Part shown: piece by piece, positions 1 through 64,000 of the stretch | Layout of the letters: every line of letters begins with the position of its first letter | Numbering within the stretch: the first letter of the stretch is position 1 | Assembly (NCBI GenBank): GCA_013416795.1 | Contig: RQSC01000025.1 | Span: 1-64,000, forward strand | Origin: Prasinococcaceae sp. CCMP 1430 | Lineage: Eukaryota; Plantae; Prasinodermophyta | Direction of reading: 5' to 3' | Length of the DNA: 64,000 bases | Program-made: the position numbers and the translations under genes | Notes under the pieces: generated by a model | Database searches by the model: none | Seen by the model: only the letters and a program-made list of their open reading frames with translations | Told to the model about the DNA's origin: nothing

Positions 1-48
1 TTAGGGTTTAGGGTTTAGGGTTTAGGGTTTAGGGTTTAGGGTTTAGGG
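1..48 (+). repeat. Plant-type telomeric array (TTTAGGG)n, truncated by the window edge
   Basis: One partial plus six perfect TTTAGGG units at 1-48, followed directly by unique sequence. Confidence 0.97.
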
Positions 49-510
49 GGCGCACACGCCGTGTGGCCGCCGCAGCCGCCGGCCACCACCGTGCACACAT
101 GGACACATCCTCATCCACACTGTTTATGGTTACACCATCTAAACCGCAACCTCTTCCCCGCGTGTCGCGCCGCGGGTTGGTACTACTTCTGACGTTCTGT
201 CGAAGCGGGTTGTAAACCCTCATTTCGGCGGCTGCGCCATTTCGCCGTTTACCAATTCGATGCGCATTTCGCCGCGGTTTTAGGTTGGCGCGCTCTTGTC
301 AGAGCGCGCTTTCGCAGCGGCGGCCCGGCCGGCGGCTGGGTGTGCGCGCGCGTGCGCACCAGCACCAGGCGGCACCGCCGGTGCCAGGTGCCACACGGCG
401 CGCAGGGCGCGCGGCCGTGAGAGGGGGGAGGAAAGGTCGAGGGGGGGAGAGAGAGAGAGAGAGAAGGGGGCGGAGGAGGCCTTAGGCCGCGCCGGCTCCG
501 CTCGCCAGCC

Positions 511-2508
511 ATGCCGAAGCGCAAGAGGTTCGGCAACGATGGCGGCGCGGGGGCGCCGCCGAAGAACTCGTCGACGGCCAAGGGGCGCTCGAACGACGCG
601 TCGGCCAACACGCAGGGCCGCACGGCGGCGACAGCGCGCCGGCTGAAGATGTACAACTCGCGCGCGAAGCGCGACAAGAACGGACGCCTCATTTCGCAGG
701 AGCTGCAGTCGAAGGAGCTTCCCAGCACGCGCATCGTTCCCGACCGCCGCTGGTTCGGCAACACGCGCACCGTCGGACAGGCGCAGCTCGAGCGCTTCCG
801 GGAGGAGGTCGGCGCCAAGGTGGATGACCCGTATTCGGTGCTGCTGAAGGAGCGCAAGTTGCCGCTTGGGCTCCTCAACGACAAGGCAAAGCACAAGCGC
901 GTGCACCTGGTCGACACCGAGCCGTTTGAGAGCGTCTTCGGCAAAGGCGCCACACGCAAGCGCCCGAAGCTCGCGATGGGCGACTACGAGGCGCTCGCGG
1001 ACGCTGCGTCCAAGGCGGCTGGGGGTGGCGCTGTCGGCGGCGTGAACATCGTCGGCGAGAGGTGGGTTAACCCCAGCGTTGATGCGGCGCTCGCCAAGGC
1101 CGAGGAGGGCCACGGTCGTTACTACCGCGCAAAGATGTTCGACAAGGGGCAGTCCGGCCGCATCTGGGGCGAGCTGTACAAGGTGATCGACTCAAGCGAT
1201 GTGGTGATTCAGGTGATCGACGCGCGCGACCCCGAGGGCACGCGGTGCCGCCACCTGGAGGCGCACCTGCAGAAGGAGCACAAGCACAAGCACCTCATCC
1301 TGCTGCTCAACAAATGTGACCTTGTGCCCGCATGGGTCGCGCGCCGCTGGCTCGCCGCGCTGAGCAAGGAGTACCCCACGCTCGCCTTCCACGCGAGCAG
1401 CGGCCGGCCGTTTGGCAAGGGCGCGCTGCTAGGCCTGCTGCGCCAGCTGGCGCGGCTCAAGAGCGACAAGCAGAGCATCAGCGTTGGCATGGTGGGCTAC
1501 CCCAACGTGGGAAAGTCCAGTGTGATCAACACGCTGCGTGACAAGAAGGTGTGCCCCACCGCGCCCGTGCCAGGCGAGACCAAGGTTTGGCGCTACGTGT
1601 CGCTTATGCGCCGCATAAACCTCATCGACTGCCCCGGCGTGGTGTACGACAAGGAGTCCAACTCGGAGGGCGAGTCGGTCCTGAAGGGCGTCACGCGCAT
1701 CGACAGGCTCGAGGACGCCACCGAGTACGTGCCGCTGATGCTCACGCGCGTCAAGCGTCAGTACATACAGAAGGCGTACAAGCTCAAGAGCTGGCTGGAC
1801 GCGGAGGACTTCCTCGCGCAGGTCGCGCAGAACAGCGGCAAGATGCTCCCGGGCGGTGAAGCGGACCTCAATACCGCCGCGCGCATGGTCCTCACCGACT
1901 GGCAGCGCGGCCGCTTGCCGTATTTCACGCCACCGCCGGCGGCCCCCGAGGGCGACGATGCCAAGCCGCCGCCGCTCATCGCCTCCAAGGGGCGCACCAT
2001 CAACAGCGCGCCCGCCGAGGAGGAGGAGGATGCGCCCGAAGGTAAGGGCAAGGGCAAAAGCAAGGACGACCTTGAGGTGGCGCCCATGCCCGAGATCAAC
2101 CAACCGTTGGGCAAGTTGCGCCCGGTGGAGGGTTTCTTCGATGACGAAGATGAGCGCGCCGACCTCGACGGGAGCGCAGACGAGGATGCCTCCGAGGGGG
2201 GCGGCGAGGATGACGAGGGCGCAGAGGGCAGCGGGAGCGAAGAGGATGGGGATGACGACGACGACGACGACAATTGGGACGCGCTCATGCAGTCAGTGGG
2301 CGTGCGCAAGGTCGCCAAGGACGCGACGAAGGCGGAGGTGAAGGCGGCCAAGGCCGCGAAGCTCGATGGCTTCGACGGCGAGGGCAAGACGGGGCTGGAA
2401 GCTTACGATGATTACTCGGACGGCGAGGAGCGCGAGCGCGAGGACAAGAGGGCGGCCAAGCGTGAGCGCCGCATGAAGAAGCGGCGCAGACAGGGCCTGC
2501 TCAACTAA
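511..2508 (+). CDS. NUG2: Nucleolar GTP-binding protein 2 (Nug2/GNL2), single exon
   Basis: NGP1NT-type N-terminus (RIVPDRRWFGNTR), ELYKVIDSSDVVIQVIDARDP, G1 GYPNVGKSS, G3 LIDCPG, acidic C-terminal tail. Confidence 0.96.
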   Translation: MPKRKRFGNDGGAGAPPKNSSTAKGRSNDASANTQGRTAATARRLKMYNSRAKRDKNGRLISQELQSKELPSTRIVPDRRWFGNTRTVGQAQLERFREEVGAKVDDPYSVLLKERKLPLGLLNDKAKHKRVHLVDTEPFESVFGKGATRKRPKLAMGDYEALADAASKAAGGGAVGGVNIVGERWVNPSVDAALAKAEEGHGRYYRAKMFDKGQSGRIWGELYKVIDSSDVVIQVIDARDPEGTRCRHLEAHLQKEHKHKHLILLLNKCDLVPAWVARRWLAALSKEYPTLAFHASSGRPFGKGALLGLLRQLARLKSDKQSISVGMVGYPNVGKSSVINTLRDKKVCPTAPVPGETKVWRYVSLMRRINLIDCPGVVYDKESNSEGESVLKGVTRIDRLEDATEYVPLMLTRVKRQYIQKAYKLKSWLDAEDFLAQVAQNSGKMLPGGEADLNTAARMVLTDWQRGRLPYFTPPPAAPEGDDAKPPPLIASKGRTINSAPAEEEEDAPEGKGKGKSKDDLEVAPMPEINQPLGKLRPVEGFFDDEDERADLDGSADEDASEGGGEDDEGAEGSGSEEDGDDDDDDDNWDALMQSVGVRKVAKDATKAEVKAAKAAKLDGFDGEGKTGLEAYDDYSDGEEREREDKRAAKRERRMKKRRRQGLLN

Positions 2509-2667
2509 TCACGTCCGAAGGTGGGCCCCGGGCAATTTGTAATTTAGTACCATTACGCGCGACGATGTCTTCGCCTGTGAGCTCGGCAAGAAGCGCCGCT
2601 CGCAGATGGTGCACCGACCGCGGTCGAGCCCCTGCTTCGGCAGCTGGGCGTCTTTCTGCACCCGCTG

Positions 2668-5059
2668 CTATTGTCCCTCTTGCTGCTGCGAGAGCTCCTC
2701 CCCCAGCTGCTTATGCTGCTCTGCCTGCCGTTGCTGCCCCACCTCATTGTCCAAAACGCATGCATTGCCGTTGCTCAGCACTGTGTTGGTGACGGCCGCC
2801 GCATCCTCGTCCCCCCTGCTCCCATCCTCCCCGACTTTCCCTGCGGCACCGTGGCCACCCGCTGCGACTCTAGCCAGCGCTGCCGCCTCGTCCGGGGTGT
2901 GCTCGCGGTCGGTGAATTCCACCCCCCCTTCTGCTAGGTGGATGGACTCCTCTTCACCCTCAGAGAACTTGACAACCATGGTGCCCGTGTCGACGTCACA
3001 TATAGCGACGACGCCATTGTACAAGGCACCGCCGTCGTACGTGACGGCGACGGGGCGGCCGGCGAACAGACCGGAGGCGCTGGCGACTTTGGGGCGCTTC
3101 GCCTTCGCCGCTACCTGCGACCCTTGGCAGGACGTGCGCCTTTTCTTTCCATTCCCCTTGCCTTTGCCACCCTTGCCGCCCCTGCCACCCTTGTCCTTGC
3201 AGCCCTTGCCCTTGCCCTTGCCCTTGCCCATTTCACGAGGGTCAGTGAGAGCGCGCGCGGCGTCAAGCGCGCCGCGGCAGCTCGGGGCGCCGCAGATGCA
3301 CACGAAGCTAGTCGCACTTGCATCGGTGCCGAAATGCTGGAAGCAGTAGTCGTATATGAGCTCCTCTCCTTCCTTCACGTCGCGCTTGGTGAAGATACCG
3401 ATGCGCGCCTCGCCCGTGGCGGGATCAGTCCAGCGCTCCGTCTCGCAGTTCGGCTCGCATCCCGAGTTGAGCAGCCGGCTGAAGTTGCCGCGATGGCGCG
3501 CGTCAATGGTGCGTGCGTCATCGATTTGCATCATGTAAAAGTTGTCTTCTCCCGTGTGTTTGGCCTCCCACAGGCGCGCCTCCACGTCAGCTTCGCCAAT
3601 TAGCTCCCCAATGTACTCCACCACGAATGTGCCCGCGGGGATGGCGGCCGCCGCCTTCACGCCCCACCCGCGCCCCTCGGTCGCGAAGACCTTCACAGGC
3701 GGCGACTTGAGCTTGTGGAAAGGCTTGTTAGTGCAGGCTTCGCCGCATGGGCAAAGCGTCGGGTGGCAGAACGTCTTGGTCTGCCGGTTGAGACACTGCT
3801 CCAGACAGGACGGCCCGCCGTTGGGAGCTGGCTTGCAATTGCACACCTGCACGTCGGCTTTTGGTACCGGCCGGCACCTCGGTGCGCTCACCCAGGTGCT
3901 GCGGGACAGCTTGCCATACTTGGGTCCCGTGATATCCATGACCTCGGTCGGGCACATGAAGTCGCTAAAGATGTCAAAGGGCTCCCCCACTCCGGGCGCA
4001 TATCGCCACGACCTTTTGCCATCCGCGTCCTCGATGTTCTCGCGGCGCCTTCGCGGCTTGGCAGTGAGCCACGTAGACGAGACCGGGGGCAGCAGACCCA
4101 GCTTGGGTTGCGGCGGCGGGGCCGGCTTCGGCGGCGGCCCCTTGGCTTTACCCTTCTGCTTCTGCGCCTTCTTGGTTTTGGCTGCCTTCTCCTTCTTAAC
4201 CTTGATCGGCTTGGGCTTCACCGGCGATGGCGGTGGCGTGTCAGGGCGTGGCCTGCACCACCAGAACTTCGACAGTTCGTCGCGCTCGAGGAGCGCCCAC
4301 GCAACCTGCAGCGCGGTTGGCACGCCGCGCTTTTTCTTGTCGAAGCCCTTGTCGAGGCCGACGCTGAATGGCACCAACGCGCTGGCTGCGATCCAGTCGA
4401 ACTGTTCCTCGCCGAAATACTGCACCAGCGTGTCCGCCTTGGGCTTCTTCACCTTCCTTGCAATCACGGGCTCGAGGTCGACGTTATTGAACTCCTCGCA
4501 CTTCTCCACATCCACGACTTGCACGGGCCAGAAAGGGTACCCCTTTGGCTTGTACCAAAACACTTTGAGCGACTCCGCGCGGCCTCGGGCTGCGGCGCGT
4601 GCCGCGTTGGCGTCAGCCTCGGTGGTCAGCGCCACCAACTCGGCGTTCGCGCCGGCGCCCGTGATGTCAGGTTTCCTCTCTTCCACTTCGAATTGCGCCA
4701 AGTTGCGCGCGGCGGCGGCATCCTGAGCGGCCCCTGCGCCAACAGGAAGTTGTTCGGCAGCAGCTGCGTTGCCACCGGTCACCGCCCCCACCGCGGCCGC
4801 GTCGCACGCCACGCTGGCGTGATCGGCGTTCGGTTCCCCCACGAGTGCCGACGCAGGTGCGCCCGCAGGTGCGCCCGCGCGCGCGGGCGCACCCTCGGCC
4901 GCGGCGGCGCTGCTATCGCAGGCCACCTCGCCACCGGCGGGGGCAGCGGAGCTGTGGGCGCCGCTCCCCCACCCTGTCGCCTCGCGGCCGTCGCCCCCCG
5001 GCCCGGACTCGCGCCCGCGGCGTGTGCGTGCGCTCAGGCTCCCCCACGGGCGACTCCAT
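2668..5059 (-). CDS. PWWP-AWS-SET-postSET histone lysine methyltransferase (ASHH/NSD-like) with C-terminal Tudor-like domain; start uncertain
   Basis: KPKGYPFWP (PWWP); CNC...CLNR...C...CPC...CTN (AWS); GRGWG...EYIGE, RLLNSGCEPNC, ELIYDY (SET); CICGAPSCRG (post-SET). Nearest ATG (5059) is not in the main frame. Confidence 0.9.
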
Positions 5060-5879
5060 CCGCAGATCAGAACGCATCCGCCAACCCCGACCCCAACCCG
5101 CAACCGCCCCCGCCCGATTCGCGCCCGCCCGCGCGGCGCGAAACGCATTCGAATCCGATGGCGCTTTCGTCGCGCGCGCGATCGCGCCGCGCGCGAGGCC
5201 GGGGGGGGGGGCCGAACTGGACGGGGAATCGGACCCCTGAATGCAATTCGCAATTTCCATATGTAGATCGGCGAGAGGCTCCCGAAACGCCCCTCGGCGG
5301 TGGCTGGTTCGCAGCGAGCTGGATGTAGTCGCCGCCCAAAAAGTGACACACCTCACATTTTGACCCGGACACTATTAATGCCCTAAAAACGCCTTCGAAT
5401 CCTCTCCCGGCGTGCAATTCCATCCTGTCGGCCTTTCCTCATCACAGATTCGGAAGAGAGAAAGAAACAAAGAAAGGAAGAAGGAAAGGGATCCGGCAGG
5501 GGGGCAAAACCCGAACCGACGGGGGGGACCGAAGACCGCCCCGGCGCGGGCCTCTGCGGATTCAAAGGCGCCAGAGCGCGCGCGCGCTGGCGCGCTGCGG
5601 GCGGGCCGGAGGGCGGTCGGGTGGGGCGGCGGTGGGGGACTCGGCGGAGACGGCGGCGCGGCGGCGGCCGCGGAGGGTGAGGGGCTCGCCGGGGAGCCGT
5701 CGCTCGCCGAGCTGCTCTTCGCCTCCGACGAGGTCGCGGCCGCGCTGGGGGCGACGCGCAATGCGACCGCGCTCTGGACCAAGGCGCTCGCCCCGGTTGC
5801 CGCTCGGCTTGCGCGCCACGCGGCCACGGGAGCGGCCGGCGCCACGCGCTACGCGGCCGCCTGGTGGGCGCACGCGAGC

Positions 5880-7583
5880 ATGCGCGAACGCCTGGCGGCC
5901 GCGGGCGCCTTGGTGCTGCTCGCGGCGCTCGTCTACCTCAACCGGCTCTTCGCGCGCCGCCGCTACCTCTCCCGTCTGCGCGCAGCGTGCGCGGCGCGAT
6001 GGCAGCGCGCCTCGCGCGGCCTCGGCAGGCGTGGCAGGGCGGCCGCCGCGCTGTTACCGCACCTGCTGTTTGCCGCCTGCGCGTGGGCACTGTGGGTGCC
6101 CGCGGGCGACCTCGCCGCGGGCCGACCCGCACTTGCGGCGCTCGTGACGGTCGCAGTTCCGACAGTGGCTGCCATCCGCGCCGAGCGACGGCATGGGGCG
6201 GTGGCAGCAGCGTCGCGCCGCCGTGCGCTCGAATTGGTGGTGGCATTCGCTTCGCTGCATGCCGTCCAACGCGCGCCACTCGTGGGGGCACTCGCGCGCG
6301 CTCTGATTGCGCGCTTTCCGCAAACGCTCCTTCTATTCGCTCTGTGGGCCATCCTGCCCCTGGCCGACGGCGCGGCCGCCACTGCTGCTGCCCTCACATC
6401 GCTCGCGAACGCCAATCCGGCCACGGCCGTCCTTGGGCGAGGCGGGCGTCCGGCCTCGATGCTCGAGCGCTCGCTCACGCGCATGTTGTCGACTCCGATT
6501 GACGTGCTCATGCTCCTGGGCGTCGTGCGGCGTGGCACCAAGGAACGAGCGCTCGCCGTGCTCACCGACCGTGGAAATGCGTCTCTGATGGCGCTCCCGG
6601 CGCTCATGACACCGGCGATGATCGTGCGGCCTGCCGCCCTGTTCGCGGGCGTCGTGCTGCCGCTGCACGCGACGCTGGCGGCGCTGACCACCGAGCGCGC
6701 CTTCTCCAACCGCGGCGGCGAGTACGCCGCGCTCGCCGCTGAGGAGAGCCGCCACTGGCTGCGCTACTGGGTAGTGCTCGCAGGCGCGCTCTCGTTCAAA
6801 CTGTTCGCCGAAGAATGGGGTGCGTTGTACATGCCTCTGTGGGAGCACGCCAACCTGCTGCTGCTCATGTGGTTGCAGCTTCCGTATTTCCACGGAGCGG
6901 ATAGGCTGTACCTTCACAGCGGCACCAGTATGACCGCCTTTGGGGCACGCGCGCGTGATCGGGTTGGCGAGCTGCGTCGCGAGGCGGCGCGCGCCAGAGA
7001 GGAGCAGCAAAGGCGCCAGCTGGAAGAGCAGGCACGTGCACAACGCGATGAGCGCGCGCGCCTGGAACGCGACGCGCACCAGCGACAGCTGCGCGAGCGA
7101 GAGACGCAGCGCACGCTGCAGCGCCAGCGTGAGGTCGCAGAGCGGAATACCCGACGTGCATCTGGGCCATCGCCCACCACTGAAGCCCGCCGCACCTCCG
7201 CTGTCCCGACTGACTCGGAGCTGCTGGAGGCCTACGAGGCGGCGATGGAAGAGCACCAGCTGGAAGGCTGGCAGAGATCTCAGCGAGGCAGCCAGCACTC
7301 GCCTCAGGAGTGGGCCATCGGAGGCGCGTCGGGCCGCCGCGCAATGAACGGCTCCTCGCGTGGCGGCCGGCACCGATTGCAGCAGCAGGACCCTCCGCGC
7401 GAGGGAGGCCAAACCCAGGTCTCGCCCCCACTTTCGCCAACGCCGCTGAGCCCAGCGGGTACAGACGTGGACGAGCCTGCCGAGCATGCGGGGTACGCCG
7501 ATGGCGCCGGCCGAAGCCCTACCGCAGACACTGGCTCGATTCGGCGCAGGCGCAAGTTGCCGGGGCGCCGAGGCGGGCGGTGA
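5880..7583 (+). CDS. Multi-pass membrane protein with TB2/DP1/HVA22-like domain, coiled coil and disordered tail; coding frame probably extends upstream of the first in-frame ATG
   Basis: Several hydrophobic segments; WLRYWVVL...LLLLMWLQLPYFHGADRLY matches the HVA22/REEP pattern; E/Q/R-rich coiled coil. Confidence 0.65.
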   Translation: MRERLAAAGALVLLAALVYLNRLFARRRYLSRLRAACAARWQRASRGLGRRGRAAAALLPHLLFAACAWALWVPAGDLAAGRPALAALVTVAVPTVAAIRAERRHGAVAAASRRRALELVVAFASLHAVQRAPLVGALARALIARFPQTLLLFALWAILPLADGAAATAAALTSLANANPATAVLGRGGRPASMLERSLTRMLSTPIDVLMLLGVVRRGTKERALAVLTDRGNASLMALPALMTPAMIVRPAALFAGVVLPLHATLAALTTERAFSNRGGEYAALAAEESRHWLRYWVVLAGALSFKLFAEEWGALYMPLWEHANLLLLMWLQLPYFHGADRLYLHSGTSMTAFGARARDRVGELRREAARAREEQQRRQLEEQARAQRDERARLERDAHQRQLRERETQRTLQRQREVAERNTRRASGPSPTTEARRTSAVPTDSELLEAYEAAMEEHQLEGWQRSQRGSQHSPQEWAIGGASGRRAMNGSSRGGRHRLQQQDPPREGGQTQVSPPLSPTPLSPAGTDVDEPAEHAGYADGAGRSPTADTGSIRRRRKLPGRRGGR

Positions 7584-7826
7584 TAATTCAACGAGGAACG
7601 ATGTCGCCAGGTACCAGCTCTGTCTCTTCAGAGAGCCAGTCGGACGTGGGGCCTGTGGCTTGGACCGACTGCTCCGTGCGCGCTGTGCCATACGCACCGC
7701 GCCCAGCGCGCGCGTGTGCGCCGCTGTAGTGGCCTGAGAGCGCATATTACTGCTGTGATTATCCTGCGCTGTCCGATGCAATTTTGAGCGGAAGTTACGG
7801 TCCGACGCGCGCGCGCGCAACGGTCA

Positions 7827-9389
7827 TCAGGCGCGCGCCTGCTCCATGGCATAGCGCTGCGCCTTGGCCGTCGCGATAGGCAGGCTCGACCTGGCCGCAG
7901 CATTCTTGGGGTCGAGGTCGAGCGTCTTGGAGAATGCGCGCGCCGCGTCGGCGTAAAGCGAGCCGTCCTCCTTGGCCAGTTCCATTAGCGCCATGCCCTC
8001 CCTGAAGTGTGCCTTCACATAGTCAGGTGCCATCCCCTGACATGTCTTGCAGTCGGCGAGTGCTTTTCTGAATTCGCGCATCTGCAGGAAGCACGCGGCG
8101 CGGTTGGCGTACACCACGTGCAGCGAGCCGTCCAACTCGATTGCCTCGGTGTACAGCACTGCTGCCTGGGTGAACTCCTTGGCCTTGAATGCTTCATTCC
8201 CCAATGCCTTTCGGTGCTCGGCACGCGCGGTTGGGCCGACGCCCATGCTCCCCCCCCCGCTTGCCGCCGCCGCCGCCGCCGTTGCGCGCAGCTCCGCCCT
8301 CTGCTCGTCCGTGAGCTCCGAGCCGCTCTCCTCTGCCGCACGCAGCGCCGCAGCTGCCACGTCCCGTGCGCGCTGCTTGTCGGCAACAGCGGCAGCCTGC
8401 TCGCTCTCTGTCGTTGGGAAGTCGTTCGCAAGCCGCAGAAGGCGCTCCGTGCACACGCTGGGCTCGCCTTCGCACTCGGCGACGAGCCTGCTCACGAACT
8501 GGTCAGTGGTATCGTTGGCACCGGGGAAGCGCTCCACCAGCTGCTCGTAGCTGTCAGTCATCCGCACGCCAGGCTTGTCTGCGAACGTCACGCACAGGCC
8601 GCGCACGCCCGCCTGGACTATGCTGCCACACATGTCGGCGCACTCGAACTCCAGGCCGACGTCGCGGCTAAGGTCGAGCTGCACTGTCTTCAGGCGGGCC
8701 TCGCCGGACGCCAGCACACGCGTGCGCGCGCACTTCCACAGCTCGAGCGTCTCAGTCTTGACGCCACATGCGAGCGCAATAGCCACGTTCTCGCATCCCT
8801 CCACGAGCACCTTCACAAGCATGCTCACGTCTGCGGCGACCTCAAAGCGCACGCCAGAGCATCCCTTGATGTGGAGAACGGGTAGCGTGGGCAGTTCTGC
8901 AGCGGTGATGACCACCGTCGAGCCGGACTCCCCGCTCACATTCTCGATCAAATGCGTGTTGGCGTTCGACTTGAGGCCCGAGCCATCGCCTGCGGCACGC
9001 GTGGCACGTAAGGTGTACAGCGCGGCGTCCGAGTGTCGATCGGATCGCGTACGCCGTGAATGCAGATGGGGTGACGCGGCGTGCAGCGTCAGCGCCAGCA
9101 TGTGCGCGGGCGGGGCGCCGCGAGCGGTACTAAGCACCCCCCTGTGGAGCCAAACTCGCGTGCGCACCCCTCCGCGGGCAGGCGCTGCCTACATGCCGCC
9201 GCTCGCCCCACCGTCCGGGCCCACCCGGCGCCGCTCCGCGCGCACCCAACGGCGCAGCCACCTTCGCGCCGCATCCGCATCCGCGCCTGGCCGCAGCTGC
9301 GCACCGTCCTCGAAGATGCGCTTCTTCGCCTCGGCGAGCAGCTCGTGCCGCGGCCTGTCCTGCGCCTCCGCGTCCGCCGGCCCAGCCAT
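7827..9389 (-). CDS. C-CAP/cofactor-C-like beta-helix plus TPR repeats; intron 8990-9304
   Basis: Exon 1 MAGPADAE...IFEDG (donor G|GTGCGC) joins GDGSG in phase 1; xKxC-type beta-helix repeats, DQFVSR...TERLLR...FPTTE; TPRs (LGNEAFK, YANRAAC, AHFREG). Confidence 0.8.
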
Positions 9390-9672
9390 CGCGCCGCCGC
9401 CGCGGTGCCGCCGCGTCAGCCGATGCCCACACCGTCACCGTCCGTACCGCTGTGCCCGCCCCACCCCCGCCCACGCCGCCGCGCGTGCCAGCGCCAGCGC
9501 CGGCGAACACCCTGACCCACGGGCGACTCGTTTCGATGTTCTGAGGCGCCGCAAGCGACGCGCCAGTGTGCGCACCTGGCGCACCTACGCCCCGTCACCC
9601 AGGCGCTGCCCCCCCCCCCCTCCCCCCCAGCATCAAAGGCGCGGTGGCCGTGGCGGTGGCTCGGCGCCAGCG

Positions 9673-11424
9673 ATGGCGCGCGGACGCGCGCGCGCAGCGG
9701 CGGCGGTGGCGCCTGCAGCGTTTGCGTTGGCTGCAGCGGCGTGTGTGCTGTGTCCTGCCCGCGTTGGCGCGGCGCGCGTGGGGGCACCTCGACTGGTGGC
9801 CGCGGTCGCAGAGGCGGCGCGCTTCGATCCAGCCGCGCCCCCAGTTCGTACGCGGGTCGAGTCGCTTCCAGGCGTCGGCTCGCTCGCTGCTGCTGGCCTC
9901 GTCATCGACACAGGATACCTCAACGCTGGAGCTGCGCCTGACGCGAGCAAAGGCACCATGTTTTTTCACTACTGGTGCGCAGCCTCTGCAGAGGTGGCAG
10001 CCGACGCATCGAGCCCCGTGATGCTGTGGTACAACGGCGGGCCCGGAGCGTCCTCGCTCTTTGGCATGCTCCAGGAGTTCGGCCCGCTGCTGCTGACTGC
10101 CGAGTCCTACGACGACGCGCACTCGAAGACGGGCGTGCCAACTCCGCAGGCGAATCCGTATGCGTGGACGCGCTTCGCCACAGTGTGCGCCATCGACTCG
10201 CCACCGCCGATGGGCCTAAGCTACTGCACCGCTGAGGGCCCCTCCGCGGGCCCGCGCTCGTGCGGTGCGTGGCGCGACTCCTCCGTCGCTGCAGCGAACC
10301 GCGCGGCGTACGGCGCGCTCGTGCGCGACGCCTTTCCCGAGTGGACCAAGGCCACCCCGCTGGGCAAGCCCACCTTCGTGGTCGGCGAGTCGTACGCGGG
10401 TATTTATGTTCCCACGTTCGTCTCCAAGCTAATGGACAGCCCTGTCGATGGCCTTGCTCTGCAAGGCTTCGCCGTTGGTGACGGCATGACCGGCTGTTCG
10501 CCATCAGATGGAAAGCCTCCCGACTACTGTGTCAACTTGACCAACGTAGGCCTCTTCGCCTATCCGAACTCTCTGCCCGGTCCCCGTTACGATGTCGAAT
10601 TCTTCCACGGCCACTCGCAGTTCAGCGAGCGCACATACCGAGACATCCTGAACGCCTGCACAGACGCTGAGCTCGATGGCGAAGACCTGCCGCTGTCGGT
10701 CGAGTGCGCGGCCGCCGTCGCTCGCATGTCGGAGGAAGTGGGGAGCTTCTACCCATATCAGCTGCTGCAGGCGTGCCCATCGCCCAAAGCCGTGGGCGCC
10801 GCACACGTTGACCGCCACGGCGCCAATATGGCGCTGCGTGTGCGCAAGCTGCAGCGCACTACAGCTGGCGCTAGGGCCGCTCACGCCGCGCGCGTGAGCC
10901 CCGGCGACGGCGACGGTGGGGTCGGCTCGCCCTGCCTCGCAGACGCCATGCCCGACTGGCTGTTGCTAGAAAAGACGCTAGCGGCCATCGGCGCCCCGGC
11001 GAATAGCTCCTTCAACAATGTCGACAATGGCATTGGTTTCGACTACACCACTGACCAGACCTTCGTGGGGCCCATTTATAAGCGGGCGCTCGCCAAGGGA
11101 CTGCGCGTGCTCGTGTACGAGGGTGACAGCGACGCGTGCGGTCTGGAAACGGCTCCCAATGAGGACACCTTCGTCAAGTATTTCGACGAAATCGGCCTGC
11201 AGCAGACGCGTCCGTGGCGGCCGTGGCGCACGCTGGACGGCGTGGCACAGGCTGGGTACTCGATGGGCTGGTCGAACGATCAGGCTTTGTTCGCAAGCAT
11301 CCGTGGGGCTGGGCATTTGGTGCCGTTGGACAGGCCCGCGGCGGCCTACGCGCTCATGAGCGGGTTCATCCTGAACAAGCAGGGGGTCGGCGCGACGGCC
11401 ACCGGTCCTGCTGAGCTTCGCTGA
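9673..11424 (+). CDS. Secreted serine carboxypeptidase, peptidase S10 family
   Basis: Signal-like N-terminus; LWYNGGPGASS, GESYAG (catalytic Ser), LVYEGDSD, IRGAGHLVP (catalytic His). Confidence 0.92.
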   Translation: MARGRARAAAAVAPAAFALAAAACVLCPARVGAARVGAPRLVAAVAEAARFDPAAPPVRTRVESLPGVGSLAAAGLVIDTGYLNAGAAPDASKGTMFFHYWCAASAEVAADASSPVMLWYNGGPGASSLFGMLQEFGPLLLTAESYDDAHSKTGVPTPQANPYAWTRFATVCAIDSPPPMGLSYCTAEGPSAGPRSCGAWRDSSVAAANRAAYGALVRDAFPEWTKATPLGKPTFVVGESYAGIYVPTFVSKLMDSPVDGLALQGFAVGDGMTGCSPSDGKPPDYCVNLTNVGLFAYPNSLPGPRYDVEFFHGHSQFSERTYRDILNACTDAELDGEDLPLSVECAAAVARMSEEVGSFYPYQLLQACPSPKAVGAAHVDRHGANMALRVRKLQRTTAGARAAHAARVSPGDGDGGVGSPCLADAMPDWLLLEKTLAAIGAPANSSFNNVDNGIGFDYTTDQTFVGPIYKRALAKGLRVLVYEGDSDACGLETAPNEDTFVKYFDEIGLQQTRPWRPWRTLDGVAQAGYSMGWSNDQALFASIRGAGHLVPLDRPAAAYALMSGFILNKQGVGATATGPAELR

Positions 11425-11674
11425 CCGGCAAGGCGTACTTCTCGCATCTTTCGGGCCCGCCAGGTCTTCGCTGCCGCTCGGGTGTGCGCGCTCGTCGCCA
11501 TCACGAAAGGCGCGCACAGCGGACGGCCAAACGTAATAATCAAAGCACCTATTCAACGACCCGAGTGGCGGCCTTCCTGCAAAGTGGGCCGGGCGCGCTG
11601 GACTCGCTACGCGGCGATGAGCAACGCCGCTCCTCTGTGCTGAAGTGATTACGCGGTAGTGGATCGGTCCATCA

Positions 11675-13933
11675 TCAGATATCTAGTTCCTCGCGGCTCA
11701 TACTCGCCGCCTCGCTCACGATGAGGTCCTTTCGCGGCGCCACCTTTGGCCCCATGACGAGGCTAATGGTGTCGTGCGCTTCGGCGATGTCCTCAACGGT
11801 GAGGCGTTTGAGTCGACGGCGCGCCGGGTCGAGCGTGGTGGACCAAAGCTGTTCGGGCATCATCTCGCCGAGGCCCTTGAAGCGCTGCAGCGTGTATTTT
11901 GCGCCGCCTAACGTGGCCAAGTAGGGCTGCAGCTCCGACTCGGTGTAGCAGTAGTGCTCCCGTTCCGCCGCAGCCGCCGCCGAGCATGTGACCTTGTAGA
12001 GCGGGGGCATGCCAACATAGACGCGCCCGGTCTCGAAGAGCTCGCGCTGGTAGCGGAAAAGAAATGTGAGCAGCAGCGTCCGAATGTGCGCACCGTCGAC
12101 GTCGGCGTCGGTGAGAATGATGATTTTGCCATAGCGCAAAGCGTCCTCGTTCAGCTCCTCACCCTTCAGCCCAAGCCCAAGCGCAGTGATGAGGTTCTTG
12201 AGCTCCTCGTTCTTGTACACCTTCGAGTCATCCACCCGCTCGACGTTGAGGATCTTGCCACGCAGTGGCAAAACCGCCTGCGTGTGCCGGTCGCGCCCCT
12301 GCTTGGTCGACCCGCCAGCGGAGTCGCCCTCAACGATGAAGATCTCGGTGTCCTCGCGCTTTCCGCTCGCACAGTCGGACAGCTTGCCGGGCAGCGTGGT
12401 GGACTTCAGAACTGTCTTGCGGCGCACCATGTCGCGCGCGCGGCGCGCCGCCTCGGCGGCGCGCGCAGCGGCAGTAGCCTTGGCAACGATGGCGTCCAGA
12501 GTGCTGCGGCTCACCTGCGCGCCCAGGAAGTTTCCGAGAGCCTCGCTGACCACCGCGTCGACAGCGCGCCGCGCCTCGGGGTTGCCCAGCCGCGTCTTTG
12601 TTTGCCCCTCAAACTCGGGGTTTGGCACGCGCACGCTCACAATTGCAGTGAGCCCCTCGCGCACGTGCTCGCTGCTAAGGTTGGCGTCGCTCTCCCGCAG
12701 CTTGCCCGCAGTGCGCGCGGCAGCGTTGACAGTGCGCGCAACGGACGCCTTGAGCGCATCGATGTGCACGCCGCCATCCGTCGTGCGGATCGAGTTTGCG
12801 TATCCCAGCAGACTGTCAGAGTACGCGTCGGAGCTCCATTGCAGCACGGCCGTCACGCCAATGCCGCCGGATTCACCCGAGCATACAACCGCATCGTGCA
12901 GCGGATCGCGGTCGCGGTTGAGCCATGCCATGTAGTCGCGCAGGCCACCGGGGAAGGCGTACTCAACCTCGCGTAGCGTGGGCTTCTCGGTGGCGAACGT
13001 GATCGCCATGCGGTCGTTGAGGAAAGCCAGCTCGCGCAGCCGCGCACCGATGGTCTTCGGGTCGAAGCGTGTCGTCGTCTTGAAGATCTCGGGATCGGGC
13101 CAGAAACGCACGCGCGTGCCCGTGTGGCCTTTAGACATGCCCTCGGGTAGCGGGCCGCGCTGCAGTGCGCCAAGCGGCACGCCGCGCACATACTCTTGCA
13201 CGTGCGAGGCGCCGTCACGCCACACGGTTACCTCGAGGCGCTCGCTGAGGGCGTTGGTCACGCTCGCACCCACACCGTGCAACCCACCGCTGACCGAGTA
13301 GCCCGACTCCTCGCCGCCGAACTTGCCGCCCGCGTGCAGCTTCGTGAAGACCGTCTCGACGCCCGTCAAGCCCGTCACGGGGTGCACGTCCGTTGGGATA
13401 CCACGGCCGTCGTCAACGACCGACGCCGAGCCGTCCGCGTGCAGCGTCACGCGCACACTGGTTGCCTCGCCTGCCTGCACCTCATCGACAGCTGTGTGGT
13501 TGCGCGCAGCACGCGCGCGTCAGCCGCAGTCTTGCGCTCGTGCCTGAACAAGGGCCCCAGGGTTTCGGCGGGTGTGTCCTGGAGCGCACATTCAAAACGC
13601 ATGCCGCACAGGCGGGGGTGCGGGGCGCACGCACCGTTGTCCACGATCTCGTACACGAGATGATGCAGCCCACGCGGCCCAGTCGAGCCGATGTACATGC
13701 CTGGGCGCATGCGCACAGGTTCGAGCCCCTCAAGCACGCGCAACTGCTGCGAGCCGTATTCGCCACCAGCTGCCGCCGCCGCTTCGCTCGCGCTCGGCTG
13801 CGCAGCCGCCGCGCTCGCCCACACATGCCGCGCGCCGCGCGCTGCACGCGGCGGTGCGACGGCCGCCGCCGCGCCGCCAGCAGCAGATGCGGCGCCGCTG
13901 TGCCATCGCTGCGCGACGGGCGGCCGCCGCCAT
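11675..13933 (-). CDS. GYRB: Organellar DNA gyrase subunit B; intron 13492-13634; 5' end has a frame discordance
   Basis: [18 protein letters not shown]...EIVDN|[59 protein letters not shown]; GTGCGT...GCTGAC...CAG intron restores DNAVDE. Confidence 0.96.
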
Positions 13934-14534
13934 GCCGCCGCCGCCGCCGCCGCGCCGCCCTCTGCCAAGATCGGGCCGGGTGCCTCAATGAGGGTCAGAA
14001 GCGCGCGCGGAGAGGGGGGAGAAGCGGGGGGGGGGCAGGGGCGCCGCGCGCTGCCACTGTGGCACAGCTTGCCCCACCCCACCCCCCCCGTGCCGCGCCC
14101 GCCACACACCGAAAGTGCGCAAATCAAAATCAAAATCACGAGGCGGGCTGGGCGCCCTTCGCCCGTGCGCCCATACCAGGTCTGACCCGTAGTATTTGCG
14201 AATCCGCCGAGTGACCGTGTTCGTCCGGCGTTCTGTTGCGACTGTGCCCGGTCAGACCCATTCTGACCCGGTCTACTTCTACTTCCATTCCGCTGATCCG
14301 TTCTGGGGCATGCTGTGGATCGAGCGCATGTGGCCACACGCGGCGCAGCGAGCGCAGCGTGCGCGCTGCAGGCCGGCCGGCGTCGTCGCTGACGCCCTCC
14401 GCGACGACAGCCGCTGCTTCAGCTCGGCGCCGCTGCGGTCCAACATGAGCAGGGAGGGCTTCCTGGACGCCATCGCGCGCGTCAGCACCCGTCTGCGGGC
14501 GAGGGCAAGGAAAAAAATCCCGCCGCGGGCGCAG

Positions 14535-15970
14535 GGCTCGACGTGGCTGTCGTCGGAGCCGGGCCCGCCGGGCTCGCCACGGCGCACGCTCTGCTGTCGG
14601 ACGCTGCTGGCGCCAACGTGTCGAGTGTCACCATTTTCGAGCGGCGTGAAGAGCTCGAGGATGCGGTTGGGGGAGGGATCCAACTCAACGGCGGTGCGGC
14701 CATCCTCGCTCGCCTGGGACTGCTCGACGACTCGCGAATCACCGAGGTGCTGCTGCCCTGCAAACGCGTTCGCAGCCGACTCTGCCTGCGCGGCGACCTG
14801 ACAGCGATTGACGTGGACGTGCCCGCCGCGATGACGCGATGGCCAGACGCGGCGGAGCTCGCCGCGCGGCCGGGCCGAGAGGCGCTGGCATTCTGCTCAA
14901 TGCGCGGAGCGCTGCAGGGCGCCCTCGCGGAGACGCTGCCAGAAGCTGCCACGCTACGCTTAGGTTCCAACCTCTCAAGTGCGCGCGAGAACGCCAACGG
15001 AGGTGCCACGCTCACATTTGCAGATGGTAGCGAGGAGAGCTTCGATCTCGTCGTTGGCGCCGACGGCATAGGCAGCGCTGTACGCAGGTCACTCGCGGCC
15101 GGCGCAGCCACCAACGGCAGCGCTCGTGCGCCCGAGGCTGAGTACTCGCGCATCAGGTTGCTCCTTGGGGTCACCCCCGCTGATGAGGAGCAGTCTGGCG
15201 GACGGTCCGTCCGCCCCGCGTCTGAGCGCGCGGAGATGCATCAGTGGTTTGGCGATGGCGCCTACGCCCTGCTCGCTTCGTACCGTGGCGTGGGCGGCAG
15301 GCTGTATGACCAGGTGGTGGTGTGTGAACGTGACGACACGGAACGCGAGGAGAATGCGTCGTATGAGCGTCGTGCAGGAACGCCTGAAGAGGCGCGCGAG
15401 GCGCTCATCGCATCCGCGCGGGCCGCGCGCTTGCCGAAGGAGCTGCTGGACGTAGCGATGCGCTCGGAGAGGGTCATCGAGGTCGGCGCGCACTGGCACG
15501 ACATCGGAGTCCCGTGGACCTCGCCTCTCGGCTCGATGGTCCTGCTGGGCGACGCAGCGCACGCAATGCCGCCGTTTCTGGGGCAGGGCTGCAATCAGGC
15601 GATGCAGGTGCGCGCAGGCACCCCACCGCGCGCGCGCGCTGCGGCGCGGTGCTGCTGAGCATTGCGTTCCGAGTGCCTTGAGCTGACGTCCTCCGCTTCG
15701 CTATCCGCTGCGCGCGCGCCGTGCCAGGACGCGTGGAGCCTCGCTGAATCGCTCGCTTCGGAGCAGACCCTCCTGAGTGCCACGCGGCGGTACGAGTCGT
15801 CGCGCAGGGAGGCCGTCGAGCCCGTGCTGCAGAAGAGTCGCTTCATCGGATGGCTCGAGACCCAGAGCGGCAGCCTGGGCACGCTTGCACGCGACGCCGC
15901 CCTGACCGCCGCGGGAAAGCTGGGCGTGGCAGAGTTCATCTTCGTGGACGGCGCCGTGCCGAGGGTGTAA
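14535..15970 (+). CDS. FAD-dependent monooxygenase (zeaxanthin epoxidase/salicylate hydroxylase-like); intron 15608-15727; first exon unresolved
   Basis: VAVVGAGPAG, GGGIQL, DLVVGADGIGS, LLGDAAHAMPPFLGQGCNQAMQ|DA. Confidence 0.88.
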
Positions 15971-16139
15971 GAGCATGGGTGCGTTCCTCACAAGCCTGTC
16001 TGTGCTCGTCCCGACAGATCTCAAAGTCTGCTGTGAATTCAGATGCAGACGCTCGCATGTGGCCACATTTTGGATATGCTCAGGTGGATAAACACACGGC
16101 GCGCGGCCTGCGCCCCCCCCACCCTGCGGGGGTAGAGCG

Positions 16140-16556
16140 ATGGCGCCCAAGCGCGCGCGCCGCGCGGCCGCCACCGCCGCAGGCGGCGACGGCGAGGGCA
16201 TGGGCGCGGCCGTGCCAGACGAGGCGGACGTGGCGCGCATGCGCGAGCGCATCCTCGCGCTGGTGCGGGCGCGCGGTCCTGCCAAGTCCTGCTGACCCAG
16301 CGAGGCGCCGCGCGGTGTCTCCGCCGCGCGCGCAGAGTGGTATCCGCTCATGCCTGCCGCCCGGGAGGCCGCGCGCAGGCTGGCGAAGGAGGGGACGCTC
16401 GAGATCCTGCAAAAGGGCGCGCCCGTTGACCCAGATAGCTTCAAAGGGCCCATCAGGCTCAGAGCGCTCCCTCCCGCAGCCGTCATCGGCCGCGCAGACG
16501 ACTCGGCGCGCGGAGATGACGCCGAGGCGGCCGCCAAGCGGCAGCGCAAGCGGTGA
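16140..16556 (+). CDS. DUF3253-family protein with in-frame UGA at codon 52 (16293-16295), predicted selenocysteine; 138 aa
   Basis: Read through TGA it gives ILALVRARGPAKSC*PSEAPR...W.PLMPAAREAARRLAKEGTLEILQKGAPVDP..FKGPIRLR, matching the DUF3253 pattern on both sides of the TGA; SECIS in the 3' UTR. Confidence 0.88.
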
Positions 16557-16567
16557 CACCACCGCGG

Positions 16568-16656
16568 CTCCCCCTCTTCCGACATGACGGCAGCTCGCAA
16601 AGGCACTCCTGCGGCAGGCAATGCAGCTGGCAGCCCGACGCGGGGAGGTTGGGGAG
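16568..16656 (+). promoter_or_regulatory. SECIS element, form II
   Basis: Folded by hand: helix I CUCCCC/GGGGAG plus CUCUUC/GGGGAG; A-UGAC (16584-88) opposite CGAC (16636-39); helix II 16589-98/16626-35 with 8 of 10 pairs; unpaired AAA 16599-601; apical mini-stem CCUG-cgg-CAGG. Confidence 0.82.
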
Positions 16657-17112
16657 GCGGAGAGGGGGACCTGGAGCGGCGCGCCCCGGCACGCGCGCAT
16701 CGCCCCGCGAGCGCCGCTGGGGTCACGTTAGGGTTAGAATTCGAATAATTCAGGTATTGAGTCATGTAGGGTTTAGTCTCAACGTTGACTCGTAGGAAGA
16801 ATATCCAAAACACGGATCGTTTGCGAGTGATTCCATTTCCGTGAAAATCGAATGGGGTCTGATACGAGAGGCGCGCTGCGGCGCGCGCGCGACAATTGGC
16901 AGCGCGGAGCGCACGGCGGGGCGGCGGCGCGCGGCGCCACACGCAGCGCGGCACGGAGGAGCAGGCGGAGGTGGCCGAGGCCGAGGCCGGCAGCCGCGTA
17001 CTGCGCAGAGCTGCTGGGTCGCCAGCGGCGCCGAGAGGTCTGCGCGCGCGCCCGGACGCGGAGGATGGCGGCGGCGGGGAGAACGTGTTCGCGGAGACGG
17101 TGCTTGCTAAGG

Positions 17113-20100
17113 ATGGTGTGCTGTTGGCACGGCGTCGCCGCGGCAGCGCGCGCCGCTGAGAGGGAGCAGCGCGACGCGCCGCTTGCGGCGCGCAACGCCC
17201 CCGCAGGTGGGCGCGCGGGTCTACGCCGGGAGCTCAGCAGTCCGCCATGGGCGTCACATTCGGATTGCGCCGCGAGCGTGTTGGTCGCTGGAAGTGAGCC
17301 TCGCGACGTCCGCTTTCGTGGCGGGCACAGTGGGCGCGCTGCTCGCGCGGGGCGGCGAGAGGGCACGCGGGCACGCGCTTTTCCTGGGTGTTTTCGGCGC
17401 TATGCAGCTGGTTGACGCATCGCTGTGGTACGAGGCCGCACACGCGGAAGGTGGGCTGGCCGCATGCACATTACATAACCGCCTCGCCACGCGTGCTGGA
17501 ATCTCGATCATCGCGCTTGAGCCCGTGGCCGCGCTGTTCGGCGCGAGCGCAGCCGCGGGACGCAAGAATGGGCCGAACCCGTTCGTCGCCGGTGCGTACG
17601 TCCTGTTTTATCTGGTGTCTCCGCTCGTTGGCTCGGCGTTGCTCTCGCCAATTGAGGTCGCTCCGAGCTCAACTGCGCAGTCTTGCGCGTCCGGGGGGGT
17701 CGAGGGCCCACCGGGCGTCGAGCGCGCCCTGCCGGTCGTGCGGGATTGCAAGCGATTTCCGACGCGCGGGCTCCTTCTGGATCTGAGCGCTCCGGCCGTG
17801 TGCTCGACAGTGACGCCTGGAGGGCATCTCCAGTACGGCGGCATGGACATAGTGTATCATAACCTGCTCACGCCACCGGAATGGGGGCTCGAGGAGGTGT
17901 CGGTGTGCGAGCTGGCGCCGGGTGAGCTGTGCGAGGGCGGTGCAGCGACGTTTTTCGGCAGCAGAGAAATCCCGCTCGGGCTGAGGCTCGCGTACCTGCT
18001 CGGCATGGTCATCCCGTACCTGCAGGTGAAGCCCCGCGCCGCGGGCTTCGCGCATGGCACCATCCTCACTGGCACCTGGATGATTGGTTACTTCTCTGAC
18101 GCCCACGCTTCGGTGTGGTGCCTCGCGAACGTGGCTCAGGGTCTGCTCATGCTGGCCGAACCTGCGATTTGGCCCGGCCTGCCCAAGGACGGCACGTTCC
18201 CGCCCCTTGCTCTTGCCGAGGGCCCCACTGGCGCGGCCACGATGTCGTCTGACGACTCAGAATCAGACGCCGGCGGGGAAAGCCCGGGCGGTGCCGCCCA
18301 GGTGTTTGCGGCCTCCGTGACGCCACCCTCTCCGACGCCTGCGTCATCGCCCGCGTCGGACGCGACGGCCAAGCTTGCCGAGCCGCACCCGCCGCCGCTA
18401 CCCCCGAGGGTGAAGGAGAAGCGCTACCCATTCCGCGAGAAGGAGTTGCCCGAAGATCTGGATGCCGTCATAATCGGCAGCGGCATCGGTGGACTCGCCC
18501 TCGGGGCACTCCTCGCCAAAGCTGGGCAGAAGGTACTCGTCCTCGAGGCGCATTACAGGCCTGGCGGCTGCACTCACGCGTTCACTGAGATCGGCGAAAA
18601 CATCTTCGATTCGGGCATCCACTACGTGGGCGGCGCGAAGGGACCAATGCGCACGCTCCTGTCGCACGTGTGCGCGCACCCTATCGAGCTGGCCTTCATG
18701 GGCTCCGAGAAAGACGGATACACGTACGATTTGTTCGACATGGGCGACGGTGCCCAGCCGCTGTACAGCTATCGCGCTGGAGAGTTGATTGAATCGCTCA
18801 CGGAGCGATTCCCGCACGAGGCCGATGGCATTCGCAGCTACATCAAGGACGTGCGCGGGGGTGGTATCCTCGACAACGGCGTGGTTCTGTCCAAGATGCT
18901 ACCCGACGGCAAGAGCGTGCCCTGTGCAGGTCGCTTGCGATCGTGGCTGTGGTCGAAGGTGCGCGCGCGTTCACCCGAGGTCACCGCGCGAGACAAAATT
19001 GCCGAGTACGTCAAGGATCCGGTGCTGCGAGCACTGCTCAGCGGCGGCCAGATGATCGACTGGAATTTGGCACCCGGCGAGGTGTCGTGGCACGTGAGCG
19101 CGGGCATGCTCAACTATTACTTTGACGGCGGCCTCTATCCCGCGGGCAGCTCGAACACCATCCCACAGGCGATCATCCCCGTCATCGAGGCAGCTGGCGG
19201 CAAGGTCATGTGCAGCGCCCCTGTGAGCGAGATCCTCGTCGAAGAAGAGGCCGACGACGGGACGCTGCGCGCGGTCGGCGTCAAGCTGGCGCGGGGCGGG
19301 AAGGTGGTGCGTGCCAGGCAGGTGGTGTCCGCGGCAGGATATGTCAACACCTACCAGCGTTTCCTCACCGAGGAGGTGCGCGCTCGAGCGGGAATTACCC
19401 ACCCCGAGCGCGTGTTGAGCAACCTCAGGCTCAGCCACAGTCACGTCTGCGCTTATATTTCGCTGAACGGGCCGCCGGAGGACTTCGACCTCGGACCGGC
19501 GAACATACACAGCATGCCGGCGCTCTCGCACTACGACTACGACATACAGGCGATGCAGGACGCATTTTACGCCGACCCGTTCTGCCAGGAGGAGCTCGGA
19601 GGTTGCCTTATGACCCTGACCTGCCCGAGCGCGAAGGACCCTCGATATGCCGACGACTTGCCAGGGCGCTCAAACGTCCTGCTACTCATCGAGGGCTTGC
19701 ACGAGTGGTTCGAGCAGTACGCGAGCTCGAAGCACGGCCGCCGCGACGAGGGCTACACCGAGCTGAAGAGGCGGTTTGAGCCCATGTTTCTGGAGCGGCT
19801 GTATCGCTACTACCCGAAGACACGCGATAAGATCACGCACCTGGAGATTTCCACACCGCTCTCCGCCGCTCACTTCATTAACTCTCCCGGTGGAGCGTCC
19901 TACGGACTGGACTGGCGGCCCGAACACTTCGAGGAGGACCTCCACGAGGAGGCTTTCAGCCCGACCGTTCGCGGCATCGACGGTTGCTACGTCACCGGCG
20001 AGAGCATCGCCTTCGGTGGCTTCTACGGAGCGCTCGTCACCGCCTTCGCGACGGCCACTCACATGCTTGGGCTTTTGCCGACTCTGTGGCTCCTGGCGAA

Positions 20101-20155
20101 TGACCACGGTGCCGAGCCCGTGATGCTCAAGGACGGACGTCCGATGCGCGACTGA
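17113..20155 (+). CDS. Fusion of an N-terminal multi-TM domain and a C-terminal all-trans-retinol 13,14-reductase/phytoene-desaturase-like FAD oxidoreductase; probable intron 17116-17206 directly after an ATG
   Basis: DAVIIGSGIGGL, LEAHYRPGGCTHAF, FDSGIHYVG, YPAGSSNTI, STPLS...GASYGL; CWSLEVS...MQLVDASLW...C...N...EP membrane domain; ATG|GTGTGC...CCGCAG|GTG restores the frame. Confidence 0.82.
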
Positions 20156-20349
20156 AATCGTCAGCAATCGCCGCGGGCGTGCCTGGCTTTGTGGGGCACC
20201 GGCCCGCGCGGTGCTACACGGCGGTGCGGTGTCACCAGAGAACACGTTTGGTCTTTTATAGCTACGTACTGTACATACATTTGCCTTCGTCAAGCAAGTC
20301 GTTCCCATTCGCTGTGTGTGCGCGACAGCAGCGGCAGGATCGACGGGCG

Positions 20350-21501
20350 TCAGCACGAGATGCGCGACCGCCTCGCGTCCGACGCCACCGCATGGCCGCG
20401 CGACCTGCACGAGCACTGGACACACAGGTGCGCGAACGCGCCTGCCTGCACGGACCTGATGGGCTTGTAAAGATTTATCGTCCGAACAGAGGCGACCACG
20501 CAGTCGGCGTGTGGCGCGAGTGCTTCCACTGGCAGCGTATTGGGCACCGCCACCGCGATCGCCCCAGCGGCCTTGGCCGCTTGCAGCCCGAGCACCTGCG
20601 CCACGGGCCCAGTCGCGTGCACGTGCACAACGAATAAAATACGCACAGCGCGACGAGGCGACGCGCGTCAGCGAGGCCGTCGTGCGTCCGCGCGCACGCA
20701 GGGCACGCGCCCGCACCGCGCGTCCCCGCACGCACCGCGTCCTCCACCACGATCGGCGGCTTGGAGTCATCCATCGGCCTGCCCGCCGCGGTCGCATCAG
20801 CAGCCAATCGCGCGAGCACCTCCACGTATACGTCCGGCGCAGGCTTGCCACGGGCGACATGCGTGGCCGATACGATGAGCCGCTCGTCGGGAAAGACGTC
20901 CGCGAGGCCCGCCGCGCTCAAGTTGTGCGCGATTTTCTCCGGCGTGCCACTCGAGCCGATACCCACGGCAACACCCGCCTCATGCGCCACGGCCGCGAGC
21001 TCACGCACGCCTGCGAAGGCGTCCATGCCGCCTCTGGAGCGCTCCTTGTAAAGCTGAATCTTGAGCTCGTCGACGCGCCCCGTCATCTCTGCTATGTCCC
21101 ACTCGCCTCGCTTGTCGTACATGTCGGCGTAGTACTCGACCGACGCCTGCACGTTGCTGCCGAAGAGCGGCACAAAGTCGCGCGGATACTGTGGCACCGA
21201 GCGCGTTGGCTTCCGTCAGAGCCCGGCGCGGCGCTGAGGGCCGCAGGAGCGCCGCGCGCGCTACGAGCACGTGCGCGCGCGCACGCAGACATATCATCGC
21301 ACACGGAGCTGCGTGCTCGCTCGCGATGACTGGAGGACGACGGGAGCGTCGCACCTCGCGCGGTACGTCGATTCCCGCTGCGACGCGCATTGCGTCGGCG
21401 AGCGCGAGGCACGAGTGGCGCTCCGAGTCGACCAGCACGCCGTCGCAATCGAAGACGAGCGCACGGTAGAGGGCGCTACCGCGCGCCGTGGACACCGCCA
21501 T
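20350..21501 (-). CDS. HAD-superfamily hydrolase (CbbY/beta-PGM-like); introns 21189-21354 and 20596-20735
   Basis: Motif I FDCDGVLVDSE, motif II IGSSG, GKPAPDVY, VVEDA|VLGLQAAKAAG. Confidence 0.9.
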
Positions 21502-21676
21502 CTGGGCGGTGCCGGTGATGCCACGCTCAGCGGGCCTGGTGTGCCAGCGCCGGCTGGCGGCGGCGGCGCACGCGTGCGCGCGAATGGCGCTGCCAAGCGT
21601 GCGTGCGCGAGCATGCGCCGACACTGCCACACTGCGCGCGCGCGCGCGCGCGCGCGCGCGCGCGCCGGGAGCGGCA

Positions 21677-22726
21677 ATGGGCAAGAAGAGCAAGGCGAAC
21701 GACCGCGCGCGGCTGCTGGCCGAGGCCAAAGCGCGCGAGAAGGAAAAGCGCCGCAGACAGCAGGCGGCCGGGGGCAGGAGTGGCGGCAGGGGAGTAGCCA
21801 AGCCCGACCGGCTGCAGCAGCTACTCGCGCTCAGGAAGCAGCGCGCGGCGGCTGCGAGTGCGCAAGGGAAAGGAGCTGATGGTGAAACGGATGTCGCCGA
21901 GGGGGGGAGAGTGAAACGGCCGCAGCGCGGCATGTACGCCATCGGGAGCGAGCAGCGCGTGCTCGAGGTTGGCGCCGGCAACTTCTCGTTTGCGGTGGCA
22001 CTCGCGCGCGATCAGCTGGGTGGTGCCGCCAGCGGGATGGTGGCAACGTCGTTCGATAGCCTCGGAGAAATCGAGCACAAGTACGCCGAGGCGACCGAGG
22101 TGGTCGCTGCGCTTCGGCGAGCCGGCGCCACCGTCCTGCACGGCGTGGACGCCACGCGCATGCGTCGGACGCTTAAGAGTGCCGCCAAGGCTGTCCCTGC
22201 TGACGAGAAGCCGCAGTTGTCGCCGCTGGGCCCCTTCGACCACGTCGTCTTCCTCTTCCCACACCACGGCGCGGGCATCAAGTCCGAGGATCACAGTGTG
22301 CAAAGGAGCCGCGAACTGTTGCTGGCGTTCTTCAGCAGCGTGCCGGAGGTGCTCGCTCCGGGCGGGCAGGTGCATGTAACCGTCAAGACGGGCATGCCGT
22401 ACGAAAAGGTGCGGAGATGGGGTCGGGCACCGATCGCCCTGCGCGCGCGTGCTGCTCACGCTGAGTTCCACTCTGACGCGTCGCTCGCATCGCGCACATG
22501 GCGGACTCGCACGCCGCACCGCACACGCGTGCTCGGGCAGTGGGGCGTGGCTGGACTCGCGCGCTCGACGGGCTTGGACCTGCTGTGCGCCGAACGCTTT
22601 GCTCCCGAGGCTTGGCCGGGCTATCGGCACCGACGCACGCTCGGCTTCCTCGACGGACTCAGTGACGATAGCAACAAGGAGATTGCCGGCGGCGCCAGAA
22701 CGTACACGTTCGCTGCTGCTTCTTGA
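21677..22726 (+). CDS. DUF2431/BMT5-like 25S rRNA uridine-N3 methyltransferase; in-frame intron 22409-22540
   Basis: VLEVGAGNFSFA, ATSFDS, LHGVDAT, FDHVVFLFPH, VTVKTGMPYEK|W, WPGYRHRRT. Confidence 0.85.
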   Translation: MGKKSKANDRARLLAEAKAREKEKRRRQQAAGGRSGGRGVAKPDRLQQLLALRKQRAAAASAQGKGADGETDVAEGGRVKRPQRGMYAIGSEQRVLEVGAGNFSFAVALARDQLGGAASGMVATSFDSLGEIEHKYAEATEVVAALRRAGATVLHGVDATRMRRTLKSAAKAVPADEKPQLSPLGPFDHVVFLFPHHGAGIKSEDHSVQRSRELLLAFFSSVPEVLAPGGQVHVTVKTGMPYEKVRRWGRAPIALRARAAHAEFHSDASLASRTWRTRTPHRTRVLGQWGVAGLARSTGLDLLCAERFAPEAWPGYRHRRTLGFLDGLSDDSNKEIAGGARTYTFAAAS

Positions 22727-22912
22727 CTAGAGAGGAGAGCATAGGAAGTCTTGTCTAGTCTAGCTAGAGCTCGCGCGCGGGCATTGGGGTAAGGTTGTTC
22801 TGCTTAGGCGCGAGCGGAGCCGCCCCCTCCCCTGCTCCCCCCCGCCATCCCGCTGGAGCACGAGCGCGTACAGTGCGGCAAGGTTGCCGTGCTTAGGCGC
22901 GAGCGTTGGCTG

Positions 22913-22923
22913 CCCCCCCCCCT

Positions 22924-22971
<48 letters not shown>
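22913..22971 (+). repeat. Poly-C tract (G-rich on the minus strand)
   Basis: About 59 nt of C interrupted only by TT. Confidence 0.9.
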
Positions 22972-23248
22972 ACTCCCGGCGCCCCCCCCCCGCCATTCCC
23001 GCTCGCTCCGCTGTTTTCCTCCCGCGCGGGGCGTCTGCAACGCAGGCGCGGAGCCGCCGCGAAGCGGTCGCAAGCACAGAAACATTCGCCAGCGGCGGCT
23101 GCACGCGCGGCTGGGCCACAGCGCCCGCCCGCACGCCTGCGGCGGGCAGTGCGCGCCTGCGCGGCGCGGGAGGTCGACGGCGGGGTCCTGGAGGGAGGAA
23201 GACGCGAGAAACCCTCCCGGCCGGTGTTGGTGACGTTGGCGCTGCGCG

Positions 23249-25427
23249 ATGACTCCCTCCATGCGCCATGTGTCGCAGGCGCCCGGCTCGTCGCATGCAT
23301 GCCTGCTCACGCTGCTGCGCTCGTGGGGGCTCGACCCCGACGACCAGGCGCAGCCGCGCGAGCTGCGTGAGCTGCTTCGGGGCAGTGGTGGCGAGGGGGT
23401 GGACGGGAGCGGCAGTGACGACTCCGGCGGGCGCGGCTGGCCGTGCACGCTCGCGCCTCACGCGGCCAATGCCACCGCCGCGCTTCAACACGCTCTTGAC
23501 GGGGTGCCGTGTACAGTCGACGAGTCGCACGCGGACGATGTCGTCGCTGCCATCGATGAGTGGCGATCGCGGCGTGGGGCAGATTTGTCTGGCGGCGCGC
23601 TCGATGGCCTCGACATGCTGTGCGATGCGCGATGGGACGCATTTCCCAAGCCGCGCGTGTGCATGAAGAGCGGCGCGCTCGCGCCTGGTACCGATGTCGT
23701 TGACGAGGCGGCGTGCGCCATCGTGGACTCGTTCAGCGACGTGGTGCGCTCGGGTGCGAGCGCAGGCGCGGGCGCTGACATGGGAGCGAATGCAGGAGCG
23801 GGGCACGACGGCAGCGGCGGAGGTAGCGATGGCGGCGACGGCGCACAGCGGCCTGCGCCCGCGCTCAATCTGCAGATGTTCCATCGGGCGGAGGACGACA
23901 CGGGCAATGTGCCCACGTTGCCGGCGCTGTTGCGCTGGCCGCTAGCGCGGGAGCTGCACGGCGTCGATGGTGGAGAGGATGGGGACGATACCCTTCACAG
24001 TAGCAGCGTGGAGGGAGGAGCCGCACCCAAAGGGGGGGCACCCGCGCGGCCGTGGCAGCAGCTGGGCACGCGCAGCACAGCGCTGTCGGCGTTCTGCGAC
24101 ATGGCCACACGCGTGTCGGCTGCGGGGGCTGTGACTTGGTGGCACCTTGACGATGGTGAGCCGTGCCGTGGGCACATGCGTCTCATGATACGTGTGTGTG
24201 TGTGCGTGTGTGTGTGTCTTTGTGCGCCATTGCCCGTGATGCATTTGGAAGCGTGCCTGACACTAGTGCGATCACACACGCGCGCGTGAACACACGCGCA
24301 TGCGCAGGCGGCGAGGTGACGTTCCAGGTAGGCCTGCCGCTCTCACCGAAGCGCTTCGAGCGCCCGAATGTGCTTGGCGATGCTGCCGGCGAAGGCGCTG
24401 GTACCCACGGCCCGCCCGTGCTGCTCGGCCCCGGCGGCAAGCCAGTCGTGAAACTATTCATTTTCGCGCGTCTCGAGGACTACGGACTGGTCACGCAGGA
24501 CGCCGAGACATACCGCTCGGCGCGTTTCGCCGCTGTACATCCCTTCCGCGCGCGATTGCAAGACGCACCGCGCCGTTGTCGACCGCACTGGACGATTGTG
24601 CTGCTCGAGGCTGGCGGTCGCCCATTGCTGTCGCCGCCAAACGTGCAGCACATCGTGCTCACGCTGCAGGTACGCCGCCCATGCCCGCTGGCAGGAGCGT
24701 GCGGTCACTCGGAGCACAAGAGCGGGCTCTTGGGCGCGCGCTTGGCGAGTGTGCGAGCTTGAATGCTGACGCTAGCCATGCTCCCTACCTCTAGACGTGC
24801 GCCATGGTTGAGATGCGACGCGTGCTGCCTCTCCTGCTGGACGAGGTGCTGTATTTCCTCGAGCGCGCCGCGGAGTGGGCTGAGCCACCGATCCTTTACC
24901 CGGTGATCACCGAGACCTTGCAGGATGAGGAGCGCACTGCCGAGATGATGCGTGCGCTTGTAGCCGTGCTTGAGGGCTCGTCAATGCTTGACCTGCGGCG
25001 GAGGGCATACCACGCCCTCAGCGCGCTCGAGGCAGGCGCGGCGAAAGGGCTCTTTGGGGGCGCGACCGAGCAGCTCATCGGTGAGGCGCGCGCTGCGAAG
25101 CGCGCGGCGGTCGAGCGGGAGGAGGCGGTCGCGCAGCCAGACGAGCGCGCGCGATTCCAGATGCGCGCGCTCGCTGCGCTTGCGCACGAGCGTCTGGGCG
25201 TTATGCCCCTCGCAGGTGGCGGAGCGTGCGCCTACGCGCACCTCGACGATGGTATGCCACTGTGGGGGCCAGTGCGCGAATCCATCGATGAGGCAGGGCG
25301 CGACAGGCGCGCGATGGCATCTGCGCGCAAACGTGGGCAACTCAGAGAACTCGTCAGGCAGTACCGTGCAGCAGAGGATGCCGGGGCGGCGCCGGAACTG
25401 GTCGCCGGTGCCGGGGCGGGAACGTGA
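23249..25427 (+). CDS. JmjC/cupin-like Fe(II)-2-oxoglutarate oxygenase; introns 24156-24307 and 24670-24794; start uncertain
   Basis: TWWHLDDG|GE (HxD) and GGRPLLSPPNVQHIVLTLQ|TC (distal His) form a facial triad; GTGAGC...CAG and GTACGC...TAG introns keep the frame. Confidence 0.65.
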
Positions 25428-25478
25428 ACGTAAGTTACATGCACAATCTATTCTAATGCGCTTGCCATGTTGGACGAG

Positions 25479-28400
25479 CTATCGTGAGCTGCTCCTCGGC
25501 GCGTGCGTCGCTAGTGGCGTCGCCACAAGTGGCGCGCTCTTGCTTCGCCCAAAGTCTTTGCGTCGCTTGCGCGCGGGTGTGGCATGCGGCTCGCGCAGCG
25601 TTGGCACAAGGCCGCCACCATCTACTGCCGGCACACCTGCGGCGATGTCCGCGCCGTCGTTCTTGCCAGATTTCCGTTTCCGCGTGGGCTTGTCCGCCTC
25701 CTCGCGCGTCTCGTCCGCACCATATTTCTGCTTTGCCATGTTCCTCGTAATAGGTGCATCCCTTTGCACAGGCATCGCTGGCGCCCCTCGAGGTCCGATT
25801 TCGCCGCGTGACCCCGTAGGCGCGTGCTGGCGCGCCACATCCTCTGCAAGGACCTCCTGAGCCTGTTCTTGCCCCGCCTGGGTGTTGGTGCCGTCGCCTG
25901 CCTGCATCGCCCGCACGGCGCTGACGACCGAGCGATAGACATTGCCGTCGGGGCTCCTCACCTTGACGGTCTTGCGACCTTCGCTGGCACCCTTGCCGGC
26001 CTTGATCGGCTCGTAGAAGATCTCCCATCCAGGCGGCAGCTTTTCTGCACGCGCTGCACGAGGGGGCTTCGCCTTTCCTTGCCCCACCGCGAGGCGGCGC
26101 TCGTGTTCCTGCTCTTCCTTTGCTGATTGCTTCCTGCGGGGCTGCGCGGTGGTTGCGTTCGCGTTGTCGCGCGCAACTGCGGCCGTGGCATCGGGCACGA
26201 GGCGGGCATCAATGGCGCCCTGCACCACCAGCCCGTCCTGAAGGGACTTGACAAAGTGTGATCCCTCGAAGTTCCGCGAGGCGAGATGCGATCGCCCCTT
26301 TTTGGTTGCGTCGAGACCCGTCTGGTTGGTGGCGCCCTCACCTGCCTCCATCGCCCGCACGGCGCTGACGACCGAGCGGTATACAGTGCCGTTAGGACTT
26401 CTGACCTTGATGTCCTCTCGCCCTTCGGTGGCACCCTTGCCAGATTTGATCGGCTCATAGAAGATCTCCCAACCAGGCGGCAGCTTTGCCTTGAGCGTGT
26501 GCCTGCTCATCCCACGAATGCCACCCGCCCGCCGCATGCCCGAGAGGGGCCGCTCTGCGCGGCCACCCCACATGGTGGCTAGCCGACTCGTGCCTCTCAG
26601 ATCGATGCGACGGGGGGCATTGGCAACGCGGAAGCCAGCACGCGCGCGCTGCACGAACCCAGACGCGCTGTCGCGATGATCGTCGCCCGCAGTACACAGC
26701 GCAGTGCGGATTGCCGCGAAGATGGCCTTGGTCGCCATTGGGCTCACGGCGTTGGCAGCACACTCGTACAGGGTGTTCAATGGCGCGTCGAGCTTGTCAA
26801 CGTCTTCGCGGGTGAAGCCGAGGAAGCACCACGCCTCAGCGGGGGTGAGGATGCGCGCCTCGCTCCAGTGAACCACGCGCCCAACAAATCCCTGCGTTGA
26901 AAATTGCGTGGTGAAGGAGGGCGCCGGTCTGCTCGCGTACACACGTCCGAGCACAATCTTAGCGCGCGCCTCGGCCTCGGGCCCCGGCTTTTCCGCCCGG
27001 CCGATGGGGTATCTGTCGCGAACCTCGCGCGGCAGATCAGCGTACGAGCTACCGGGCGTCAGTGGCAGCGCCGCCAGCCGGCCTGTGTCAGCCTCCGAGA
27101 GCTGCCGCGGGCAGTGCGCTGGTCCCTCCTCGCCTCCCCTCCGAGGCGTACCGGCGGTGCCCAGACACGCGGTGGCCTCCGCAGCAGTTACCAGCGGCTT
27201 CAGCCACGGGACTTCGGAGTCTTCATCGCGAGCTCCATCGCGTCCATCCTTTTCGCCCTCCTGGCCAGCACTGCGCTCGCGCTCTTCCCGCTGGGACATC
27301 GCCTTGAGAACTTCCTCTCCGAGCTCGGGGTGGGTGGCCTGCTTGAAAGGGGTACGTACCGCCGCGCCTCGCAGGAATTCGCCATGATGAGTGGGCCTTG
27401 GCGGTGCTGGCATTGGCAGCCCGCAGCGGCCTGCGACCATGAAGAGGCGCTTGCGGCGCGAGGCAGCGCCGTACGCGCCGTAGTAAATGTGCCAGCTAAC
27501 TATCTGATAGCCAGACTGCAACAGCTGGCTTGCCACCGCAGCGTAGTACTCCTCGAATGTCGTGCTGAGCTCGAGCACGTTCTCCATGATGACATACGAG
27601 GGACGCAGGAGCTCCACGGCGTCGCTTAATGCGGCAACGCCCGAACGTGCCTCAAGCGCGCTGCGGCCATCCGGGTGCTGGTTCAGCGAGCTGAAACCTG
27701 GGCACGGCGGGCCGGCCGCCAAAACGAGCTCCCCGGCGAGGCTCCACTCTGCTGCCTTGAGCGCGACGGCCCCGAGACTGTCCTCGTCGAGCGCATGCGT
27801 GATCGCCGTGCGCGGAGTCGACATGGGTGCGAGCATGTCACGTTCGCTTTCGCCGCCAAGGGCCGCGTTGCACACGCGCAGTGCCCGTGCGGTCTCAACT
27901 AGGAAAGCATTGGCATCTCCGTGCCCGACGAGGCCATTCGCTGCCGACTGTGGATACAGCTGCTTGAGCACGGCGACTTGGCGAGAGTCTTTTTCTACGA
28001 ATCCGACCTTCGCGGCGTCAGCGAGCTTGCCTCCGAGTGCGCCTGAGGCCAGCCCGCCGATGCCAGCAAAAAGATCGATAATGCCGAAGCTGCTCGAGCG
28101 CGCCGCGCCCACCTCGCGAGCCGTGCACGCGCTCGCAGCCGCGTCGCCCGGAAGGTCGCTCGGTGGCCGGCCCTCCGCACGCGGCGGCTCGAGCGCACAG
28201 CGCTCGTACACCCACGCAGGCATGTCGAGCAGCGCCGCCGTGTCGTGCTCGTACAACCTGCACACGACTGCATCGACGTTTTTGGGAAGCTTGGAATCCG
28301 ATGCCACGTGAGCGGTCATGAAGGGTTTCCAAGGACGGAGCCAGCGCGCAGGTGGCAGTAGCACTTCCTCCCCAGTGACGAAATACACTGGCGCATCGCG

Positions 28401-30518
28401 CAGCGGCCGCGACTGGCGGAATAATATGGTCGCGTCGGCACGCACCACCACCAGGCACGTCCCACCACGCGTATCCTCAACGTTGACCCCCTCAGCAGAC
28501 ACCGTCGTATCGCGCGCCACCGGCGTGCCGCGACCGTTGGTACCGATTGGCAGCAGCACGTAGTGCGTCTTGCTCTCACCAGGCGGCAGGAAAGCCGCGA
28601 TGTATGGGCCGCCGTTAACGTCTGGCGGCGCGATCCGGTCGTGATGTTCAAGCACGACGTTGTCGCCGGGAAGGGGAAGCAACCCGCCCCACGCGTACGC
28701 CCCAGCTGGCATGCGCGCGGCCGACGCGCCCACCTTACTACCACCAAGCAAGAACTGCAGCAGTGAGTCATGAAGCGCCACAGTTCCGGCCCAGCCGACG
28801 TATCCCTTCTCGCGCGCGACGTCGCACCAGCGCTGCAGGGCTGCCGCTAGAAGGTCTGCTTGTTGATGCATTTTGCGCGCGACGTACTGCAAAGACCTTG
28901 CGTCGTTGGCGCCATCTGCCTCACGCGTCGGGTGACACAACGTGCGCTTCGATGGCGGAAGCGCCCAGAGTAGTGCGTTCGCGCGCGCCAGCACGATATC
29001 CCAGCTCCACGGCCACGAAGTGTCTTCGTTTTTCAGCCCCTGAGGTGGTTGGTTCGCCCCACCACCAACTCTGTCGCTGGTCGCACTGGCAGGCCTCGCA
29101 TCGCCGTCTTGAAAGTCATCGATATTGGCGTTCATGTGCGGATCATCTTCGCTCCACGTGACGTTCGGTGGGAGCGGAACGTACTCCTCTTCCCCGTTCT
29201 CACATCTTGTCACGAGCGTGAGCGCAAGCGCACCGCTACCAGTGCGGGCGAGATCCCCAGTAGCGCAGTCACCATCCACTGCAGGCAAGTTGTGCACCAC
29301 ACCCGCTCTCCAGCGCCTGCTCGGCTCGTGCCACACAAAAATCTCGGAACCGAGCGGGGGGGGCCGTTCGATCTCCGGTGGCCCCTCGAGCTGTGTCCAT
29401 CTTTCGCCCGCGTTGTGGCACACATGTTGGCCATCCTCTGGATAGAAAACGCTGTAGTAGTGCTCTTCGCGAGGTGCGTCGGGCGGCGCATGCACGTGCT
29501 GAGTGAGCCCACAGAACCACATGCAATCCCCTTCCCAATACACAGATACCCACGAACCAACCGTCGGCAGAGGGCGCTCTGCTTGCCGTTCCGCTTGAGA
29601 GGGCTCTGAAGCGTCCTCGGCCGCCCCGCCTGTGTCTGCGCGCGCGTTGTGCGATCCACCAGCCGCATCTGGGTTCGTCAGGGGCTGAGCTGCAGTCTTA
29701 TCTCCTGATAGAGGGGTCATCCTCGGTGACTCCTGCGAGACGTCGTGCGGTGTCTCTTGCCGAGGCGACCGAGCGCTCGGCAGCTCGTCGGTGCGCGGCA
29801 CCGCGCCCTCGCATCTTAGCGCGCCGCACAGTGCCCAAGCGAGATCTGCGAGCTCACCCACTCCACGTGCGACCGCCGAGGCGCCCCGCGCGGGCGGACC
29901 CGCGTGAACAATCACCTCAGCTACGCCGCTCGCCGCGGCGTCGCCACCACTGGCGCCGCCAACGCACGGGCGGGCAGCGTCCTGTCGCGCGCGCAGCACC
30001 GTCGCAGGAAATTGCACGGCATCGGCCGTGCGTGGGCAGTGAGGGGTGGCGACGAATGTCGTCGACGTGGCCGAACCATCGGAGGAGGCCGCGCTCGCGC
30101 GATCAGGTGCGAGGCGCAGCACGACCCTGTCGCTCATTCTGCCAGCCGCGCCGAGCATTGTGCGGTCTTCAGGCGCGAGCTCACCGATTAGCGCGCGGCG
30201 GGTGGCCCGCGCGACTGCGCGCTCGTTCGACGCGCGGCGGCTCTCCGCGAGCGCCGCCCCTTCCAAGGTCGACGGCAGTCCCGACGGTGCGTGCGCCGCG
30301 TCTGCCACCGTCTCCTCATCGTCGGAGCTGAGCCCCCACTCAGCGTCCCAGTCGACAAGCGTGGCCCTCAGAGGCAGCTGCGATGCGCACCCGGCGTCCT
30401 CGAGTTGCTCTGGTTGCAACACATCCAACCCACGCTCGCAGTCCCCTGCGCCTGCGGCGGCACGCTCGACCACTAGCTCGGCCAGCACACCACTCTCTCG
30501 CATCCCGGGCGCGAGCAT
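25479..30518 (-). CDS. Large DNA (cytosine-5) methyltransferase, DNMT1-superfamily-like: Tudor-like, BAH-like, catalytic domain, two MBD-like repeats; true start may lie in the N gap
   Basis: Motif I DLFAGIGG, II VEKD, IV GPPCPGFS, VI IMENV, VIII RRKRLF, PRPTH, SYADLP, GRVVHWSEARILTPAE, X ANAVSP. Confidence 0.9.
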   Translation of the reverse strand: MLAPGMRESGVLAELVVERAAAGAGDCERGLDVLQPEQLEDAGCASQLPLRATLVDWDAEWGLSSDDEETVADAAHAPSGLPSTLEGAALAESRRASNERAVARATRRALIGELAPEDRTMLGAAGRMSDRVVLRLAPDRASAASSDGSATSTTFVATPHCPRTADAVQFPATVLRARQDAARPCVGGASGGDAAASGVAEVIVHAGPPARGASAVARGVGELADLAWALCGALRCEGAVPRTDELPSARSPRQETPHDVSQESPRMTPLSGDKTAAQPLTNPDAAGGSHNARADTGGAAEDASEPSQAERQAERPLPTVGSWVSVYWEGDCMWFCGLTQHVHAPPDAPREEHYYSVFYPEDGQHVCHNAGERWTQLEGPPEIERPPPLGSEIFVWHEPSRRWRAGVVHNLPAVDGDCATGDLARTGSGALALTLVTRCENGEEEYVPLPPNVTWSEDDPHMNANIDDFQDGDARPASATSDRVGGGANQPPQGLKNEDTSWPWSWDIVLARANALLWALPPSKRTLCHPTREADGANDARSLQYVARKMHQQADLLAAALQRWCDVAREKGYVGWAGTVALHDSLLQFLLGGSKVGASAARMPAGAYAWGGLLPLPGDNVVLEHHDRIAPPDVNGGPYIAAFLPPGESKTHYVLLPIGTNGRGTPVARDTTVSAEGVNVEDTRGGTCLVVVRADATILFRQSRPLRDAPVYFVTGEEVLLPPARWLRPWKPFMTAHVASDSKLPKNVDAVVCRLYEHDTAALLDMPAWVYERCALEPPRAEGRPPSDLPGDAAASACTAREVGAARSSSFGIIDLFAGIGGLASGALGGKLADAAKVGFVEKDSRQVAVLKQLYPQSAANGLVGHGDANAFLVETARALRVCNAALGGESERDMLAPMSTPRTAITHALDEDSLGAVALKAAEWSLAGELVLAAGPPCPGFSSLNQHPDGRSALEARSGVAALSDAVELLRPSYVIMENVLELSTTFEEYYAAVASQLLQSGYQIVSWHIYYGAYGAASRRKRLFMVAGRCGLPMPAPPRPTHHGEFLRGAAVRTPFKQATHPELGEEVLKAMSQREERERSAGQEGEKDGRDGARDEDSEVPWLKPLVTAAEATACLGTAGTPRRGGEEGPAHCPRQLSEADTGRLAALPLTPGSSYADLPREVRDRYPIGRAEKPGPEAEARAKIVLGRVYASRPAPSFTTQFSTQGFVGRVVHWSEARILTPAEAWCFLGFTREDVDKLDAPLNTLYECAANAVSPMATKAIFAAIRTALCTAGDDHRDSASGFVQRARAGFRVANAPRRIDLRGTSRLATMWGGRAERPLSGMRRAGGIRGMSRHTLKAKLPPGWEIFYEPIKSGKGATEGREDIKVRSPNGTVYRSVVSAVRAMEAGEGATNQTGLDATKKGRSHLASRNFEGSHFVKSLQDGLVVQGAIDARLVPDATAAVARDNANATTAQPRRKQSAKEEQEHERRLAVGQGKAKPPRAARAEKLPPGWEIFYEPIKAGKGASEGRKTVKVRSPDGNVYRSVVSAVRAMQAGDGTNTQAGQEQAQEVLAEDVARQHAPTGSRGEIGPRGAPAMPVQRDAPITRNMAKQKYGADETREEADKPTRKRKSGKNDGADIAAGVPAVDGGGLVPTLREPHATPARKRRKDFGRSKSAPLVATPLATHAPRSSSR
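25896..26042 (-). repeat. MBD-like repeat copy 2 inside the DNMT CDS
   Basis: KLPPGWEIFYEPIKAGKGASEGRKTVKVRSPDGNVYRSVVSAVRAMQAG; highly similar to copy 1 in DNA, offset 444 nt. Confidence 0.7.
26340..26486 (-). repeat. MBD-like repeat copy 1 inside the DNMT CDS
   Basis: KLPPGWEIFYEPIKSGKGATEGREDIKVRSPNGTVYRSVVSAVRAMEAG. Confidence 0.7.
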
Positions 30519-30650
30519 CCTGTCCCGGCGACCGGTACCCAGCCGGCGCCCGGGCGATGCGCGCGCGCCCCCCTGCTCCGTTGGCCCCCTCTCCACCCCC
30601 CCTGGGCGTCCCTCCTCAGCAGCGCGCGCGCGCCCCGCCGCGCCGCGGCC

Positions 30651-30727
30651 NNNNNNNNNNNNNNNNNNNNNNNNNNNNNNNNNNNNNNNNNNNNNNNNNN
30701 NNNNNNNNNNNNNNNNNNNNNNNNNNN
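30651..30727. other. Assembly gap (77 N)
   Basis: N run between the divergent DNMT and START-like genes. Confidence 1.
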
Positions 30728-30850
30728 CGGCGCGGGCGCGAGGCCGCGCCACACCGCGCCGCGCCGCGGCGCGTGGGGGGAAAGGCCCAGCGGCGGCTCG
30801 GGCGGCGAGCGAGAAGCGGGGAAAGGAGGGGGGAGGCGGAGCGGCGCGCC

Positions 30851-31929
30851 ATGGACGCGGACGATGGCGGTGGCTGGCAGTACATGAAAACGAAGGAGTG
30901 GCTGGGCGATGTGGGGAGCGACGCAGACCTGCAGGGGCGGTTCGTGCACGACGCCGAGTACGTGCGCCGGACGTACACGGAGATCTTCGAGATGGCGCCC
31001 GGTACGCTCGTCATTGAGGACAAGCGCTCAGCCGAAGACCCGGACGTGATCCTCCGCACATTGAAGGCGACGCCCGCGCTCAAGGTGCCCAAGGTATGCG
31101 GAGATGCACGCGCCCGCGTCGATGCCGCGGCGTGATGGCCGCGCGTGCGCGCTCGGTCGGAGGGCGACGCGCCACTGCTGCTGTCGCCGCCGCGAAGTGC
31201 CGGACCTGACCCAAGTGCGCACTCTCTTCGCGCGCCGCACAGTTCATCACCAAAGCCCTGGGCGGCATCCCGCCGTACACGGAGCACATGGTCATCAACA
31301 CTCGCACGCGCCATACGAAGGTGCGCGCCGTCCCCGGTGGCGTTCCCATTACCGTCGAAATTGAGTACTCGATCTTCGAGGCCCCGGCGCCGCTGCCGAA
31401 GGGCAAGGCCGAGCGCGCGGCGGCCAAAGCCAACCGCTGCGCCGCGTCCAGTTCCTGGATGGAATCGAACATGAGGGTGCAAGTGAGAATCCCTGTGGTG
31501 GGCAAGCTGATTGGATTGTTCATCAAGGGCACGAGCAAGAAGTACCTCAGGGCAATGCGCGGCTTCATCGAGGGCTACCACGCGCCCGGCGGCGGAGCCG
31601 AGCAAAACCAGGCGGCGTTCGAGGCAAATCGCGCAGCCGGCAAGGGCGCCTTCGAGAGCGGTGCTGTGGCTGAGGCTGGGCGCGACGCCGCGTTGGGTTC
31701 CATGAGGCGCGTTGAGTCGCACGAGCTGCTTCTCTTCCCTGAGGATGAAGAAGACGAGGGGGCTCCATGGGGTCCGAATGCTCCACATGCGGTCGAGGCC
31801 GCCCCCTTCGCGGCGCCGGCGGCGGCCGTGACGCTCATGGCACCAAAGCAGGCGCGTAGCTTCTGGACCTCATGCCTCTGCGCGCCGCAGGTTTCCGCGC
31901 CGCACGTGTCGAGGGTGCAGGTGGCGTAG
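30851..31929 (+). CDS. START/SRPBCC-like fold protein (VASt/DUF2505-like); intron 31094-31242
   Basis: ATG exon ...LKVPK|FITKALGG... joined by GTATGC...CAG; VQVRIPVVGKLIGLFI resembles the C-terminal strand-helix of helix-grip folds. Confidence 0.55.
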
Positions 31930-31978
31930 ACGCTCGCGTTCCACGAAGTTGTATCATACTGAATACTTTACTATTACC

Positions 31979-32986
31979 TCACGCGTCCTTGGTTGCAACT
32001 AGTTGGGTGCACTCCTTCTGGCGCTCCTCCTCCGTGGGCGTGCCTATCACGGGGTAGCGATGGTGCTTGCCTGTTCCGGCGCGCACGACGCGCATACCCG
32101 GCACCGCCTCGACAGCCGCTGCGAGGAGCTCCGGCGCGATGAGGTGGAAGCCCGTGGGCTGGCGCAGCGATGCAGCGCGCGCGATGCCCTCGTCCATGCC
32201 CAGGCCAATCTGCCAATCGAACACCAGCTCACGCACGTTGAATATGCCCCCGTGGATTTCGCACTCCCCCGGCCAGCGCGCGCCGGCCTTCACGTTGGCG
32301 TCGTACGTCCGTCGGAACGCCGCGCCAGGGCGCGTCCGACTGACGGCAAAGTAAATTGAGGGGGCAGCCGCCGTGACGACGAGCGTACCGCCGGGTGCGA
32401 GCAACGACGCGAGCGCGCGGCAGCTCGCTTCGATTTGCGGCCCGCTCAGAAAGTGGAAGACCTCCGAGACCAAAATCGACGAGAACGTGCCGTGCTTGGC
32501 GACCAGGTCGGCCTCGGCGAGATTATCAGGCAGCCGGCCGAATGCGGTGGACACCACATCGGTCAGCTCAGCCTCCGCGGCGCCGGCCATCACCTCATCT
32601 AGATGGCGCGTGTCACAGTCAAGAGCAACCACGTGCGCGCCGGTTCCGCGCAGCGCACGCGCGGCCAGAAACACGTTGGCACCAAAGGCGCATCCGACAT
32701 CGAGCATCGGCCGCCGATGGCCCAGCCTCGCCGAGCCGTCGATCCACTCACGCAGGAGCGGCGAGCTACCAAACTGGAACCCGCCTGTGTTGAGCGTAGC
32801 GCGGACCTCGTCGTTGCCTACGTTGAGGTCCATCGCCGCGTCGAAGCTCGCGTCGCCCACGGCGACACGCGCGGAAGGGTGTTGCGCAGCCGACGCGAGG
32901 CCGCGCGCGCCGCGCCGGGACACGCTCGCAGCAGCCGCTGCCCCGGCCGCGGCCACACGGCGCACCAACCCCGTCGCCCCCGGCAT
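31979..32986 (-). CDS. Class I SAM-dependent methyltransferase with organellar targeting-like N-terminus
   Basis: MLDVGCAFG, VVALDCD, EVFHFL, LAPGGTLVV; R/A/S-rich presequence. Confidence 0.85.
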   Translation of the reverse strand: MPGATGLVRRVAAAGAAAAASVSRRGARGLASAAQHPSARVAVGDASFDAAMDLNVGNDEVRATLNTGGFQFGSSPLLREWIDGSARLGHRRPMLDVGCAFGANVFLAARALRGTGAHVVALDCDTRHLDEVMAGAAEAELTDVVSTAFGRLPDNLAEADLVAKHGTFSSILVSEVFHFLSGPQIEASCRALASLLAPGGTLVVTAAAPSIYFAVSRTRPGAAFRRTYDANVKAGARWPGECEIHGGIFNVRELVFDWQIGLGMDEGIARAASLRQPTGFHLIAPELLAAAVEAVPGMRVVRAGTGKHHRYPVIGTPTEEERQKECTQLVATKDA

Positions 32987-33561
32987 CACTCCAGAGGGCT
33001 TCGACCTCGCCGCACGCGCGCACGCAGTGTCGCACTCCCCATCGCCCCCGCGCTCACCGCGCGCGCTCGGGAGGGGAAGGGGAGGGGCGCCCGCCGCCGC
33101 GACCGCGCGCGCCGCGCGCGGCCGCTGCCAGAATGCGCGCCGGTCCGAGGCTCGTCGGGCTGCTGCCACTCGGCAGTCCTGCCAGCCCACGTTTTTTCCG
33201 CGTAGGCCTACGCGTCTCGAGAGTGCACGCCGGGCGCAATCCACTTTTCCACCTCGCTATGCATAATTGATTCCGATGCATTTTCCGGATCTAATTTCGG
33301 TCCTCGATGATCCCGGTTTTCGGAGGCGCAATATGCGGATCAAGAGAGGCCCACCTGGCGTGTGCCGCGTGCGAGCCGCCGCGCTCCCAGGGGGAGCGGC
33401 GCGGCGCGCCGCGCAGCGGCGCGATGGCAGGAGTGGTCTGGTCGCCAAAGCATTGGTCACTTAGGCTCTCCACGCATGCGCCCGCTACCCGCAGAGGCCA
33501 TGCCGCGGCCTGAAAGCACCAAGGAAAGCAAACGAAGGAAGTCGTTGCCCGAGCAGCGTGC

Positions 33562-34911
33562 TCACGCGTTGTCCACCCTTGGCCTCTTCGCAGCCGGCTG
33601 CGCCGTGGCATCCTCGACGCTCGCGTCGTCCGGGTGCGCGTCTGACGTCGTGGGGCGCTCCGCATGCGAGGAGCCGCGCAACTCGGTCGCACGCATGCCC
33701 ATCATCGGCGATGGTGTGAGGCTTTGGCGGATGTTGAAGCTCGATCCTCGAAACCCCTGCCGCTGCCACGCGTCCAGGGCGCACACGAACCGGCTCATGG
33801 TCGTCGCCGTCACATTCCCGGCCACCAGCTCGTCGCGGTCGTCCTCATCGCGCCCCGCCCCCTTGTCCGCCGATGTGTCCGCCTCCTCCGCCACCGTGCA
33901 CGCCTCCTTCGCGCCACCAGCCCGCTCCGCATCCCCGTCCGCCTCTTCCTCAGCGTCCTCTGGCTCGTCTGGTAGCTGCGGCAGGTCCAGCAGCGTCGGC
34001 TTCTCGGTGCTGGACACGACTGCACCACTCGACTGCAGATTCTCGACGGTGTCCTTCACGTTCCTGATGAGGCGCTGCAGCTGCCGCGTGGCCCAGAAGG
34101 GCTGCTTCTTTATCTTGGCGAGGAACTTGTCTTGTAGCTTGGCCTTGGTGAGCTTGTCGTGCTTTTTGAGGATCTTGACGAGCGCCAGGTAGTTGAGCAT
34201 CGAGTAGTTGTCCAGGAGCACCAGCTCGGCGTGCAGCTCGATGAGCCCACGCTCCGTTTCTGTGTACGCCTCGCGGTTCGCGGCGCGGTTGTTGCTATCG
34301 TCCTCCATGAGCACCTTCGCTTGCGCGGAAAGGTGACCAAGCAGAATGATATAGTCCTCCTCCTGCCGATCGCGCGCGGCGCGGCGAGAGAGCGCGCGCG
34401 TCACGAGGCGTGGGGGCACGGCCATGTCAGCACTTGCGCCGGACTCTTCGCCCGCGCCGGCGGTGCTGACGAGGGCGCGCGTGCGCATCTGACGCGTTCA
34501 CAAGGCGCCCACGCCAACACATGCGCGCCATCGACGCCGCGAGGGTAGCCTGTCCGCGATCCAGTGGCCAGCACAACTCTCGCGCGCACACGGCTGCGCG
34601 GCCGCCGCCCGCACTAGCCCGTGCAGCGCTGCGCGGGGCGAGCCAGCCCAGCGGCAGTGCAAGCCGCGGCGACGGCGGCGCGCACCACGCACTTTGTCGA
34701 CGAAAAACTTGTCCATCTTGTTGACCTCCCCCACGAGCACCTTGCAGAACTCCTCCTCTAGCGCGTGCATCTCCTCAGCGGTGAGGCTCTGGACGCCCTC
34801 GGACTCGAGCCGGCCGAGGATCTTCTTCAGCGACTTGTACGAGAGGAACGCGGCCGACCAGTCGGGATGGACCTCCTCGACGACGGTCACCAGGTGCTTG
34901 CCGAACTTCAT
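33562..34911 (-). CDS. SPX-only protein (phosphate/inositol pyrophosphate sensor); intron 34363-34692
   Basis: MKFGKHL, LSYKSLKK, EVNKMDKFF, LLDNYSMLNYLALVKILKKHDK, QPFW; binding-site Tyr/Lys residues intact. Confidence 0.93.
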
Positions 34912-35217
34912 GACGAATGGCCGGCGTGGGATGTGCAGTGTCGCGCAGCGGCACCGGCGCGCGCCTCCCGCCACTCGGCCCTGCCCCCAACGCCCCCCCC
35001 TCCCGGCTGCCCGCACGCAGGCACGCCCGCGGCCGCCGGCGCGTCGCGGGTCCCCGCGCGCAAACGCGGACGCCCTCACCCGTCTTCTCCCCCCCCCTCC
35101 CTCTCCCTCCGCCTCGCGGCTTCCCCGCGGGGCCGCTCGCGGCAGGCCCGGCTTTGTGCCAGCAGCTCCGGGCGGCACCGACGGCGCGGGAGACGGGTGT
35201 GGCGCCCTTGCCCCCCC

Positions 35218-35231
35218 NNNNNNNNNNNNNN
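35218..35231. other. Assembly gap (14 N)
   Basis: N run upstream of the SPX gene. Confidence 1.
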
Positions 35232-35492
35232 GCCCGCCGCGCGCGCCCGCCGCGCGCGCGCCGCGCGCGCGCGCGAACACTTTTCTTGAACCCTGCATCA
35301 AAACCGTAATCACGTCCGCCGCCGCGCCCCCATCCGCGAGGGGCATCTTTCTCCGCCGGGCGGGGGCATCTTCCATCCGCGCGGGGGTATCTCAGTCAGT
35401 CCCACGCAAAACCTCATCACGCGGGGACCGCACAATGCCTGAGATCAATTATACATGTAATAGCACCACGGGCGACTTGATCATACAACCCC

Positions 35493-35507
35493 AACCCTAA
35501 ATGGGCC
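35493..35507 (+). promoter_or_regulatory. Telo-box-like AACCCTAAA directly followed by site-II-like TGGGCC
   Basis: Sequence match in the SPX/MYB-CC divergent intergenic region; function not shown. Confidence 0.4.
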
Positions 35508-35964
35508 TCATCGCGGCCTGCCGCCGCCCGGACGGACGGTGCGTTTCGACCACGCCGCGCCGCCGCGGTTTGGGGTTGGCGCCGCGACGGACGCAGACCC
35601 TACGTCGCCCCCGCCTCCGCGCGAAACGACGGAACGAAAAACGGAAGGAAAGGAGCTTCGGGGGCGCGGGCGCGGGAGAACGGCGGACGGTGCGCTCTCA
35701 ACTACCCATTCGCACTTGGTATCAGATACGCGGGAGTGCGTACGAAATGCGAGCGAAATGCGTTCCGGGGAACGGGCGCTCGGCGAGCGGGGCGCGCGGG
35801 CGCGCGGCGCACCGCAGGATTCCTCCGCCGAAAAAGCGCGCCTGGAAGATTCCCGGTTGCGGGTCTGTGCGGCTGTTGGCGGATCCGCGCGCGCGCGCGC
35901 GCGGCGCCGCGGGCGAAAGTGCGATTTGATTGGGCGCGCCGCGCGCGCGCGGGCGGGCCGCGCG

Positions 35965-36005
35965 NNNNNNNNNNNNNNNNNNNNNNNNNNNNNNNNNNNN
36001 NNNNN
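35965..36005. other. Assembly gap (41 N)
   Basis: N run upstream of the MYB-CC gene. Confidence 1.
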
Positions 36006-36228
36006 AAGATCGGCGGCGGCGGGCGCACGCCGGAGCCATCGGCGGGCGCGGGGGCGCGTGAAGAACGGTGCAGCGCGCGCACGGCGTGGGCGCTGGCCGG
36101 GCGCGATCTCGTGCGGCAAGCGCTGCCCAACTCCGTCGGGGCGGGCCAGGGGGATCGGAGGACGGCCGACGATGCACACGCTGGATGCGAGGCACAGGTA
36201 GCCAGCGGTCCGTCTGCGACGGCGGTGC

Positions 36229-37992
36229 ATGGCGGCATCTGACAGCGACTCCCTGGATGCTATCCTTGCCCAGTTCCCGCTTGGCGACTGGGACGCGCCC
36301 GTCGAGGCCGATGACGCGCTCCATACCCTGGGCGACGCGCTAGACGACATGCAGCACCCATGGGGCATTCTCAGCGTGGGCGGCGGAGTAGGAGATCTAG
36401 GGGGGATGCAGCAGCAGCCGCCTCAGCCCCAGCAGCACTTGCAGCACTTGCAGCACCACCAGCAGCACCAGGCGTATGCGGGCGGCGCGACGGGCATCGT
36501 GCCGCCGCCGCCGTTGAGCTTTGCTGGCGGTGGCGGGGCGCATGCGTCGCAGCAGCACGGGGGGCTAGAAATCGGACGGGAGGGAGCACATTCGGCAGGG
36601 CAGTCTGCGGCGCACGCGCAGGCGGCGATGCAGCAGGTGACTAGGGGCGTGGCCGTAGCTGCCTCTGTCGGCACCGGCGCGCACGGCAGCCAGCACCCAA
36701 GCACGGCAGCACCTGCTCTGTCGTACGAGGGGCAGCAGACCCAAGCGGCGGTGGCCAGCGCGACCGCCGCTGGGGGGCATCTCAGCCCCGAGCAGGTGCA
36801 GCACCTCAGCGCGCTCCAGTGGCAGATGATGCGCGCGAATTCGCAAGACGCCAGGAGCCCGTACCACGGCGCGTCGCAGGCGTTGCATTCGCCATACAGT
36901 GCCGGTATCCTGTCCGCGCAAGGGGCTCCGCAGGGAGCGTCGCCTGTGGCCGGCGCCGCAGTGGACGGCGTACCGCCGGGCATGTACATGCCTCCCCCGC
37001 AGCGTCCGGGCGAAGCCGGTGCGCACCAGCCAGGCATGCCGGCGCAGCTCGCCCAAGGCGGCGCGAGCAGCCTCGCTGCGCCTCAGCCCATCTCGGGTGT
37101 GGCCGTCGCTCCCGGTGCTGCGCATCAAGATGCCGGCGCCGGTCGTGGCACGCGGCCAGGGCCGACCGCCCAGAAGAAACGCATGCGCTGGACCCCCGAG
37201 CTGCACGAGAAGTTCGTGGAGGTCGTTGGGAAGCTTGGTGGCCCCGACAGCGCGACGCCGAAAGTTATCCTCACCATGATGGGCGCTGAAGGACTGACCA
37301 TCTTCCACGTGAAGAGTCACCTCCAAAAGTACCGCATGAGCGCTCAGGCGAATGGTGGGGCGGGCGGCGGGAAGGCGTCCAAGGGCGGTCAGGGCGGCGC
37401 CGCGGCAAAGGCCACCAAGGCCTCGGGCGGCAGGTCCGGCGGCGCAAGCAGGTCCGGGGCAGCCAAGGACAGGACCGGCAGCAGAGCATCAGGTGCCACT
37501 AAGAGAGGCAGTCGCCGCGCGGCGGCGGCGGCCGACAAACAAGCGAGCACGCCGCCAGAAGCCGCTGCGGCCGCCGCCGCTGCGGCAGCGGCGACCGCCA
37601 CTATCGCGTCAGCGGCGCCTGCTGCTACCTCTGCACCAGAGTCCGGTGACGCGCTGCTGCAGGCTGATCTTGCTGCGACAGATGAGGGCATTCTGGCAAG
37701 CGCACCTGCCCCCACCGTTGCGGACGACGTGAGCGTCGAGGAGGCGCTGAAGCAGCAGATGGAAATGCAGAAGCGCTTGCACGAACAGCTGGAGGCTCAG
37801 CGCCAGCGTACGCTGACGCTTCTGCAGCGCGTCATGGAGGAGAAACGCAACAAGGTGGCTGCTAGCAGCGGTGGTGCGGTCGACGTGGCCGCGGCAGCAG
37901 CAGCAGCAGTAGAAGACATGGATCCCGCGACGGCTGAACTTCTGGCTGCGACCGGAATGGGCAAGTACGTCGAGGAGCTAAAGGACAGGTAG
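36229..37992 (+). CDS. PHR1/PSR1-type MYB-CC (GARP) transcription factor
   Basis: [14 protein letters not shown]...LGG...ATPK...[14 protein letters not shown] and coiled coil [16 protein letters not shown]. Confidence 0.93.
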
Positions 37993-38789
37993 CACTAGTC
38001 TGGCTGGGCTGCGGCGGCCGATAGCTGGTGGGAGTAATGGTTGCCTCATCATTCCATTCCTCTAGCCATAGAACGGGAGGCGCGTGCCGGCGTGTGCGGC
38101 GGGCGCGCTGCAGGCGGCGGGCCAGGAATCACTGATAGTATGCACGAGGCGTACACACGTGGTCATGTTTGGCAGGCACCCACGCGCTCGGTCACTCGAA
38201 GAGCGCCGCGCTATACATGGCGTTCAGAGACTTACCCGCGTTCACTGTGATGGCGCAGCGGATGGGGTCACCCGCTGGTGGTCGCGCTTGACTGTGTGCT
38301 TTGGTCAATGTCGGCGAGCCGCGCCGCGAGGTGCCTCAAGGCGTCAGCGACATCTACACGGCCTTGCTGTGCTGTGGCGACGGGCGCCCGGCGTTCACGC
38401 GACGCATCCTACCTCAAACATGCGTGCACTTTGTGCGCAACCCTACACCACCTGAGCCTCAGTGTTCATCACATTCCCATTCCGCCGCGGCGGCGCCGCC
38501 GCCAGCGGGCGCGTACTATGGCACGCCCGACAAAACCGTAACCTTTCCACGGGCGGAACAGCATCGAAATCAGTATCACCGAGCGCAGAATTCGAACCCT
38601 AGTATCGGAACGAACCCAAAAGCCGCAGCCGCCGCGTTTTCTGGCGCGTGGCGGGCGCGCGCAGCGGGCGGGCGCGGCTGGGCGGGGGCGCCACACGGCG
38701 CGCTTGCGGCGGGGGTGTTGAGGGGCGAGGGCGGCGTGGGTCAGGGCGCTCTCTTCCTCCCTGAGACAGGGGCCCGCGAAGGGCGAGCG

Positions 38790-39952
38790 ATGGCGTGCGC
38801 GTCTTTCGCGCGGCGCGCGGCGGCGGCGCCCGACGCGCGCCCGCGGCGGCGGCCGCGGCGGCCGGCGGCGGCGCGATCGCGTTCCGCAAGTACCACGGGC
38901 TGGGCAACGACTTCGTGATGATCGACAACCGCCACAGCTCGGAGCCGGTGCTCTCGCCCGAGCAGGCGTCCGCCGCCTGCGACCGCAACTTTGGCATCGG
39001 CGGTGACGGCGTCATCTTTGCGATGCCTGCGCCCGAGGGCTCTGGCGCCGACTTCAAGATGACCATCTACAACGCGGACGGCTCGGAGCCGGAGATGTGC
39101 GGCAACGGGATCAGGTGCTTGGCGAGGTTCCTGTACGACGTTGACGAGGAGAAGTTCAAGGTATGTTTGCGCGGCGCGAGCGGCGCCGGCGAGCGACGCG
39201 GCGCGCGAAAGGGACCCTTTCGAAGGCTTGTGCGCTCGCACATGCGCGACGCCTCGGGCTCGCTCTGACGCGACCGCACTTGCGCCCTCGCGCCTGCACG
39301 CTTCCCTCTCGTCGCTCAGACGGAGGGCAATGGCACCGCTCCGGGAGATTTCTCCGCGGCGCTGCGCTCCCCCTCGGTCTTCACCATCGACACGCTCGCC
39401 GGCCCAATCATCCCGGAGCTCACTGGCGACGACGTGAAGGTCGACATGGGCGAGCCCATCCTCGACGCCCCCACGGTGCCCACCACGCTCGCGCCCAACG
39501 CGGACGGCAATGCGGCTGTCAAGGCCCCCCTCGAAGTCGACGGCGCGACCTGGCAGGTGACGACCGTGTCGATGGGCAACCCCCACGCGGTGATTTTCGG
39601 CACGACAGACCAGGACGTCGCCGACGTCGACGCGCTGGACCTCGCACACTTGGGCCCGCTCTTCGAGAGCAATGCGGTTTTCCCGGCGCGCACGAACACG
39701 GAGTTTGTCGAGGTCGTGCGCCGCGACTACTGCAAGATGCGCGTGTGGGAGCGCGGAGCTGGCCCCACACTGGCGTGCGGCACCGGCGCGTGCGCCACCG
39801 TCGTCGCCGGCGTGCTCGAGGGGCGCCTCGACCGCAAATGCACTGTCGAGCTGCCGGGCGGGCCCCTGCACATCGAGTGGGACGAGGCGACGAACAAAAT
39901 CTTCATGACTGGCGCGGCCTGTGAGTCCTTCCGTGGCGAGAGCACGTTCTGA
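38790..39952 (+). CDS. DAPF: Plastid diaminopimelate epimerase; intron 39161-39319; 5' frame discordance
   Basis: [59 protein letters not shown]. Confidence 0.96.
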
Positions 39953-40088
39953 GGGTAAGAAATCAGGTTTGCGTGCCACGATGGCGGGTGGCCTCGCAGC
40001 CGCGCAGCACCAGGCTTGCTCGGTCGCCTCGCGGAAGGTGCAGAGAGGCGCATATTATACAACAACGCGGCGCGCGCAACGCGCGTCC

Positions 40089-40816
40089 TCAGGCGAGCGG
40101 CTCCACGAGCGCCTCCGCCTCGCCGTCCTCCTCGTCAGCCATCCACGTCAACATGAGCTCGTAGAAGTCAGAGAACGACACGTAGCCAACCCCGTCGGGT
40201 AGCACGGTCAGTCCCTCCGACCTATCGCGACCCATGAGCTCGAGCAGCTCGCCGAGTTCCATCGCGTCGATGCGGCCGTCGTTGTCCATGTCGAATGCCT
40301 GTGCCGTCATTTGGCGTCGCGGGTTTCACACAGGGCCACGCAGCAAGCGCCGTCAGAACGTGCCGGCAGACGCATCGCGCGCGTGTGCGGCTCAGGCGAG
40401 CGAGCGAGTGGCCGGGCGAAAACGCAATCGGCCGCGTTCGCGGCACGCAGAGAGAAACGTGCCTTGAAGGCCTCCATGATGGCCTCGTCAAAAGCCGCGT
40501 CCGCGCCAATCTCGGCCACGGACTCGGTCACCTCCGCCACCGCCTCATTGTAGCTCTGCTCGACGAGCGCCTGCGCTGCTGCGGCGGCCTCCTCCGGCAT
40601 TGGCTCGTCCTCCATACCGAGCATGCCGTCAAGCTCGGCGTTAAGCACCTCGGGGCTCACGATCGCCTCAGCCTCACCACCTTCATCAGCATTATCGCCA
40701 CCGAAGAGCGGCGCCTCCTCCCCCTGGCGTCCGCCGGCCGCACCCGCCTTTGCGGCCACCGTCCGCGGCCGCCGCGCCGCCGCGCGCGGCAACGTACGCA
40801 CCTGCAGGCCTGGCAT
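40089..40816 (-). CDS. Plastid-targeted EF-hand protein; predicted GC-AG intron 40299-40462
   Basis: Transit peptide, acidic linker, AFK|AFDMDNDGRIDAMEL EF loop, second degenerate loop GYVSFSDF. Confidence 0.78.
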
Positions 40817-41305
40817 AACAGCGGCCACCTCGCCACCTCGGCCGCCGCCGCCCGGGGACGCACCCGCTCTGGCGGGCCCGCGCGCGCACCCACACCCCCT
40901 CGCGGCGCCGTCGCGTTTTTTCCCGCAATAATGAGCGCCGCGAAATGCACGTCCGCGGTTCCGCGAGCAGCCGTTTCATTGGCACGCGGCGCGGAGCGGG
41001 CGCGCCGAATTGCAATTGCACCCCCCAACCGGCTTTTTAAAGGTTTGTCGCGAGGTTGTGAGGTCGTTCACGCACTTTTGAAAGAGGCGCGATGTATGTC
41101 ACGAACCCTGATTTTGTGTGCGTTTTTACGTGCGCTGAGGACGCGGCGAGCTGCCCGCGCGCGCGCCGCGCGCGTGTCAGGACGGCGCGCTCGTGCTGGC
41201 GCGAAATGCGTTTTGATGGGGCAAATGGCTAAGAAATCTGTGGCCCACGGCGATCCGCTGCGCGCGCGCGGGGCGGCACGTGCGGCCGCGGGGCGACGGC
41301 GGTAC

Positions 41306-42426
41306 ATGGCAGGCCTGGTATCGCAGCCAGGGAGGAGGGAGGCGTCGCCGCGCGCACCGCGCCGCTGCGCTCCGCGCGCCGCGTCGCCGCTCGCGCGGCG
41401 GGCGAGTACGGCGCGAGCGGCACGTCGTTCTACACGACCACCGAGAAGCAGGACTCGTACGACGACCTCGACACGGTGCTCAACTCCAAGTGCGCGGACG
41501 AGCAGACTCGCGCCGTCATCAAGGAGATGCTGGACGCGTGCGCGGACATCACCGAGGCGCTCCGCTCGGCGCTCGTGACCGTCGAGGGCTCGTCCAACAC
41601 CTTCGGCGACGCGCAGCTCTCCGTCGACGTGATTGCCGACGAGATCATGTGGGACGCCTGCAAGGGCTCGAAGGTCATCGCCTACGGCGCCTCCGAGGAG
41701 GAGCCGGAGGTCAAGCCGTGCAACGTGGCCGACGGCGAGTTCACCGTCTGCTGGGACCCGCTTGACGGCTCGTCCATCGTCGACAACAACTGGGCTGTGG
41801 GCACCATGATCGGCATCTGGCCCTCCACCTCGGGCACCGGTGACGACGGCCTCCTGGGCGCGACTGGCCGCGACCAGGTCACGTCGATGATCGCCCTGTA
41901 CGGCCCGCGCACCACCGTGCTGGTGGGCCTGGACGACGGCGTGTACGAGTTCTCGTACGGCTGCACGCCCGAGGGCTGCCAGCTGGCCGACGGCACGTGG
42001 GCGCCGTGGATCTGCTCGCGCTTCAACATCGAGATCGCCGAGGAGTGCAAGATCTTCGCGCCGGCCAACCTGCGCGCGGCCAAGGAGGTCCCGGGCTACA
42101 AGGCGCTCATCGAGCACTTCATGGACGAGAAGTACACTCTGCGCTACTCGGGCGGCCTCGTGCCGGACGTCTACCAGCAGTTCACCAAGCAGCAGGGCGT
42201 GTTCTGCAACCCCACCTCGGAGGCCTCGCCGGCCAAGCTGCGCCTGGCGTTCGAGGCTGCGCCCTTCGGCTACCTCGTGGAGAAGGCCGGCGGCAAGACC
42301 AGCGACGGCACCACGGGCGGCTCCATCCTCGACGTGCAGATCAACGCTGTCGACCAGCGCACGCCGCTGTGCATTGGCTCGAAGGTCGAGGTCGAGAGGT
42401 TCAACTCGCTGGTGCTTGGCAAGTAA
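41306..42426 (+). CDS. SBP: Sedoheptulose-1,7-bisphosphatase, plastid; 5' frame discordance
   Basis: NTFGDAQLSVD, SEE, WDPLDGSS, LYGPRT, KIFAPANLRA, YTLRYSGGLVPD, KLRLAFEAAP, DQRT. Confidence 0.9.
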
Positions 42427-42570
42427 GCGCGCTGCTCGCTCGCTCCCCGCGCAGCTCAGCTCGTAAGAAGGCCAAACCCTGCAATTTTGACCTCAACTGT
42501 CCGAGACATTTCTCGAGAGAACCGTTTGTGTGTTACAATTCCCGGCCCGCCCTCCCCCCCGCGCAACCGC

Positions 42571-43340
42571 TCAGGTGCACACCTGGCCATCGAGTCCGCC
42601 ACACGCCTCGGCATCGAGCGCCTCTGTCTCCTGCTGCAATCTGTCCTTCTCCGCCTGCACCTTTGCCTCCTCCTCGGCGCGCGCTGCCGCGGCAGCGCGG
42701 CGGTCCGCCTGGCGCTTGCGGTAGGCGGCCTCCTCGCGGTCGAGCGCGTCGACCTCGGCCATCGCCTCGTCGAACGCCGCATCGCCGGCCGCCTCCGCGC
42801 GCGCGACGACTTCGGCGGGGGGCAGGCCCTCTTTCTTGGCCTGTTCCGCGGCCTTCTCTACAGCCAGCTGGCGAAGCGTGTACGCACGCTGCATCGAGCG
42901 TGAGGACGGACTGAGTCAGCGCGCGGCGCCGACCGGGGCGATTGGGGCGAGCGGGCGCGCGAGCGTGCGCGCGCCGCAAGAGCATCGCACACGAACGCAC
43001 CTCCTCACGCGCGAACTGTGCGCGCTTGCGTGCGAGGGCCGCGATCTCGGCGCGCTCGCGCTGCGCCTCCAGCTTCCGCTTCGCCAGGCGCTCTGCCTGC
43101 GTTGGCGGCGGCGGCGGCGGCAGCCCCGCGTCCCGCAGCCGCTCCGCCTCCTGTGCGCGGAGGATGAGGTCTCGGCACGCATCCGTGCGGCACACCTCGA
43201 GCGGATCCTGCGGCGGCGGCGGCGGCGGCGGTACGTAGCCCCTCTCGTAGTCGAAGAAGCCCGCGCGTGCCCCCGGTGGACACGCCACCGCCATCACCGC
43301 CGAGAGCGCAGCGGCCGCCGCGAGCTGCCCGGGCCCCGGC
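42571..43340 (-). CDS. Unknown coiled-coil protein with thylakoid-lumen-type signal (…PGARA|GFF); intron 42889-43000; 5' end incomplete
   Basis: Hydrophobic LAAAAALSAVMAVAC plus A-x-A site; REE|RAYTLRQ joined by GTGCGT...GCTGAC...CAG; E/A/R-rich helices. Confidence 0.55.
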
Positions 43341-43727
43341 CGCGCGCACCCCGCCCCGCCCGGCGTGTGGGGCGCGCGGCCCGCGCCGCCCCCCCGCCCG
43401 AGCGGATAACGCACTGCACGGGACGTACGGTATTTTCAAAAAAAATACAAACCCTACCCCAAATGCCTGCAGGTGCATTCGGGGGACATGTCCCCGCGAT
43501 CGACCTTTGACCTGTCGGCGACCGGTTTGAACTCTGTTCAGAGAGGACGTTCCGTGACGTCAAATCGGTGTGCATCTCAGGACCCCGACGTCAGAATGCA
43601 TTGGGTGGGATGCTGCGTCGCTCGAGGTGGTTGGTGGGTTGGTTGTCGAGGTGTCACAGAGCGCGCGCGCGCCGCGCTGCCGCGGCCGGGCGGCCGCCAA
43701 GCGCGCGGGCACACAGCAGGCGCGCCG

Positions 43728-45161
43728 ATGGCGATCCTGCGAGGCGGCGGCGCCGGCGGCCTGTCGTCGCTGCCGCTGCGCCGCAGGCGGCCGGTGCGGC
43801 AGCTGGGCGCGGCAAGCATGGGTGCGAGGATCGCCATCTGTTGCGCCATCGTGCTCGTCATCTACATGGCGTTCATTGCCGCCATCGCGTCGGTGCGCGC
43901 GCCCGCTGCGGCTGCTCGCGCCGCTGCTGGGCTCGACCTCGAGAAGCGCGCGCGCACCGATGCGGCTGCTGCGAGGGCGAGGATGGCACCGGCCACCGAG
44001 GCCGTGGCGGACCTGCGCACGGTCTCGCGACCCGCGGCGAGCAGAATTCTGGTGGCCACACACGGTCTTGTTGGATGGTTCGATGTGACCGGTGCAGGCG
44101 ATGCCAGCGCCCGCGAGGATGGCGGGCTCCAAGTCCTGCACTCGGGTGAGGGCATCTACTACGGCGTGGTGGCAGCGAGCGCGACGCCGAGCGGCGCGCT
44201 CGAGTCGCTTTGGGTGGTCAGTCGTCCCCACAACGTAGGCGCCAATTCGAACGTAGCAACAGCAAAGACGAATTTCCTGCTGCGCGTCGCTGCGGACGCC
44301 ACGTCGGCCGGCGAGGTGCCCCCGGGCGTGCCAGTTGCGTCGGTCTTCACGCATGACGCGGCCGGCTATGGCGACGACGTGCTCGTGGCGGACACTGCCC
44401 GGGGCGACGTGCTGCGCTACTCTCTTACAGACCTGAACGAGGCTTCCGCTGCGGGGCGCCTCGGTGAGGACGATGCCATCAAGGATCGTCGCGCGGCCAT
44501 GCACCTGTTCACGCGCCGTGACCACATCAACACACTTTTGTCAGGCGACAAGCTCGCACTCGCGCTGCTGCACGCCGGCGGGCCCTCGCGCGCGGCTCTC
44601 TTCGACAAGGAGTGCGCGATCTCGGCGTCCAGTGGCGAGGGGCATAGGGCCTTGCTTGCGCGGGTGAACTCTGGTAGGGCTGGGGCGGGTGGTTCTTCGA
44701 CCGCGCATCCGTGCATCCTGAAGGAATGGCGCACGGTGGGCGTGCAGGCGCATGGCCTGGGCCTGTGGCGCTCCGCCGATGGGACCGAGTGGCTGGTCAC
44801 ATGCGACAGCAAGAATTCGGCCATCGGCCGCACGAACTTGGTAACGGGCGAGCGCGTGGAACTGTGGCGCGACCCGAAGGGCGGCTTCCTCAAGGGGATG
44901 ACGGTGGACGGCGACGTGGCGTACGTGGGCGTCAACGAGAAGTCGCCGCGCGAGTCGCGCGACAACCCCGATCAGAAGGTAGAGATAGCCAAGATTCTTC
45001 TGACAGAGGAGCCCGAGGCGCTCGGCGGCAGCCCGCTGCAATGGCGCAGGCCCTTGGATGGTCGCGGCATGGCCAATAACCTGCAGGTGCCGCTGCTGGG
45101 CGCCTACGCGGACGCTCAAGCCGCGCGCATCGATGCACTCGGGGCGCGAGTCGCCAAGTGA
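43728..45161 (+). CDS. Type II membrane protein with predicted beta-propeller ectodomain
   Basis: Single N-terminal TM (IAICCAIVLVIYMAFIAAIA); blade-like repeats (THD, DHIN, QAHGLGL, FLKGMTVDGDVAYVG). Confidence 0.6.
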   Translation: MAILRGGGAGGLSSLPLRRRRPVRQLGAASMGARIAICCAIVLVIYMAFIAAIASVRAPAAAARAAAGLDLEKRARTDAAAARARMAPATEAVADLRTVSRPAASRILVATHGLVGWFDVTGAGDASAREDGGLQVLHSGEGIYYGVVAASATPSGALESLWVVSRPHNVGANSNVATAKTNFLLRVAADATSAGEVPPGVPVASVFTHDAAGYGDDVLVADTARGDVLRYSLTDLNEASAAGRLGEDDAIKDRRAAMHLFTRRDHINTLLSGDKLALALLHAGGPSRAALFDKECAISASSGEGHRALLARVNSGRAGAGGSSTAHPCILKEWRTVGVQAHGLGLWRSADGTEWLVTCDSKNSAIGRTNLVTGERVELWRDPKGGFLKGMTVDGDVAYVGVNEKSPRESRDNPDQKVEIAKILLTEEPEALGGSPLQWRRPLDGRGMANNLQVPLLGAYADAQAARIDALGARVAK

Positions 45162-45492
45162 TTGCTGTCCTCAGCGGGTGCCGACAAAACGACGGAGTGT
45201 AATCTGAAACCTTCCACCACCCTCAGCGTCGCAAGCGCAGGGGACAACGTGTTGTATCTCGCCGAGCACACATACTCATACTGGCCAGTTAATTAGATAT
45301 CGCGGGTCACTCTGCCGGCGCAAAGCTGCGGTGCACCTCTCTCTCACGCGAGCGCGCGCCCCGGCGACCGAGGATGGCCGGAGAGGCCACCGAGGGGGCG
45401 AACAAGCCACTCCACGAAGACGTCGCGCGTGTCGCCGATTGGCAACACTCCGTCCACCGTGCGCGAGTTAGATCATTAGCTGTAGTCCACGC

Positions 45493-47018
45493 TCATCTCG
45501 CATAAAACGTCGAGAGCGAGTCGGCGTCGCCTACCCACCTGAAGTGCCAAGGCTCGTAGTCGACGCCGGCCTCGTTGCCGCGTGGGAAGCTAAGCTCGAA
45601 GTGGTACCTCGCGGCATTGCGCTGTAGCCAAGCGTACGCACGCGTGCGCTCGAAGCTGTGGGCCACGAGGTGCGCAGATGGGACGTCCGCGTCTCCGATG
45701 TCAACGGCGTAGCCTGTGTGGTGCTCGGAGAAGCCGGGCGGTGCTGACACGCGCGCGCGCTCGCCAGCGGCCTGCATTCTAGCCGCCTTCGTGCCAAAAA
45801 AGAGCGCCTCCTGGTCTTTGATCGACCGGAAGGTGGACAGGGGGACCAGGTACACGCCGTCGCTTCGGGCCATGTCCTGCATGGTCAGGAAGTCGCGCGC
45901 CGCCCCGTGCCGCATGCGCTCCGTGCCGCAGCCGGTCACAGGCGTCAGGTCGGCCGCGCGAGCCTCCTGCTGCCGCCTGTGGCCCATGATACTCTGGACC
46001 GATCCCTGCGTCCCCGCCGCCGCCGCACCTGCGGTGACCGCGTTGCGGAGCGGGCGCTGCGGATCTGCTTGCGCAGCATTCCATGCCCAGCCAGCAAAGC
46101 CAGCGCAAAGCGCAGCGCATCCCAACGCGACCATTCTGCCGCCGTCGTCGGTCGAGCTGCGGCCACCCGCCCCACGGCGGGCAAGAGAGCCAGCGCGCGT
46201 CGCCTCGTGGATGCGGATGGGTGCCGCCGGGGACCTTCCCGCGGCCGCACCTCCACTCGAACGACGCCCCCGCGACGGCATGTCCACTGTGCCCCGGGTC
46301 TCGGGCGCAGCACCGTTCGCGTCGCCATTGGCGGGCAGCGGCGAATCCTCGACCGGCGGGCTGCTCTGCAGCCTCCGCTGCTGCATCTGCCACTCGAGCT
46401 TCTCCGCCTGGGCGGCCCGCTGCTTCTCCGCCTGAGCGGCCCGCTGCCCCTCGCGGCCGCCCCCACGTCGCCGCCCACTGTAGGCGGGTTCGTCCGCTGG
46501 CGGCGCCATGGTCACCTCAGCTGCGCCGGACGCGGCGGCAGTGCTCGCGACCTCGTCCGCGAGCACTGAGCCAAGCCTCTTGGCCATGCTTGACGCGCCC
46601 GCCGTGCTGCCATTGGGACGCTCCACGCGGCCGTTGACGCCATTGGCATCCCTCCGTGCACCGCCTTCCCCGCGCACGCCCTCAGGCCTGGCCGCGCCGC
46701 CACGCTCGGCGCGCGAGTCACTGATGGTCTCCCGCAGCCGATCATTTGCTCCGCCGCCGCCGCCGCCGCCGAAGCGCACGCGCTTCGCCTGCGCGCGCGC
46801 GGCTCGCCTGCGTGAGAGTCGCCCCCCCCCGTCGCGCCGCGCCACAAACAGCCGCCGCCAGCGCCTCGCCCCCCCTCGCCCCGCTCCGCCGCAGGCGCAA
46901 CCGCCCGCCCCTTTGGCCGTACCTTGTACTCCTTTGCGGCGGCCGCGCCGGCGACGGCCGCGAGCAGCAGCGCTGCCGCTGCGAGCAGCGGCTGCGGCCC
47001 GTTCTTTCGCCGCCCCAT
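45493..47018 (-). CDS. VanY-type D-alanyl-D-alanine carboxypeptidase (peptidase M15B) after a long linker and TM segment; intron 46789-46922
   Basis: STFRS, SAPPGFSEHHTGYAVD (SxHxxGxAxD), WLQRNAARYHF, YEPWHFRWVG (ExxH). Confidence 0.88.
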
Positions 47019-47823
47019 GGCGACGCTTCCCTCTCGGCGCGGCGCGGCGCGCGAGGAGGGGGGGGGGAAGCTCGGCCGGGGCTGCACGCGCTCCGCGCGC
47101 GCTCTGCCTCGCCTCCGCGACAGCGCCTGCGGCAGCGCCGGCAAACGGCGCCGATCGAAAGCCCGGCGGAGCACAGCCAAAACCACCCACCCGATCAAAA
47201 ACGGCGCCAACTCGACCGACCCCGGAGAGAAAAAAAAAGGGGGGAACCCGCCGAACCACCGAAGGAACGACCCGGGGCGCCTGCGCATGCGCACGCATGC
47301 TTGCGATTGTTGTTGTTTGCTGGTTGTTTGTTGTTGCTGTGAGTCCGATTTTTCGGGTCGGGATTTGAATGTGGGTTTGATTGCGATTGCGATTGCTTGT
47401 TGATTGGATGTTATTGGAAGGAGATGCAGCGGAAACGCGCGGCTGTTGACCTGTTGTGAGAAGCTGTCTGTCTGTCTGTCTCTCTGTTGTCGGTCGGTCG
47501 GCGCCGGCCGGCGTTTTTTTTGTATTCTTTTCCGGGTTGGCGGGGCGCTTCGTCGGGTCGTTTTCGGTGCGAGGGACGGGCGGGCGCGCGGGGCGGCGCG
47601 CGCCCGCGGAACGCATCATCCGGTCTACGCGCTGCCTAACCCTGATTTTCCTTCTTGGTACCAGGGTAAATTAGGGGCCACCCACGGACAGACACGGGCT
47701 GTCGGCGGGATTGATTTCGGAGCGGGCCGGCCTGGCCGCGCGCACGCTACCAGCCAGTCGGCGCGCGCGCGCTGCAGCGCAGTCTTGAGAGAGGGGAGGG
47801 AACCGTGGCGGCAGCGGGGCGCG

Positions 47824-48984
47824 ATGAGCGGCGCGGTCGCGGCAGCGGCCGTCGCCGCGGTGCCACCGCTGCTCAGGCGCGTGATCGTCGTGCGCAAGTG
47901 GCTGGCTGTGCCCGCGCTCACCGCCCGCGCGCTGCCGCAGTGCGTGGCGGACGCGGCCGCTTACGTCGAGGAGGGCGTCGACTCGCACGGAGGCAACACC
48001 GCCGATGCTGGTGGCGATGCGGGAGAGCGGGCGGCGCACCTCGCACGGCACGAGGCGGCGTGCATGGCGCTCTCTGATGCGCTCCACAGCGCGGGCGCGG
48101 CACGCGTTGAGTTCAGCGCTTTGCGCAGAGATGACGCTGCAGGCGCGAGCGCTGCTGCAAGCACGCCGTCTTCGAGTGATAGGGACGAGGCCACCACGAG
48201 CCCCCTCACCGACTTCGACCTGGCGGATGAGCTGAAAGATGCGAGCTTGGTCGTCACGGTTGGTGGCGACGGTACCGCGCTGAGAACTTCAGCCGCGCTG
48301 TCGGAGATCAGCGCGCGAGGGGGCGTTGAACCCCCGATGCTCGCTGTCAACTCGGACTCGCTGCATTCGGTGGGCGCCCTCTGCGCTCTCCGGGCTTCGG
48401 ACGGCGCCGAGGCGCTGGCAGGCGCGCTGCTCATGGCGGCTCGAGGCAAGTGGGAGCCAGAGACGCGCTGTAGGCTGCGCGTTCAAGTTTGCGACCACCG
48501 AGGGCGGAGAACGGAGGAGCTACTCGCGACAAATGAGGCGTTGGTGGCGCATGCGTGCCCGGCGGGCGCCAGCAGATTAAGGCTCACCTACGGCGATGCT
48601 CAGCGACGTTGCACCTGCTCGGGCGTGTGGGTGACCACTGCTGCCGGCGTTACCGGCGCGGCGGGAAGCGCCGGGGCAGGCGACATGGGCCCCCCGGCCG
48701 GCAACATGAGCCTGCAGTACGTCCTACGTGAGGAACACGCGGGCAGCGTGCGCCTGCGCTCGCCACAGTCCGAGGGCGAGGAGCTCAGCTCGAGTGGCGT
48801 GCTCGACGCAAGCGACGGAAACGCGCTGTGCGTGACGTGGGAGGGACCTGAAGAGGGCGCCGTGTGGGTGGACGGCGCACACGGCGCACATGCCAGGCTG
48901 TGCGCTGGGTACTCACTCATGTGCACGCCCGACGGCCCGCCTTTGCGCCTGTTCGCGCGCGGCGCGCTCGAGCACGGGCACTAG
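47824..48984 (+). CDS. NAD(H) kinase family protein (plant NADK3-like)
   Basis: VTVGGDGTAL, AVNSD, TNEALVAH, SGVWVTTAAG. Confidence 0.85.
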   Translation: MSGAVAAAAVAAVPPLLRRVIVVRKWLAVPALTARALPQCVADAAAYVEEGVDSHGGNTADAGGDAGERAAHLARHEAACMALSDALHSAGAARVEFSALRRDDAAGASAAASTPSSSDRDEATTSPLTDFDLADELKDASLVVTVGGDGTALRTSAALSEISARGGVEPPMLAVNSDSLHSVGALCALRASDGAEALAGALLMAARGKWEPETRCRLRVQVCDHRGRRTEELLATNEALVAHACPAGASRLRLTYGDAQRRCTCSGVWVTTAAGVTGAAGSAGAGDMGPPAGNMSLQYVLREEHAGSVRLRSPQSEGEELSSSGVLDASDGNALCVTWEGPEEGAVWVDGAHGAHARLCAGYSLMCTPDGPPLRLFARGALEHGH

Positions 48985-49074
48985 CAAGCGAGCAGTGCTC
49001 GAGGGATGGCCGCCTTGACATGCGTAGGAAGGTGTGTCACAACGCGTGCATTGCGATCGCACCCAAATAAGAGG

Positions 49075-50217
49075 CTACTTGCTTGGGTTGACGGCGTTGT
49101 ACACAGCCGACATATCGCACTCCCCCTCGCCCGCCTGCATCGCCTGCTTGTACAGTTCGTTGGCGGCTGCCGCAATCGGCGTCGCTTGGCCGAGCTCATC
49201 TCCGAGCTGCAGCACCAGGCGAAGGTCCTTCTGCTGGTGTTTGAGCGGGAATTGCGGGCCAAACGAGCGGCCCTTGACGGCGCCGCCCTGTTGGCGCGGG
49301 AGGGGGGCACGCGCCACCGGCGGCCGCACGCGCGTGCCGTGGCGGAGTGGCGCGGTCAGAAATCAGCAGGCCCAGACGGCGCGCCGCGCGCGCCCCAGCG
49401 GCGCGTCGCGGGCTGAGCGCTCCTGTCCCTCACCTTCATGGCGAATATGGGCGCCGCGATGGCGCCGAGCGAGAGCACCTCGAGCAGGTCGTCCTGCGAG
49501 AGGCCGCCCTTGTCGGCAAGCGCCATGCCCTCTGCGAAGGAGCTCATCATGGAGCCCATGATCATGTTGACGATCAGTTTCATGCGCGCGCCCGCACCAA
49601 CCTCCTCGCTCAGAAGGAAGGACTTCTTGCCCATCACGTCGAATGCAGGAAGGGCCAGGTCGTACGCCGACTTGTCGCCGGCTGCGAGGATGATGAGAGT
49701 GCCGTCGATTGCGGGCTTCTTGGAGCCCGACACGGGCGCTTCGAGGTAGCGGCCGCCCTTCGCAGTCACAGCCTCAGCCACGCGCCGCGAGGTGTGCTCG
49801 TCGATCGTCGACATGTCCACGAACACCTGCCGCATGCCGGCGCAGCGGAGCGCTCGTCAGCGCCGCGCATGCGCGCGGTCTTGCGCACCTGCGGCGGGCG
49901 ACGGCGGCGCAGCCCCCGCGCGCGCGGGGGCGCGGAAGCGCTCGCACCTTGCCCTCGGAGATGCCCTCGAGCACGCCGCCTGGGCCAAACACGAGCTTCT
50001 CGACGGCGCTGGGATCCGACACGCACGCGAACGTCACGTCCGACGCCGCCACGGCCGCGGCCGCCGTCTCGGCCTGCGCGCAGCCGAGCGCGACGAGCTC
50101 CGCGCACTTGTCGGCGGACCGGTTCCACACCGTCGTCTTCATGCCCGCCTTGTGCAGGTTGGCGGCCATCGCGCTGCCGAGGATGCCCATGCCCAGGTAG
50201 GAGCACGAGATCGTCAT
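49075..50217 (-). CDS. GLYR: Glyoxylate/succinic semialdehyde reductase; introns 49827-49947 and 49288-49433
   Basis: YLGMGILG, VWNRS, FVDMST, LEAPVSGSKKPA, MKLIVN, FPLKHQQKDLRL. Confidence 0.92.
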
Positions 50218-50578
50218 GGCGACTGGATGAGCGGACCGCAGGCGCGCGCAGGGGAAATTGGAGGGGAGGGGAGGGAGAGCGGCTGTGGCGCCCCCGCCCG
50301 CGCGCCCCACCAGCTCCCCGCTGCCACATAAGCACGAACGCTTGTCCCACGATGCTGATGATAATACGTGTGCACCTCGATGGCGATATTGGTATCGTCG
50401 CAATGTGTCGCATCGTCGCCCGACATATTGATTCACCCACACACGCATGCAGCCCAGCCGAACTCGTTTTGATCTGTGCCGCCAGTGCCGCCATGACCTT
50501 TAGTCTCCCGTGGTTCTATTTTACGCGTGCGCGCAGGTGTCTGTCTGATCGGCATGTGGGGGCGCGTGAGCGGAGCAG

Positions 50579-51189
50579 GGGCCGTCGCCGTTGCCGTTGC
50601 CTGGCGCCGCGGGCGCCGCGCGCGACGTCGCAGCGCTCGCCGACCGCGGCGTGACGCACGTGCTCACGCTGGGGCACGGCATGGACATGTTGAGCGCCGA
50701 GTGTGGCCTCGTGCGTGCGACTGTGCCAGTCGCCGACGAGGCGACCGCCGCGGCAGCCGCGCAGCTCGAGGCGGGGCTCCCCGAGGGTGCGCGTCAGCGC
50801 GCAGCGTCGCGCAGTGGCCGCGCATCGCTTGGCCTCCGCTCGCTGTGAATCGGGCCACCCCGGCCGCGATCCTCCCGTGCTTTCCCCTGCACTGCCTGCG
50901 GCTGACTGAGCTCCCTGCCCTCGCTCGCCACCGCGCACGCGCAGCGCTCGACTTCATCGACGCCGGCCTGGCGGGCGGGGGCGCCGTGCTCGTACACTGC
51001 TTCGCCGGCGTGAGCAGGTCGGTCACCGTCGTCGCCGCGTGGCTCATGCTGCGGTCGGGTCGCGCGGACTGCGCCGACGCCGAGGGGGCGCTCGCTGCCG
51101 TGCGCGCGGCGAGGCCACGCGCGAAGCCCAACGCGGCTTTTTGGGCAATGCTGGAGAGGCTCGAACACACACGCGTGGATAATGGATAA
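50579..51189 (+). CDS. Dual-specificity protein phosphatase; intron 50787-50944; start unresolved
   Basis: GVTHVLT, VPVADE, LPE|ALDFID, VLVHCFAGVSRS (HCx5R), PNAAF. Confidence 0.85.
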
Positions 51190-51230
51190 ACTAGTTGCGA
51201 CGCAGCACGCGCGTCGATGCGCCGAGGCGC

Positions 51231-51786
51231 TCAGCAGTCGTAGAAGCTCTGCGAGTTGGACTCCATGTCCCTCAGAACGAGCTCTTCGACCCTGCGCGCG
51301 GTGCCGTCGCCGCTCTCGGCGGAGTAGTCGAACGCCAGCACGACCTCCTCCCCCGTGGCGGGATCCTCGTAGAGCAGCTCGTCGACGGGCAGCATGAGCC
51401 TGCTTGTGGAGCTCACTATGCAGCCGCGCCACGCGCGCGCGTCGGCGAGCAGCGGGGCGTCCAGCCGCACCGCGATGCCCTCCCTCGCGCACGCGCGGAG
51501 CGCCACGTCGCGCACTGTGCCGCTGAGCACGCCCTCACCCGCCGTGGCGACGGCGCCGTCGGCCTCCACCGCGTAGAAGTTCGAGCTAAGGCCTTCCATG
51601 AGGCGCCCGTCCGCATCGACCAGCACGACCTCGTTGGCGCCCGCGGCCTTGCCAGCGCCCGCGAGTCCCGCGCGCTCGCCCACCCACGCCGAGTCCTTGG
51701 CGGCCGCATTTGCGCGCGGCGCGCCACGCACGAGCGCGCGCACGGGGTGCGCCGGGCGAGGCGGCAGCGGCGCGGCGTGAGCGCGC
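51231..51786 (-). CDS. Aminotransferase class IV (D-amino-acid aminotransferase-like) C-terminal part; 5' part lies in the N gap
   Basis: NEVVLV...LMEGLSSNFY, GVLSGTVR, SSTSRLMLPV. Confidence 0.75.
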
Positions 51787-52278
51787 NNNNNNNNNNNNNN
51801 NNNNNNNNNNNNNNNNNNNNNNNNNNNNNNNNNNNNNNNNNNNNNNNNNNNNNNNNNNNNNNNNNNNNNNNNNNNNNNNNNNNNNNNNNNNNNNNNNNNN
51901 NNNNNNNNNNNNNNNNNNNNNNNNNNNNNNNNNNNNNNNNNNNNNNNNNNNNNNNNNNNNNNNNNNNNNNNNNNNNNNNNNNNNNNNNNNNNNNNNNNNN
52001 NNNNNNNNNNNNNNNNNNNNNNNNNNNNNNNNNNNNNNNNNNNNNNNNNNNNNNNNNNNNNNNNNNNNNNNNNNNNNNNNNNNNNNNNNNNNNNNNNNNN
52101 NNNNNNNNNNNNNNNNNNNNNNNNNNNNNNNNNNNNNNNNNNNNNNNNNNNNNNNNNNNNNNNNNNNNNNNNNNNNNNNNNNNNNNNNNNNNNNNNNNNN
52201 NNNNNNNNNNNNNNNNNNNNNNNNNNNNNNNNNNNNNNNNNNNNNNNNNNNNNNNNNNNNNNNNNNNNNNNNNNNNNN
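51787..52278. other. Assembly gap (492 N)
   Basis: N run covering the 5' ends of the aminotransferase and rhodanese genes. Confidence 1.
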
Positions 52279-52279
52279 C

Positions 52280-53754
52280 CGCGCGCCGCGCGAGCGCGCG
52301 CATGATGGGCATGGCCGGCCGCGAGGTTGGCACGCGCGAGGGCGGCCGCCCGCAGCACTGGCTGCCCGGCGAGTGGCCCGACCCGGAGCTCGTCGACTAC
52401 TGCGGCGCCAACTTCCCCGACGACGGCATCGCCACCGTCGAGCAGGGCTACACCCTCATGATGGACTACGACTACACCGTCCTCGACGTGCGCTGCGACC
52501 CCGAACTCAACGTCACGCCCGTCATCCGCACCGGCGTCAACGTGCCCATCATCTTCGGCAAGAAGAAGTTCGAGAACGGACAGATCACGTACGACCAGGT
52601 GAGGCGGGGCTGGAAGCGTGGTGGCGCGCGCCGTGTTCGTGCGCTGCGTTGCGCAGCGCGTGTGTGCGCAGACGCGCGCTGGCGCCGCCAAGAGCGCGCG
52701 CGAGCTGCGCGCGGGCCGTGGCGCTGACGATTGGCTCGCATCGCCATGCACTGCGCCGCGCTCGCCGCGCTCTCGCGCGGCCCGCCTCGCTCGCCGCTGC
52801 GCGGCAGGAGGCCAACGCGAACTTCATCGAGGACGTGAAGGCCGCGGGCTTCACCCAGGACTCCAAGATCCTCGTGTGCTGCTCGGACGGCCGCCAGCGC
52901 TCCATCATGGCGCTGATGGCGCTCGACGACGCCGGCTTCACCAACATCGTCGGCCTCAAGGGCGGCGCCAACTTCTTCGCGCGCATTTTTGACAACAAGC
53001 TCGTGCGCCGCCTGGGCATGGAGGCCAAGGAGGTGTACACGCACAGCGGCGACGGCTGCGGCATCCACGGCTCGGGCGCCGCCTTCAAGAAGGTGGACTC
53101 CGTGCTGATGGACCTCGGCTCGGTGAAGGACAGCATCACGTGGATCGACTGGGAGGAGGCGGGTGCGTCACGCGCTTGCGCGGGCGGCTGCTCGCACGGG
53201 CGCGCTCGCGCGACTGCCGGCTGCATGCGCACGCGCCTCGCCGCCGCTCCCTTGTATCTGTGACGCGCGTCGGTGGCGGTCGCACGACGCGCATTATGCT
53301 ACGCTCATCCTCATCGCCCCCAATGCCCGATGGGGCGCGCGGAGGGCGTCGTTCTCCAAGAGCTGACGCGATAGCGCTCGTATCCTGCGCTCGACGCTCC
53401 TCAACTTTCGCGTTGCCTGCAGTTGGCGGTGCGGGCGGCTACAGCGCCCCGGCCCCGGCGCCGGCCCAGGACTACGCCGCCCCGGCGCCCGCCCAGGACT
53501 ACGACTACGGCTCCTCGGCGCCGGCCCAGGACTACGACTATGGCTCCTCGGCGCCCGCCCAGGACTATGACTACGGCTACGGCGCGTCGGCGCCCGCCCA
53601 GGAGTCCTACGACTACGGCTCCTCGGCGCCCGCCCAGGAGTCCTACGACTACGGCTCCTCGGCGCCTGCCCAGGAGTCCTACGACTACGGCTCCTCGGCG
53701 CCGGCCAGCTCCCCGACGACGGTCAACGACCCGTCCGGTGGGTACAGCTGGTAA
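52280..53754 (+). CDS. Plastid-type rhodanese-like protein with C-terminal Tyr/Asp tandem repeats; introns 52599-52807 and 53163-53422
   Basis: VLDVR, VNVP, ILVCCSDGRQRS, LKGG; phase-1 intron G|GTGCGT...GCTGAC...CAG|TT joins the repeat exon ending GGYSW-stop. Confidence 0.75.
53446..53706 (+). repeat. Coding minisatellite of 33/36-nt units (YDYGSSAPAQD/ES)
   Basis: About six full units preceded by degenerate APAQDY units. Confidence 0.92.
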
Positions 53755-54057
53755 GAAGCTGGAGTGGCTGCGCAAAGGGGCGAGGGTCGACGGGGGCCCC
53801 AGCGACCCGCAACATTCAGCTCGTCGCAACCTTGATTTGCTCGACCGACGCGAGGCGCCGGTGACACCCTCCAGGCGCGCTCTGCTGCAAGAAACCCCTC
53901 TAGCTTCCCTCATTGTGAAGATTTCAACTTCTTACGTACGACGTCCTCTTATCCTTTCCTCTGTGCGTGTTTGTGCTACTACAATATGCTACTAGTATTC
54001 AATAGGTACAATAGGTAGTGCTAGTGTACAGACATGGTCTTCGTGGCAGCCGACGCC

Positions 54058-55224
54058 TCAGATGCCATCGTAGTTGCAGTCCCCGTCCAGCTCACGCAGC
54101 TCCTCGCGCAGGCGGATGGCCAGGCCATACTTCTCTTCTTCGGCCGCTTGGCGCATGTCCGCCTCGAGCAGCGTGCGGTAGCTCAGCCCCATGTCCGCGC
54201 CCTCATCGCCTGCGAGGTCGTTGACGTGCGTGGCGATTTCCGCGCGGATCTTGCGAGCATCGTCCCAACGCTCCTCCGAGAGCGCGAGCGCTAGGCCCAT
54301 GCGCAGCGTGGCGTTGGGCATCATGCGCCGGGGCGCGCGCTTGCGGGCACCTCGCCTGGACGCCTTCCCGTGGCCCTTGCCAGCCGCACCGCCATGGGCG
54401 GCCTCCCTGTAGGGAAGCTTCGCGGCGGCCTCAGACCATCCGCTCGTGTCGTTCGGAACATCCCTCTGGTTGGAGCTGGCAGGCTTCCACACGGGAGGGA
54501 CCACCGGCCCCGTCTCGGGTGGGGATTGGTACTGGGCTGGCCCGCTTTGACGCTTGGCGCCCTCGTCCTGGTCGAGCAACGCTGCCTGCCAGCCTCCGCC
54601 CTGCACGTCCACTGCCGACTCGTCCACGACGTCCTTGGCCACGTATATGGGGTTGGCGAAGCGCAGGGCGAGGTTGATGGCGTCCGACACGCTCGCCTCC
54701 ACGGCAGTCGTGGGCTTTCCCGTCTCCAAATCGGCATAGCGCACGACTCCCACGAGCGCGTCGTCATCGACCACCTCGCCGGGGGTGGCGGGGTTCCCGA
54801 CGGCCTCGTCGGCGTCACATGCGTGCACGATGCACACGTGCGACACGGCCACGCCGAGCCCGCGCAGCGAGTTGGAGAAGAGGTCGTACGTGCTCGGCGG
54901 CCGCGAGGACGTCAGCTCTTTCATCGCGCTCACCGCGCTGCCGTACTCGCCGTCGTCGACGTACACCGGCAGCACGGCGCCGCTGCCGTCGAGCACCTTG
55001 AGGAAGAGCGCCGGCCCACTATCCGTGCGCGCGGCCGCCTCGAGCTTCACCTCCGAAAACTTGTTGGGGTCCACAAACGGCTGCGACGAGGAGTGGGGCT
55101 TGCTCACCGCGAGCACAGCCTGCCTGCGCGTCGCAGCCGGCGCCCGCCCACCACCGCCGCACCGGCGCCCGCTGCTCGTCGCCGCGCTCGTCGAGCGCTG
55201 GGCGCACGCGACGGTCGCGTGCAN
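54058..55224 (-). CDS. Bifunctional nuclease (DUF151/BFN) with two UVR-like helical hairpins, plastid-type presequence
   Basis: LPVYV...RPPSTYDLF...ASVSDAINLALR..PIYV; LALSEERWDDARKIR and AAEEEKYGLAIRLR; the first codon reads N-T-G at the gap edge and is probably ATG. Confidence 0.8.
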   Translation of the reverse strand, partial: XHATVACAQRSTSAATSSGRRCGGGGRAPAATRRQAVLAVSKPHSSSQPFVDPNKFSEVKLEAAARTDSGPALFLKVLDGSGAVLPVYVDDGEYGSAVSAMKELTSSRPPSTYDLFSNSLRGLGVAVSHVCIVHACDADEAVGNPATPGEVVDDDALVGVVRYADLETGKPTTAVEASVSDAINLALRFANPIYVAKDVVDESAVDVQGGGWQAALLDQDEGAKRQSGPAQYQSPPETGPVVPPVWKPASSNQRDVPNDTSGWSEAAAKLPYREAAHGGAAGKGHGKASRRGARKRAPRRMMPNATLRMGLALALSEERWDDARKIRAEIATHVNDLAGDEGADMGLSYRTLLEADMRQAAEEEKYGLAIRLREELRELDGDCNYDGI

Positions 55225-55231
55225 NNNNNNN
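55224..55231. other. Assembly gap (8 N)
   Basis: N run at the start codon of the BFN gene. Confidence 1.
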
Positions 55232-55742
55232 CCGCCGTGGCGCCGCCGCAGGCGCGCGCGCCGGCGCCGCCGGCGCAAATCCCGCCCCAAATGTACTCCC
55301 GTCGTTTAAAATAATGTAGATAAACATACACACGCGGAATAAGCACCTTTCAAATTGTCGGTCTTCCGCGATTCGCAGCGCCGGCGCGCGCGCGCGCGCG
55401 CGCGCGGGCTGCCCCCTTTTTGCGCGTGCGGCCTCGCCGCCTCCCCGCCGCGAAACGCCCCCGAAATTCTCTCCGCGACGCCCCGCGGCGCGGCCGCGAC
55501 CGCGCGCCCGCGCGCGTCGAAATAGATCCCGCGTTTTTCGTTTCAAAAGCGCGTTGGAATGACGCCCTGCGGCTTCCCGGTTCTGCCCCGCGCGGAGGAC
55601 CGCGCGGGACCCCGCGGACCGCGCTCGCGCGAAATGGCCGCACCGCCGCGAAATCCCCTTTCAGGGGCGAAGGCGACGCGTCGGAGTGTGCCCCCACGTG
55701 CGATCGAAGGGAAGGCCATTGCGAGCCTCAAACGCGGCGTAA

Positions 55743-57474
55743 TTAGGGTTTATTTATATTAGGGTTTAGGTACGGCGACGGCCGCACTGCCGCGACCGGC
55801 GCTCGGCAGAGGGGGCACTGCGCGCGGACCTTGAGCCACTCGTCCATGCAGCGGAGGTGGCACGCGTGTCCGCACGCGGGCAGCCTGCGCAGCTGCTGGC
55901 GGGGCTCGAGCTCCGCCAAACAGATGGCGCAGGCGTCCGCCTGCGCGCCGGACGTGGCGAAGCCATCGTCCGCCCCGGCCGATGATGCTCCGGTCGTGGT
56001 GGGAGCGCGGGCCGACACCAGCTCCAGGGGAAGTGTTGCGATGGCCTCTTCGGAGAGGCCAGCTGGGGCCGCATCCTTCGCGGCCTCCGCAGTGCCAGCC
56101 TCGTCGACTGGTCGGAGAGTGGAGAGGAGTGAGCGCGCGAGCGCCGCCACGTCGCTGGCGTTGCTCTCGAGCGTCGCGGCACCCGCAGACGTTGCTGCGG
56201 GTTGAGGCATTGCTCCAGAGCGTCCTCAAGCAATGTGACCACGCTTTGGGGGCCACGGGGGAGCGGCAGGGCGGCGCGTCAGCGTCCATGATCATGTCCT
56301 CGCTCCCGGAAAGACGTAAGCGCACGCGCGCACGCGCACACCCGAGCGTACGAGACCAGCCCGCGGCGCACCTGTCGATGAGCGCGAGCTGCCGTGATCG
56401 CTGGTGCTGAACCTGCGGGTCCACGCCAGTGTCTCCGGTGACCGTGGCAGCAGAAGTGATGGCGGCGCGATGCTCAGCGCGCTCCGCGTTGAGCAGCACT
56501 GCAAGGGCCGAGAGCTGCCGTCGGCGCAGGCCGAGCTGCTCTGCGCGCAGCGCGCGCAATTCGTGCATCGACGACTCCTGCGCGGCGCGCAGCCGGCGCA
56601 GGCGAGTCTGCAGCGCGGCGCTTCCTTCGACGCTCGCAGCGGACTCGCCTCGAGGCGCGTGGTGCTGCGGCTGCCGCACCCCAGGCGGGCGCATCACGCG
56701 CAAGTTTGAGCGCTCGTCCTCATCCACCGAGGTGGCCCAGAAGAGCGATCGCCGCGCACCCCGCGGGTTGCTGCGCTCCATGTTTTGCGGTGGGGCCGGT
56801 CGCAGACGCAGACGCTGTTCGGCAGTCTGCTCCCGCTGGCGCTGCGATGTGCGCACGAGCTCTCTCAGGACTGACGTGGCGTCGTCCGTCGGAGACCTCG
56901 ACAGGAGCGCGTGCACGTGCGAGCCCGAGCGCGGCGGCTGCGTTGGATGGCGCTGCAACGCGGCGACCGCCAGCCCCGGCGGGGACTGGTGCAGGGGTGC
57001 CGGCCTCGCTCGCCGCAGCACCCCCCCTCGCGCGCGCCCCTCGCTCGAGAGCGCGGGCCATCTCCGCGCCGCCGTTCCCGAAGGACTCCCGCTGCTTGGC
57101 GAGCCGCGCTGTGGGGAGATGCGGGGCACGGCGCCAGCTGCGTCATCTGTCCCGGCGGAGAAGAGTCCCCGAGGCTGCACCCGCGCGCGCGAATGAGACT
57201 GCGGCGGTGGCTGAGTATGATTCTCCGCGCGCGCGCCCTGCCATCTCGGGCGTAGCTCCCTGGCTGACAGGGCATACGGCGGCGACGGGGGCAGCCTCAC
57301 GCTAACGGGGGCGCCCTCAGACGCCACGGCGCTGCGCATCGTCGCGGAGGGCGCCCTGGCGCCCTCAATCTCGCGCCCGCCCACTGCGGTGCCCGGCAGA
57401 CTGAGCAGCGAAGCGACCGTTCCTTGCCTTGCGCGCTCGAGAGCTCGCTCGGCGCGCTGCTGCGTGGAGTCCAT
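55743..57474 (-). CDS. RING-H2-type E3 ubiquitin ligase with disordered N-terminus; at least one intron, structure partly unresolved
   Basis: GLSEEAIATLP...CAICLAEL...LRRLPACGHACHLRCMDEWL...CPLCR; donor AG|GTGCGC after LIDR. Confidence 0.75.
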
Positions 57475-58256
57475 CGCCCCCCACCCCCCACCCCCCACCC
57501 CGGCTGCTTTCCCGCGCCGTGCCGCTCCGAGGCGCTCCGCGGCACGGCGCTCCGAGTCGCGGAACGCGCCGCGCTGCACCCCCCAGCGCAAACACCCTTT
57601 CCCCGCTTCTGCGCGCACCTCTCTTCCCCCTCCGTCCCAACGAGCGGCTCGTGCCCCGCCGCAGGGCCGCGCGGCCGCGCCGCGCGCGCGAATTTCAAAA
57701 ATCGCGCGCGCGGCGCGGGCGCAGTGCGTTCTGATGGGGCGACGCCACGCGGGGGCGAAGGCACACCCACCGGCCTCGGCCGGCCCGCCATTCGTCCGGT
57801 CGGTCAGTCAGTCATTCAGTCAGTCAGTGGGGGACAGGCAAATGTTCCGGTGAAAGAGGATTGAGCCCGAAGGTGAGAATTCGATCCGGGAACGGCCGCG
57901 AGGCGCGCGCGCGCGGCGCGGCGCGCGCGGCCAGCCAGCCCCCATCCCCCATCCATCCACCCTTGGTTTGGTTGTTGGTTGGTTGGTTGGCGTTGGCGCG
58001 GAGCGGCACCATCCCGCCAGACATCCATCCTGTGCCGGCCTCGCGCGCGCGTCGTCCGATCGCTCGCCGTCGGCCAGTCAGTCAGTAGCCCAGTCAGAGT
58101 CAGACTCGGAGCGCTCGCTCGCGCGCGCTCGCGGCGCCGTGCTGCTGCCAGCTGGCTCGCTCGGTCGGTCGCGGTGGCAGCTGCCGTGATGTGTGCGCCG
58201 CGGCCGGTCCAGACGTGTGTCAGTGCCATGCTGACGAGCAACAACACCCTCGATCG

Positions 58257-58466
58257 ATGCGTGAGATCGGTGTTGAGACCTCCGAGCTGACCCTTGGCAA
58301 CTTCCACTTCCGACCGGGTGCGCAGTCCGGGTGTGACCTTTTGTTTGACCTTGGCTTGACCTCGCCAGTCAGGCTGTCGCCGCCCGACTCCTCGGGTTCC
58401 GGAAGCACGCGTGCAACGGACGGTGCAGATGGCTCGCCCGTCGGCTCTTCCGATGGGCTGCGGTGA
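58257..58466 (+). CDS. Candidate 69-aa small ORF (uORF or detached first exon) upstream of WEE1
   Basis: ATG...TGA frame MREIGVETSELTLGNFHFRPG...DLLFDLGLTSP with coding-like codon usage in otherwise low-complexity sequence. Confidence 0.35.
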   Translation: MREIGVETSELTLGNFHFRPGAQSGCDLLFDLGLTSPVRLSPPDSSGSGSTRATDGADGSPVGSSDGLR

Positions 58467-58862
58467 TGGGGAGCTCGGAAGCGCGCGCGCGCGGCGCCGC
58501 CGGCGCAGCCCCTCGGCCGGCTCGCGAGCGGGACGCCGGGTGCGTTTCGATGGGCGAGCCGGGAGCGGGAAAGGCGCTACGAAAGAGGGCGCGGGCGCGC
58601 GCGCGCGCAAAAAGCGCAAACTTCTCGCGCGCAGGCCACACCGCGCCCGCGGCGCGCGGGGTGCGGAGCGCGGGTCGGACGCCCCCCTTCCCCCCCCACC
58701 CACCCACACAACCACCACCACCACCCTCGCGGACCACTCCTCCCCCCTACTGCCCCCTCCCCCCCCCCCTCGCGGTTCCCGCGGAGGCGGCGGGCGGAGG
58801 GGGCGGACGGGAGGCGCCCGGTCTGTTCCGAGCCGGCCGCGTGCGCAGCGCGCGCCTCCCGG

Positions 58863-61053
58863 ATGGCGCCCTCGGCGAGGAGGCGATCGCCGGTGCTCGG
58901 CGAGCCTGGGCCTCGCGGCGGCTGCCGACGCCGACGCGCGGCGCATCGGCGGTGGCGGTGGCGATGGTTCAGGCGCCAGCGGGGGCGCGGGCGCGCGCGG
59001 GCTGCCCGCGCAGAGGAAGACCCGCTCGCCGCTAGGCCTGCTGCACGGGAGCCCCTCTTTCGAGGGGAGCTACAGCGCGGCGAAGGCGCCACCGCCGGGC
59101 ACTGCCGCCGGTGCCACTGGGCGCGCGACGGCGAAGCAGCCCGCAGGCGCCGAGCGGCCGCACACGGCGCCAGCGCGGTCGCCGGACACGCCGCTGTCGG
59201 TGCTCGAGGAGGCACTGCGCCTGACGCCGTCCCCGCTGGACAACGCGCCGCCGCCGAGGATATACGACCCCTGCGACGGCACCGACCCCTCGCGAAGGCT
59301 GAGTGGAGTGCTCGCCGCCGGCACGCCCGGCGGCGAGGGCGGAGGCGCGTTCGCGCGAGAGCCTTCGAGCGCGAGCGACATGCCGTGCACGCCGACCGCG
59401 GAGGACGTCGCGAACGCTGCGGCGAAGGGCTTCGGTGGCAACTTCGGACCGCCCGCGTCGGCGACCTACTCGCCCGTCGCTCTCGACGCGCGGCCGCCGC
59501 GCCTGGACGTCGTGCACTTCGGCAAGTCGCCGAGCTGCAACGGCGCCTCCCCGCGCGTCAGCGCGGGCAGCCACACGTTCGGGCGCTCGCCGAGCAACGG
59601 CGCAGGCCCGTTCTCGCCCGACGCGGACACGCCCACGTGGCCGCCACCCGATCGGCAGCAATTCGGCGCAGGCGGGTCCTCACCGGGGACCAACTTCGTC
59701 GGCGGTAGCGCACCGATCCCGTGTCCCGAGGCGCCGCGCCCGAACAAGATGCTGGCAGCAAGGATGCGCCTCGCGAGCATCAGCCGCTCGTCGAGCCTCA
59801 GCGGCAGTCGCAGCTTCGGGTCAGACTCGATGGACTTTTTCGCAGCGCAGGCGGGCCCGCGCGAGCTCGCGCCTCTCACACGCCAGGACTCGCTCACGGA
59901 AACGAAGCTCCTGGTGACAACGCGCGCCAAAACGCTCGCGAGGTCGCAGTCCGTGTTCGAGTACGAGGACCAGTTCCACTCGTACCAGCTCATAGGCAAG
60001 GGATCCTTCAGTGAGGTGTACCGCGCGAGGCACCGCCTCGACGGCGAGCTCTACGCGGTCAAGCGCACCATCCGTGAATTCCGGAACAGGTCGGACAGGG
60101 AGAGCTATCGCCACGAACTCGATGCGGTGGCCGACTTGCCTCTGCATCCCAACGTGGTGACGTACTTCCGTGGCTGGCAGCAGGGGAAGCACTTCTGGGT
60201 GCAGATGGAGTACGTTGTCTACGGCAGCGTCAAGAGCGTCATCGAGCGGCTCGCGCCAATGGAGCTGCCGCTGCTGGCGGCGTGGGGGATCGTGCGGGAG
60301 GTTGCGGCCGGGCTGGACTTTTTGCATGCCAACAACATCATGCATCTGGACATCAAACCTGACAACATCTTCGTGGACGATCACGGCATTGCCAAAGTGG
60401 GCGACTTCGGTCTCGCTGTCGCAGATTCGAAGTGGGGCTGGGAGGATGGTGACGGCGGCTACCTCGCGCCTGAGCTGCTCGTTCTCGACCACACGGTGGT
60501 GAAGCCCACTTTCGCTGCGGACGTCTTCTCGCTCGGCGTCATCATGTACGAGCTCGCGTGCCACAAGAGGTTGCCGCGCGACCGGGCCGAGCGCAAGGCG
60601 GCGCTCGAGCAAGCGCTCTCGACAAGCACAGACTTGAAGCTGGAATTGCTGCAGCTGGCAGCGCGCTGTCTCTCGTGCGATCCGAGTGCGCGCCCTACAG
60701 CGGCCGAGATCTACGCGCAGTGTCCGCCGCCGAAGCCCGGCACACGCGCCGAGGAGCAGGACGAGAGGGCACGTGCGGTGCTCGCTGAGGTGCAACAGGC
60801 CGAGGACGAGGTGCCGCTCGTTGAGCAGGTGATGCAGGAGCAGGCGCTCCTCCAGCGGACGCAGCTGCAGCAGCAGCAGCACGAGCTTCGGGCAGCCGAT
60901 GAATTGCCCTTGCACGGCTCCCCCATGTACACGGCCCGACCGGGCAAGCATGTCGGCAGCACCGCCCGCCCACCGCTCTCGAACAAGCGCCAGCGCATGA
61001 GCTTCGAGATGGTCGACGTCTCACCGGTCCAGCGCATGAGCCTTGACGGCTGA
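58863..61053 (+). CDS. WEE1: WEE1 kinase; start uncertain
   Basis: IGKGSFSEVY, YAVK, HPNVV.YF..W, HLDIKPDNIF, DFGLA, WEDGDGGYLAPE (WEE1 E-x-G-D motif), RQDSL.ETKLL. Confidence 0.9.
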
Positions 61054-61424
61054 ATCGGTGCAGGCACTCGGCTCGGCGTGGCGTGCGCACGGGACCGCAA
61101 TACTATATTCTATACAGACTCGACCCCCCCACAAACTGGCAGTGACAAGGACGGCAGGCGGTGACAGCCTGGCGCACGGGGCTCTCGTACACTATAATTT
61201 TGCGACACTACTGTACATATCAGTGGCGCAGTCCGCGGCGCGGGCACGCCCTCGCGTCTCCGCCGGCATCGCGTGCACCCCGTCGCCACCCACCGCTCAG
61301 CGCGCCCAGCACATCGTATAGGCTGCTGCGAGGAGCTGCGTCGCAAGCTCAAGTGCGGCGCGGGCGTACGCGCCAGCGTCCGCATCGGCGGCGGCTGCAG
61401 CTCCGACCCCGGCGCAAGCGCGTG

Positions 61425-61439
61425 AACCCTAAACCCTAA
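61425..61439 (+). promoter_or_regulatory. Double telo-box / short interstitial telomeric motif AACCCTAAACCCTAA
   Basis: Lies 107 nt upstream of the YkgJ-like ATG. Confidence 0.5.
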
Positions 61440-61545
61440 TTCGTGTGGCTTGGGTGCGCTGGGCGGGGCGCCGCGGACTCTCGTGCCACACACCGCGACG
61501 AGCGCCCTCGGCGCGCGTCGCTGTGCGCGGAGGGCACTGTCGTGG

Positions 61546-62433
61546 ATGGTGGCCCAGGCTTCGACTGGGCGAGTGCCGCCGCGACGGGGGGCTTCCAGAG
61601 GAGGCGGCGGGCGCAGAAAGCGATGCACCAGGCGCGCCCGCGCGGTGGCTGCAGGGGACGGTGGCGCGCACGCACCAGCGCCTGAGTGGGTCGCGGCCCG
61701 TGGCGGTCTGCCGTTTGATTGCACGCGCTGCGGAGCGTGCTGCTCCGCGCGCGGCCGGGACGAGTACAACTCAGTGTTCGTGAGCGACGCCGAGGCGCGT
61801 GCCATCGCGGGCGCCCTCGGTTACACGCATGGCGCCTTCGTAGAACGCTTTACTGAGGTCGTTACCGGCGACGTCCCCGCCGTGGGCGGGGGCACGAAAG
61901 AGGTCACCAGGCGCATGCTGCGCTTCACCGCCGAGGGGGACTGCCCGCTCCTGGACACAACGACGAAGCTGTGTTCCGTCCACGCGGTCAAGCCCGTACA
62001 GGTACGAGCGCGCGCACGAGCGAGCGCGCATGCGAGCGCACCTGTGCGCGTCTGCTCGCTTGCGCCTCGTAGCGCTGACTCCCATGCATGCGCGCTCGCC
62101 TTGCAGTGCCGCACGTGGCCGTTCTGGGAGGAACTGCTGGTTGATGAGGCGACGTACGCATCAGAGGTGCAGCAGGTGTGCCCCGGCTCGAGCTTCGCGC
62201 AAGGTGATGGCGGCGCACCGCTCGTGCCGCTCGCAAGCGTGTGTGCGCAACGCGACGAAACGCTCGCGTGGGAGGCAGCGCTCGATGCAGAGGGGGCGGC
62301 TGCAGAGGCGCGTGATAGCGAGGGAGACCCGAACGGGCTTACCGCGGAGCCCTTGCCTCCACAGCTCCTCGCAGCGGCCGCTCTACCACTCGTGGCGGCG
62401 CTCGCAGCTCTCTCGCTCTACGGCGGCGCTTAA
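61546..62433 (+). CDS. YkgJ/CxxCxxCC cysteine-cluster protein with C-terminal hydrophobic tail; in-frame intron 62002-62106
   Basis: FDCTRCGACC, CPLLD...CSVHAVKPVQ|CRTWPFW, CPG. Confidence 0.88.
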   Translation: MVAQASTGRVPPRRGASRGGGGRRKRCTRRARAVAAGDGGAHAPAPEWVAARGGLPFDCTRCGACCSARGRDEYNSVFVSDAEARAIAGALGYTHGAFVERFTEVVTGDVPAVGGGTKEVTRRMLRFTAEGDCPLLDTTTKLCSVHAVKPVQVRARARASAHASAPVRVCSLAPRSADSHACALALQCRTWPFWEELLVDEATYASEVQQVCPGSSFAQGDGGAPLVPLASVCAQRDETLAWEAALDAEGAAAEARDSEGDPNGLTAEPLPPQLLAAAALPLVAALAALSLYGGA

Positions 62434-62617
62434 GACCCAATCGGATCGTTCTCCGAGGATGTAATTACACGGGGTGCGAGGGAGCCCTTCCGCCGGCGCG
62501 TGTCGCGTAGTGGCACCAGCGAACGCGCAGCGCCCGTGGGTAGCTACTACCCGCGCGCGCGCGGATTAGCTTGGCGCGCGCGCGCTCAGGCGCTCGCTCG
62601 CTCAGGCGCTCGCTCGC

Positions 62618-64000
62618 TCAGGCGCTGCTCGCTCGCGCTCGCAGGATCTCATCGGCGGGCGGGGCGGGCGGCGAGCCCAGACCAAGAGCGTCCCAACCCG
62701 GCACGATGCTGAACAGCGCCTCGGCGGCGCTGATGGACCACGTCTCGTACTGCTGTGCGATGCGGCCCTGCGAGTCGAGTGTGTACGTTGTGTCCCCTGT
62801 ATACGCGCGCACCTTGGCACGCCCCCATGGCAATCGTATGTCCCCTTCGAGGCGCCACTCAACAAAGACTTTCCCATCGTCGGTCACACTCGCACTTAGC
62901 AAATCGAAGCGGCTGGTCGCCGGGTCGAAGAGCTGCGACACAACAGCAGTGTACTTCTCCCGCCCAATCACGTCCGTAGTGGGATCAATGAAGTGTGCTC
63001 CGGGGGCCACGAGCTCCTCTGGCAGGTCACCCGTTACATAGTACCGCCGGTTGACCAAGGCGTCCACAATGTTCTCCTTGGCAGCCACGAGCTGCTCGGG
63101 GCTCAGTGCCCCCACACCAGCACCGTCTGCGCCATCTGCGCGCGCCCGCGGCGCCCCAACGAGCCCCGCCGCGCTACCGGCTGCCGCCGTCGCTACGAGG
63201 CCCGCCAGGACGTCACGCCGTCCACTGGGTGCCGTAGCCTCGACCGCGGCCGCCTCGTCGCGCGGCTGCTGCTGCTCGCTGGCACCGTCATCATCACCCT
63301 CGTCACTGAGGCCGAAGTCGCGCAGCGTCCACTTGCCGAAATCCTCGGCGCGAATTGAGTTCGAGCCATGCTTCCCGTTCGGCAATGGCCACTCGTGCTG
63401 CGCCGACACTGTAAAATAGAAGAGCACCCGGCGCTTGTTGGAGCTGTTCTCGCGCCCGCAGTGCAGCAGGCGCGAGTCGAACACCGCCACGTCGCCGCAC
63501 TTCAGAGCTGACTCGCACGCGTCGTTTGAGGCGATGAAGCGCTCCTTGGCGCGCTGCGGGCTGTTCCATAGCTCGTGCGCCTGCGCGTGAACGCGCGAAG
63601 GTGCGCGCGCGGGGCGGGCTCATCGTTAGCGTGCATGTCGCGAGCGCGCGCGCTCCCAGCGCAGCACGCTCACGTGCAGAGCACTCGCGCGCTCGCATGA
63701 ACACACCCTCGGAGTGTGGGTCTTCGGCAGGAAGACCGTGTGCCCCATCCCGTCTTCCACATCCTGCAGAGCGATGAAGAAGGTGTACAGAGGCGCCATG
63801 CTGGCGTTTGGAAACTGCGGCGAGGGCACCACGATGGTATCAGCGTGCACGCACTGCCGCGGGGCACCCGGGTCGCTCACGAGCGTGCTCACTTCGTGCA
63901 GCAGCGCGTCGGCGCCAACGGCCTCCCGTAGCAGCGGCCCCAGGCGCGACACGGCCTCGCGCAGCGCGCGCTGCACGGTTGGGTTGCTGACGGGCAGCCA
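62618..64000 (-). CDS. Phytanoyl-CoA dioxygenase (PhyH)-like domain fused to a DUF2358/SnoaL-like domain; intron 63581-63706; 5' end beyond the window
   Basis: QCVHADT (HxD), FIALQDV, FLPKTH, GDVAVFDSRLLHCG..N...RR.LFY; then YYVTGD...F.DPT...G..KY...WRLEG...LPW...G.T.Y.LD..GRI....ETW. Confidence 0.85.

Follow-up and report, generated by a model that had tools for sequence, protein, structure and literature searches.

Sequence comparison indicates that positions 16140-16556 (+) of the window, as the whole 64,000-nt stretch analysed here is called, very probably constitute a real selenocysteine (Sec)-encoding gene with a SECIS element in its 3' UTR. The locus is a single reading frame of 138 codons and a stop, running from ATG 16140 to TGA 16556 and broken internally only by the TGA at 16293-16295 (codon 52), which is preceded by ...RARGPAKSC and followed by PSEAPR...; an earlier note on this DNA had described the same frame, and translation confirmed it. 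With Sec at codon 52, the coding sequence is complete and would specify 138 residues (137 standard residues and Sec52) up to the stop TGA at 16554-16556, as supported by translation, domain matches, and haplotype variants that are mostly synonymous on both sides of the TGA (ten haplotypes). The public gene call at the locus comprises the 68-aa downstream half alone (P0001, 16350-16556), as did the ORF list on which the earlier note had remarked. The window has a G+C content of about 68% and carries eukaryotic genes, e.g., those for an S10 carboxypeptidase and an organellar-type gyrase B. Two ORFs overlap the gene in other frames, one of 417 aa (15701-16954, -) and one of 245 aa (15850-16587, +); both are probably typical high-GC artefacts.

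The 86 residues 3' of the TGA match the Pfam family DUF3253 (PF11625) with an E-value of 3.7e-19 and 69.1 bits over profile positions 23-80 of 81, exceeding the gathering cut-off of 22.1 bits. The same piece matches PDB 2ns0, the one solved DUF3253 member (phmmer, E 2.9e-11). The 51 residues before the TGA gave no domain match when searched alone against Pfam; in the comparison with orthologues, they continue the DUF3253 domain and resemble helix 1 of the bacterial proteins. The post-TGA match and the conservation of the frame on both sides uphold the proposal that the residues flanking the TGA follow the DUF3253 pattern. Based on Pfam, 2ns0, and a model of a Cys homologue, the winged-helix domain was placed approximately at 16227-16466 (+), the Pfam match proper covering 16296-16466 and the first 22 profile positions lying upstream of and including the TGA. 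Among 14 aligned Cys-type homologues, C-P-S does not vary and E hardly does. The window protein has the PSE of this C-P-S-E motif, and its TGA falls exactly on the C column, i.e., at the family Cys where the earlier note had put it. Sec is the usual replacement for Cys.

The 68-aa product is encoded on 19 contigs, nine of which, originating from different TARA and Logan samples, were fetched. These ocean-metagenome contigs come from the same strain or from sister strains; their identity to the window over 1 kb is 94-99%, and TGA stands at codon 52 in 9/9 of them, which confirms the codon in independent assemblies. The ten haplotypes show 13 variable sites in the 417-nt CDS versus 12 in 174 nt of the 3' flank. 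The changes upstream of the TGA comprise four synonymous and two non-synonymous ones, and those downstream four and three, respectively; in this small sample, both halves behave as coding in this frame. If the locus were a pseudogene or an assembly error, the TGA would be a nonsense change in a former Cys codon, and the splitting of the gene by gene callers into ORFs of 51 and 68 aa would fit such a reading; the identical TGA in nine independent assemblies and the leaning of substitutions towards synonymous ones on both sides of it argue against it.

An exhaustive HMMER search retrieved 504 relatives at E <= 0.001. Many of the closest relatives are short products starting at a conserved Met just past the Cys site, the pattern expected if gene callers stop at the TGA. 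The DNA was examined for the loci of the closest relatives and for 69 further metagenomic loci. TGA occupies the codon in at least ten more divergent eukaryote-type lineages (loci L010, L011/12, L013, L014-16 with L039/40, L017-19, L020/21, L024, L031, and L084-L088), and every eukaryote-type locus among those fetched has an in-frame stop at the Cys codon, in each case TGA, never TAA or TAG. The sequence upstream of the TGA is conserved with the window (e.g., ...LIRERGPTKTC before the codon and PSEAPR after it, or ...MVRARGPTKTC and PSEIPR), and protein-level conservation spans the TGA in more than ten lineages. One eukaryote-type contig, with a PX-domain neighbour, carries a Cys form (P0012), and its relation to the TGA forms is the usual Sec/Cys interchange. 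The 58 remaining loci of the scan are bacterial-type, many of them with a DUF2256 zinc ribbon, and have Cys wherever the match reaches the motif, except for L074. The Cys/TGA alternation for which the earlier note had proposed to look is present, with TGA in many algal orthologues and Cys in P0012 and the bacterial-type homologues. No annotated orthologue was found in Chlamydomonas reinhardtii; this null search is uninformative, since the TGA would hide such a gene.

In the bacterial-type locus L074 (1440-1690), TGA stands at the Cys codon (SCI before it and PSE after it), the DUF2256 part lying upstream does not share the frame, and the sequence after the TGA shows no clear hairpin. For these two reasons, L074 was not taken to be a Sec form of bacteria, although it may be one, just as it may be a pseudogene or the result of an assembly error. 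As a TGA at this codon combined with a broken upstream frame, it speaks for a nonsense change as the origin of the codon in the window. However, the consistent use of TGA in ten or more divergent lineages and the protein-level conservation continuing across the stop render a pseudogene or assembly error extremely improbable for the window gene.

Two orthologues carry introns at or next to the codon. In Chlamydomonas schloesseri (KAG2447677.1, L010, JAEHOD010000020.1), the codon is split as TG/A by a GTGAG...CAG intron (L010:1230-1480), and KAG2447677.1 starts only at the Met after the Sec codon, being a truncated gene model. In Chloropicon roscoffensis (WZN63155.1, L086, CP151507.1, L086:1000-1520), the intron ends one codon before the TGA (...ACC TG/C TGA CCT), and the public protein WZN63155.1 is truncated too. 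These introns favour the possibility that an intron or alternative splice also removes the TGA of the window gene, or that its two halves are separate products. In both orthologues, however, splicing rebuilds the TGA. Furthermore, the alignment of the window protein with the domain is colinear and without a gap, removal of the codon would delete the invariant position, and no domain is matched by the 51-aa half alone, all of which makes splicing or two products a very unlikely explanation.

A SECIS-like element was located in the 3' UTR of the gene (16562-16660, +) and consists of helix I, an internal loop, the core, helix II, an unpaired AAA, and an apical stem-loop; the assignment is based on constrained folds in all haplotypes, the sole descriptor match near the gene, and the layout in orthologues. 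Helix I (16562/68-81 paired with 16641-60) starts about 12 nt past the stop, where the beginning of the hairpin had been noticed before. The 5' side of the core (AUGA then C, 16584-16588), also found by the descriptor, and its 3' side (C-GA-C, 16636-16639, with GA at 16637-38), which agrees with the fold, are invariant in all haplotypes, and the former corresponds to the Rfam SECIS_1 consensus AUGAcGg. The core lies 28 nt after the stop and 291 nt after the UGA of codon 52, matching the distance of about 290 nt given earlier. The 5' strand of helix II (GGCAGCUCGC, 16589-16598) pairs with the 3' strand (16626-16635) at 8/10 positions; the eight standard pairs are accompanied by two 1x1 mismatches and a C.C beside the core. 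The unpaired AAA (16599-16601), 11 nt after the core, represents the AAR motif of form-2 SECIS elements, and the apical stem-loop (16602-16625) is made up of 3 bp and 4 bp with a small loop, L005 having a 1-nt insertion in its internal loop; both features were obtained from the descriptor and the fold. Thus, from the form-2 geometry described in the earlier note, the AUGA/GA core, the unpaired AAA, the apical stem-loop, and helix I stand, whereas the "10-bp helix II" was overstated. The haplotype variants in the element keep or strengthen its fold: C16631U converts G-C to G.U and A16632G falls at a mismatch position, both in the 3' strand of helix II with the fold kept, while U16575C and U16650G close the internal loop of helix I.

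With respect to the Rfam consensus AUGAcGgcc...AAA...ggcCUGA, the window core AUGACGG...GCCCGA is standard. The element and Rfam SECIS_1 (RF00031) have the same AUGA-C-GG ... AAA ... CC-[CU]-GA core and spacing; the window element differs in its long apical extension and mismatched helix II. The Rfam SECIS models gave no match on the window even at E <= 10, which is not decisive because clear orthologue elements also score below the gathering score and the model centres on short apical loops. A loose automatic SECIS descriptor yielded 10 matches in 128 kb (both strands), i.e., about one per 13 kb of strand, corresponding to p ~0.01 for a match in a given 150-nt stretch; the window element was the only match near the gene. 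An alternative register of the inner segment is more stable by 0.9 kcal/mol, the SECIS-constrained fold of the whole region lies 3-6 kcal/mol above its free MFE, and the 125-nt fold does not exceed shuffled sequences in stability (z = -0.37). Taken alone, the window element is moderate evidence and the weakest of the set.

In ten orthologues, the unconstrained MFE structure of the candidate is the SECIS fold. The positions of the orthologue elements relative to the stop range from -3 to +52 nt, and the elements have different helix II sequences (GGCAGGCGCU, GGCGAGCGGC, GGCCAUUCG, GGGAUGGAUGC, AGAGUCUCGG, GGAUGCAGGUC, and others), and in 9/10 of them an unpaired AA is found 11-15 nt from the core. 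Without tuning, the descriptor produced 12 matches in 62 kb, seven exactly at orthologue SECIS sites. Rfam SECIS_1 matched two elements at the predicted place, L021 at 698-760 (32.1 bits, E 0.004) and L088 at 1488-1554 (31.9 bits, E 0.005), and L031 more weakly (20.9 bits), all three scores being below the gathering score of 35 bits for RF00031. The L088 element is the one most like that of the window. Form-2 elements of this kind, with long apical mini-stems, have been described for Ostreococcus and Chlamydomonas. Among the candidates, those of L010 and L084 are atypical, without the AA motif at the usual place, and no convincing SECIS was found for L011/L012. A MAFFT alignment of the SECIS elements did not align the structures, and a covariance model seeded from L014 and L040 was too sequence-specific, scoring true elements at 7-11 bits, among noise. 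In Chloropicon roscoffensis, the SECIS-like element (1397-1452) lies within the last ~40 annotated codons of WZN63155.1; either its C-terminus has been annotated wrongly or the SECIS forms part of the coding sequence. At L031:1716-1760, the core AUGA of the SECIS and the UGA stop of the gene itself overlap, making an extremely compact 3' end.

The orthologue hairpins settle the SECIS question that the window element had left at a moderate level. They also bear on selenium-free read-through, by which a leaky UGA-C would insert Trp, Cys, or Arg and the hairpin would be incidental. In all orthologues, the base after the UGA is C, which makes for a leaky context, and the window hairpin is imperfect and without an Rfam match, as such read-through would allow. 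Against it stand the SECIS-type hairpins right after the ORF in ten orthologues, two of them matched by Rfam SECIS_1, the use of UGA as the only stop, and the position itself, which is that of a conserved Cys, a classic Sec site; read-through of this kind is accordingly very improbable. The claim of a real selenoprotein that standard annotation truncates gains support from the TGA codons and SECIS hairpins of the orthologues, together with the 68-aa public call.

As for the mechanism, the UGA of codon 52 would be translated as selenocysteine within a 138-residue protein. The form-2 SECIS (~16562-16660, core AUGA 16584 / GA 16637) is expected to recruit SBP2, eEFSec, and Sec-tRNA, and the ribosome would then insert Sec at UGA 52 instead of terminating, while the second UGA (16554), 28 nt from the SECIS core, would serve as the true stop. 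The product would be a winged-helix DUF3253 domain flanked by basic tails, in which Sec replaces the one invariant Cys of the family. The Sec may be the redox-active or nucleophilic site of a module that binds nucleic acid, possibly in light/UV or photo-oxidative stress, a role to which the photolyase genes near the bacterial Cys forms point. A search of the 64-kb window detected no tRNA-Sec and only a tRNA-Arg. The latter, tRNA-Arg(ACG) (32243-32335, -), was called with a length of 93 nt, which exceeds that of a standard tRNA, and possibly contains an intron. The genome paper of Prasinoderma coloniale gives a G+C content of 69.8% and reports many selenoproteins (PMC7455551).

The AlphaFold model of the Cys homologue P0012 (pLDDT 85.5) is a winged helix composed of H1, a short H2, H3, and a three-stranded wing, with the invariant Cys just ahead of H2. 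Its top Foldseek match was 2ns0 (TM 0.82 on target), and further matches with weak scores included PadR, ArsR/SmtB, Fur, DsrD, and Z-alpha-type winged helices. By this model, the window protein is predicted to be a winged helix in which Sec caps helix 2 of the helix-turn-helix at its N-terminus. Cys51 directly precedes the Sec52 position. Most orthologues share this C-U dyad with the window protein; in the L014/L039 and L017 lineages, the residue before Sec is Met, and the dyad is therefore neither essential nor defining. The adjacent Cys and Sec could possibly form a selenenylsulfide. Basic stretches occur near both termini, P-K-R-A-R-R at 16146-16163 (+) and K-R-Q-R-K-R at 16536-16553 (+); orthologue tails also have basic clusters. 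These stretches are possible nuclear localisation signals, and the basic tails suggest that the algal proteins may be nuclear.

The bacterial DUF3253 proteins (PF11625; 2ns0 is Rhodococcus RHA04536) and the DUF2256-DUF3253 fusions have the same domain and winged-helix fold as the algal protein and share with it the motifs C-P-S-E, W-R-x-x-M, and G-P-I-R-L. They differ in having Cys, often an N-terminal DUF2256 zinc ribbon, and a photolyase-family gene within 1.5 kb in 17/58 loci, whereas the algal proteins have Sec and basic tails and lack both DUF2256 and a photolyase neighbour. A vicinal Cys-Sec pair is known from the C-terminal G-C-U-G of thioredoxin reductase, and by this likeness the adjacent Cys-Sec of the DUF3253 protein could act as a selenenylsulfide redox switch; the DUF3253 dyad, however, is internal, sits at a helix N-cap within a winged helix rather than on a flexible C-terminal tail, and is not conserved. 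SELENOH and the MGMT-like "MDP" are small nucleic-acid-associated selenoproteins with basic or DNA-binding features and Sec in place of a reactive Cys. They resemble the DUF3253 protein in these general features, no sequence relationship having been seen. SELENOH has a thioredoxin-like CxxU fold, and the Cys of MGMT belongs to a P-C-H-R loop that follows the recognition helix, rather than to a helix 2 N-cap. The catalogued algal selenoproteins follow the same logic as the gene described here, with UGA at a conserved Cys and a SECIS in the 3' UTR, and their genes were likewise truncated by annotators (PMC2375036, PMC7539508). The hypothetical proteins 1-3 of Ostreococcus (Lobanov 2007, PMC2375036), characterised by a C-terminal GCUG, a C-terminal CUGR, or the sequence GLUNIAQAG, are unlike the DUF3253 protein.

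The neighbourhood of the bacterial-type loci (58, within L022-L083, with flanks of <= 1.5 kb) was analysed as well. A photolyase-family gene (DNA_photolyase/FAD_binding_7 or DPRP) was found in 17/58, and a COG2907-like amine-oxidase gene (~435 aa) in 11/58, mostly just upstream on the same strand; in 4/4 loci inspected, the end of the amine-oxidase gene overlaps the DUF3253 start. An FAD monooxygenase was near DUF3253 in three of the 58. The adjacency of DUF2256-DUF3253 to photolyase or amine-oxidase genes offers a functional lead for two domains of unknown function, and by this association DUF3253 might be linked to light/UV responses. In the window, an FAD_binding_3 gene lies upstream of the gene and an Amino_oxidase-domain protein downstream, both belonging to Pfam families shared with some bacterial neighbours. 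Synteny with bacteria was rejected, the resemblance being a coincidence, as BLASTP showed only a generic dinucleotide-binding motif and the FAD neighbours in the window are not orthologous to the bacterial ones; tblastn found no photolyase or COG2907-like gene in the 64-kb window. The 990-aa ORF at 17183-20155 (+) has an amine-oxidase/NAD_binding_8 domain only at residues 426-741 and about 420 N-terminal residues without a Pfam match. Between the 3' UTR and the next ORF, a lower-GC stretch just past the 3' UTR contains the telomere-repeat-like motifs TTAGGGTTAG (16728-16737) and TAGGGTTTAG (16767-16776), which may be telo-box-type promoter elements.

To our knowledge, new eukaryotic selenoprotein families are rare. 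Jiang 2020 catalogued 42 algal selenoprotein families in 137 algae, three of them novel (PDI_e, AhpC_b, and SymSEP), and DUF3253 is absent from the family names listed there (PMC7539508). A term search of Liang 2019 yielded no mention of a novel family. "DUF3253" was absent from about 8.4 million full texts, a corpus of main texts outside subscription journals, and a mention under another name is possible; later literature searches returned nothing relevant on a DUF3253 selenoprotein. The remark in the earlier note that DUF3253 is not known among the catalogued selenoprotein families is consistent with this literature check and with the algal catalogues consulted. A broadly distributed family of green-algal DUF3253 selenoproteins is thus probably undescribed. 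The recoding mechanism is a known one; the fold and the likely biology are unusual for a selenoprotein.

By a modest preference, we favour a combined reading in which DUF3253 is an uncatalogued eukaryotic selenoprotein family and no earlier one has a winged-helix, DNA-binding-type fold. Under this reading, the family has been conserved between Prasinodermophyta on the one hand and Chlorophyceae and Chloropicophyceae on the other, derives from photolyase-linked bacterial proteins or is akin to them, and would use its Sec as a light/UV- or oxidant-responsive switch or as a nucleophile at nucleic acid. Being a winged helix and not an obvious thioredoxin-fold oxidoreductase, the protein would widen the range of folds that use selenocysteine. 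The truncated public records (KAG2447677.1, WZN63155.1, and the 68-aa call of the present locus) need re-annotation, and such truncation of public DUF3253 records implies that counts of the green-algal selenoproteome are underestimates. DUF3253 is a domain of unknown function with a structure that has been solved but left uninterpreted. The Sec/Cys pair marks one residue as chemically active, giving a first functional handle on the domain; combined with the photolyase genes near the bacterial forms, the pair points to a role in light or UV stress that can be tested.

Follow-up and report, generated by a model that had tools for sequence, protein, structure and literature searches.

On balance, we regard the minus-strand gene at positions 25479..30518 of the window (the whole stretch of 64,000 nucleotides analysed here) as an intronless nuclear gene of a marine picoeukaryote with GC-rich DNA, most likely a green alga. 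It encodes an active-looking DNA cytosine-5 methyltransferase, which belongs to a small separate clade beside the PHD-DNMTs and would be tethered to chromatin by MBD-fold modules. As read from the sequence, its architecture appears to be a Tudor-DNMT-MBD fusion, a combination that is very rare.

The methyltransferase and the repeats share one reading frame

The open reading frame on the minus strand covers positions 25479-30752, and translation from its first ATG at 30518 gives a protein of 1,679 aa. The whole coding sequence (25479..30518, minus strand) consists of 1,679 codons plus the stop in a single ORF and requires no intron. No internal stop is present in the coding frame, while each of the other five frames contains 22–38 stops over the same stretch. 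The GC1/GC2/GC3 pattern is uniform across the catalytic domain, the linkers, both repeats and the tail. An unbroken copy of the ORF occurs in at least 13 independent metagenome or Logan assemblies. All contigs matching the gene are genomic. The methyltransferase gene is real and forms a single ORF that includes the MBD repeats.

The GC content of the gene equals that of its surroundings, and the gene neighbours are identical in independent scaffolds. On these grounds a viral or TE-borne 'orphan' DNMT was rejected. Nearby genes include PSR1/PHR1-type Myb-CC, SPX and VanY, a set suggestive of a green alga.

The protein begins with an Ala/Gly/Arg-rich region (aa 1-299; 29622..30518, minus strand), in which Pfam detected no domain. 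It is poorly conserved in the relative P0002, with many gaps and a dN of 0.58. The C-terminal tail (aa 1544-1679; 25482..25889, minus strand) gave no Pfam match and contains Lys/Arg clusters that by eye resemble nuclear localisation signals.

Catalytic domain and pre-catalytic module

A C5 cytosine methyltransferase domain was located by Pfam and by its motifs at aa 805-1275 (26694..28106, minus strand). The Pfam profile DNA_methylase (PF00145) matches with E values of 1e-16 to 1e-18 and 61.7–67.8 bits (cut-off 22). All main C5-MTase motifs claimed in a sequence-only reading of this DNA were recovered, each where it had been described. Motifs I (FxGxG), IV (PC), VI (ENV), VIII (RxR), IX and X (NAV.P) are present in the right order, with FAGIGG starting at aa 817, PPCPGFS at 937, ENV at 979, RRKR at 1021, PTHH at 1042 and ANAVSP at 1255. 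On the minus strand of the window, motif I occupies 28053-28070, motif IV 27690-27710, motif VI 27576-27584, motif VIII 27447-27458 and motif X 26739-26756. Long spacers separate motif I from motif IV and motif VIII from motif IX. The ordered motifs together with a PF00145 score above cut-off mark the domain as a C5 cytosine DNA methyltransferase.

When a profile of the clade was compared with the PDB, MET1/DNMT1 structures scored best (1e-29), followed by DIM-2 (4e-27) and ZMET2 (4e-18). Bacterial enzymes and DNMT2 scored below these, and DNMT3 and DNMT5 structures were absent among the 60 best PDB matches. Judged by sequence, the catalytic core looks to be of the DNMT1/MET1/DIM-2 type and the C5-MTase appears intact.

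The catalytic domain is preceded by a pre-catalytic module (aa 638-804; 28107..28607, minus strand) common to PHD-finger DNMTs. Homology with these enzymes begins at aa 638, about 170 aa before motif I (hhalign probability 100%). A BAH-like segment had been proposed upstream of the catalytic domain. No BAH domain was matched by Pfam on the isolated region at E values up to 10, phmmer found no PDB match for the region, and an alignment of BAH domains built from 8 related DNMTs reached a hhalign probability of 0.3% against it. The AF2 model covering the region is too poor for judging its fold. Lacking support from Pfam, PDB phmmer, hhalign and AF2, the BAH reading was dropped.

In Pfam searches of the protein, a replication foci domain (RFD, PF12047), CXXC, Chromo and SNF2 or helicase domains all gave no match. 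The same library detects RFD in 5 of 84 related DNMTs and Chromo in one. Since neither BAH nor RFD is detectable, the protein is, by its sequence, not a DNMT1 orthologue. The earlier designation 'DNMT1-like' applies to the catalytic core and does not extend to the remaining architecture, the nearest relatives being PHD-finger DNMTs. CMT identity was rejected for want of a chromodomain. DNMT5 identity was likewise rejected, based on the missing SNF2 domain, the Phe kept in motif IV (PPCPGFS) and the absence of DNMT5 structures among the best PDB matches.

Two C-terminal repeats with a predicted MBD fold

Motif X is followed by two near-identical repeats, as had already been noticed in the sequence. 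The first begins at aa 1346 and the second at aa 1494 (window positions 26483 and 26039, respectively); they share 82% protein identity over 50 aa and about 84% DNA identity over about 172 nt, which is far above chance. Repeat 1 (aa 1346-1395; 26334..26483, minus strand) is connected to the catalytic domain by an in-frame linker (aa 1276-1345; 26484..26693, minus strand) that is partly conserved in P0002. A charged, fast-evolving linker (aa 1396-1493; 26040..26333, minus strand) leads to repeat 2 (aa 1494-1543; 25890..26039, minus strand), a lineage-specific duplicate missing from P0002.

The interpretation of these repeats as methyl-CpG-binding domains found support at the level of the fold and failed at the level of the Pfam profile. 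Pfam MBD (PF01429) matched neither the whole protein nor either isolated repeat. In a single-sequence search against PDB sequences 26 of 29 matches were MBDs, a weak signal with a best E value of 0.033, and a profile built from the three repeats brought no gain (best E 0.14). The AF2 model of the repeat (pLDDT 76.7) shows strands and a helix. Without exception, its 35 best Foldseek PDB matches are MBDs (E from 6.6e-4, probability 0.97–1.0, 30–40% identity), with an rmsd of about 2–3 Å in the shorter repeat-MBD alignments (about 45–52 columns). According to sequence matches and model, both C-terminal repeats have the MBD fold. A WW-domain reading was rejected, as KLPPGWE fits Pin1-type WW over only about 13 residues, the second Trp/Pro is absent and the fold search gives only MBDs. 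Furthermore, both repeats weakly match Pfam DUF7028 (E 0.02, under cut-off), of which we found no mention in the literature.

In MBD2, we take R166 (Arg finger 1), D176, Y178 and R188 (Arg finger 2) to be the residues in contact with mCpG. In an alignment to MBD2 the corresponding positions are Ser (with Lys before it), Asp, Lys and Arg in copy 1 and in P0002, and Ala, Thr, Lys and Arg in copy 2. Neither copy has the first Arg finger or the Tyr, and copy 2 lacks the Asp as well, leaving 2/4 canonical contacts in copy 1 (Asp and second Arg) and 1/4 in copy 2. It had been claimed that the first mCpG-contacting Arg is replaced and the RS Arg kept; indeed, the position is Ser or Ala with a Lys just before, and the Arg of YRS is retained. 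The second Arg finger with its RS context is strictly kept in all three copies (two here, one in P0002). Invariant basic residues on the presumptive DNA face are K23, R32, K36, R38 and R46 (repeat-alignment numbering). In MeCP2, replacement of the equivalent Arg abolishes binding to methylated DNA, and several domains with an MBD fold, among them MBD5/6 and many plant MBDs, have no affinity for such DNA. With so few contacts kept in either copy, the case for methyl-CpG reading is weakened, and such reading is therefore treated as a candidate function only.

A possible Tudor-like barrel in the N-terminal half

Two Tudor-like segments had been described in the N-terminal half, where Pfam detected no Tudor domain and the AF2 model is poor overall (pLDDT 35.5). 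The first of them (barrel 1, aa ~318-380; 29379..29567, minus strand) has a sole PDB sequence match, the RDM15 Tudor domain (7de9, E 0.36), to which its aromatic positions (VYW..D, WF.G, FYPEDG) can be aligned. AF2 predicts five strands with a local pLDDT of 63–74. The 50 best Foldseek matches of this model are all Tudor domains, yet with E values of at least 0.0096; 7de9 was matched with a TMt of 0.75 and an E value of 0.017. The presence of one N-terminal Tudor-like barrel is thus weakly supported by sequence and model. The second segment (aa ~388-452; 29163..29357, minus strand) is a sequence pattern only, conserved in P0002, and could not be substantiated: no PDB sequence match was found, and AF2 places four low-confidence strands there.

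Relatives, rarity and selection

In a set of 5.8 billion proteins the family comprises only two 90% clusters, each derived from marine metagenomes. In a full HMMER search only P0002 spans the whole length, the other family members being fragments (P0020 and the short P0023). Word searches retrieved only P0001 and P0002 for the whole protein and the catalytic region and only P0020 for the C-terminal 344 aa, and two scans of JGI metagenomes yielded no relatives. P0020 was rejected as a stand-alone MBD protein, its 2.6-kb contig being probably chimeric. P0002 is 48% identical and retains the MTase and MBD arrangement in the same frame and order with a conserved linker; it carries one MBD and lacks the second copy. 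None of the approximately 99 related long DNMTs examined has an MBD. The architecture, which the sequence-only reading did not recognise, is accordingly very rare, but a fusion of MBD and DNMT has a precedent in DNMT5b.

A tree of 31 rows, which holds no named DNMT references and is a limited test of clade placement, groups the window protein with P0002 (support 99) as sister to four PHD+MT proteins (support 97). The pair forms a small clade whose long branch lies away from the BAH+MT and DUF7893+BAH+MT groups, and does not fall into a DNMT1 clade.

The MBD is the slowest-evolving segment of the protein. Against P0002, dN is 0.12 for MBD-fold domain 1 (dS 1.10) vs 0.33 for the catalytic domain. 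Between repeat 1 and repeat 2, dN is 0.094 and dS 0.48; the dN/dS of about 0.2 indicates that purifying selection has acted on both copies ever since they were duplicated. The CpG observed/expected ratio across the window is 1.2, and therefore no mutational footprint of heavy CpG methylation is seen.

Proposed mechanism and alternative explanations

In the mechanism that we propose, the clade would share a layout in which the N-terminus holds a chromatin reader that varies among the members (PHD in the relatives, Tudor-like here), followed by the common pre-catalytic module and the MTase domain. An MBD-fold domain would have been gained after motif X in this lineage and then duplicated in the species of the window. 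A modified histone tail may serve as the docking site of the Tudor-like part, and DNA binding by the MBD-fold modules would keep the enzyme on its substrate chromatin. The likeliest target would be CpG-containing DNA that is already methylated, leading to local maintenance or spreading of methylation. We infer that the protein is enzymatically active, resides in the nucleus, reads histones and binds DNA, as well as any preference for the methylated form. The putative self-reinforcing mechanism is plausible.

It is possible, though in our view rather unlikely, that the MBD-fold modules are no methyl readers and act as unspecific DNA clamps raising processivity or as protein-protein modules, with targeting left to the N-terminal reader only. 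MBD folds do serve as protein-protein interaction modules in MBD3 within NuRD and in MBD5/6 with PR-DUB. Such a role would agree with the loss of 2/4 mCpG contacts in copy 1 and 3/4 in copy 2 and with the failure of the Pfam MBD profile, and a Lys/Arg-rich surface suits unspecific backbone binding. Nevertheless, the second Arg finger and RS are kept strictly in every copy and the Asp in the ancestral one, and the very strong constraint over the entire small domain (dN 0.12) is more in keeping with a precise recognition surface than with a generic clamp. The same selective retention of one of two symmetric Arg fingers could also indicate that one finger per module reads a single 5mC-G pair. The modules would then sense hemimethylated CpG (or mCpH) as a cis substitute for the SRA of UHRF1, with two copies providing avidity. 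The duplication of the domain with conservation of both copies would fit, and so would a core of the maintenance-type DNMT1 superfamily that is yet devoid of RFD, the domain that couples DNMT1 to UHRF1 and replication. This argument is purely inferential, however, the Tyr that helps to read the methyl group is lost as well, and we know of no MBD that prefers hemimethylated DNA, so that we consider half-site reading improbable.

The evidence for a common frame bears on a last alternative, namely that the repeats lie outside the methyltransferase protein, in a separate downstream gene or an untranslated stretch that is open by chance in GC-rich DNA. A separate gene could start at one of the in-frame ATGs that shortly precede MBD 1 (aa 1316, 1328 and 1337). 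In addition, in the short metagenome contig L004 the sequence upstream of the relative's MBD region is unrelated, and the protein predicted from it has 300 aa. L004 is a single contig of 2.6 kb that matches L002, a longer contig of the P0002 locus, only from nt 403, and is therefore most simply explained as a chimeric assembly. Given the stop-free run of 1,679 codons, the uniform codon-position GC, the intact ORF in the assemblies mentioned above and the preservation of frame, order and linker in P0002 despite 48% identity, a division of the gene is highly improbable.

Maintenance and spreading of methylation normally use a separate recruiting reader, which is UHRF1 for DNMT1, H3K9me readers for CMT and DIM-2, and an ATPase-coupled sensor for DNMT5. 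In the tethered methyltransferase that we favour, a DNMT1-type enzyme carries a predicted MBD fold in cis, behind its catalytic domain, as its most strongly conserved part. Binding of methylated or hemimethylated DNA by the modules would make the protein a minimal one-polypeptide read-write system, open to study in vitro and possibly of use as a compact scaffold for epigenome editing. If the modules do not bind such DNA, they would be a strongly constrained example of an MBD fold given another role. Should half-site reading hold true, a DNMT1-type enzyme would find newly replicated DNA independently of UHRF1. Maintenance methylation would then be achieved in a new way, and the MBD fold would gain a new binding specificity. 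Furthermore, a small Tudor/PHD-DNMT clade of marine algae is added to the diversity of eukaryotic DNMTs.

Comparison with known systems

DNMT1/MET1 provide the best-matching catalytic core. They are large multidomain enzymes whose chromatin-reading parts precede the MTase domain, as the putative Tudor-like reader does in the protein described here. BAH and RFD define members of the DNMT1 family, and BAH is retained even in CMT and DIM-2 (PMC12344493). In contrast, RFD, CXXC and BAH were not detected here, candidate reader domains also follow the catalytic domain, and the protein branches with PHD-DNMTs. PHD-finger 'DNMT1-like' enzymes have been reported from raphidophytes (PMC9998398). The microalgal enzymes of this kind (P0019, P0021, P0022, P0024) make up the sister clade and have the pre-catalytic module, the MTase domain and motifs of the TRD region in common with the window protein. 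They differ by PHD fingers at the place of its Tudor-like region, and their sequence stops directly behind motif X with no MBD.

The similarity of barrel 1 to the Tudor domain of Arabidopsis RDM15 (PDS5C) is weak and its ligand specificity is not transferable. SETDB1 Tudor structures are also among the Foldseek matches of barrel 1, and SETDB1/2 contain an MBD (bioRxiv 10.1101/2021.11.30.470311). SETDB1 is a chromatin writer that combines Tudor domains, an MBD and a methyltransferase domain in one chain. Its SET domain writes on histone lysine instead of DNA and all its readers are N-terminal; the resemblance is analogous, not homologous.

With MBD2, MBD3 and MeCP2 the repeats share the fold, the LPxGW start, SPxG..[FY]RS and the C-terminal helix. 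They differ by the change of Arg finger 1 to Ser/Ala (with adjacent Lys) and of Tyr to Lys, by the loss of Asp in copy 2 and by falling under the Pfam threshold. A DNMT-MBD fusion in itself is not unprecedented, because methyl-CpG-binding and Tudor domains are reported at the N-terminus of some DNMT5b enzymes from diatoms and haptophytes (PMC9998398). DNMT5b resembles the protein described here in the fusion of such domains, here putative, to a cytosine methyltransferase and in the long spacers between catalytic motifs. However, its MBD is N-terminal, it has a C-terminal SNF2 ATPase, and its core is of the DNMT5 type, in which the catalytic domain shows a Phe-to-Ser change (PMC9998398), whereas the window protein combines the motif IV Phe with a DNMT1-type core and has no SNF2 domain.

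Gene structure and catalytic domain

The DNMT open reading frame occupies 25479-30752 on the minus strand and comprises 1,679 codons from its first ATG at 30518; this ATG and the end at 25479 agree exactly with the gene coordinates of the sequence-only reading. The frame contains no internal stop, compared to 22-38 stops in each of the other five frames over the same 5 kb, whose longest open stretch does not exceed 274 codons. No intron is required. Codon-position GC (about 0.70/0.52/0.70-0.84) is alike in the catalytic domain, both linkers, both repeats and the tail, at a window GC of about 67% with several N-runs. Strain variants carry an intact ORF in at least 13 assemblies, and two Tara Oceans metagenome scaffolds have this gene in the same neighbourhood; one of them (L001) is 98.5% identical to the window across 15 kb. 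The gene, coding for a C5-methyltransferase with a predicted MBD-fold C-terminus, is intact and constrained.

A 77-nt N-run (30651-30727) lies immediately upstream of the DNMT start, and each of the three examined contigs bearing the gene (L001, L007, L008) terminates 70-160 nt upstream of it. GC at 30519-30650 reaches 0.82-0.89 at every codon position. Perhaps a repeat or extreme GC caused the assembly breakage.

All C5-methyltransferase motifs recognised in the sequence-only reading were located in order in the minus-strand ORF: FAGIGG (aa 817), PPCPGFS (937), ENV (979), RRKR (1021), PTHH (1042) and ANAVSP (1255). DNA_methylase (E 1e-16 to 1e-18) is the sole Pfam family over its cut-off across the whole protein. 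Among solved structures the catalytic domain matched only DNMT1/MET1-type enzymes, DIM-2 and the chromomethylase ZMET2. A clade profile gave E values of 1e-29 for MET1/DNMT1-type structures, 4e-27 for DIM-2, 4e-18 for ZMET2, 2e-15 for a bacterial enzyme and 2e-8 for DNMT2, with no DNMT3 or DNMT5 structure among its 60 best matches. Because the structures matched are those of DNMT1/MET1, DIM-2 and ZMET2, without DNMT3 or DNMT5, the catalytic core is of DNMT1 type in the broad sense.

Relationship to other DNMT families

According to a survey, BAH and the replication-foci domain are characteristic of DNMT1 enzymes, and BAH is retained even in CMT and DIM-2 (PMC12344493). Neither domain gave a Pfam match in the DNMT protein, even when isolated segments were searched at E up to 10. 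A PDB search with aa 607-800 returned no match, and hhalign against a BAH alignment from eight related DNMTs yielded a probability of 0.3%. The BAH-like segment proposed earlier is therefore not upheld. The AlphaFold model of aa 300-810 (mean pLDDT 35.5) is too poor to judge the fold.

HMMER, run in full against 1.84 billion representatives, gave 1,888 matches at E up to 0.001; among these only P0002, a relative with 48% identity overall, spans the entire protein. The complete proteins ranking after it (P0019, P0021, P0022, P0024) combine a PHD finger with the methyltransferase. Profile-profile comparison with these four enzymes showed homology over aa 638-1271 (probability 100%, E 4e-47), and a module of about 170 aa preceding the catalytic domain is common to them and the window's DNMT. 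In a tree of 31 rows the window's DNMT pairs with P0002 (support 99), and this pair has the four PHD enzymes as its sister group (support 97); the BAH+MT and the DIM-2-like DUF7893+BAH+MT groups branch separately. PHD-containing 'DNMT1-like' enzymes are known from raphidophyte algae (PMC9998398). The earlier label 'DNMT1-like' suits the catalytic core only: with BAH and the replication-foci domain undetected and with this tree, the window's DNMT is not a DNMT1 orthologue.

Tudor-like segments and C-terminal repeats

Two Tudor-like segments had been proposed upstream of the catalytic domain. The only PDB sequence matched by segment 1 (aa ~320-380) is a Tudor domain from Arabidopsis RDM15 that binds H3K4me1 (7de9, E 0.36); the aromatic positions of the two align. 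Segment 1 forms five strands (pLDDT 63-74) within the otherwise poor AF2 model, and its 50 best Foldseek matches are all Tudor domains (among them 7de9, TMt 0.75), E always being at least 0.0096. These weak but consistent signals hint at a Tudor-like barrel. Segment 2 shows the same sequence pattern, conserved in P0002, but has no PDB match and low model confidence, so that the proposal is weakly supported for segment 1 and not for segment 2.

The C-terminal repeats start at aa 1346 and aa 1494 (minus strand) and share 82% identity over 50 residues (DNA ~84% over ~172 nt). They had been described as MBD-like. The Pfam MBD model does not match them and DUF7028 does so only below threshold, but sequence and structure comparisons argue for the fold. 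MBDs (MBD2, MBD3, MeCP2, MBD1, MBD4, Arabidopsis MBD6) account for 26 of the 29 PDB sequence matches of one repeat (best E 0.033). An AlphaFold model based on the three known copies (mean pLDDT 76.7) shows strands followed by a helix. When Foldseek compares this model with PDB structures, each of the 35 top matches is an MBD (30-40% identity, probability 0.97-1.0, E from 6.6e-4), at an rmsd of ~2-3 A where the alignment is shorter (~45-52 columns); further down come unrelated proteins with far lower scores. As far as prediction goes, the repeats very probably adopt the MBD fold.

P0002 lies on contigs of 72% GC that also bear eukaryotic genes, Sec5 among them; its parts follow one another as in the window's protein, but with a single MBD. 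The methyltransferase-MBD fusion therefore existed before the two organisms diverged. No segment is better conserved between both proteins than the MBD (dN 0.12 at dS 1.10); dN is 0.33 for the catalytic domain and 0.4-0.8 in the remaining parts. Between the window's two MBD copies, dN is 0.094 and dS 0.48. Their duplication is younger than the fusion, and both are under purifying selection.

Predicted DNA binding and mechanism

Alignment of the repeats to MBD2 allowed comparison of the four canonical methyl-CpG contacts of MBD2/MeCP2. Arginine finger 1 is replaced by Ser, directly preceded by Lys, in copy 1 and P0002, and by Ala in copy 2; the Asp is kept in copy 1 and P0002 and is Thr in copy 2; the Tyr is Lys in all of them, and arginine finger 2 (in 'YRS') is kept throughout. 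The replacement at 'PIKSG' and the retained 'RS' arginine had thus been read correctly. K23, R32, K36, R38 and R46 are invariant in the repeat alignment and, judged from strand alignment, would lie on the strand turned towards DNA in known MBDs. As the contacts are partly lost while the basic residues are invariant, DNA binding is plausible and rather likely, but one would not expect symmetric mCpG recognition of the canonical kind. Selectivity for methylated DNA of any kind is possible but somewhat doubtful; hemimethyl half-site reading, one form of it, appears quite improbable.

The N-terminal barrel may read a histone mark, and the MBD modules, by binding DNA, would keep the enzyme at its substrate. 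The most likely target of such a tether would be CpG DNA already methylated, which could serve local maintenance or spreading. Lys/Arg clusters in the tail are putative nuclear localisation signals. The sequence-only reading was largely right in its observation and partly right in its interpretation.

CpG observed/expected is ~1.2 and TpA ~0.5 throughout 1-64000, with no CpG depletion despite the encoded DNA cytosine methyltransferase. The CpG ratio shows no deamination footprint, which neither proves nor excludes methylation.

Neighbouring genes

Around the DNMT gene lie SPX-domain ORFs and genes for a Myb factor, an amine oxidase and a VanY-domain protein. The window is not of human origin, and these neighbours point to a eukaryote, most probably a green alga. 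The SPX domain is divided between adjacent minus-strand ORFs (N-terminal part 34498-35376, C-terminal part 33562-34488), with a 14-nt N-run at 35218-35231. Head-to-head with them (33562-37992) lies a Myb + Myb_CC_LHEQLE (PSR1/PHR1-type) ORF at 36229-37992 (plus strand), thus a phosphate-starvation regulator beside its usual SPX partner. A 708-aa ORF (45493-47619, minus), set in eukaryotic surroundings, has a VanY D-Ala-D-Ala carboxypeptidase domain at its C-terminal end (E 2e-40) and could be left over from plastid peptidoglycan metabolism. On the strand of the DNMT gene, some 1.5 kb upstream of it, a 421-aa ORF (31979-33244) encodes a class-I SAM methyltransferase domain (Methyltransf_12/25), with no evident link. 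Only at 52-54 kb does the window's GC fall markedly (to 0.59), and a 492-nt N-run (51787-52278) adjoins this stretch.

Occurrence of the domain architecture

Among 5.8 billion proteins, word searches retrieved just two 90% clusters of matching length, P0001 (99% identity) and P0002, and the architecture found unfamiliar in the sequence-only reading is indeed rare. JGI metagenome scans for DNMT relatives found none. The C-terminal 344 aa retrieved P0020 alone, a 300-aa protein called on a 2.6-kb Tara contig (L004), in which 402 unrelated nt (L004:1-402) precede the P0002 C-terminus; the match to the P0002 locus (L002:13773) begins six codons before the MBD. It is probably a chimeric assembly, a rearranged allele being the less probable alternative.

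Of the 150 best among the 1,888 HMMER matches, ~99 are long proteins; these carry as accessory domains BAH (>50), DUF7893 (~50), RFD (5), PHD (4) and Chromo (1), with no MBD or Tudor domain; a motif scan of all 150 and a local profile search agree. Some DNMT5b enzymes are reported to carry N-terminal methyl-CpG-binding and Tudor domains (PMC9998398), and a DNMT-MBD fusion as such is therefore not entirely new. These are SNF2-coupled enzymes of DNMT5 type, whereas the window's protein is neither, but a Tudor-like/DNMT1-type/MBD fusion within a small algal clade.
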